Notes under the pieces: generated by a model
Databases searched by the model: none
Told to the model about the DNA's origin: nothing
What the model saw: the letters and a program-made list of their open reading frames with translations, nothing else
Program-made: the position numbers and the translations under genes
Shown here: positions 1 through 38,729 of the stretch, in pieces
Numbering within the stretch: the first letter of the stretch is position 1
Layout: the number at the start of each line of letters is the position of its first letter
Virus record (IMG/VR): IMGVR_UViG_3300029825_000438
Location: 1-38,729 of that record
DNA: 38,729 bases
Source: a virus
Lineage: Duplodnaviria; Caudoviricetes
Reading direction: 5' to 3' (one strand)

Positions 1-94
1 AATTAAATAAAAAGGGATGAACCCTTAGATTTTCAGCATAACCGTGTATTTGTTGGTGATGATGTCTTCGAGGTTAGCACGTCTGAGGTTAGCA
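1..94. repeat. Terminal direct overlap, left copy (identical to 38495-38588)
   Basis: 94 nt exact match; divergence begins inside the 15-bp array. Confidence 0.95.
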
Positions 95-453
95 TCTTCG
101 AGGTTAGCACCTATGAGGTTAGCACGTCTGAGGTTAGCATCTTCGAGGTTAGCAGCATACAACTGATCAAGTTTATGCTTGAAAAACCAAGGCTTACCCA
201 CCTCAAAAGCCACGTCAAAAACCTTCTCCGGTGGTTGTTCACCAAACAAACCATCAGCTAGAGGCAGAGATGAAGCTCCACGGTCAAAAACAATATTCGC
301 AGGATAATAAAGTTCAAACCTGTAAGGCTCAATCTTTCCCAGCCGCAGGTCTTCGTCTTCCCTGCAGAGGACATCATGATGTTTTTCTCCGTTGCAGAGT
401 CCTTTTAATCGGCCGTTTTTCTCATAGACAAGTATGGCAATTCCGTTACAGAT
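25..453 (-). CDS. Pentapeptide-repeat protein (A-N-L-x-x), ~142 aa, probable ATC start
   Basis: Frame is open from 465 to 25; GGAGG SD lies just upstream of ATC-TGT-AAC at 453; C-terminal [15 protein letters not shown] repeats. The ORF-track start at 249 (TTG) has no SD. Confidence 0.75.
   Translation of the reverse strand: MCNGIAILVYEKNGRLKGLCNGEKHHDVLCREDEDLRLGKIEPYRFELYYPANIVFDRGASSLPLADGLFGEQPPEKVFDVAFEVGKPWFFKHKLDQLYAANLEDANLRRANLIGANLEDANLRRANLEDIITNKYTVMLKI
65..154. repeat. 15-bp tandem array (NNNNNGAGGTTAGCA), 6 units
   Basis: Directly visible; encodes the pentapeptides. Confidence 0.95.
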
Positions 454-454
454 G

Positions 455-1408
455 TTAGTCCCCTCCTAATGCTTCTTTAACCTTACCGACTTCGTCTTGA
501 GTGATTTTATCCTCACCGAGGAGGTCCTGACAGGCCTCTATGACTTCATCCTTGTTCGCCCCAACGTCTTCGACTGTGTGTATCCATTTATCCAGTTCCT
601 GGTTGATTCCTTTGATTTTAGTGAGGTCTACGCTGGCCATGTTTACGGTTTCAGGTTCATCAGTTGTTTTGGTTTGCTTGGTAGGACTGGGTTTCTTTTT
701 TTCTTTGAAGTCTGCGTCTACTGCGTTGTTTATTATATCGTTTACAGCATCTTCATCATTTAACTTTGAAGGGGTTTTCTTACTTGCCATTTCCTGTTTA
801 AGATTCCCAGTTCCGGGTCTTTGTCTTGCTTTAACCTTCCCTGTTCTACCATTACCCTTTTTAACTGTTTTTGTGGTGGTTAGGCTCATTTCCTCTGCAC
901 TGACTTCACCAGCCCCGATCATATCAGAAATAGCACGATTAAAAGCCCTTGTAAATGCTGTCGAAGGTATATCATGCTCTGGTTTATCAAAGTGTTTACG
1001 ACCGTTACAAGGCCCTTTACAAGTCACACACCCATTTTTATCCACTTTATCAAGTTCATGTGATTTATCCCAGATACTGCAAGCTCCATAGCCGGGAATG
1101 CTGCGTCCGTTCGGGGCTATGGCTTCAACTTCCCATTCAGCAGTGATAACTCTCCCCTGGTCATCTCGGAGTATGTCTTTTGATACTTTTTTTACTGTGA
1201 TTTGAAATGCAGTTCCGTATTTTCTCCATGCTGATTTTTTCTTGAATTCCCCGTCCTGGTAATCGTCATCGGTTAACAATTCTTTTGTAAGGCGTTGATA
1301 ATCATCCCACCACTCTAAAGCACCGTCTACATCCACTGGTAAGGGGCTTTCTACTTGGAGGGGTAAGTTATCGCATTGTTCGTCTTGGTTTTGTATTTCG
1401 TCGCTCAT
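455..1408 (-). CDS. Single-strand annealing recombinase, Rad52/Sak-like
   Basis: KKSAWRK...GYGACS...STAFTRAFNRAISDMIG core plus a disordered C-terminus; adjacent to SSB-like gene. Confidence 0.6.
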   Translation of the reverse strand: MSDEIQNQDEQCDNLPLQVESPLPVDVDGALEWWDDYQRLTKELLTDDDYQDGEFKKKSAWRKYGTAFQITVKKVSKDILRDDQGRVITAEWEVEAIAPNGRSIPGYGACSIWDKSHELDKVDKNGCVTCKGPCNGRKHFDKPEHDIPSTAFTRAFNRAISDMIGAGEVSAEEMSLTTTKTVKKGNGRTGKVKARQRPGTGNLKQEMASKKTPSKLNDEDAVNDIINNAVDADFKEKKKPSPTKQTKTTDEPETVNMASVDLTKIKGINQELDKWIHTVEDVGANKDEVIEACQDLLGEDKITQDEVGKVKEALGGD

Positions 1409-1836
1409 TCCAGTCCCTCACTGTATTCTTTTTTGTATTCATCAGGCACTTCATCAGAGGGGATTATTGTTAGTTTGTAGATGATTTTATCACTGTATTG
1501 AGGATTACTGTTTGGTATTAGTCGTTCTACTTCGCAGAAAACATAATCAAACTGATATACACCCTTAATTTTTCCTTTTAAATCAGTGTGTGCAGGTAGA
1601 AGTACCTGTCTCCCATCATCGACTACGATCAGGAGTTGGTCTCCGTATTTTCGCTCTTCAGTTCCCAGGACGAGTCCTTCTATTTCATGACCTATTTTGA
1701 AGGGGTTCCATACGAATTTTTCGACTTCTTCTCCGGTTTCGGGGTCGGTTTCGGTTCCTATGAAGTCTATGTTGTCGCTTTCTACTTCTATCGCTTCAGC
1801 TTTTTTTTCAGCCATTTTATCCTTTAGTGTGCTCAT
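1405..1836 (-). CDS. Putative OB-fold ssDNA-binding protein
   Basis: WNPxxxGxEIEG beta-rich pattern, acidic C-terminus, ATGA-coupled to the annealing protein. Confidence 0.5.
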   Translation of the reverse strand: MSTLKDKMAEKKAEAIEVESDNIDFIGTETDPETGEEVEKFVWNPFKIGHEIEGLVLGTEERKYGDQLLIVVDDGRQVLLPAHTDLKGKIKGVYQFDYVFCEVERLIPNSNPQYSDKIIYKLTIIPSDEVPDEYKKEYSEGLE

Positions 1837-2463
1837 TTATATCACCTTTATCGTTTCTTCCGGGCTTTTAAAAGCCGGTTTGTCGTTTTCTTCACATTCA
1901 CACGGTACGGTTGGTCGTTTGTTGATTTCCGCAAACACAAGCCGGTTTTGATAATCACGTTTCAGTTTTTTCATATCAATTGCAGCTGCTTTGCTGTCCT
2001 GTTTCAACTGTTCGATCTTCTCTGTAAGTTTCTTGTAACCGTCTTCAATCTCCTTTATATCCTCTGTTAAGAGTTCGTTTCGTAGATATTTCTCATAGTC
2101 TGGTTTACGTGTGTAACCAGCTTCTTTCATACCTTCTTTATCGTTTAGGTAACCTAAAACAAGGTTATCAATCTTATATTTTCCTTCAGCTTTCGCCCGG
2201 TACAACTCATCGTTTAAAGCAGTGATTTTCTCTTGTCGAGTGTATTCGCATTTTTCAGCTTCGTATAGGTCATGTGATAGTTTTTCAACGTCTAGGAATC
2301 CTGTTCCCTGTCCGAGGCTGTCGAACTGTTTCTGGAGTGCTTTTCTTTTGTCGAACTCTTCCCTCCAGCACCGGCGGGCTTCCGTTAACTCTTTCTGTAC
2401 TTCATTATACGCTGTAAGCAAATCATCTATATCCGTTACAGCATCGCTTTTTGTTTCAGCCAT
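1837..2463 (-). CDS. Coiled-coil hypothetical protein
   Basis: Long charged helical ORF; GAGGTGA SD before ATG at 2463. Confidence 0.75.
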   Translation of the reverse strand: MAETKSDAVTDIDDLLTAYNEVQKELTEARRCWREEFDKRKALQKQFDSLGQGTGFLDVEKLSHDLYEAEKCEYTRQEKITALNDELYRAKAEGKYKIDNLVLGYLNDKEGMKEAGYTRKPDYEKYLRNELLTEDIKEIEDGYKKLTEKIEQLKQDSKAAAIDMKKLKRDYQNRLVFAEINKRPTVPCECEENDKPAFKSPEETIKVI

Positions 2464-2632
2464 TTTCTTTTTCACCTCAAATCTTTAAATTTCCCACTTT
2501 TGGGTTCAGGGGATTTATAAGAGTGCCATTTACAATAACAGAGAATATATATTATTGATTTTCTAACAAGGGGTTGATTTTTTTTAGTTTTGACATCTCC
2601 TATCAAATCCTATCCTGCCAAAAAAAGGGAAT

Positions 2633-2776
2633 CTATAGCCCACCACCTATTAGAGCGGTGATGAGTAAATAAACACCATAAACACCAAACATTATCCCCC
2701 CACACAAACACACACCCGCCAGGGCAAGTGCCAGGGCAACCTCCAAGTCCTCACTGTTGAAATTAACCACGTTCAT
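2633..2776 (-). CDS. Small membrane protein (47 aa)
   Basis: MNVVNFNSEDLEVALALALAGVCLCGGIMFG...; GGAGG SD; ATGA overlap with upstream gene. Confidence 0.6.
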   Translation of the reverse strand: MNVVNFNSEDLEVALALALAGVCLCGGIMFGVYGVYLLITALIGGGL

Positions 2777-2898
2777 CCTATAATCCCTCCGAAGGCTAGG
2801 CAAGCCAGGAAAACGATGCAAACAATTATAAAAGCGACCTGTAAGATAAAAACAGGATTCGCCTCTCCCCCGGTGTTTGGTTGTTCCAATCCAGCCAT
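2773..2898 (-). CDS. Small single-TM protein (41 aa)
   Basis: MAGLEQPNTGGEANPVFILQVAFIIVCIVFLACLAFGGIIG; SD upstream; not in ORF track. Confidence 0.6.
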   Translation of the reverse strand: MAGLEQPNTGGEANPVFILQVAFIIVCIVFLACLAFGGIIG

Positions 2899-2900
2899 AT

Positions 2901-3068
2901 TTAATCACTCTCCTCATATTCTTCTTCTTCCAAGTCAAACCGTACAGACTCCTTCAACCGTGCCATAGCCTGCTTAAAACGCATCTTCAACGATACATTT
3001 TCTTCTTTTGCTTTACCAGCCCATTTAAAATCATTCCGCCGGAACGGCGTTAATATCTCATCACTCAT
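2901..3068 (-). CDS. Small hypothetical protein (55 aa, acidic tail)
   Basis: MSDEILTPFRRNDFKWAGK...EEEEYEESD; GGAGG SD; fills the gap in the operon. Confidence 0.65.
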   Translation of the reverse strand: MSDEILTPFRRNDFKWAGKAKEENVSLKMRFKQAMARLKESVRFDLEEEEYEESD

Positions 3069-3071
3069 ACC

Positions 3072-3548
3072 TTAACCCTCCTGTAATCGTTTACCCATAT
3101 TCAAAAAAGCTTGCTCAACAGCTCCAGGATGCCATTTCAGATCCAAACTATGAGATTCTATGTAATCTTTCAAGTCATCATCAGTTGGTTCCGGGCCTTT
3201 CTCCGATAGGAGCCTGTTAAGATTGTATAAAATAGCTTCTATCATCCATTGGTCATCATGCCACTCTAAGCCTCCTAAATGGTGGGCTATGGCTTCATCC
3301 ATGACCTGGTAATATTTAAAAAAGAAGTGTTCTCTAATGTGGTGTGATAAGTTTCGCAGGTTTTCAAACTCTTCCTGACTGAACTCTCTTATCTCGATTT
3401 CAAGGGGGTAATCATGTCTAATGCTTCGTATGTAATCGTTTTCGTGGATGTACGGATTGTTGTTGTAGTCTTCCTGTCTTTTTTGGATGGTTGCTTGACG
3501 TAAGGCCATCTGGTTTACACGCATTGGCCCATTTTCTATTATATCCAT
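3072..3548 (-). CDS. Hypothetical protein, first gene of early operon
   Basis: 158-aa ORF with GGAGA SD, downstream of a TATA box. Confidence 0.75.
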   Translation of the reverse strand: MDIIENGPMRVNQMALRQATIQKRQEDYNNNPYIHENDYIRSIRHDYPLEIEIREFSQEEFENLRNLSHHIREHFFFKYYQVMDEAIAHHLGGLEWHDDQWMIEAILYNLNRLLSEKGPEPTDDDLKDYIESHSLDLKWHPGAVEQAFLNMGKRLQEG

Positions 3549-3597
3549 ATCTTATCTCTCCTTCCGTTTTCTGCTCCCTCCCACGCGTGCAGAAGGG

Positions 3598-3780
3598 AAG
3601 GAGAAAACTTTAAAAAAAGAAATTGTTTTCTCCTTGTATGTACTTACAAATGTACTTACAATAGTACTGTGTAAGAGGTTGTATATAAATGTATCTATAC
3701 GAATGTACCTACTAACATAAGAACATATATATATACAAAAAAAAGAATATAAGTATAGATTCAAAAAAATACAAAAAGGT
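3598..3780. promoter_or_regulatory. Divergent promoter/operator region
   Basis: Minus-strand TTTATATA at 3682-3689; tandem ATGTACTTACAA at 3638-3649 and 3650-3661, variant at 3703-3714; 11-bp inverted repeat 3598-3608/3625-3635. Confidence 0.65.
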
Positions 3781-3957
3781 ATGAAAATGAAATATGAAAC
3801 TAAAATAGGTATTTCCCACCAGTCTTTAATGACTACCATCCCCAAACCACTTGTAGATTGGTTATCTGCAAAAAAAGGAGATATAGTCGTTTGGGATTGT
3901 GAAATAGATGATAAAGGACAATTAAATATCTCATTATCCCTCAAAAAATCAGAATAA
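3781..3957 (+). CDS. AbrB/MazE/SpoVT-family DNA-binding protein (58 aa), candidate repressor
   Basis: MKYETKIGISHQSLMTTIPKPLVDWLSAKKGDIVVW matches the AbrB pattern (TIPK...KGD.V.W); the only convincing plus-strand gene. Confidence 0.75.
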   Translation: MKMKYETKIGISHQSLMTTIPKPLVDWLSAKKGDIVVWDCEIDDKGQLNISLSLKKSE

Positions 3958-4018
3958 ATATCAATTCTATTATTAACTAACCCGGAGAATTTTTCGTTTA
4001 AAAAAACAGGAGATGACG

Positions 4019-4147
4019 TCAAAATCCATCATCTCCAGCATGTTTTATAAAGTAATTAAGGTGAACGTAGTATTGTGTCTGTGTTTTGGGTTTGCTTTCG
4101 CGTTCAAGGAAAAATTCGATTAATTTTTCATCATCTTTTAAATCCAT
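4019..4147 (-). pseudogene. N-terminal fragment resembling a tyrosine integrase core-binding region (42 aa)
   Basis: MDLKDDEKLIEFFLERESKPKTQTQYYVHLNYFIKHAG; TTTATAT box ~26 nt upstream (leaderless); ends within an inverted repeat; canonical integrase position convergent with the repressor. Confidence 0.4.
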
Positions 4148-4204
4148 CACTGACTTTTTTTGTAGGGATGGAATATAAATGTTTTCTTATAAAAAGTTGT
4201 ATAA

Positions 4205-6265
4205 TTAGTTATTAGTGTCCTTCAATATTTTATACATCTTTTTAACTTTTTCTTCTGGATTTTTTATACCTAATGCTTTTAACACAGCTAGATCTAGCTT
4301 AAATCTAAAGGACTCATCTAATTGATCCCAAAATGGATCTAATTTTTGGTCAGAAATTTCGTCAAATATTTCACATAAATCTTTAATTTTATTTTCATTC
4401 AATGTATCGACATTGATTAATGGTATTTCCAAGTAATCATTTTTTAAAAGCCTGGTCCAGGTATTTGAAATTTTTCTACCAAGAAGTGTTAATATACAAA
4501 AGAATAATGTACTGTTAAACCAAGCTGCTAAAATTTTAGCGATTTTCTCATCCTTATCTTTAACTATATAGAAATTTTTGGACGCAGCTACTTCTTTACT
4601 ACTATAATTAGCAAATACTCCCCGTCTTTTAAACCCTAAATCAACCTTATCTGGTATAATAATGTGTCCAAACGGTTTTTTAGTTGACATTTGTTTGTAA
4701 ACATGGCTATACCAATATTTTCCATATGATTTAATCGCAGGTAAAGCACTTTCTGAATTCACACCCCACTCAATATAATTACGTAAATCTTTATTCAATT
4801 CATTATGTTCAATAGGAGGCAAGGAAAGCATATAACTTTCTAAAGGACTTTCAATGATGCTATCATAAAGGCTTGGCTTACGAAAAGTTTTTATAAAATA
4901 TTGTTTTTCCAGTTTTAAAACCGTTTTATCCTCTAAATTAGATATGGTTAGATTATTGGAAGTTTCATTATCTAATTTCCAATATTTATTAGGGATAAAA
5001 AAGAATTCAGGTCCATACATTTCTACACCACATATTATACTCTTCGAACCTAATGCATCTTCCCAATACTCCAATGTCCCTTTTTCAAAACCTTCTGAAA
5101 ATATTTCAACTAAGAAATTCCTTAAATCTCGTTTGCCAAATAAAGATAACCAATTAATGTTTAAATACCTTGGTAAATTGTTAATGTCAAACAAATCCTG
5201 TGAATATTTATTAGAAAATGAACCATTATTCTCCATTAGAAAATCAGTAATTTCTTGGCTGTTATCATTAAGTTCTGAAAAAACAGTGAAAGAAGCTTCA
5301 GACCCTTTAATGGCTGCTAAAATAACCTCTTTAAATCCACTATCTTCTGAGAAAGAAGATCTTGAAGAACTTTCCAGGATTCCTAATGTATTATAATTAC
5401 TTTTTAACAACCATTTGTAGCCTTTACCATAAATTGTATAAAATGTAGAAACTGGGAGTACTGAGATTATTAAGCCATTCTGGTTTAATATGTAATCAGA
5501 CAAGTAGAGACAAAGTGTTTGTAAACTCATTTCTTTTCGAGTAATATATTTTTCATATCCCCAATCAGATATTATCTTTAATAAAAATTCTCTATATTTT
5601 TTATCTAAGTATTTCCATCTTGTAAAAGGAGGATTAGTTAAAATAACATCAGCATTTGGTAATTTCGATTTAGTATTAAAGGGAGAAAAGTCTCTTAAAA
5701 CAGTTTCAAAGGCATCCCCAACAACAATCTCAATTAATTGATTTTTCCCATCTAAAGCTGTTAAAATCGCTGTATATGCAACTAAAGCTGGTAAAGGCAG
5801 CGGTTCAATTCCCCAAACTTTTTCGACCTTTTCGGATCCTATTAACTCAAGAGTCTGAGTAATTGCCATTCCAGACCCCATAAATGGATCTGCAATTACA
5901 ATACTGTCTTTCTCTAATTTCTTTAAATATTTCTCTACCATTAATGCCATAAACCTTGAGCCACTTTCGATAGTATAGTAGGCAGCGAATTTTTTTCTTT
6001 CTCCTTGAGGAATCAGTTTTTGGACTTTAATTTGGCATTCTTCAATAGATAAATTATTTTCTGAAAGTTTTGAATCAATATATTCTATTTCTTCAGAATT
6101 TAAATCTTTTAAAATGTTTAAAACTGAAATATTTTCATTTTTTAAGGGATATAAACTATTTACGTCAGAATATTCGATTAATATCTTTAAAGCTGCGGTA
6201 AGGATATCAAATGCGTCTTTATTCACAGGTATAATGCCCATCTTTTCTAATATTTTTTTTTCCAT
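4205..6265 (-). CDS. N6-adenine DNA methyltransferase (gamma order) with C-terminal target-recognition region; no endonuclease evident
   Basis: AYYT, motif I DPFMGSG, motif IV NPPF; AT-rich relative to structural genes. Confidence 0.85.
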   Translation of the reverse strand: MEKKILEKMGIIPVNKDAFDILTAALKILIEYSDVNSLYPLKNENISVLNILKDLNSEEIEYIDSKLSENNLSIEECQIKVQKLIPQGERKKFAAYYTIESGSRFMALMVEKYLKKLEKDSIVIADPFMGSGMAITQTLELIGSEKVEKVWGIEPLPLPALVAYTAILTALDGKNQLIEIVVGDAFETVLRDFSPFNTKSKLPNADVILTNPPFTRWKYLDKKYREFLLKIISDWGYEKYITRKEMSLQTLCLYLSDYILNQNGLIISVLPVSTFYTIYGKGYKWLLKSNYNTLGILESSSRSSFSEDSGFKEVILAAIKGSEASFTVFSELNDNSQEITDFLMENNGSFSNKYSQDLFDINNLPRYLNINWLSLFGKRDLRNFLVEIFSEGFEKGTLEYWEDALGSKSIICGVEMYGPEFFFIPNKYWKLDNETSNNLTISNLEDKTVLKLEKQYFIKTFRKPSLYDSIIESPLESYMLSLPPIEHNELNKDLRNYIEWGVNSESALPAIKSYGKYWYSHVYKQMSTKKPFGHIIIPDKVDLGFKRRGVFANYSSKEVAASKNFYIVKDKDEKIAKILAAWFNSTLFFCILTLLGRKISNTWTRLLKNDYLEIPLINVDTLNENKIKDLCEIFDEISDQKLDPFWDQLDESFRFKLDLAVLKALGIKNPEEKVKKMYKILKDTNN

Positions 6266-6286
6266 TTTATCACTTGGCTATCTCTG

Positions 6287-6442
6287 TTAAAGTTTATTAT
6301 TATCCTTTAAATATCGATGCACGGCTTCACGTATAACAACTGCCAGAGGTTGATCGCCTTTTTCTTCCGCGACTTTTTCTAATCCTTCAATTTGTCTTTC
6401 TGACAATTTTATCGTTATTTGACGCATTTTTTGTTTTTTCAT
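6287..6442 (-). CDS. Ribbon-helix-helix (CopG/Arc/MetJ) regulator (51 aa)
   Basis: RQITIKLSERQIEGLEKVAEEKGDQPLAVVIREAVHRYL matches the RHH beta-alpha-alpha pattern; not in ORF track. Confidence 0.8.
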   Translation of the reverse strand: MKKQKMRQITIKLSERQIEGLEKVAEEKGDQPLAVVIREAVHRYLKDNNKL

Positions 6443-6460
6443 TTATATCACTAATTAATT

Positions 6461-6500
6461 TGTAATTTAATGTATTACTTAAAACTTATATAAAGTTTTA
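6461..6500 (-). promoter_or_regulatory. TATA promoter of RHH-MTase operon with candidate operator
   Basis: TTTATATA at 6487-6494 within a near-palindrome; GTAAT-N7-ATTAC just downstream. Confidence 0.6.
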
Positions 6501-6649
6501 TGAATTTTATTTCATCATAATTATTGAAAAAATTAGAGATCGAAATGTAAAATGGAAAAATAGGAAACATAAAGTTCCGCTCCATGAAGGATATTTAAAT
6601 ATTGAGGGTTAAAGAAAACAAGCAACTAAAATGTAGGTGATAATTAAAA

Positions 6650-6735
6650 TTAGAAAAGGTTTGTCCCATTGATCAACTAGCTTTGGACGGTCAGTTGATC
6701 AATGTTATGAGGACGGACAACCCAAACAGATAATT
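6650..6735 (-). ncRNA. Candidate small hairpin RNA
   Basis: TTATATA box at 6760-6766; perfect 12-bp stem 6667-6678/6693-6704 and outer stem 6661-6666/6715-6720; followed by a U-rich tract; no ORF. Confidence 0.4.
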
Positions 6736-6814
6736 AATTGTACTATAAGTTATTCATAGTATATAATAGTATCGGAATGTTTTTCCTTGTAGGTAATTCA
6801 GCAAACAAAATTTT

Positions 6815-6850
6815 GTAGGGTGGGGATAACTCCCCCCTACCTTTTTTTTT
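6815..6850 (+). terminator. GC-rich hairpin plus T-run
   Basis: GTAGGGTGGGGA-TAAC-TCCCCCCTAC followed by T9. Confidence 0.45.
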
Positions 6851-6931
6851 CAAGGATTTCCAGCCTTTTCCATACTTTAATCAAGCTCTCTTATACCTTA
6901 TTTCCAGTATAAGGCTTCTAATGGCTGGAAA

Positions 6932-6954
6932 AAAGTATTACTTAGTAATACTTT
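6932..6954. repeat. Perfect palindrome AAAGTATTACT-T-AGTAATACTTT
   Basis: Directly visible. Confidence 0.85.
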
Positions 6955-7373
6955 CTAAAAGGAGCTTTTCCTGCCTTTCTCGATGCTAAAAGAAGTTTCA
7001 AACTTTATCAGATAGCACCATGGATAAGGCTTTAAACCTTAATTAGGGCTTTTTCTATGCCTTACCCATAAAATCACTGTTTCATATAGGGTAAACCGTC
7101 CATTTATGATAACTTTTAAAATTTTATATAAAAATAGCCTGGAAACATCTCCAGGCTGCAAGCCTGGAAGCCTTGGAGAAAAAAATAAATCTGTTTTTCC
7201 CAGGCTGCAAGGCTGCAAAATATAGACCAACAGCATAAGCAAATAAACAAAATAGGAAGCTTAAGACCAAACAAAAGAAACGATTAAGCAAACCAGATAA
7301 AAAACATAAAAGTATGAAAATAATTGAAGGCAAAAGCAAAATAAGCAAAGAAAGAATAAAAAAAAATAAGAAA

Positions 7374-7511
7374 TTAAAGCTTTTTATCAATAGTTAATTG
7401 GAGAACATCTCCTTTATTCAAATCAAGCTTATTTCTAATGTTAGAAGGCAATTGAATCCTCCCATCTCTTTGGATTTCAGCTGTAAAGCTAACTTGTATA
7501 TCTTCAGGCAT
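7374..7511 (-). CDS. AbrB/MazE/SpoVT-family DNA-binding protein (45 aa)
   Basis: MPEDIQVSFTAEIQRDGRIQLPSNIRNKLDLNKGDVLQLTI has the classic GRIxLPxxIRxxLxLxxGD motif; GGTGA SD; not in ORF track. Confidence 0.85.
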   Translation of the reverse strand: MPEDIQVSFTAEIQRDGRIQLPSNIRNKLDLNKGDVLQLTIDKKL

Positions 7512-7644
7512 TATCTCACCATGTTAAACATTTTTCTGATTGATTCCTTAAAGCTTGATGCTGTATTATATCCATCTCCATAAGTAAGTTTATGGATTAA
7601 GTTTTCACCATCCAAATAATAAAAAAAATTTAAAAAAAAATAAT

Positions 7645-8079
7645 TTAATAAATCTCAACTGAGATTCCTTGGTTATTGTAAGCTTCATCTGTGATGTCTG
7701 TTTGATTGCCTTCTAAGTCAAACATTACAAATTGCCTGGGATATTCCAGACCATCACAGAATAAATCATCCATCAATTCTGCTAAGCCTGCAAAGTCATC
7801 TGTATAACCTTGATTGACCGCATCCACCATATAATCATTATACCCAGGTAGAATATCTTTGAGATGCTCTATTATCCAGGTTTTTGCAACCATCCACAGA
7901 TGACCAAATTTTTTATCGGATATAATGCCTTCTAACATCTGATAATTGAAATCTTCCGATTCATTAACCATGTATTCGATGTCTTCTATATCCTCCAGCT
8001 GGTAGATTTCAGCCTGGATTATTGCTTTCTTAATGCTGTTTATGTTGTTTTCTATATCCCAAATGTTATTTATTGACAT
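7645..8079 (-). CDS. Highly acidic hypothetical protein (candidate anti-defence)
   Basis: ~30 D/E vs ~8 K/R by hand count; GGTGA SD before ATG 8079 (alternative start 8091). Confidence 0.75.
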   Translation of the reverse strand: MSINNIWDIENNINSIKKAIIQAEIYQLEDIEDIEYMVNESEDFNYQMLEGIISDKKFGHLWMVAKTWIIEHLKDILPGYNDYMVDAVNQGYTDDFAGLAELMDDLFCDGLEYPRQFVMFDLEGNQTDITDEAYNNQGISVEIY

Positions 8080-8113
8080 ATTTCTCACCATCTCCCATTA
8101 ATAAAAAATAATA

Positions 8114-8134
8114 GAAGGAGAATTATTCTCCTTC
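8114..8134 (-). terminator. Palindrome over stop codon, followed by T-rich tract
   Basis: GAAGGAGAAT-T-ATTCTCCTTC. Confidence 0.45.
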
Positions 8135-8461
8135 AAAAACTCCAATATTTATTAAAAACTCGATATCATCTTCATTAAATTCCCATTTCTCCCTACCTTC
8201 AAAGTCTTCTTTGAAGCCTTCTTCTCCAAAGTAGGGGAGAATATAAAAACTTTCTAATTTATCCCCGTTCATCATGCAAACTTGATAATCTGAATTAGTG
8301 AAAAAGACATTTCCAGAGTGCATATTAAACATGATAGTAACTCCATCATCTTCAAAATCATCAGGGAAACCCTGGTCAATGCTGGCGGTTAATAATTCAG
8401 CTGCTAATTTTCTTTCTCTATATCCAAATTTTGACATATCTGTTGTGGTCGGGTCATACAT
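8123..8461 (-). CDS. Highly acidic hypothetical protein (candidate anti-defence)
   Basis: ~26 D/E vs 8 K/R in 112 aa; GAGGT SD; first gene behind a consensus promoter. Confidence 0.8.
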   Translation of the reverse strand: MYDPTTTDMSKFGYRERKLAAELLTASIDQGFPDDFEDDGVTIMFNMHSGNVFFTNSDYQVCMMNGDKLESFYILPYFGEEGFKEDFEGREKWEFNEDDIEFLINIGVFEGE

Positions 8462-8490
8462 TTTTATTACCTCTAAAATCTCGGTTGGGT

Positions 8491-8552
8491 TAGAAATACA
8501 GTTGATGTATTTCTATATAAGGGTAGTTGCCAATAGTATATAAACTTTGTGG
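8491..8552 (-). promoter_or_regulatory. Consensus archaeal BRE-TATA promoter with inverted repeat at the predicted TSS
   Basis: ACAAAG-TTTATATA (TATA at 8537-8544); perfect 10-bp inverted repeat TAGAAATACA-N5-TGTATTTCTA at 8491-8515. Confidence 0.75.
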
Positions 8553-8806
8553 TCATAAGTTAGGAGCACCTAAAACTACAACTTTTGAAAACCCAATGCT
8601 CAAAATCCCCTGGAAACCCCTGAGAATGCTCCTTTTAACCACTTTTTAGTCTTATTTTTTGCCTAAAAAATATGAGCAAATGCAGCCTTCTCCAGGCAGT
8701 AACCCAGAAACTGGCAGCCATGGCGGTTGCTATAATTGCTTTTCTACCTATATCTCCCCTTAGAATGCCTGGTTTCTCCTTTCAGCCTTCCAGCATCAGC
8801 TAAACG

Positions 8807-8845
8807 GTAATACTTTTTTCAAAGGCAGTAACTAAAAAGTATTAC
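8807..8845. repeat. 12-bp inverted repeat GTAATACTTTTT-N15-AAAAAGTATTAC
   Basis: Directly visible; same half-site as 6932-6954. Confidence 0.8.
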
Positions 8846-8987
8846 TCAATAGAGCACTCCAAAGCAGTATCAGAGGAAACAAGACAACCATCATGGAGCT
8901 ATAAGGCTGAAAAACTGCATTTATGGATTTCATAAAAAACTATAAAAACCCTGAAAACATATAGCTAAAACTAGTTATTTTTAAATA

Positions 8988-9140
8988 TCAAACCTCGTTC
9001 ACGATTCCGTCTACACAGTGTGGGCATGGTCGGGTTTGTTCGTAGAGTTCACTGTCGTGTAAACGTTTAAATCTACGTATCCTGATGGGTAAGAACCCCG
9101 ACCCCTTACAATAGGTGCAGATGTGAGCATTGCTTGACAT
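8988..9140 (-). CDS. Small DnaJ-type zinc-finger protein (50 aa)
   Basis: CTYCKGSG...CPHCVDG; not in ORF track. Confidence 0.65.
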   Translation of the reverse strand: MSSNAHICTYCKGSGFLPIRIRRFKRLHDSELYEQTRPCPHCVDGIVNEV

Positions 9141-9197
9141 AATGTATCTTTACAAATCAAAACCGTTACGATTTGTCACAGGTTGAAAAAAAGAAGT

Positions 9198-10082
9198 TTA
9201 TTTACTTATTACAATAACAGAAGCCACATTAACCTTCCGTATCTTTTCCCTTAACTCATTGGTGGTTGTTAACCGGAACCCCTGCTTACTAGGATCTCCT
9301 AGTTCTACATCTCCCGTGTCCAGATTAATCCCTGCTAACAACACGTAGTGCTCACCCCCTTTGGTGAGCCAGCTTTCTACCCTGAGTATCACCAGATAAC
9401 CACGTTTAAGATAGTTCCTGAGTGTTTCCCAGTCCTTGAATGTCTCGTTTTTACTTGTGAATTTCGTACCGTACGCACTATTAACAGCTTTAACTGCCGC
9501 TATCATGTTCTCAATAGTAGTACCGTTATCTTTTGTTGAGCCTGCTTTTATTCTTAGCCAGTCTTCGCTTATATTTAACCCGTAGACGCTGAACGCCATT
9601 CGCAGGCTTGAAGGACCACAAGTATAACTGGTATCCTGACTGTCACGTGTGTAAATAATCCTTGCCCAGCCCGTAGTACTAATATTAGTTCCTGTACTGT
9701 TATAATAAGCCAAAGCTGTTAAGGTAACGATTCCCAGGATTTTGTCCTGTTTCAAACCCTTAAGACTTTGTAATTTCAATATAACCTTATCTGTGACGGG
9801 TCCATCAACACCATCCACAGCTAGATTAACACCAATGGCAAGCTTACTAATCCCTTTACGGTTTAAATCTTCTTGTATAACCTTTTTTATCTGTTTTTGT
9901 GTCTGAGGCCCTGTTTTACCATCATCAACTATTTTCTGGATTTTCTGAAAGGACTTCCGGACCTTCTGTGTCTGCGGACCATCCACGTTGTCTTCAGCTA
10001 TATTATATCCCCAAACGGCTTTGCTGTAGCCGTAGAGATTATAGAATACTTGTTCAAATTTCGTATTAATCCGTATAGGCAT
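9198..10082 (-). CDS. Endolysin: cell-wall-binding repeats plus C39-family cysteine peptidase (probable pseudomurein endopeptidase)
   Basis: Repeated DGxxGPxT motifs; Q-x5-CGP...HYVLL...GDP catalytic pattern. Confidence 0.8.
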   Translation of the reverse strand: MPIRINTKFEQVFYNLYGYSKAVWGYNIAEDNVDGPQTQKVRKSFQKIQKIVDDGKTGPQTQKQIKKVIQEDLNRKGISKLAIGVNLAVDGVDGPVTDKVILKLQSLKGLKQDKILGIVTLTALAYYNSTGTNISTTGWARIIYTRDSQDTSYTCGPSSLRMAFSVYGLNISEDWLRIKAGSTKDNGTTIENMIAAVKAVNSAYGTKFTSKNETFKDWETLRNYLKRGYLVILRVESWLTKGGEHYVLLAGINLDTGDVELGDPSKQGFRLTTTNELREKIRKVNVASVIVISK

Positions 10083-10271
10083 TTTCTAATCACTCCATTT
10101 TTCCTTCTTTAAATATTAAAAATAAGCTTAATACAGGCCGGCGCCTGTGCCGTTGTATATTACTACTTTTGTCATGTTTTCTTATCTCCAAAAGCCTTGT
10201 TGATTGATAAAACAAGGAATTTTAAATATAATTCAAAAAAAATCAGAATTTAGAGGATAATAATGCCTATT

Positions 10272-12182
10272 TTAAGGTATTGGTGGTGTTGTTACCTTGA
10301 AATTGTAATTGCACTCTGTTACACTTCCTGCAACCCCTATCTGTATTTTATTGATATGTTCGCTGACTTTTCTAACTCCGGTAGTTATACACATCCTTAC
10401 TGAACCTGTTGTGTAATCTCTAATGGTAACATGGGCTTGAACTCCCTGTGTACCCCCATTATTATTGAGAACAGTAATATCAAAGAGGATGATTACTGGA
10501 TTTGTAGCAACACCCCCAGCCGATAAAGAGATATTAGTACTATTATCATTACTCAAGGCCGTTACTACCCCCTCACTTACACTTAACCTTTCATTATCAT
10601 AATTAGTACCAATATCACCGTTTAATTGGATATATAACTGCGGAGTACCAGTCGCAGCAATAACATAATACCTCCCCTGCACTTTATAGACTTTCTGAGA
10701 ACTCCCATCAAGATCTGAAATAGTCGCTTTATTTACAGTTCCCGAACCGTTAAAAATAATTGATTCAGATAATTTATTACTAACAATCCCCGGTGCAAGA
10801 GCATTTATTCGGGTGTCTGCTATTCCGGGGCATAACGAATTAATCCTACCATCCGCCACTCCAGGTATGCTCTCAGATACATCCGAGATTTCCCCGAATA
10901 TCTGGCTTAAGGTGTAACTGTCTATGCCTGCGGGGCGGTTTATGTCACGCCTGCTTGCGGTTGTCCGGGTAAGTATATTCCCTATTTTAATATCAGATTG
11001 CCCAGGATTACGTGGGTTCTTTTTTGTTTCCTCAATCCTAGCACTCACTACGCCACCGGTACGTGTCCTGATATAGACCGTATCACCCACGTTATAGGGT
11101 ACATCAGATCCAGGTAGTCCCGGTATGGTGATGATTTTTGTCTCTGTTCCGATGACAACGTCTTTTTTATCCATTAGTTTCAATGCGCAGGCGTTGTATA
11201 TCATATACTTATCAGTTTCGCTTGTTTCAACTATGCCAACTTTACGTCCATGGGTTATACTGGCTTCTTTCCTGTATATTTTATCATAGTTTGCGTTGAT
11301 TTGTTCGGGGGCTAGGTAAACTTCCCAGGAGCCAGCGTCCTTTTTGTATGGTGCATTCCAGTATGTAGTGCTTACTATAGTGCCTTGGCTGTCTTTTTCA
11401 TAATACATAGGGATACTTTGTCCTACGTTCACGGCGAGGGATTTGTACTGACTCATCACATCCGCGATTTTAGGCATGTCAACGCTGCCGGTGCTTTCCT
11501 GTTCGCTGATTTGTGGTGCTACGGCGTTGAATGTGTCGCTTTCATTCGTGTTTTCGGTGATGTTTTCAATATTCTCACCTACTTCAAGTGGTATAGTGTG
11601 TACTGTTCCAGGGTTTTGTAGTAGGTCAAGATAACGATGAATTATATTGCTGTTTGGGTCTTTCTCATACCGAGTTACAAATGTATTCCCTGTTTCTTCT
11701 TCAATAAATCGGAGCAGTTTCATCCGGTTCACGGTACCCTGCCAGAGAATTGATGACTTTAAAATAGCAGATTCCACAGTTCCAATTGTAAAATAATCAC
11801 CAAACCAGTTAGTCAAGTTAGCACCATTGACAGTCTGTGTTATCGTTGTTGATTTCTCCATGACACCTGCATCGTTGAGCTCTACAAGGACCTCCTCTGC
11901 AGTTATGGTTAATGTGTTAGTGTATTGATCTTTATCGAGATCATCATTGAGGATGTATAAACATGCTTTTTGGTCTTCAGTCTCATTACGCCAAATCTTA
12001 TTACCTTGTATGAGTATTTCTTCATAGTTTTGACTATCATCACCCATGGGATGTTCAATTACCAGTTCCCTTAAACCCCCATACTTGTTTATCTCAGTGA
12101 TATCAGTTACGTCCGGGTCGAGGAAGCCTGCGTATTTCTCATCACCCGTTAGGACTAGTATTTCAAGTGAATGATCAGCCAT
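10272..12182 (-). CDS. Baseplate hub / tail spike (Tal-like) protein
   Basis: Follows the Dit gene; VGENI and YNVGDTVYI..ARI hub motifs; beta-rich C-terminus. Confidence 0.7.
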   Translation of the reverse strand: MADHSLEILVLTGDEKYAGFLDPDVTDITEINKYGGLRELVIEHPMGDDSQNYEEILIQGNKIWRNETEDQKACLYILNDDLDKDQYTNTLTITAEEVLVELNDAGVMEKSTTITQTVNGANLTNWFGDYFTIGTVESAILKSSILWQGTVNRMKLLRFIEEETGNTFVTRYEKDPNSNIIHRYLDLLQNPGTVHTIPLEVGENIENITENTNESDTFNAVAPQISEQESTGSVDMPKIADVMSQYKSLAVNVGQSIPMYYEKDSQGTIVSTTYWNAPYKKDAGSWEVYLAPEQINANYDKIYRKEASITHGRKVGIVETSETDKYMIYNACALKLMDKKDVVIGTETKIITIPGLPGSDVPYNVGDTVYIRTRTGGVVSARIEETKKNPRNPGQSDIKIGNILTRTTASRRDINRPAGIDSYTLSQIFGEISDVSESIPGVADGRINSLCPGIADTRINALAPGIVSNKLSESIIFNGSGTVNKATISDLDGSSQKVYKVQGRYYVIAATGTPQLYIQLNGDIGTNYDNERLSVSEGVVTALSNDNSTNISLSAGGVATNPVIILFDITVLNNNGGTQGVQAHVTIRDYTTGSVRMCITTGVRKVSEHINKIQIGVAGSVTECNYNFKVTTPPIP

Positions 12183-12184
12183 AC

Positions 12185-15100
12185 TTAGTAGGCCTCCTCA
12201 AATTCCACTTTTTGAATTGTTACCCCTGTACTACCGCTGAAGTCATAATTGCTCTTCTCAAGTATAGTGATGAGGTAACTGTCAAAGCTTACACTACTCA
12301 TCCAGTCCGTTCCATCCTGGTCGAGGATTGTCCTGTTCTGTATGTCGATTGTTAGGACTGTTCCAGCTATGAATTGGTGCTCTATTTTCATGTATTGGGC
12401 GGTGTAGAACTCTGTGATAAAAATTTCACTTGATCCATCACAAAGCACTGTTAAAACCGGTTTAATCGGTGTGATACCGTTATTCCGTCCAGTACTACCG
12501 GTTGGGTCTTTCGGTAGCCGTGCTGTACCGGAGGGTAATAAGAATTTAGCAGTGCAGTACCAAACAGCACCTTTGCTTTTATCGACTTTGATACTATCTG
12601 CTAGTATAACATCATAGATCCTGTTATCACCATCGAAACAAAGTTCCTTGGTAACTGGTTTTTTACCGCCATCCCTGGTGGGTGTGAGCCATGTTGTAGC
12701 TTCTTTGATTTTTCCCAGTATCTCACTGTCTGTATCACCTATCAACTGGAATTTAAGGCTTATTTCTTTCCCAGTGACGGTCATCACTCCTACTTTATCA
12801 CCATCACTCATAGCGAGTTTGCTCGTCTGTAAATCAATATTTAATCCTTCTGGCCTGTCTTCTTCAGGACTGGTGAATATACTGTATTCTCGGCTGTGTA
12901 TTCCGTCAACGGTGAAGCCAGGGTTCCCACCTGTTTCATCGAACATGTAATGGATGGTGATTGCTATGTTCCGTAGTCTAACAATGACATTAAATACACT
13001 CACTGCGATGGGAGATAAAATGAACGTTAAATCACTGAGCGATATCTTGTTTAGTCCCCATTTGTCACGTTCTCCGCCGATTTTGAAGTCTGTACTACTT
13101 GCTGTGACAGGTATTGACTGAGATACACTCTCTGCCCCATGGCGTAGGGTTGCCATTATACTGATATCATTACTGACCTCAAGGTCCCCACTGATTTCAA
13201 TCCCCTTGATGATGACTTCACTGTCCTCTTCAAGGCCTCCGAAAAGGAGTTCGGGGAATAACACACCATCCTTGCGACCAGGTATTAACGTGGTTTCTGC
13301 ATAATCACCATCACCTAATAAAAGGTTTGGGTTGTTGAATAGCATAGCTGGAAGCTCATAGTCTATTCGGTGGGCTATATTTTCTAATGGATTCTTCTCG
13401 TAGGCTTTGATTTGGTCTATGTATATGTCTACAGTGTTAGGAGTGCTTATTTGCCAGATTTCGATATCATAGAATGCCGTTTCTGGTTTTGTGGGCAGAT
13501 AATCTATAAGGATGTACTGGGGGGTTTCTGACGCGGTTACCGTCACTGTCTTTGAGTCTGCGGTGGTTGTCCCTACTGCGTCTCTGCCGGTGATTTGTAT
13601 TTCGAATGTTCCGCTGCCTGTGATTTTTAGGAGGGTTGTTCTGTTTTCTCCTGCAATAACGGGGATTTTATCAGCTAAATTCATTAAGAAGTATACTGCT
13701 TCTGTTATATTTGAGCCGGGCATGGTTATATGCCAACTTCTCTCTCCTTCACCAGCCCACTCAGTACTTGATTCTACAATTGCACCACCGTAATTAGCCG
13801 CTCCACTTATGTCTTCTGTAGTATCTGAACCGGTACTCACATTCTCCCTATTTGTTGTTCCTTCTAAGAGATTAGGATTATCTTCTAATTGTGGTTCATG
13901 GTATATGGCGTACCCTCCAAACTCAACACTGGCGTTTTGAGGGTTTATCTCAAGCCATTGGCCGTATTCTCTTAGTTTGATGGGTGCGTCTGCGTTATAG
14001 ATGAAAGTAGTGCTTATCCGTGTCACTGTGTTTAATGCGGTGGGTTTATCGCTCAGATACTCATTTACACCATTTATTATGCTGAATGCGAAGTTTTTAT
14101 CCCCGGGATAGACATATTCAAGTGCGGTGTCGGTTACTATGCCCCAACAACTGATTGTGTAGATTTCCCCATCCTGGAGGTATGCGAGTATTTCATCTGG
14201 CAGATCCTTCTCAGTATGGTATGGAACGGTTAGATTAGCAGGTAGGACTTCAATGGTTTTTGTGAAACTAGCCCCACCACACGTAATAACTTGAGATATT
14301 ACACCCACGGTAATCCCCTTCACTGTGAAGGTAAGGGTTGCGGTTCTATTAATAAATTCAGCCGTCCAAACACCCGTTCCACTATTATATGATCCATTAC
14401 CACTACTAGACACATACTGGACACCGGCAGGGATGGGAATATTAACCCCAACAGAGGATACCGCACTAGTATTCACACCAACAGTGATAGTGTAGGTCAC
14501 ATTATATGTCTCAGTGACAATCTCTTGTACCCGTGGGCTTGTTAAGGTATAGGTTGGTGCTAGTATAGTGGTGGATTTGCTTAACGTGGTAGAGAAACCA
14601 TCCACCGATGCGGTGATTGTCTTACTGCCTGATGCGCTTGTATTTAATACCAGGGTGAGGGTTGCTTTCTTTTGACTATTAAGTACAGCGTTCCATTTAC
14701 CCGTCCCGGTGTTGTAAGTTCCATCACCAGATTGGCTTGCTACGCTTAAACCGGCAGGTATGCTAATACTTACTGGTATATCCACGCCTTGATGACAATT
14801 ATTTGTATTCTGCAGTGTCAATACATAGGTTACCTGTTCACCTATGATTTTACCGGATGTTAGTGTCGCTGCTAGCGCGTAAGTGGGGTCAGTGTAATCC
14901 ACTACGAGTCGTAGAAAATCAAGGTACACCTTACCGGGATTCACGCTCGTATTAGCATCTAAATTCAAATATACCCCAAAATTAGGGTCCTCAATATTCG
15001 ACCGTCGGACATCTGGCATATCCGCCGTTGTAAATGTTAGTGTGCGGACGGTTCGGTTGGTAGGAACTCCAATAACACTCTCTTTGGCAACGTGATCACC

Positions 15101-15907
15101 ATCATTCGCTTTCAATAGTATGATTTCTTTCCCAGGTATCTGGGGCGTATTGGATGTTCCCCCACTGTTGTTTCGGAGGTATTCCTCCCATTCCACGTGT
15201 ACCTTGTTTATTTTAGCGTTATCTTTGAGGTCAAAGTCAAAATCAGTAGCGTAAATACCGTTGGGATTGCTTGTTGTAGTACCTGATTTGTAATAGACGG
15301 TTACGCGGACAAAATAAACACCAGCATTGGTATTATTGGTTCTGCAGCGAATGTTTAACCCTAAACCAGTACTATTACTCCTAGCAGCGGGTAAACCCCA
15401 ATCATCATTACTATACTCAAAAGTCAAAGTAGCCTTACTGTTGGGCATGGTTTTCTGGATAGGACTACACACTGACCCGGAGGTGGTTACCAGGCGGACC
15501 TCCATAGTCTTGCCACTTCCTTGGCCACTACATACCGCCTCAACTTTCACCTTGTAAACTTCATTAGCACCACCATTCGCCGCGGTGGTGGGTATGCTGA
15601 AGCTCATGCCACGTAGTTGAAGATATCGGCTCCATTCACCACCACCCGCATAAACATCAGCATAATAATATATACTACCATCCGCCGCCGCCCCGGGATC
15701 AAACCAATTCGCACCACTACCACTGGTTGATGCAGATGTGGGGTCATCCTGGCTACTACCAGTGAATGTCCCTCCACCCTGGACGGTGCATTGTGCGTCG
15801 GTATCATCCGCTGCCTTGATATTATTGAGGCTGCTCCAGTTCACCTCACCCGCGACGAGGCTAGAATCGTTCACGACGATTGTGGGGTACTTAGTTACTG
15901 TTGTCAC
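12185..15907 (-). CDS. Distal tail protein fused to adhesin modules (DUF11 Ig-like x2, CBM-like)
   Basis: GEQVTYVLTLQN...IPAGL...GTYNTGTGKW occurs twice; C-terminal FTVDGIHS...PVLTV Dit-like region. Confidence 0.7.
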   Translation of the reverse strand: MTTVTKYPTIVVNDSSLVAGEVNWSSLNNIKAADDTDAQCTVQGGGTFTGSSQDDPTSASTSGSGANWFDPGAAADGSIYYYADVYAGGGEWSRYLQLRGMSFSIPTTAANGGANEVYKVKVEAVCSGQGSGKTMEVRLVTTSGSVCSPIQKTMPNSKATLTFEYSNDDWGLPAARSNSTGLGLNIRCRTNNTNAGVYFVRVTVYYKSGTTTSNPNGIYATDFDFDLKDNAKINKVHVEWEEYLRNNSGGTSNTPQIPGKEIILLKANDGDHVAKESVIGVPTNRTVRTLTFTTADMPDVRRSNIEDPNFGVYLNLDANTSVNPGKVYLDFLRLVVDYTDPTYALAATLTSGKIIGEQVTYVLTLQNTNNCHQGVDIPVSISIPAGLSVASQSGDGTYNTGTGKWNAVLNSQKKATLTLVLNTSASGSKTITASVDGFSTTLSKSTTILAPTYTLTSPRVQEIVTETYNVTYTITVGVNTSAVSSVGVNIPIPAGVQYVSSSGNGSYNSGTGVWTAEFINRTATLTFTVKGITVGVISQVITCGGASFTKTIEVLPANLTVPYHTEKDLPDEILAYLQDGEIYTISCWGIVTDTALEYVYPGDKNFAFSIINGVNEYLSDKPTALNTVTRISTTFIYNADAPIKLREYGQWLEINPQNASVEFGGYAIYHEPQLEDNPNLLEGTTNRENVSTGSDTTEDISGAANYGGAIVESSTEWAGEGERSWHITMPGSNITEAVYFLMNLADKIPVIAGENRTTLLKITGSGTFEIQITGRDAVGTTTADSKTVTVTASETPQYILIDYLPTKPETAFYDIEIWQISTPNTVDIYIDQIKAYEKNPLENIAHRIDYELPAMLFNNPNLLLGDGDYAETTLIPGRKDGVLFPELLFGGLEEDSEVIIKGIEISGDLEVSNDISIMATLRHGAESVSQSIPVTASSTDFKIGGERDKWGLNKISLSDLTFILSPIAVSVFNVIVRLRNIAITIHYMFDETGGNPGFTVDGIHSREYSIFTSPEEDRPEGLNIDLQTSKLAMSDGDKVGVMTVTGKEISLKFQLIGDTDSEILGKIKEATTWLTPTRDGGKKPVTKELCFDGDNRIYDVILADSIKVDKSKGAVWYCTAKFLLPSGTARLPKDPTGSTGRNNGITPIKPVLTVLCDGSSEIFITEFYTAQYMKIEHQFIAGTVLTIDIQNRTILDQDGTDWMSSVSFDSYLITILEKSNYDFSGSTGVTIQKVEFEEAY

Positions 15908-15923
15908 TGATATTCATCTCCCT

Positions 15924-16106
15924 TTAGGCCTGGTAATCTACTTTCATAAAAGCAATGTTTTTACCGTCGATCTCGCGAGTAGTACCTGCACTAACAGTAC
16001 TATGATTTCCGGTGAAACCTGATAAGTCCGTTAATTCTCCTAGCAATGTTCCGATTAAATTTCCAGTTATACTCCACTCCGTGGGGTTGTTTGTAAAAGA
16101 TTCCAT
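15924..16106 (-). CDS. Small hypothetical protein in tail operon
   Basis: AGGTGA SD; fills the gap between tape measure and Dit. Confidence 0.65.
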   Translation of the reverse strand: MESFTNNPTEWSITGNLIGTLLGELTDLSGFTGNHSTVSAGTTREIDGKNIAFMKVDYQA

Positions 16107-16124
16107 AATATAATCACCTTTTTT

Positions 16125-19100
16125 TTATGAACCAGCAACTCGTTTATCTTTCATCTCAGTCTTTTTCATCTCTATTTTAAGCCATTCCTGGAAACCACGG
16201 TCTTTAACTAGTTTCCGGACAAGTTCACTGTCATTGATCACACTCATAAGCCATGATTTCAAGGATTCTTCATCAATACTGTCTGGTAAGTCTTCAAACT
16301 GTAAAGTAAGGTTTAAGTCCAAGGTTTCATGTATTTCCAACTCAGAAACGTTAGAACCAGAAGCAGTTGTTGTACTGAAACTCGACGGCGCCGGCCCTGC
16401 GTGAACCTTAGGTGAAGACCAACCATACCCTCCCTGATAGGCGGTTGTATCGTAAGTTTTACCATTAATTACCGCCCATACATGTCCTATATCTCCCCAG
16501 TACCCATGAGCCATGTACCCGGAAAGTCCGAAAGCATTGGCGAGGGCGAGCATGATCATAGCTCCATCCCAACAGTTGAAAGCTCCAGACTGGGCCATTT
16601 GGTATGGAGACCCGCGGCTGTTAAAGTAAAATGAGTATCGGGTCCCACCGATTAGTTTCCTGGCTACGGCGTCAAATGCCTGCATATTTCCCATTATCGG
16701 GAATGTGCTATTCTTGAAACTACCAACCGTGAGGCCCATATTTCCAAGGTCACCGAAAGTCGGGCGATAATTATTCACGTACTGCATTATCGTCCGATAC
16801 CAAGGATCACTGTAATCCCAGCCAGCATAATAACAATCTAACGGGTTCTGGCATGGTATAGCTGGAGCACTATCTAACTTATGTATTTCACTACTAGATC
16901 CTGAAGATCCAGGTCCAGGTCCTGCAAAACGACCCCTAGGTAAACTGCTCATTGGCTTGTTTTGGTACCGGTAGGGCATTGGACCTGCAAGGAAAAGGAT
17001 AGGGTTTCTTATTTTCCGGTAGAATGTACCTATATTACTACTTAAACGGTTAATCTCACTAGTTGTCTGACTGCGTACCTGACTAGCAGCGCTTATCAGA
17101 CTCGTCCGCATTCCATTCCAGGATTTCTTAACCTCACCCATAGACTGATTAGTCTTGGATTGAAGAGTGCCTAAAGTGCTTTTTGTGGTATTCAGAATAC
17201 TCGTGTACTTTGATTTGTTATCATTCGTTATTGTGGTGAGCGTGCTGCTCATATTCTTTTGTATACTGTTGTATTTGGTGCGGTTATCATTCAACAACGC
17301 TGTAAGTGTGGATGCGGTGTTACCCTGTATCCTTTGATAACCAGCCTGATTATTCGCTACAATTTGGTTAAGAGTGGTTTGCATATTACTTTGAATACCA
17401 CTAAAACCGGTCTGGGTGATGGTTGCCATTTGGTTCCAGGTGTTACCAATATTTTGCTGCATCTGACCGTACTGTTCATTCGCAAAAGATACAGTACCCG
17501 CAACAATCGCTTGAGCCTGACCACTACCCGCTGCAAGGCCAGTGGTATCCATACCTATAGTAGTTGTTACACTCTGTGATGGCATAGCAGCCACTGCACC
17601 CGCCACTGGAGAGGTAGCGACAGGTATATCAACAGGTCCAGGAGGTGTTAGGTTGCTGAAAATATCTCCAGTGGTATTATTGATTCCTGCTGCGAAGGCT
17701 TCACCAAGGGATTCACCATAGGCTTCCATGTTTGCTGTAGTAATCGTAGCCAGTGGTCCTTCTTTTGGTGGTGAATGTGGGAATAAGCTGGCAACCATGT
17801 CAAGGGCGCTGCGCAGTCCAGGTATAGCGTTTATTATAGCATTAATAAAGCTGTTTATAGCGTTAACTCCCCACTGATACATCCGGCCTGGTAAACTGGA
17901 AAGGTAACTTGCTATAGCGTTTATGATGTTACTTCCAACTGTGGTTGCTCGACTGTAAGCTTGACTTGCAAATGATACAATCCTACTCAAAGTATTCAAG
18001 AACCAAGTCCAAGCTTTACCTGGTAAGGTTTTAAGGAAGTTGATTACATTATTTACAAAGTTAGTACCCGCATCTTTCGCCCGGGCTATCATCTGATTTC
18101 TCCAAGCTAAAGCCTTAGCAATAACTAAAAGAAGTAAAGCCCAGGCTTTACCTGGTAGCTGTGATAACCAGGTGATAATACCAGTAAGGAAGTTCTGAGC
18201 CGCCGTAACCCCTTTTTGTACCAGTTCAATTGCAAACTGGCCAATACCAGTAATAATAGCAGTGAGAACCTGCATTACCAACGTGCCGGTTGCATTCCAA
18301 ACCTTTCCCATCGCCTCCTCAAAAGTAATATTACCCGCTATCAAATCAGCAAGGATAGTAATTAAAGTAGCTATATACTCAATAATAGCACCCAAGATGC
18401 CAAAAACGGTTTGCAGAGCAGCTCCAAAGAAGTCCTGGACAATACCAGCGACCATCATAATCGCTGGGCCGAAGGTGCTCCAAAATATCTCTGCAAGCTG
18501 GACAATAACACTCCAAACCTGTTGCAAGATACCCCATAATTGAGTAAATATATCATTAGCACCTGCAGCACCACCCCCTGAAATAGCAGCCCAGAGTTGA
18601 CCAAAAGCATCACCAACAGGTGCAAGGATGGACATTAAACCATTCCAGGCCTGTATTAACCTGTCAAGAATAGCCCCACCTAATTTTTGTAATGCAGCTC
18701 CAACCGGTGCCAGGGCACTTGTAAGTGCATTCCATGCAGCTATAAGGCTGCCCCATATCCAACCGGCTAACTGTTGTATTGATTGCCATAATCCATCTAT
18801 AGCCGCCCTAACTGTTTCATTATTGTAATATAAATATCCTAACACGGCAATTAATGCAATTATCGCTATAACTACGATCATTATTGGATTCATGCTCATA
18901 ACTAAATTTAAGGCAGTTTGTGCGGCAGTTACTAACCATGTGGCTGCAGCACCCGCAATCATAGCCACTCTATGAGCAACCATAGCTATTGTGCTTCGTA
19001 TGGTTGCTATGACATTACCACTCGTTGCGAATGTATAAGCGTTTTGTGCTGCGGTCGCTATCCATCCAGCCGCCGCTGAAGCCCTTTGTGCTACCGAACG

Positions 19101-20438
19101 GGCTTTTTCAGCCACAGTTTGCCTAATTGTGCTTAGTGTAGTTGCATTATTGGTATTTTGCAGAATACCAAGGAAAATAAGAAGTGATTTGAAACTACCA
19201 ATTACACTACCTAAAACCGGAAGTGCCATAGCAAATGCTGAAATTAAAGCTCCGAATACGATAATAAGTTTAAAAACAATAGGATTCGTCTTTTTGAGTT
19301 CCAACATGAAAGCTAAAACTGATTGAATCACTGGGATAAATATTTCCCCGATCTCCCTTCCAGCGGTGCTAAATGCTTTCTTAACCAGGGCTATCTGTCC
19401 GGGGGTGGTTTTAAGCATCTCATCCATTGAACCCCCATTTTCAAGGACTTTTTGAAGGGCGGCGTTGTAACCTTCAACATCCTCGGCCGCTCCAGACCAA
19501 CCAGCGTCTAACAAGGCTTGTCTTGTTATGCCGAAGTTGGTCTTCAGCATATCAAATTCGCCGTTAAGCCCACGGAAGGAAGCGACCATTAAATCCTGCG
19601 CTTCTTGGGTACTTTTACCCATAAGGATAGCTCTTTGACCTATATCGTTTACGGTCGGGCTTATAAGCTTTAATTGCTCATTGGTCATTCCCGTTGACAT
19701 CTTAATCTTAGCCATTGCGTTACCAAGATCATTCAAAGATATCAAGGATGAGTTGGTCATCGTATCTAATGAACCAATGAAATCGACCGCTGCATCTTTT
19801 GAGCCCATTGTTGCGGTCATAAGGGCTGTCATTTGTTCACGGGCCATTGCTAAACCGATAGTAGCTTCGTATATACTACCTAATCCGAGGGCTCCGAAAA
19901 CGGATGATACTGCCATTCCGAGTTCGCCCATACTATTCTGCAGGCTTTCGACTTTGTTTTTTGCATTGTCGAGTGCCTGGGCGAATCCTGTCCGTATTTT
20001 CTGGACAACTTCGGTTACTTTATTTTTAACCGTGTTAAATCCCGTTATCAGTTTACTACCGACGGTAGTGCTTTCAATCTTCTGTTTAAGAGTTTCCACA
20101 CCTGACTTAACTCGGTTTACTCCATTATTTACAAGGTCAAAACCTTTTAAAATAGCATTTCCAGCTCGCGTTCCCGATAACCCCATCCTATCAAGGAGTC
20201 CAGAAGCCTTAGTCACTTTGTTAATGTACTCCTGTTGAGCGTTACTAAGCTGGGCATAGGCAGACATCCCACTTTGACCTGTTTTAACAACAGCACCAGT
20301 AAATCGGTCCCCTGCTTGCCGTGCCTTGTCGGTTGCTTGGGCTATTTTGTCCATTTGCCCTTTAGTGGCGTTACCAACTTTAACAGCAACTTCAGATGCT
20401 TTGTCGATTGCTTTTATGATTATCGTCATTATAGCCAT
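16125..20438 (-). CDS. Tail tape measure protein with C-terminal transglutaminase-like peptidase domain
   Basis: 1437 aa, Ala/Gly-rich with Trp periodicity; NCWD...GHVW...YD triad. Confidence 0.92.
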   Translation of the reverse strand: MAIMTIIIKAIDKASEVAVKVGNATKGQMDKIAQATDKARQAGDRFTGAVVKTGQSGMSAYAQLSNAQQEYINKVTKASGLLDRMGLSGTRAGNAILKGFDLVNNGVNRVKSGVETLKQKIESTTVGSKLITGFNTVKNKVTEVVQKIRTGFAQALDNAKNKVESLQNSMGELGMAVSSVFGALGLGSIYEATIGLAMAREQMTALMTATMGSKDAAVDFIGSLDTMTNSSLISLNDLGNAMAKIKMSTGMTNEQLKLISPTVNDIGQRAILMGKSTQEAQDLMVASFRGLNGEFDMLKTNFGITRQALLDAGWSGAAEDVEGYNAALQKVLENGGSMDEMLKTTPGQIALVKKAFSTAGREIGEIFIPVIQSVLAFMLELKKTNPIVFKLIIVFGALISAFAMALPVLGSVIGSFKSLLIFLGILQNTNNATTLSTIRQTVAEKARSVAQRASAAAGWIATAAQNAYTFATSGNVIATIRSTIAMVAHRVAMIAGAAATWLVTAAQTALNLVMSMNPIMIVVIAIIALIAVLGYLYYNNETVRAAIDGLWQSIQQLAGWIWGSLIAAWNALTSALAPVGAALQKLGGAILDRLIQAWNGLMSILAPVGDAFGQLWAAISGGGAAGANDIFTQLWGILQQVWSVIVQLAEIFWSTFGPAIMMVAGIVQDFFGAALQTVFGILGAIIEYIATLITILADLIAGNITFEEAMGKVWNATGTLVMQVLTAIITGIGQFAIELVQKGVTAAQNFLTGIITWLSQLPGKAWALLLLVIAKALAWRNQMIARAKDAGTNFVNNVINFLKTLPGKAWTWFLNTLSRIVSFASQAYSRATTVGSNIINAIASYLSSLPGRMYQWGVNAINSFINAIINAIPGLRSALDMVASLFPHSPPKEGPLATITTANMEAYGESLGEAFAAGINNTTGDIFSNLTPPGPVDIPVATSPVAGAVAAMPSQSVTTTIGMDTTGLAAGSGQAQAIVAGTVSFANEQYGQMQQNIGNTWNQMATITQTGFSGIQSNMQTTLNQIVANNQAGYQRIQGNTASTLTALLNDNRTKYNSIQKNMSSTLTTITNDNKSKYTSILNTTKSTLGTLQSKTNQSMGEVKKSWNGMRTSLISAASQVRSQTTSEINRLSSNIGTFYRKIRNPILFLAGPMPYRYQNKPMSSLPRGRFAGPGPGSSGSSSEIHKLDSAPAIPCQNPLDCYYAGWDYSDPWYRTIMQYVNNYRPTFGDLGNMGLTVGSFKNSTFPIMGNMQAFDAVARKLIGGTRYSFYFNSRGSPYQMAQSGAFNCWDGAMIMLALANAFGLSGYMAHGYWGDIGHVWAVINGKTYDTTAYQGGYGWSSPKVHAGPAPSSFSTTTASGSNVSELEIHETLDLNLTLQFEDLPDSIDEESLKSWLMSVINDSELVRKLVKDRGFQEWLKIEMKKTEMKDKRVAGS

Positions 20439-20470
20439 AGCATAGATCCTCCCAGGAGAAAGTTTTTTTT

Positions 20471-20930
20471 CTATTTTTTGACTTGATTCATCTCTTTATA
20501 TAGTTGAGACCTTCCTTTGGTGATAAAGTACTCTTGAGGTCCTGTTAAATCAGCTTGAGATGATGCTAAATGATACCCACAGTAGTCAAGCCATATAATA
20601 TTACGTGCTTCATCAGTCCTAAGCAAGGCGTCGATGCTGAATTGTGAGATGTTAAAACCAGACAGATCCTGGATCTCCAGGAGTAACTCTTTAATTAGGT
20701 GTGTTGTTAAACGTTCTACGTCCTCTGAAGTCCATTTATCTGCATCTGGATGGTTATTATTAAGAGATAATACGATGAGTTCTATAGGGTCTCCCTCACT
20801 AATGTTACGGGCCTCTACTTTGGATATTGGACGTAAAGGAACCACATCATCTAAGATGTCTAAATAGATGAGTTGGGGTTGATTAACCCCGTTTTGTATA
20901 TCCTGTATCGTACAATTGCGTTCAGTCTTG
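20471..20930 (-). CDS. Tail assembly chaperone extension (gpT-like), probably reached by +1 frameshift
   Basis: Paralogy to the upstream chaperone extends 5' of the GTG at 20845 up to the junction; no canonical start codon in that stretch. Confidence 0.65.
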
Positions 20931-21377
20931 AAAGTCCTCTTCGTCCTCGTCCTCTTCTATCCCAATACCTGAAATCTCCCGCACAGCCTCAAAAACATCA
21001 TCGAAATCATCGTTAGTCATGCCTTCGATTTCTTCTTTAGTCCATTTCTCTGCATCGGGGTGGTCATTGTTTATACTAATGAAGATAGCCATTGTTTTTC
21101 CTGCCTGACTTGCTATTGTCATTTTAGCAAGGTCAATTGTACCTTTGGTTTCGAGTTCTGATTCAACATTTGCGTTCTTTTTTTGCCTCATTCCTCGTTT
21201 GGTCTTGGCTTTTTCGTTTGTCTCGAATTTTCCGTATGCTTTGGATTCTATTTTCTCAACTTCGACGGCCTCTTTTTTACTGAGCGGGCGTAAAGGGAGT
21301 TCATCTTCCATTGACTTTATAAATACTAGTTGTGGCTTTTTTGCTTTTTCTAATATTGATTCTTTACTTGCTACCAT
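20922..21377 (-). CDS. Tail assembly chaperone (gpG-like)
   Basis: Lies between major tail and tape measure genes; acidic C-terminus. Confidence 0.8.
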   Translation of the reverse strand: MVASKESILEKAKKPQLVFIKSMEDELPLRPLSKKEAVEVEKIESKAYGKFETNEKAKTKRGMRQKKNANVESELETKGTIDLAKMTIASQAGKTMAIFISINNDHPDAEKWTKEEIEGMTNDDFDDVFEAVREISGIGIEEDEDEEDFQD

Positions 21378-21436
21378 TCTAATTATCTCCTAGGTAATTC
21401 AGTCTATTTAATGCTAAAAAAAAGGAAAAAGGGAAT

Positions 21437-22519
21437 TTATTCTATCATATCCACGCCGCCAGGCACAATCTCAGGAATTAAGTTCTCCAACTTACAATAC
21501 ACATCCGCTTGTACCTCAGTCAATCCATCAGCCAGTTCCACATTAGTGGTTTTCAGGGCTTCCGGTGCTAGTTTCATTTTAATTGCATCGGATCCAGATG
21601 CGCTGTATTCAACTGTTGACATGCAGTCTGGGAAGTAGATGGTAAGTTTTTCAAGTGGATTATCACAAATACTGGCCAGGGTAATCTTGATAGGTACTTT
21701 AGCAATCTTACAATTACTAGGGGTAGATGCGCCCTCTTCTCCGTATTCAAACATTTCAATGTACTTGACTGTTTCGGGTTCCAGGGAAACCTCCATCTCT
21801 AAGGTGTTTGTCCTTGCGCCTGCGGTGGGTTTTATGAGCATGAAACGAGAGTTACCTATTCCAAAGGCATCGTCGGTTTTAATGTCATTGCTGACCTCCC
21901 ATTTCAAGCTACTGACAATACCAGGTGGTACTGCACCATCAAACTCCAATGCAACATCATAGAAAGCGAGTGGCACGATACCTTCGATTGTTTTCAGCTC
22001 AGCTGCAGTGGGCATATCCTTAATCATAGTGTCCTTCTGACTTACGCACTTTGCAGTGAATTTCAGGAATTCATTGGACACTTCCATACTGATGGACTGG
22101 ATTATGGTACCTTGGCATCTTTTTATGAATTCATCGAAGTGGCCATAAAGTGTGAAGCTAGGTAGTTTACGTTTTTCTCCACCCCAAAATTCATGAATAT
22201 TCGCCGTACCGGGGCTTCCAGGTGTTCCAGCGGTGTATTCATAATCCCCCAGGACACCTTTCAGGTAGTGGCCTATCTGTTTAAGATCAACTACACCGCT
22301 ATGTTCAGGGCTGGGTAGGTAAGTTCCAGGCCTTACAATCTTTGTTCCCCGGCTTCCTGTTGCTAGTTTAAGTGGGTCGCCCTCTATTTTTATGCTAGAG
22401 TCCTCAATTTCCATGTGGAAATCAGGGCCGCTATCTACAGCCGGACTCCCACTTGTGGGTACTACTCCGTAATTTGTTTCTTCTATGAGTCCTACGACTC
22501 TTTGTACTTCATCTGACAT
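21437..22519 (-). CDS. Major tail tube protein
   Basis: Position; ETNYG..P N-terminus and LPSFT motif; strong GGAGGT SD; T-rich terminator after. Confidence 0.8.
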   Translation of the reverse strand: MSDEVQRVVGLIEETNYGVVPTSGSPAVDSGPDFHMEIEDSSIKIEGDPLKLATGSRGTKIVRPGTYLPSPEHSGVVDLKQIGHYLKGVLGDYEYTAGTPGSPGTANIHEFWGGEKRKLPSFTLYGHFDEFIKRCQGTIIQSISMEVSNEFLKFTAKCVSQKDTMIKDMPTAAELKTIEGIVPLAFYDVALEFDGAVPPGIVSSLKWEVSNDIKTDDAFGIGNSRFMLIKPTAGARTNTLEMEVSLEPETVKYIEMFEYGEEGASTPSNCKIAKVPIKITLASICDNPLEKLTIYFPDCMSTVEYSASGSDAIKMKLAPEALKTTNVELADGLTEVQADVYCKLENLIPEIVPGGVDMIE

Positions 22520-22559
22520 GGTTAATTAACCTCCAAAAAAGTCTTTTTATTTAATTTTT

Positions 22560-23072
22560 CTATAATCGTCTACAGTACATCCACTGAATAGGATACACAA
22601 ACTCAAGAATCAACGCAGCAGCCGGCACATCCTCGGCCTTTCCCTCTATCTCCACCGCTCCGTCAGGTATAAATGTGTTGAAACGTACGTTTTGGAACAT
22701 TCGATCGGGATCATCAGGGTCACTTTTAACTCGGTTGAAGTTTTTAATAATGGATGCTCCGACTCTTGTCGCTAGATTACGAGCTTTACTATCTCTTTCT
22801 GATGGTGTTTTACCTGTTTCTATGCAGATAAATTCGTAGGGAGTCATCAGATATTGGGTATTTGAGAGATTATAGTCTTTTCCTGTTTCAACTACTGTAG
22901 GATGTTCACGTATCCAAACTGTTGATGGTTTTAAAACGATATCGGTTTGGTGGGTGGGTATGATCTGTTGAAGGTCGGTAAGAATCCCATCTTCGGTCTT
23001 TTCAACTGTTAAGTAGTTTTCTATTATCCTGGGCGGTGCTGCCAGTCCCTCGGTTAATGGTAGTGCCGTCAT
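22560..23072 (-). CDS. Tail terminator / completion protein
   Basis: Size and position immediately before the major tail gene. Confidence 0.6.
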   Translation of the reverse strand: MTALPLTEGLAAPPRIIENYLTVEKTEDGILTDLQQIIPTHQTDIVLKPSTVWIREHPTVVETGKDYNLSNTQYLMTPYEFICIETGKTPSERDSKARNLATRVGASIIKNFNRVKSDPDDPDRMFQNVRFNTFIPDGAVEIEGKAEDVPAAALILEFVYPIQWMYCRRL

Positions 23073-23074
23073 TT

Positions 23075-23515
23075 TTATAGGTCTCCTTGGTTTTCCAGTG
23101 TAGCTCTTATCACGAATTCATCACTACGTTTTTCAGTCTGTGTGATAGATTTTTCGACGAATCGGCGGGGCTTGATACCTTTAACTGATTTAACCACTAC
23201 TTCGTTTCCTTTATAGACGAATTTAAGGGCTTTTTTAGTTTTGGGTACGATCTTCTTTCCCTTGGGGCCATAAATACCTGTTCCGTCATTGACATAGGAT
23301 GTGTACTTGGCACTGCTGTAAACCTTACCACCGGGGGCAGGAACCGTCGCAAGGAACCATCCACCCTGCATTTTTCCTTCATCTACGGGGCTGTTTCGTT
23401 GTAGGTTTCCCTTTAACTCAATACGGCTGAGTTGGATGGCACGTTTAACAATCTTACCCATAGCGCCTTGAGGTTCGCCCTTCTTGAGTTCAATTTCAAC
23501 ATCCATGGACACCAT
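23075..23515 (-). CDS. HK97 gp10-like neck/tail completion protein
   Basis: SPVDEG...YTSYVNDGT...GIKPRRFV motifs. Confidence 0.85.
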   Translation of the reverse strand: MVSMDVEIELKKGEPQGAMGKIVKRAIQLSRIELKGNLQRNSPVDEGKMQGGWFLATVPAPGGKVYSSAKYTSYVNDGTGIYGPKGKKIVPKTKKALKFVYKGNEVVVKSVKGIKPRRFVEKSITQTEKRSDEFVIRATLENQGDL

Positions 23516-23518
23516 GGT

Positions 23519-23911
23519 TTAGTCACCAGTTATAGCAAAAAAGTCAATACTATCACTTTTATTGGATTTATCCACCACAAAAGGCTTTAAATCTCTTCTT
23601 AAGTCACTGGTAAGTATATCACTACTCGACACCGTAACCTTCCAATCATTCACCTTAATCAAAGGCGTGTTTTTCCTTGTCTGGCTAAAAGCAACCATAT
23701 TTGCGACAGCCCTTAGACAAACCAAAGATACAGCCCCCGGAACACTTTCTTCAAATGTGGTGTGGGTGTGGGCGTCGATTAGGCTTGTACAGTAGCCTAT
23801 CCACCTGTTAAGGATGGTGTCAAGCCCATCGGTGTCTTCTGCTTCCAAGCCGAGTTGATCGGGTCGTATTTGGGTTAACTCTTTAACTTCTTCAACTGTG
23901 CAATAAGTCAT
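23519..23911 (-). CDS. Head-tail connector (adaptor) protein
   Basis: YCTVEEVK N-terminus; GGAGG SD; ATGA overlap with the methyltransferase stop. Confidence 0.75.
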   Translation of the reverse strand: MTYCTVEEVKELTQIRPDQLGLEAEDTDGLDTILNRWIGYCTSLIDAHTHTTFEESVPGAVSLVCLRAVANMVAFSQTRKNTPLIKVNDWKVTVSSSDILTSDLRRDLKPFVVDKSNKSDSIDFFAITGD

Positions 23912-24471
23912 AAGGTTCTCCTCCAAGTGTAGATGCCAATAGTTTTACCAGGTACGTCTTCCATTTCCGCTGAGTATAAGAGTTCCAGGTAAGGATAATT
24001 AGTCTTCATGTAATCTGCATTTACTTCTGGTTGTAGATGCTCTTCATGGGGGTTTTCGTGTGTACTGCTCTGTTTTAATTGGAAGGGGATGCTGACTAAT
24101 AGGTGATTCATTTTGTTTTTACGGATCCATCCCCCGAGTAGTGCCTGGGCATCCTCCAAGGACAAATGTTCCAGGACATCTCCCAGGATGATCAGATCAT
24201 AATAAGTAAAACTGAAATCCAGAATATCATCAATAAATATGCGACGATAATAGCGCTCCAGTTTAAGCTCTTTAATACCCTGTTCATAGACATCTACTCC
24301 GTCAATGTTTTTATAACCATTTTTCCTTAGTAATCTAGCATATATTGCACATCCAAAACCAACATCGAGGATCTTCGCATCCATGGGCACGTGCTCTTTA
24401 ATCCACCCCACAGCTTCTCGTTTCCCTGTTTTAGTAGAGAAACCACGGCCATAGTCATTAAAGGTAATCAT
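23908..24471 (-). CDS. Class I SAM-dependent methyltransferase (small-molecule/sugar type)
   Basis: ILDVGFG, GVD, YDLIILGDVLEHL; lacks the DNA-MTase motif IV. Confidence 0.85.
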   Translation of the reverse strand: MITFNDYGRGFSTKTGKREAVGWIKEHVPMDAKILDVGFGCAIYARLLRKNGYKNIDGVDVYEQGIKELKLERYYRRIFIDDILDFSFTYYDLIILGDVLEHLSLEDAQALLGGWIRKNKMNHLLVSIPFQLKQSSTHENPHEEHLQPEVNADYMKTNYPYLELLYSAEMEDVPGKTIGIYTWRRTL

Positions 24472-24486
24472 AGTTTTATATTTCCT

Positions 24487-25101
24487 TTAATCCCCGGGCC
24501 ATAGTTGGGGTTGTGGTTCAATATCCTTCCAGCTGTTTTCATAGTGATGTTTGGCGTATTTTCGTCTAATCTTCCAATTTTCTAATCGAAGGATATCTTC
24601 ATCTTTAAGCATTTGAGAAACAAATCCAGGGCCTGTGCGGAAACAAACATGATAATCCTTGTTTTCCAGTGCAAATCCGGGTAAACTATCAACTAAAAGT
24701 TTAATAAGCCGGTGATTAGGGGTGCATCCTATGAAAGCGTTGTTTAAATAGGGTATACCATATCGGGGATGGTTTTTTTTCCATATTTTACCGTCTTGAA
24801 CTATGAAGAAATCCGCATCCTCAATTAATGGGGTGATATTTCTTATGCAGCTGTAATCCATGTCTGCATAAACACCACCAAACTCTTTAAGCACTTCCAA
24901 ACGAACTACATCAGATTTTTCCGCATAGGTTATCGCTTTATCATAAAGGGTTTGATTCTCCAATTCAGGAAGGTTATCCTCAGTCCAAAGCTTGAATTCC
25001 CAGTCCCGGTGATATCGTTTCCATGACCGGCGATAGTTCTTAAGTTTAAGAGGTATACGTCCCCCTAACCAGATACCATGAATGATTTCGGGTATATTCA
25101 T
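24487..25101 (-). CDS. DXD glycosyltransferase, GT32/OCH1-like (Gly_transf_sug)
   Basis: IPEIIHGIWLG, KSDVVRLEVLKEFGGVYADMD, TGPG, HHYENSW. Confidence 0.9.
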   Translation of the reverse strand: MNIPEIIHGIWLGGRIPLKLKNYRRSWKRYHRDWEFKLWTEDNLPELENQTLYDKAITYAEKSDVVRLEVLKEFGGVYADMDYSCIRNITPLIEDADFFIVQDGKIWKKNHPRYGIPYLNNAFIGCTPNHRLIKLLVDSLPGFALENKDYHVCFRTGPGFVSQMLKDEDILRLENWKIRRKYAKHHYENSWKDIEPQPQLWPGD

Positions 25102-25289
25102 TTCTCTGTTTTTTTTACTGTTTGGGCTTCCTTTGGTGGTTCAGTGGCTTTAATTGTCTTTTCAACTGGTTTACCTGTTTTTTTAGTTGTCTGTTTTTGT
25201 ATTTTGTCTAATTCCTTTTTAATCAGTTCATACTGGCTACGGGGTGTTTTCTGTTCTGGTTTTAAGTTTTTCCATTCAGGCAATGGCAT
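25098..25289 (-). CDS. Small Lys/Thr-rich protein after MCP
   Basis: GGAG SD; ATGA-coupled to the glycosyltransferase. Confidence 0.7.
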   Translation of the reverse strand: MPLPEWKNLKPEQKTPRSQYELIKKELDKIQKQTTKKTGKPVEKTIKATEPPKEAQTVKKTEK

Positions 25290-25331
25290 GTTTGATCAAC
25301 TCCATTAAAAAAAGAGGGATAATAGGTTTTA

Positions 25332-26342
25332 TTATCCTGATGAACCTGATGAACCGGTATCTGGATCCTCAAGGTCAGGGAATGCTGAAACATTCATGAA
25401 CTCATTAACCAGGTTCACATCCCCACGCATGGTTACAACCCATTCAGTTGTTTCTTTAGCTGGATGCCTGTCAGGTTCCATTCCAATCTGTCTGTAAATA
25501 CCCATAGCAAGATTAGATGGGGTGTAGAGCATTGCAGCTGGACTTCCTGTTAATTCTTGTAGTGTGGTGTCATCCAGACTGGGCACATGTTTAACAGGGA
25601 TACCACGATAAGTTAAGGGTCTGAATCCTTGGATGGTTTCATCACCTAAACTGGTTCCACGGCTGGCGAGTTCATCCCTATATAGGTCTTCATATTCAAA
25701 TGGTACACCAAACCGGAATTTATTCCTATTACCCAGGAATTTCTTTGGTATTAATTCCAGCATAGCCTTAAATAGTCCTTCAACATCCTTACCATCAGCT
25801 ACTTCTATGTCGTAGACATTATATGCACTGCGGTGTAACCACCCTTTGGTTGTTGCCAGTAAATCATCATCTGCAATCTCTATTTCATCACTGTTTGCAC
25901 CTAAAGCCCATACTTCAGTATCATCGCTGATTCCTTCTGCAATGAGGTCTAGTAGGGTGTTTACAAATGCTTTGCCTTCGATGTTGTCTTCGAGTTCATC
26001 GTCCTCGATTTCAGCCTGAGATTTTAACTTAGTTGCTACCAGCTGATTCTGCCATGTCTTGAATTTAACCTTTTCATCAGCGTCTAGTTCCCTGGTTAAT
26101 CCATCCTCATCATAACCACTGTGAAGTACACGGCCATCAAGTGTTACTCTATCCAGGTTTTTAGTATGGCTTTTCATACTCATTACACTGGCCTCAGCCA
26201 GCACTACCTGTTCACGTGTTATTTCTCTTATAAATCTTCCCGCTTGTTCTGGGTTTAATATGGCTTTGTTAAAGGTTTGCACGGCGAGTGCGGATGCTTT
26301 ATTACTTACTATATCAGATAGTGCTTTGTGTGCTACTGACAT
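25332..26342 (-). CDS. Major capsid protein (HK97 fold)
   Basis: LNPEQAGRFI, LEDNIEG motifs; follows the protease; strong SD. Confidence 0.9.
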   Translation of the reverse strand: MSVAHKALSDIVSNKASALAVQTFNKAILNPEQAGRFIREITREQVVLAEASVMSMKSHTKNLDRVTLDGRVLHSGYDEDGLTRELDADEKVKFKTWQNQLVATKLKSQAEIEDDELEDNIEGKAFVNTLLDLIAEGISDDTEVWALGANSDEIEIADDDLLATTKGWLHRSAYNVYDIEVADGKDVEGLFKAMLELIPKKFLGNRNKFRFGVPFEYEDLYRDELASRGTSLGDETIQGFRPLTYRGIPVKHVPSLDDTTLQELTGSPAAMLYTPSNLAMGIYRQIGMEPDRHPAKETTEWVVTMRGDVNLVNEFMNVSAFPDLEDPDTGSSGSSG

Positions 26343-26354
26343 ATTATCATCTCC

Positions 26355-27353
26355 TTATTTTTTCTCCTCTTTTATAGGTCTGCCTTTCAGGTCACGACCT
26401 GCGTATTCCTCAATGGATTTGTAGGCAGTCTCTTTTTTGCCGTCGTCATGGTTTTTGATGGCTTTAGATTTGCCTTCATCGTCTTTGTCTTTAGATTTCT
26501 CGGATTTCTTCTCTTTCTCTGTTGAGATTTCGTCTCCACATTTACTGCAGAACTTATCAGATTCTGCTAGTTCATGGTCGCATTCACTGCATTTAATAGC
26601 TTCAGGGGGCTCTTTGGTTGCCTCCTTAAACTTCTCGACTAAATCGTCTCCGAAGTCTTCCAGGTCGGATTTAGTCACAAATTCCTTATCTTTATCTTCT
26701 TCGCTTTTAGTCACATTATCGCCTCCATTATCTGGCTCTTTGGGACTTATCAAACTATCAATGATGTCCCGGGCCTTTTCAAGTATACTTTTATTCTGTT
26801 TAGAAATTGACACACCATACTTCACCGCAGACTTACCCACACTACAACTGTTATCAATGCAAGGATGGGTAGTTAAACTCAACGTATAGACAACACCGTC
26901 CGGTACATCTCTCATTAATGTCCTGCCTTTTTGGGCTGCAAGTGCCATGGCTCTTTGTCTTGTTATTGTCGTTGGGCTGTACGCTATCTGGCCCTTCTCT
27001 GCCTTCACCATCAATTCAGGGTCGGTTATCTTGCTTTTAACAACCCACGTACCTTTTGGGTATTCACGCTCTTCACCATAGACATTAGTCATCTTAGTTG
27101 CTCCAGGGAGCAAATAGTCTTCAACAGGTTCTCCGGTGCTTTTTCCGTTTTGTAGGAATGTGTGCTCTTCGTCTATGATTCCACCGTGTTCGTGGTAGGT
27201 TTCCCTGAATTTACGGACTTCATCTTCTGTAAAGATTTCCCCGTCACAATCAGGTTCATCGGGTATCATTGCGGTGCCTGTGAAGAGTACGTGGTCTTTG
27301 TGTTTTTCTACGATGAAAGCCGGGGCTAAGGGTTCAGTTTTGTTTTTTGTTAT
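26355..27353 (-). CDS. XkdF-like prohead protease/scaffold with zinc ribbon; probable ATA start
   Basis: GTAMIPDEPDCDGE...IDEEH...PKGTWV; GGAGGTGA SD precedes in-frame ATT-ATA at 27356/27353; first ATG at 27269. Confidence 0.8.
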   Translation of the reverse strand: MTKNKTEPLAPAFIVEKHKDHVLFTGTAMIPDEPDCDGEIFTEDEVRKFRETYHEHGGIIDEEHTFLQNGKSTGEPVEDYLLPGATKMTNVYGEEREYPKGTWVVKSKITDPELMVKAEKGQIAYSPTTITRQRAMALAAQKGRTLMRDVPDGVVYTLSLTTHPCIDNSCSVGKSAVKYGVSISKQNKSILEKARDIIDSLISPKEPDNGGDNVTKSEEDKDKEFVTKSDLEDFGDDLVEKFKEATKEPPEAIKCSECDHELAESDKFCSKCGDEISTEKEKKSEKSKDKDDEGKSKAIKNHDDGKKETAYKSIEEYAGRDLKGRPIKEEKK

Positions 27354-27493
27354 AATTTCACCTCCAATTGGGTTAATTTTTTGATTTAAAATAAGAATTA
27401 ATTGTTTTATTAATAAACAAGGAATAATAAAGGATAAAAAGATGAATTAAAGCTTTTTGTAAAACTTCTGAAGCTGATTATGTAAATTCCGGT

Positions 27494-28393
27494 TCATAAA
27501 TCAAGTGGTAGCTTGTCTATTGTCATTCCAGGAATAGGGATAATATCAGATTCACGGAAAGTAACCATGCCTGGCGGTGCCATAAAGCCAAGAGGCATTA
27601 AATAAGGTACATTGGTACATCTGCAATTAATCCATTCCTTAATTGAACCTGTGCGGTCTCCTGGGTGCATCAGTCCATTACTGAATTTTGATCCCACCTT
27701 GGTTATCTGGCCATGGATCTCTTTATGAGAATCTCGGACTCTTGCATCTTGACCAGTCCACCACTGATGATAATTTATATCATAATCAATTAGTGTTTCA
27801 AAATTACCCATATTCTGGGCGCTGTTTATTTCGGTTCGGGCTATGCGGTTCGCTTCAAAGCCTTTAAGCTTGGTAAATTCTTTATTAAGGTTTCGACCAA
27901 CATCTTTAATACCAAGTCCTTCCTGGTAACCCTGGGCTAATATGCCTGTGATGTTTTGCCGGACCCGTTCCAAGGTATACTGTGAGGCGACAAAAGTCTG
28001 CATTTTGAGGTTGGTGTAGATCCGGGGTGAAAAATCAAATAAACGGTACTGTTCACTACGGTTTAACTGTAAATTAATTAAATCCAACGTAGATATACGA
28101 CCATTCCTGAGTGCCTTAGTGTTTTCATAAAGAATCGTGTCATTATATTTTGTTTCAATCTTATACCAGGGCTCTAATATCTCCCGTGCCTGGAAGCTTA
28201 GGATGTCAGGATCACCATACAAAGCCAGGAACTTCTTAAGTGTAGCCTTCTCAGCAGCTGTGAAAATATGTTGCAGTTTACTGGCTAGTGCTTTTTCGGC
28301 TGCTAATCGTAGCTCGTATTCGGTCTGTAAGCCGGTTAAAAGCGTTTTTCCCTGCTGCACCTTCAAGGCTATCTGGCTCTTTGTCAACATCAT
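27494..28393 (-). CDS. Head morphogenesis / minor head protein (SPP1 gp7 / Mu gpF family)
   Basis: RIARTE, DARVRDSH, HPGD, INCRC. Confidence 0.92.
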   Translation of the reverse strand: MMLTKSQIALKVQQGKTLLTGLQTEYELRLAAEKALASKLQHIFTAAEKATLKKFLALYGDPDILSFQAREILEPWYKIETKYNDTILYENTKALRNGRISTLDLINLQLNRSEQYRLFDFSPRIYTNLKMQTFVASQYTLERVRQNITGILAQGYQEGLGIKDVGRNLNKEFTKLKGFEANRIARTEINSAQNMGNFETLIDYDINYHQWWTGQDARVRDSHKEIHGQITKVGSKFSNGLMHPGDRTGSIKEWINCRCTNVPYLMPLGFMAPPGMVTFRESDIIPIPGMTIDKLPLDL

Positions 28394-29885
28394 TAAGCTC
28401 TCCTATAAGTTCATCCTCTAGGCCATCCAGCACTGAGTCAGTGCCTGGTGGATCTGTACTGTTACTCCCACTCCAAACATTATCGAGAGGAATACCATGC
28501 AAGTAAAACTCATCCAAATAAGGATTATCACTCTCTTTTAATCCGAAACGCTCACCAAAATGATTACGAAGTTCATTTGGGGTCATCGCCGCCCGATCGA
28601 ATAAATCCTTGGCGATGGTCATGTCTGCAGCTGCATCTCTGACATCGATTTCATTCATCTCAAACTTGAAGGGTGTCCCTGGGAAGACTTCTTCAATCAA
28701 CTGTTGGATGTCAGCTTCGTCATCGGTCTGTATGGGTTCAACTATGCTGTTTTTATATATCTCGGTGCTGTCTCGGCTGTTGCTGCCCCCTAGTCTGCCT
28801 GTTTCATTGATCCCTAGACGGTAAGGCGGTACCCTGTGGGCTGCTATTACTTCATCCCGGTTATCTTTTCGATAAAGACGGAAAGAAGCTTCTTTTGTTT
28901 CAACAGAGAGCGGCTGTAATTTGATTTCCACATTTCCTTCTTCACCTTCACTGGGGACTAATATAGTAACTGCAGAGTGTGGGTTTTTCATTACCTCTTT
29001 AATTTGCTTAGAAATCTTGTATCGGAGGGTTTCAGTCTCATCATAACCCTCATCACCAGGTTCTTTATCATAATCCTCAAAATCACCACTAACAGTTACA
29101 GCAAAGGCAGGCATACCATAATTCTTAAAAAATGCCGTGTTAAAAATAGACCGACTAGTGTCACCATGTATTGCAGGGATTGCAGGTACGATCTTTGCTA
29201 ATCCATAGTATTTGCTTTTAGGGGTGTAGTCCATCTGCCATAATAGTTCATTGGCCCTCTCATCCTTCCTTAGGCTGTTGTAAGGGCATATTTCACCGGT
29301 CTCGCAGTGGACGTCTACGGGTTTACCGTCCACCTTATTTTTACCATAAATAACAAACCAAACCTCTTTTAACCCTATCTTCTGTTTAACCCGGAAACCG
29401 TCCCGATGACGCCGTAGATGTTGACTTGGTAAATGGTCTAATCTTTGTGCTGGGCTTTTGCTCCGCCCCTGTCTGATTATCTCTAGGGCACCGTAGCCCA
29501 CGCCCCGGCGGTCATAGGTCCTCTGATAAAATAACTTATTTAAATTAGGTGATAATCCTTCAACGAATGTTCTTATCCGTTTCTTTGCGCCTTCACTTCC
29601 AGTCTGATCTGCCTTGTTACTGATAGTCCAGCCGTTCCCGGCACTGTCACGGGCCACTACATCAACACACTGGGCATGATACGTATTTACCTCAAGGAGC
29701 TCCAATAGATGATGTGGATCATAGAGTGGTTCATAAAACTCTTTATAGTCCCATCCTTCACCCTCGATCTGTTTACTACCCTCTTCGCTTTTAATAGCGT
29801 ATCGGTTGAGAGCGGATGCTTTGATTAAGTCCCAGTCACCATCAGATTTTGTAACGATAAAAGCATCTGGACTCTTTTTACTCAT
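28278..29885 (-). CDS. Portal protein
   Basis: YYGL, FFKNYGMP, AHRVPPYRLG, MTPNELR; follows terminase. Confidence 0.92.
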   Translation of the reverse strand: MSKKSPDAFIVTKSDGDWDLIKASALNRYAIKSEEGSKQIEGEGWDYKEFYEPLYDPHHLLELLEVNTYHAQCVDVVARDSAGNGWTISNKADQTGSEGAKKRIRTFVEGLSPNLNKLFYQRTYDRRGVGYGALEIIRQGRSKSPAQRLDHLPSQHLRRHRDGFRVKQKIGLKEVWFVIYGKNKVDGKPVDVHCETGEICPYNSLRKDERANELLWQMDYTPKSKYYGLAKIVPAIPAIHGDTSRSIFNTAFFKNYGMPAFAVTVSGDFEDYDKEPGDEGYDETETLRYKISKQIKEVMKNPHSAVTILVPSEGEEGNVEIKLQPLSVETKEASFRLYRKDNRDEVIAAHRVPPYRLGINETGRLGGSNSRDSTEIYKNSIVEPIQTDDEADIQQLIEEVFPGTPFKFEMNEIDVRDAAADMTIAKDLFDRAAMTPNELRNHFGERFGLKESDNPYLDEFYLHGIPLDNVWSGSNSTDPPGTDSVLDGLEDELIGELNDVDKEPDSLEGAAGKNAFNRLTDRIRATISSRKSTSQ

Positions 29886-31477
29886 ACTTTAACCTTCCTT
29901 CTTGGTCGTTCCCAATGCCTAGCAGATCCTGTAAGTGTATCAGTGATGTTATCTTCTCCACCTTCTTCTCCTGTAAATTCAATTAATTCATAAATAATCT
30001 TCTTTATTTCCTTCATTGTAAGGCTGTCAGTGTCAAATTCCAGTCTTCCAGTCTCTGCCATGACTTCCAGGTCAAAGCTGCGGTCTAGTTTGCTATCTTG
30101 TACTTTATCGGCTTTGATTCGTGGGTAGCCTCGGAGTTTTCTGTTTCGTCTGAATTTTTTTATCAGAAGTTTGGCCATACTGCCCGGTTCTTGCTCTACC
30201 ATTCGTTTACAGCTTTTACCGTCTTTGATTGTCACAGTGTCGAATCGGTTAAGTACTTGACTTGAACTATATTTACCATGCAATAGGCCCCGTACAACCA
30301 TCTTATTAACACCCTCATCATCAGTGTAATATCCAGTCTTAGTAGCTGCAACATTATCCCCATCTTCACCACTGGCGGCGAAATCCCAGTACCTGAGTTC
30401 ATTAAGAGGGTCTGGTAACTTTTGAGAATTAGTAAGAACACTGCCGAGGATTTCTCCTCTTTCATCCAGGAACCATTCCCGTTTAAAGATTTTACCTTCT
30501 CTTTCCCTGGGGGTTCCCTGGTAAATGGCTTCAAATCGGAAAGAACCCATGGATTGCCTTATTTTTTCCAGGTCATCTTCATTTTTGATTGGTCTGCATA
30601 GGGCTTCTCCAGGTTGTCTGCCTAGGATGTCTTCTTCTTCTGCAATAGCAGGTAGATTGAGCACTACCCATGTTCCAGGTTCTATATCTCCCCCACTTCT
30701 CAGTATTTCCAGAGCTTCACTGGCTGTGATATGGGGTTCTCCAGGGTCATCCTCTGTTAATCCATGGAGTATTTGCCCTGCTAGGTCTTTAACTCCTAAT
30801 CGTTGGGCTATGTAGATTATCCAGGGATTTCTCCCAGTGTCCATGTCTTTGTCTAGCCTGGTTTGGGCTTCAGTGTAGAACCAATCATTTAATTCCTGTT
30901 GATGGGTTTTACTATTTACTTTCTTAAATCCCTTAGAAGGGTCATCAATGATTAATCCATTTGCCCCTTCTCCTAGGATTGCACCGCCTGTTCCGGAGGT
31001 GAATAAGCCGCCATCATGGTCTGCAATATCCCATCTATATGAGGCATTGCTGGCTTTATCCAGTTCAATCTGATTAGGCTGGAGAGTTCTATGTGTTTCT
31101 CCATTTTCATCTTCATATTGGACTTCTTTAACAAACAACTTCCTACCATACTTTTCCAGGAGATTCTTTGCTATTCTACCCCACTTAGCACTAAAAGTAT
31201 GTGTATGGGTAGTTAAAATGATTCTAAGGTCTGGAAAACTACCCAGAAACCAAACAAGGAAATACTTAGAAATAAGCCATGATTTACCATGCCTTGGAGG
31301 CATGAAAACCATTAAGCGGTTCAGGCGACCCTGAACCAAATACATCAATAATTCAATAACAATAACTAGATGTTTGAAAGCCCTCCACCGGCCACTACTC
31401 GCCTCCAAAGCAAATGTACCAGGGCCTAGGGGAAATCTTTCATCAATCGGTGATTCCTTGGGCTTTGCCGACGTCAT
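29882..31477 (-). CDS. terL: Terminase large subunit
   Basis: MPPRHGKS Walker A, IIDDP Walker B, YWDFA nuclease, DNITD. Confidence 0.95.
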   Translation of the reverse strand: MTSAKPKESPIDERFPLGPGTFALEASSGRWRAFKHLVIVIELLMYLVQGRLNRLMVFMPPRHGKSWLISKYFLVWFLGSFPDLRIILTTHTHTFSAKWGRIAKNLLEKYGRKLFVKEVQYEDENGETHRTLQPNQIELDKASNASYRWDIADHDGGLFTSGTGGAILGEGANGLIIDDPSKGFKKVNSKTHQQELNDWFYTEAQTRLDKDMDTGRNPWIIYIAQRLGVKDLAGQILHGLTEDDPGEPHITASEALEILRSGGDIEPGTWVVLNLPAIAEEEDILGRQPGEALCRPIKNEDDLEKIRQSMGSFRFEAIYQGTPREREGKIFKREWFLDERGEILGSVLTNSQKLPDPLNELRYWDFAASGEDGDNVAATKTGYYTDDEGVNKMVVRGLLHGKYSSSQVLNRFDTVTIKDGKSCKRMVEQEPGSMAKLLIKKFRRNRKLRGYPRIKADKVQDSKLDRSFDLEVMAETGRLEFDTDSLTMKEIKKIIYELIEFTGEEGGEDNITDTLTGSARHWERPRRKVKV

Positions 31478-32009
31478 TTAAAACACGTTTTTCATGTTCA
31501 ATATGCTCATCACTACAAATCAAAGACATAGTCACACTATACCGGCCTTCAATTTTGCCTTGTATCTGTTGAATATTAGCAGCTTCACCCTGGCTAGTTT
31601 TAATGATCTCCTGGGCATTCCTAGCAGCACTACTGGTATTCAATATCTCAATACCAGAAACCCATTCATCAGCATCCAATTTCTTTTCTAATAAGTCTAA
31701 CTTCTTGCCTATAATTTTAATAAGCTTACGTCCCAAAGATTCACATTGCAAATCATCTTCAACAATGTTTTCAGCTTCAATCTCGGACTTCTTTTCTTCA
31801 ACTTTTTGTTCGACTTTCTTGAGATAGCGTTCGCGTTGTTCGTCCCATGGTCCGTCTGGATCGTTGGAACTGTGGCTGCTTATGGTTGATTTGCTGGGGC
31901 CGTGTAGTGTTGATAGGTCTTCGTAGCTGGGGTAGGTTTTGTTGCCGTCTTCTTTTTTGATGCCTTGGATGTATTGTCGTTTGATTGTTTCCCAGTTGTA
32001 TTTTGCCAT
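31443..32009 (-). CDS. terS: Terminase small subunit
   Basis: N-terminal HTH (NWETIKRQYIQG); overlaps the terL start. Confidence 0.75.
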   Translation of the reverse strand: MAKYNWETIKRQYIQGIKKEDGNKTYPSYEDLSTLHGPSKSTISSHSSNDPDGPWDEQRERYLKKVEQKVEEKKSEIEAENIVEDDLQCESLGRKLIKIIGKKLDLLEKKLDADEWVSGIEILNTSSAARNAQEIIKTSQGEAANIQQIQGKIEGRYSVTMSLICSDEHIEHEKRVLNDVGKAQGITD

Positions 32010-32041
32010 GGTCGAACTCCTGTTCGTTTTTTTGTTCGGTT

Positions 32042-32290
32042 TTATAATGGTGTGAAGTATTTAATTAATTCAAAAATTATGAGTGGTATTAATACAAAAC
32101 AGGCACCTATTCCTCTGTCGGTCCATTCTTTGATTATTTCTTTTTTTGCTTCTTGTTTTGTGTCGTTGGTGGTGAGTTGGTCTAGTTTAGTGTTGATGTC
32201 TCGGAGCTCTTGTATTAGGAGGGGGTGTGCACTGCATATCCCATTCTTTTGTGGTATTTGTAACGCTTGCATTTGTTCATTTTGGTCCAT
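32042..32290 (-). CDS. Small protein with coiled coil and C-terminal TM helix (holin/antiholin-like)
   Basis: GIGACFVLIPLIIFELI hydrophobic segment. Confidence 0.6.
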   Translation of the reverse strand: MDQNEQMQALQIPQKNGICSAHPLLIQELRDINTKLDQLTTNDTKQEAKKEIIKEWTDRGIGACFVLIPLIIFELIKYFTPL

Positions 32291-32314
32291 CCGTCCCGCC
32301 CCTCTCTAAATGTT

Positions 32315-32527
32315 TTATTTTTCGGTGTTGTTTAGGTCGCCTTTTTGTAGTCCTAGTTCTTTGATGAACTCTCTTAGTGCTATGAAGAATATTACCCCGA
32401 TCACACTAGCTATTGAGCCGTATTCTCCTAGTAAGGTTGTTATTTGTGGTTCTGCTCCTGCTATTCCTATTACGCTTGCGAGTAGTAGGGCTGATATTAT
32501 TCTTTCTTTGTTTGGTATTGCTGCCAT
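32315..32527 (-). CDS. Two-TM membrane protein, holin candidate
   Basis: Two hydrophobic helices plus charged tail; GGAGA SD. Confidence 0.6.
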   Translation of the reverse strand: MAAIPNKERIISALLLASVIGIAGAEPQITTLLGEYGSIASVIGVIFFIALREFIKELGLQKGDLNNTEK

Positions 32528-32616
32528 GTTCTAATCATCTCCTTAAAAATTGTTTAAAATTATACCGCCTCCGCACCTTTAGGGAAAGGTGACATCAAAA
32601 AGGGTTTAAATGAAAA

Positions 32617-33351
32617 TTAGAATGCTGTTAATAATTTATGAGTCTGTTCTGGCTGGTATTCCTCAAGGTTCAATTCCGATAATCTGTCTCGTATTATCTG
32701 GCAGTATTCGGGTTTTTGTTCTATCAAAACACAATTTTTATTAAGATTATGAGATGCTATTCCAACCGTTCCACTCCCTGCAAATGGATCAAGAACTTTA
32801 AAAGAATTTGGAAAACATTTTAATATATCCTCAACTAATTTAAGTGGAAATGCTCTTGTGTGCTTTTTACTAGTTCCTTCTGGTTTCCAATCTTTTTTAG
32901 TAAACAAATCATGATGATTAATATTGTTGATTAATTTAGTTTTTGGTGATTTTGTAAGCCAATAAATTCTCTCAGTCATTGGATAAAATCGTATTTTATC
33001 AAAATTTGGACTTCCATTAAACCATACAAGTTCTTGTTTAATCACAAAATCTGTTTTTAATAACCATTCATAAGGAGTGATTTGTATTCCTTTTTTAATC
33101 CTATTTTTATGATTATAAATTAAACTACCATTTTTTTTTAAAACTCTGTAAATTTCATTTAAAATAGATATTTGTGATATTTGGTAGTCTGATTCATCTA
33201 AATTATCATTATAAGGATTATGTTTCTTATTTCCGGTGTGGTGATTATTACCTAAATTATAAGGTGGAGATGTAAAAACAATATCAAAACTATCACTTGG
33301 AAAAGTTGACATAACCTCCAAACAATCACCCTCATACAACTTCCATGACAT
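32617..33351 (-). CDS. Beta-class DNA methyltransferase (SPPY, likely N4-cytosine)
   Basis: FTSPPY ... HTRAFP ... VLDPFAGSGT. Confidence 0.9.
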   Translation of the reverse strand: MSWKLYEGDCLEVMSTFPSDSFDIVFTSPPYNLGNNHHTGNKKHNPYNDNLDESDYQISQISILNEIYRVLKKNGSLIYNHKNRIKKGIQITPYEWLLKTDFVIKQELVWFNGSPNFDKIRFYPMTERIYWLTKSPKTKLINNINHHDLFTKKDWKPEGTSKKHTRAFPLKLVEDILKCFPNSFKVLDPFAGSGTVGIASHNLNKNCVLIEQKPEYCQIIRDRLSELNLEEYQPEQTHKLLTAF

Positions 33352-33383
33352 AATTAATCACCATTTAATAATAATCCTTTTTA

Positions 33384-34178
33384 TCATTTTGCTGGCATGT
33401 CAAGAGTTGCCTGCCTATTAAACTCATTCAATGTTTTCTGTTTCCTTGCCTCTAATTGTAGTTCTTGTACTGTTGCCATCCTGTCTTTAATGATTTGGCA
33501 GTATTCTGGTTCTTTTTCCATCATGATACTATTACGGTTTAGGTTTTCACATGCAACACCCGTTGTACCACTACCAGCACAATTATCCAAAACAAGGTCA
33601 TTCTCGTTGGTGTAGGTTTTAATTAAGTATTCAAAAAGTGCAACAGGCTTCTGAGTAGGATGCAAACTGTCTTTTCTAATTTTATCAAATTTAAGAATGG
33701 TAATTGGGTTTTTATAACTATAAGTCTTTTTAAGGGCTTTTTTATTCTGGTTATTAGTAGTTTCCCCTTTACTCATCCCCCCTCCTTTTATTGGAAATTC
33801 CCTTTTTATCATTTGAGGATTATAAACAGTGGAATCTAAAGAAAATATTAATATATGTTCATGTTGTCGCATTGGTTGAAATTTAGCGTAAGTCATACCA
33901 GAGGGGATTTTTTTATTCCATATCCATTCGTATCGGAACATATCATAGTTACTACTAATTAATCGAGTTGTAAACGGTTGAGAGGCTGTTAGTACAATTG
34001 CTCCATTATCTTTAATCACTCTTTTATACTCAACCCATAACTCATCTAATGGTAGTGGTGTGTCCCATTTGCAGTCTGTTGTACCGTAGGGTAAATCACA
34101 TAAAATCATATCTATGGATTTATCCTCCAGTAAAGGAAGATAATCGAAGCAGTTTCCTTCGTATAATTTCCAAGCCAT
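33384..34178 (-). CDS. Beta-class N6/N4 DNA methyltransferase
   Basis: CDLPY ... HPTQKP ... VLDNCAGSGT. Confidence 0.9.
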   Translation of the reverse strand: MAWKLYEGNCFDYLPLLEDKSIDMILCDLPYGTTDCKWDTPLPLDELWVEYKRVIKDNGAIVLTASQPFTTRLISSNYDMFRYEWIWNKKIPSGMTYAKFQPMRQHEHILIFSLDSTVYNPQMIKREFPIKGGGMSKGETTNNQNKKALKKTYSYKNPITILKFDKIRKDSLHPTQKPVALFEYLIKTYTNENDLVLDNCAGSGTTGVACENLNRNSIMMEKEPEYCQIIKDRMATVQELQLEARKQKTLNEFNRQATLDMPAK

Positions 34179-34276
34179 AAAAAATCACTCATTAATCGTT
34201 AATAAAACAGGGATTAATTCTTTTGTTAAGCCCTGTGAGTTTAAATACAGTCTTCTAGAAGAGTTAAGGTTTTTTT

Positions 34277-34359
34277 TTTGAGGGGGGAGAAATACATTTG
34301 AGGTAAAAAATAGGGCTGAAAATGGATGTTTTCAAACAGGTGATTTCTCTCCCCTCAAA
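34277..34359. repeat. 17-bp inverted repeat (1 mismatch) in intergenic region
   Basis: TTTGAGGGGGGAGAAAT / ATTTCTCTCCCCTCAAA. Confidence 0.7.
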
Positions 34360-34425
34360 GTGGTTTTTTGCGTGGAGGTGCAAAAAAATGGTTGTAGTTG
34401 TCATAGGATGACAATGAAATAAATA

Positions 34426-34788
34426 TTATTCTAGGTGACTAACATCAAAGAAATGGCCGAATGGATAATTAACCCTTATCCGCCCGGTATAATGGTGTAA
34501 ACTCTTCAAGACTAATCCACAGGCCTGGCAGACTAATTCTTTTTCATCAGTTTCAAAGTGCAAATCTTTCGATTGACATTCGGGGCATTCATCCTCTTTT
34601 ACAGTCCAGTTAAATGGCTCTTCTATTTCTTTGTATGCTGTAAGTTGGGGGTTGCCGTGTAATGTGAAATCACAGCGTCCACATTCCCGTTTGGATTTGT
34701 ATGGTTTTTGGAGCGAGTAATCACAGTAGGGGCATCGTTGTTTGAGGATCTGTTCAAGATATTCAATGTCTTTTTCATACCGCCTCAT
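34426..34788 (-). CDS. Double zinc-ribbon protein with TFIIB/TFB-type ribbon
   Basis: CPYC..CGRC and CPECQS...ELVCQACGLVL. Confidence 0.8.
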   Translation of the reverse strand: MRRYEKDIEYLEQILKQRCPYCDYSLQKPYKSKRECGRCDFTLHGNPQLTAYKEIEEPFNWTVKEDECPECQSKDLHFETDEKELVCQACGLVLKSLHHYTGRIRVNYPFGHFFDVSHLE

Positions 34789-34809
34789 AAACCACCAGGG
34801 ACTATAATT

Positions 34810-35193
34810 TTAGATTGCTTCCTTACCTTTAGTGTTGATCAGTTTAGAACAGCCTTCAAGTTTAAGTCGTTTCATTTCATTCATTATTAATACTTCTTCT
34901 TTATTAGTGTCGGGGTTAGGGTGTTCGTTTAGGTTGCTTGTGCCTTTTCCGGTGTGGTATTGGTTCATTAAGTTGCCCCTGCGTTTGTATTCATTGCCTA
35001 TGGCTTCGTAGGTTATTTTTTTTCTTAATTTTCTTTTTCTGTTTTGTTTTTCTTGATTTCTTTGTCTTGTGAGTTCTATACTTCTTTTCCTTGCCGTTAT
35101 TTTGCATTTGGCTTGGCAGTACCTTTGGTTAGGGTGTTCTATTTTGAATGTTTCCCCACATATTGGACATTTTCTTTCCTTCGTATGGACCAC
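34810..35193 (-). CDS. Basic C4 zinc-finger protein
   Basis: CPICGETF...QRYCQAKC followed by a basic helix. Confidence 0.75.
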   Translation of the reverse strand: MVHTKERKCPICGETFKIEHPNQRYCQAKCKITARKRSIELTRQRNQEKQNRKRKLRKKITYEAIGNEYKRRGNLMNQYHTGKGTSNLNEHPNPDTNKEEVLIMNEMKRLKLEGCSKLINTKGKEAI

Positions 35194-35323
35194 TCCCTTC
35201 TACTCTTATTCTTCTTTTAAATCAATATTCCTTAATAGAACCCCCCCTCTATGTGCATTCTAGGTTAATCCCCCTGTGAACGGGGCAAGTGTGACACCCT
35301 CCCGGGCTGCAAGGTCATCATAT

Positions 35324-35635
35324 TTAGACATCACTTTCCAACTCCTCTATATCCATATCAGTGACAAATTCCTTTTTAATAAAGAAATTATGATACCATT
35401 TACTGAGCTCTTCACAGTGATAACGGTGGACTACGCATTTCTCCCGATATTCTGGCTTTTTCCCAGGCCTATCTGCACAGGTACAGCAAATTGTTTTATA
35501 TCCCAATTCTTCATCTGGCCATAGGTTTCCATCTTCATCTTCACCCCAGAAAAATCTCCAATGCCGTGGCTCTTCCTTTGGGAATGGCTTTCCACAAACA
35601 TGGCATAATCTTGGGTCTTTATTACCTGGTGACAT
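35324..35635 (-). CDS. Zinc-finger hypothetical protein
   Basis: CHVCG...CCTC; TAATG coupling. Confidence 0.7.
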   Translation of the reverse strand: MSPGNKDPRLCHVCGKPFPKEEPRHWRFFWGEDEDGNLWPDEELGYKTICCTCADRPGKKPEYREKCVVHRYHCEELSKWYHNFFIKKEFVTDMDIEELESDV

Positions 35636-35862
35636 TATTTTCCCTCCATGAATGCGTCCAGGAATAGTATTAAGTAATCCCCTTTAATCTGGTAATCAAA
35701 AGGTATTCTTCTCATAAAAGCTCTATCAACACAAGTAAACTTGTTTATTTCTATTTTAACTCTTAATTTCTTTTTAAATTCAAATATAACATTGGTCCTA
35801 TCCATATCCACTGATTTAAATCCTTTGATAACTTCTAGAAATTCTTGCAGAGTTTCTTCCAT
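35635..35862 (-). CDS. Hypothetical protein
   Basis: 75-aa ORF, purine-rich SD, coupled to next gene. Confidence 0.65.
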   Translation of the reverse strand: MEETLQEFLEVIKGFKSVDMDRTNVIFEFKKKLRVKIEINKFTCVDRAFMRRIPFDYQIKGDYLILFLDAFMEGK

Positions 35863-35916
35863 TTTGTCCCCCTTCTAATATTTTTTCACAGATACAATCC
35901 GACAACTTCATCTTTC

Positions 35917-36270
35917 TCAAACTCCTTTCAATTCACATTTAAAACGATATTTACAATCACTACAACTTTCTATATCATGAAAATTACAGAATATAAGGCC
36001 ATTACTTACTTGTATTCTTTCCCAGTCCACCATCTGTTTTTCAATAATATTTTCTGCCTTTATTATTTGGTCATTTAAAGGATTAAAAGGATCTTTCCAT
36101 GGTTTGGTTAATATTGGGCCGTCTGGTAGTTCTGCTGGAAATTCCTTTTCAGGATAGATTTCTTCCCATACTGTTTTGAGTTTAGCGTATCGTATCCACC
36201 ACATTTTTTCAAGTGGATTTAATTCGTGGAACTCATCAACCGTATCAACCCCATCAACCTCCTTATTCAT
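35917..36270 (-). CDS. Hypothetical protein with Cys-rich C-terminus (start uncertain)
   Basis: CxxHxxxxCxxCxxxxxC tail; 5' end lies in the repeat cluster. Confidence 0.6.
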   Translation of the reverse strand: MNKEVDGVDTVDEFHELNPLEKMWWIRYAKLKTVWEEIYPEKEFPAELPDGPILTKPWKDPFNPLNDQIIKAENIIEKQMVDWERIQVSNGLIFCNFHDIESCSDCKYRFKCELKGV

Positions 36271-36456
36271 CAACCTTATCAACCCCATCAACCTTACTTT
36301 TCACAACTTTTTTTCCCAGTATAACGTCCCTTCCATAGAAAATGGTTGATGAAAATGAAAAAGCAACCTTATCCATATTCAGACCAAACAAAACCCCCAG
36401 AATGCTCCGACCATCAACCATACTCGAAGGTTGATGGAGCATTATTAGGGTTGATG
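36234..36456. repeat. Iteron-like cluster of (C)ATCAACC, 10 copies; candidate replication origin
   Basis: 7 forward and 3 reverse copies immediately downstream of the helicase gene. Confidence 0.75.
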
Positions 36457-36465
36457 GAAAACTAT

Positions 36466-38475
36466 TCATTTACAATGACCTCCCTCTTCACAGAACGGGA
36501 AAATGAACTCAGTGAATTTAACTCGATTAACTCTGAGATGAGAACCACTAAAACCAGCACTCTTGATAGTCCCCTTACTATATTTCCAGCCCAATAAATC
36601 CCCTAATGATGGTAAGGATTCGTTAATACATTCTCTTTTCTTTAAAGCATTAAGAAAACCAGTAGTAATATAAACAGTATCATCAGCACCAAGCAAAGCC
36701 CATGAAAGCCGCCTGTGATTCAAAACGCTCCAAACAATTCCTTTGAAGTCTTTAGGCCCTTTAACATCGAATTTACTACTATAATCTTTTTTAGGCTTCC
36801 CTTCATCATCCATAATTTGGATACTACCAAAAGCCCGATTAATTTCCTCAACTAAAAAGTTCCTGATATTTTCTTTGTAAAGTTCATCAAGATCCACCAT
36901 ACTTTCAATTTCAATCCATTCCAGGATCCAATCTGGAGGTACTTTACCAGCTTCTACATACATCCTAGTAATGAGGTCATTGGTTAGCTCCTGCCAAGTA
37001 ATATCAAGTAGTTTAGGGTTGTTTAAGATTTCAATTGCCATGTACTGGCCTAATGGTTTAAGATCGTGTAGTGTGCATTGTTTGATGTTATCGAATTTGA
37101 AGTGTTTATCAAACTTCTCTTTTTGCTCTGGAGTTTTCCGTTCACTACGATAAAAAGGAATAGGCATAAAACGACGATTAAAAGCGTCTTCATTAGGATA
37201 TTTGTAATTAGATGTGAACATAAAACTGGCATAAGCGGGGATGGTCCGGTATCGTCGGCCTATATATTTCCCCCGGCTGGTTGTTTGCTCGATGGCTGTT
37301 TTTATCATTTCAGAAGGGCCTTTCCTTTCAAACAAAGCTCCCGGTTCATCAATTAGTATCGGGAATGTAAATTGTTTAAGCCGGTCCCCTATCCTAGCTT
37401 CAGTATCAAATCCACTTCCAGGGATCATGTTGCTATCGCTGTTAGGTTCGCCCCAAATATAAAGTACCATTTTCCCAAAAGTTGATTTTCCAGTTCCAGC
37501 ATTACCATAGCAGAAGGGTTTTCTTACCCATCCTCCTTTTTGTTTAATTGCAAAAATAAACGGACTTATAAGGCCCCATTTTAAAACAGTGGCTAATTGT
37601 ACTTTTTGGTTTGGGAAATAACTTGCAAAGTCTTCAAGGGTTTTTATAGCTTGTTGAAGTTCTTTTTTTGTTACTTCATCTTTGACTTCATATTTAATTG
37701 ATTGTAATTCTTCTTTATCGTTGAAATAGAAACCAGGACTTTCTATTTCTGTTTTCATCTCTGCTAATTGTTTTTTGATGAAGATGTTGAATGAGATTTT
37801 AACAGCGTCCTCACCTTCTCTTTTCTTGATAATATACCCCGATTCACTGAGTTTTGCAGCAATTTCTGGGGCTGTATCAGGCCCAATTGTGAGGGGATAT
37901 GGTCTTAATCTTGTACTCCACACTGATTTGAATTGTCGTGTTTCCTCTGCAACAGGATTATCATAAACTATTAATTCTTTGAGGGCTGCATCAATTATTT
38001 TAATATCATTATGATTTTCGTCGCCCTTTCGAGTGTAGGTGATTATCTCTTTGAAGGTTTCACTTTTTTCTGGATCTATAACTATGTAAACGCTGTCTTC
38101 TATCCTTTCGCTTAATGATCCAAGGTGTTTAGGTACTGAAATTCTTCTAAGAATTTCTTCTTCTATCAAAGGGGCGTCTTCCGGTGTTTCTCCTGATTCT
38201 ATAAGTATTTCACCTATTGTTTCTTTGGTGGTTGCGTATTGGTAATAGACTTTTTTAAGGGTGTCAATATCCCCCTTTAGTCCCTCAAAAAGATTACTTG
38301 CACTGTCTAAATTGATGTACTCTTTGTATAATTCTTGAGCCAGAATTAAACTGGCTTTTTGATTATTAAATTTAAATACTTTGTTTAACAGTTTTTTAAT
38401 GTGTTTTGCATCTTTTTCTTTAATAAATCGTCCATCTGACATTTCACTGTTGGTGTTTTCGGTTATTAAGAGCAT
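36466..38475 (-). CDS. Replicative P-loop ATPase/helicase (SF3/DUF927-like)
   Basis: GNAGTGKST Walker A, ILIDE Walker B, FTSN sensor, NRRF arginine finger. Confidence 0.75.
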   Translation of the reverse strand: MLLITENTNSEMSDGRFIKEKDAKHIKKLLNKVFKFNNQKASLILAQELYKEYINLDSASNLFEGLKGDIDTLKKVYYQYATTKETIGEILIESGETPEDAPLIEEEILRRISVPKHLGSLSERIEDSVYIVIDPEKSETFKEIITYTRKGDENHNDIKIIDAALKELIVYDNPVAEETRQFKSVWSTRLRPYPLTIGPDTAPEIAAKLSESGYIIKKREGEDAVKISFNIFIKKQLAEMKTEIESPGFYFNDKEELQSIKYEVKDEVTKKELQQAIKTLEDFASYFPNQKVQLATVLKWGLISPFIFAIKQKGGWVRKPFCYGNAGTGKSTFGKMVLYIWGEPNSDSNMIPGSGFDTEARIGDRLKQFTFPILIDEPGALFERKGPSEMIKTAIEQTTSRGKYIGRRYRTIPAYASFMFTSNYKYPNEDAFNRRFMPIPFYRSERKTPEQKEKFDKHFKFDNIKQCTLHDLKPLGQYMAIEILNNPKLLDITWQELTNDLITRMYVEAGKVPPDWILEWIEIESMVDLDELYKENIRNFLVEEINRAFGSIQIMDDEGKPKKDYSSKFDVKGPKDFKGIVWSVLNHRRLSWALLGADDTVYITTGFLNALKKRECINESLPSLGDLLGWKYSKGTIKSAGFSGSHLRVNRVKFTEFIFPFCEEGGHCK

Positions 38476-38494
38476 CACCCCCTCCTTGTAAAAT

Positions 38495-38588
38495 AATTAA
38501 ATAAAAAGGGATGAACCCTTAGATTTTCAGCATAACCGTGTATTTGTTGGTGATGATGTCTTCGAGGTTAGCACGTCTGAGGTTAGCA
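38495..38588. repeat. Terminal direct overlap, right copy
   Basis: Identical to 1-94. Confidence 0.95.
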
Positions 38589-38729
38589 CGTCTGAGGTCA
38601 GCATCTTCGAGGTTAGCACCTATGAGGTTAGCACCCATGAGGTTAGCACCTTCGAGGTCAGCACCTATGAGGTTAGCACCTTCGAGGTTAGCATCTTCGA
38701 GGTTAGCACGTCTGAGGTTAGCACCTATG
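38519..38729 (-). CDS. Pentapeptide-repeat protein 3' end, long allele (partial, cut by window end)
   Basis: Same C-terminus ([13 protein letters not shown]) with at least 11 repeat units. Confidence 0.75.
38559..38729. repeat. 15-bp tandem array, 11 units plus a partial unit
   Basis: Directly visible. Confidence 0.95.

Follow-up and report, generated by a model that had tools for sequence, protein, structure and literature searches.

In tailed viruses, glycosylation of the virion is on record for a few mycobacteriophages, and the effect tested there concerns antibodies. Che8, Corndog and Myrna have been reported to carry glycans on their virions, with Che8 gp110 and Corndog gp38 described as essential (PMC12363180, PMC10568470, PMC12894461). 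Both the capsid and the tail tube of Che8 and Corndog are glycosylated (PMC12363180), and Corndog carries an O-methyltransferase gene and three glycosyltransferase genes between portal and protease, a group proposed to modify the capsid (PMC4351075). The sequences of the major capsid proteins (MCPs) and tail tubes of both phages end in serine. That C-terminal serine is said to have been identified as the glycosylation site by Freeman et al. in 2023. Beyond the mycobacteriophages, chlorovirus PBCV-1 encodes A064R, a fused glycosyltransferase and methyltransferase by which the glycan of the capsid is both extended and O-methylated (PMC7826918), and among archaeal viruses a virus-encoded glycosyltransferase has been suggested for a spindle-shaped virus of Bathyarchaeia (PMC10848311). 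No virion glycosylation of this kind appears in PMC13419713, PMC9796341 or the HFTV1 preprint, and we found no paper on virion glycosylation in methanogen tailed viruses, although gene tables in subscription papers and supplements may already annotate the genes. The concept is already known from Corndog, Che8 and PBCV-1; what is new at the locus described here is the host group, the enzyme family and a recurring motif.

We analyzed one virus record of 38.7 kb, the whole of which is referred to as the window. On its minus strand lie genes for terminase, portal, Mu-F, XkdF-type protease, capsid, neck, tail tube and tape measure, along with a C39-type endolysin (Table 1). Its virion module is homologous to and syntenic with that of Methanobacterium virus Drs3, with identities of 64% for the MCP, 60% for the portal and 53% for the tail tube and an identical order of virion genes, which places it, at the level of the virion module, with the Drs3-like Anaerodiviridae. 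Because of the capsid identity to Drs3 XkdG and the shared gene order, we infer that the host is a Methanobacterium. Unlike the window virus, Drs3 has neither the glycosyltransferase/methyltransferase cassette nor the Gly-Ser capsid tail and the Gly-Ser-Pro (GSP) tail tube loops discussed below, and the two viruses would form a natural comparison pair.

Table 1. Features of the window that bear on the proposed virion modification
Feature	Coordinates	Strand	Basis
Predicted head-tail adaptor, 130 aa	23519..23911	-	Precedes HK97-gp10-like gene; 52% identity to Drs3_00026; start overlaps methyltransferase stop (ATGA)
Class I SAM methyltransferase, 187 aa, predicted sugar O-methyltransferase	23908..24471	-	Pfam; motifs; gene context of homologs
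GT32-like GT-A glycosyltransferase, 204 aa, soluble	24487..25101	-	PF04488; alignment; fold; no hydrophobic segment
Basic protein, 63 aa, short form of family-wide post-MCP gene	25098..25289	-	N-terminal motif; position
MCP, XkdG-type HK97 fold, 336 aa	25332..26342	-	64% identity to Drs3 XkdG; phrog_1623; model matches T5/DT57C capsids
MCP Gly-Ser tail GSSGSSG, residues 330-336, predicted acceptor	25335..25355	-	Sequence; co-occurrence with cassette
Tail tube protein, 360 aa	21437..22519	-	PF18906; phrog_35581
Tail tube loop TSGSP, residues 22-26, candidate acceptor	22442..22456	-	Insertion
Tail tube loop GTPGSPGT, residues 98-105, candidate acceptor	22205..22228	-	Insertion

We think it probable that this virus glycosylates Gly-Ser motifs of its own capsid and tail tube and that the attached sugar is then methylated; within this reading, the case for virion glycosylation is stronger than that for methylating the sugar. 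From the identities and position of the genes, their intact motifs, the lack of membrane anchors in the enzymes, gene fusions in relatives and the co-occurrence of Gly-Ser motifs with the cassette, we infer both reactions. An earlier note on this DNA had proposed that a GT32/DXD glycosyltransferase and a methyltransferase not directed at DNA lie between the MCP and the adaptor, tied into the operon by ATGA overlaps at both ends. Coordinates and Pfam matches bear this out: the minus-strand order is MCP, 63-aa reading frame, glycosyltransferase, methyltransferase and predicted adaptor, with ATGA overlaps at 25098-25101 (63-aa gene and glycosyltransferase) and 23908-23911 (methyltransferase and adaptor) and gaps of 42 nt between the MCP and the 63-aa gene and 15 nt between the two enzyme genes. 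The name adaptor comes from gene order alone, since the gene matches phrog_27112, a family of unknown function.

The glycosyltransferase matches PF04488 above the cut-off (E 2e-14), and in an alignment of 11 homologs the motifs HxIW, SD..R, DxD, NN and NxW are invariant, including S63-D64, R67, the DXD residues D80 and D82, N120-N121, N189 and W191. Its structure was modeled with a mean pLDDT of 84 in the best of five models, the remaining four scoring 45-54. The best model matches YeGT (Z 17.7, rmsd 3.0 over 178 aligned residues), TcdA (17.0), YGT (16.8), SetA (16.8) and Och1 (14.1); the PBCV-1 capsid glycosyltransferase structure 2p6w matches with a Z score of 11.3. A second structure comparison gave a similar set of matches. 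YeGT, TcdA, YGT and SetA modify proteins directly, and Och1 extends glycans. The closest folds of the modeled enzyme are thus GT-A enzymes that O-glycosylate proteins, although sharing a fold does not show function: the catalytic domains of SetA, YeGT, YGT and TcdA, like the GT32 enzyme Och1, share fold and catalytic motifs with the viral protein (Z 14-18) at about 20% identity, and the viral protein, at 204 aa, is reduced to the core and has no parts for delivery or targeting. We found no close characterized homolog. Among 328 Methanobacteriales genomes, the glycosyltransferase profile is matched at E 1e-10 or better in 6, and the close viral type occurs in 2, both times on a virus contig.

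The methyltransferase scores above the cut-off for PF08241 and slightly below it for PF13489 (E 8e-6), and its matches in NCBIfam and the PDB are generic. Motif I (ILDVGFG) is present, as is an acidic residue after strand 2, and the sequence has no DPPY/NPPY/PCQ-type DNA-methyltransferase motif; like the glycosyltransferase, it has no hydrophobic segment. Methanobacteriales genomes encode cellular homologs that are about 50% identical. Of 13 such loci, taken from 50, the neighbors were scanned at 11 and include GT2, GT4, GT10, glycerophosphotransferase, nucleotide-sugar, ABC-exporter or pyruvyltransferase genes. With host homologs in surface-glycan clusters and phage homologs in glycosyltransferase clusters, we predict that the enzyme is a sugar O-methyltransferase. 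The methyltransferase tree did not discriminate between host and virus as donor.

How close is this pair to the known systems? Corndog (a cluster O phage; gp35-38) and Che8 (gp108-110) resemble the window in having virus-encoded glycosyltransferase and O-methyltransferase genes, those of Corndog lying within the head genes. Both, however, encode several glycosyltransferases, of which the essential one is GT25-like, and a TylF-like methyltransferase, whereas the window has a single GT32-like enzyme, a methyltransferase outside the TylF/Methyltransf_24 type and an archaeal host. Che8 gp110 and Corndog gp38 belong to PF01755, for which the 38 reading frames of the window contain no match, and the profile of the window enzyme, which is a PF04488 protein, scores gp110 at E 0.28. 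Since their essential glycosyltransferases are PF01755-like and their methyltransferase TylF-like, the mycobacteriophage parallel does not extend to kinship of the enzymes; by analogy, the window system may work like that of Che8 and Corndog without being a member of it. PBCV-1 A064R differs in its N-linked glycan, its eukaryotic virus and its enzyme family. True homologs of both window enzymes together are found in the glycosyltransferase clusters of Phrappuccino (gp142, gp145) and prophiGD91-2 (gp73, gp78), with profile E values, in a 22-protein set, of 9e-12 and 4e-9 for the glycosyltransferase and 8e-20 and 7e-18 for the methyltransferase. There, the homologs sit amid three or more other glycosyltransferases, and the methyltransferases have about 27% identity to that of the window.

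The MCP ends in DPDTGSSGSSG, and the tandem 9-nt duplication to which this tail had been attributed is plain in the DNA, where CCTGATGAA occurs at 25336 and again at 25345 (duplication 25336-25353), one of two such sites in the window. In the structural model, residues 330-336 have pLDDT values under 50 and appear disordered. Whether Ser-rich MCP tails accompany the cassette in related viruses was a question raised in advance, and the answer is favorable: among 31 aligned MCPs, all five cassette-bearing types carry two to four Gly-Ser units at the C-terminus, against none of the 26 other family members (two of which, L008 and L011, come from contigs that stop before the adaptor; the rest have neither enzyme gene in the stretches fetched). 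The repeat varies in number among relatives, and the codon units that encode it differ from virus to virus; this suggests that selection acts on the peptide and argues that the tail is not due to chance. The tailed MCPs form essentially one clade and count as one contrast; Fisher's test applied naively to these tails (5/5 versus 0/24, p 8e-6) was for this reason discarded as inflated.

The C-terminus of HK97-fold encapsulins points outward, and an outward-facing MCP C-terminus is consistent with the Ig-like domain that one family member carries as a fusion at this terminus. A C-terminal serine acceptor of the Che8 kind does not fit the window, in which the MCP ends in glycine and the tail tube in DMIE. 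Three related MCPs do end in serine and a fourth in proline, and the stop codon of the window MCP aligns with the serine codon TCA of two of the three; the window MCP has thus lost its terminal serine. The MCP of a second lineage (L353) has no Gly-Ser tail, so the MCP tail cannot be a universal acceptor.

The Ser/Thr-Gly-Pro loops noticed earlier in the tail tube are also there. Both, TSGSPA and AGTPGSPGT, are insertions relative to 20 homologs from viruses without the cassette. In a second family of tail tubes, with one fragment lacking the loop region left out, a GSP loop is found in 7 of 7 cassette-bearing members and in 0 of the 15 others that have the region. A tree uniting the cassette-bearing tail tubes was rejected (AU p 5e-7; six full-length rows, quick LG+G4, two loop regions removed): lineage 2 is sister to L277, L030 falls among cassette-lacking rows, and the two are separate clades. 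No close homolog of either enzyme was found in the genomes of four sister proviruses. We count three concordant, independent contrasts overall, too few for significance. The earlier proposal of a methyl-capped virion glycan with the MCP tail as acceptor is therefore upheld in part, by the co-occurrence of tail and cassette and by GSP tail tubes in two more lineages, and limited by the tail-less capsid of lineage 2.

GSP was also tried as an exclusive marker of the cassette and rejected. The tail tubes of L313 and L328 have DGSP, the capsid loop that holds GSP in L030 also holds it in the MCP of L324, and L313, L328 and L324 are without the cassette, as far as the incomplete L324 genome extends; L008 has GSP at an internal position. 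Five further tail tubes from viruses without the cassette have GTPP loops, and the cassette-bearing L018 has a tail tube without GSP insertions. Given these exceptions, the Gly-Ser-Pro motif is enriched with the cassette and not exclusive to it. Nor can the link be extended, by the following test, to GT32 phages in general: at 70 distant viral GT32 loci, a crude filter picked out no capsid-like reading frame with a Gly-Ser tail, and 4 of the 70 had a methyltransferase of this family, a domain also found in only 4 of the best 150 glycosyltransferase representatives.

Judged from the genomes compared, the pair is a mobile cassette that three lineages of methanogen viruses carry in their virion operons, each at a different place. 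In the first, Drs3-like lineage it follows the capsid gene, and one member carries both enzymes in a single reading frame that precedes the small gene instead of following it. In five members of the second, the cassette lies between tail terminator and tail tube, with the glycosyltransferase of another member (L105) placed after the tail tube, and in the third (L030) a methyltransferase-glycosyltransferase fusion directly follows the terminase. A fourth cassette-like locus (L330) yielded no capsid gene. Fusions occur in both orders, glycosyltransferase first in L028 and methyltransferase first in L030 and P0142, which suggests that the two enzymes act on one product.

If the virus does glycosylate its own capsid and tail tube, the cassette would be made late, together with the capsid and tail genes. 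The glycosyltransferase would use a host nucleotide-sugar and transfer the sugar directly to a Ser/Thr hydroxyl in the cytoplasm, as the nearest solved folds do, with no GT25-type priming enzyme; the acceptors would be internal serines in GSP, GSS or GSG units on the outer surface; and the methyltransferase would O-methylate the attached sugar, stopping any extension. The resulting coat may alter the particle surface and take the place of the Ig-like decoration domains of cassette-lacking relatives.

A competing possibility is that the cassette alters the host's surface glycan, for receptor masking or superinfection exclusion, and that the Gly-Ser motifs are mere flexible linkers. This reading draws on the closest cellular homologs of the methyltransferase, whose genes belong to surface-polysaccharide clusters that also contain ABC exporters, rml genes and glycerophosphotransferases. 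It draws as well on a flippase-methyltransferase-methyltransferase-GT2 cassette, of a kind that points to envelope modification, which stands in place of the present one in a methanogen provirus (L319, L338). A Pfam scan of the 38 reading frames of the window and a check for hydrophobic segments, however, found no flippase, GT-C enzyme or membrane anchor, and the viral methyltransferase lacks the N-terminal extension found on its host homologs. In all three lineages the present cassette keeps to the virion operon, in contrast to the flippase cassette, which is found beyond the tail genes, and envelope modification would not explain why Gly-Ser motifs were gained repeatedly. We consider envelope modification unlikely.

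The virion could also be glycosylated in another way, with a host enzyme priming the serine, the viral glycosyltransferase extending the glycan and the methyltransferase capping it or methylating the protein. Enzymes of the Och1 type in GT32 lengthen glycans and do not start them, and Och1 is among the best fold matches. The GT32 homologs of Phrappuccino and prophiGD91-2 adjoin GT2 enzymes and further glycosyltransferases, suggesting an extending role, and methylation of a phage tail protein by a host enzyme has been reported (PMC13445384). Against this, the protein-modifying enzymes outscore Och1 in the fold comparison. We also know of no cytoplasmic protein O-glycosylation in Methanobacterium, which counts against priming by the host, and we regard this arrangement as quite unlikely.

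We give very little weight to the idea that the glycosyltransferase acts on a host cytoplasmic protein, in takeover or anti-defense, even though its best structural matches are effector-type protein glycosyltransferases; the likeness is limited to a common catalytic core at about 20% identity, and late-operon position, tight linkage to the methyltransferase and virion motifs would find no account. Modification of viral DNA is the least credible of all, for although three DNA methyltransferase-like genes imply that the virus faces restriction, the methyltransferase lacks a DPPY/NPPY/PCQ-type motif, Pfam and PHROG scans of the 38 reading frames found no base-modification genes, and the cassette lies outside the replication module.

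Returning to modification of the virion by the virus's own enzymes, we offer tentatively, as something possible rather than probable, a more specific version: a single minimal glycosyltransferase with an effector-type fold would directly prime virion proteins at a Gly-Ser-(Pro/Ser/Gly) sequon, the methyltransferase would cap the sugar, and the cassette would roam among unrelated methanogen viruses, each recipient evolving the sequon in capsid tails or tail tube loops that are exposed. Should this hold, methanogen tailed viruses would have their first case of self-encoded virion glycosylation, and since their habitat is free of antibodies, what glycan coats do for phages in ecological terms would become testable. 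More generally, a two-gene version in methanogen viruses would point to another purpose for virion glycosylation, acquired repeatedly, and would amount to a very small, soluble module for protein O-glycosylation and methylation with a short predicted acceptor motif.

One further suggestion, that the 63-aa protein is an adaptor for the glycosyltransferase or a second acceptor, we do not retain, because its N-terminal motif is common to proviruses without the cassette. A similar motif opens the first post-capsid gene in most of the 18 such proviruses inspected, often followed by an Ig-like domain, and nine of the 18 were aligned. By score the similarity is weak (E 0.006-0.15), but it is positional. 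An Atlas search with the 63-aa protein gave no useful match, and a complex prediction of MCP residues 27-330 with its first 42 residues scored 0.01 and does not enter the argument. The protein has eight threonines, and richness in threonine is not conserved among its relatives. Judging by motif and position, it is likely a short capsid decoration protein or anchor that is not specific to the cassette.

The methyltransferase (MT) of the glycosyltransferase (GT)-MT cassette appears to have moved between virus lineages. The MT of L182, a lineage-2 locus with the cassette between tail terminator and tail tube, clusters with the MTs of lineage 1, the Drs3-like viruses, and its N-terminal 28 residues are common to them; this grouping and shared N terminus are a sign of recent exchange. 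Among cellular homologs, the Methanobacteriales MTs at L186-L199 lie within surface-glycan clusters and carry a long, charged, coiled-coil-like N-terminal extension, and may resemble chain-terminating WbdD-type proteins.

The capsid protein (MCP) tail also varies: P0096 and P0108 include an otherwise identical MCP with three GSS units versus two, and a more distant MCP (70%) ending in AGSPGS. The longest contig is 5073 both for this MCP and for GT homolog P0005, which hints at a possible linkage between them. A family-wide gene following the MCP opens with an M-x-L-x-x-W-x-x-L...L-Y type motif, often succeeded by an Ig-like domain, and likely encodes a capsid decoration protein.

Features compared in the window and related loci
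Feature	Location	Remark
MT, lineage 2	L182:2207-2764	compared with L003
MT, lineage 1	L003:6829-7392	compared with L182
Post-MCP gene, unannotated	window 25098-25289; L297-L316, L329, L331	N-terminal motif
Cassette-like locus	L330:6198-12512 (G042:C29)	virus-like contig
GT87, flippase, two MTs, GT2	L338:5323-14822	G067 provirus, beyond tail genes
Two tandem N6/N4 DNA methyltransferases; large N6-MTase/Eco57I-like protein	window 32617-34178 and 4205-6265	GC low (0.29-0.35)
Endolysin	window 9198-10082	peptidoglycan-binding repeats, C39-like peptidase domain

The row of genes at L330, on a contig with terminase and portal genes on which no capsid gene was found, comprises those for a GT32-GT32 tandem protein, for a GT7C-like GT and for an MT, plus a GT2-like gene, and resembles the head-operon cassette of Corndog. 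The L338 set looks like a cassette for envelope conversion. In the same provirus (L319), the capsid and the tail tube each carry Gly-Thr-Pro-Pro loops. The domains of the window's endolysin would fit the expected cleavage of pseudomurein.
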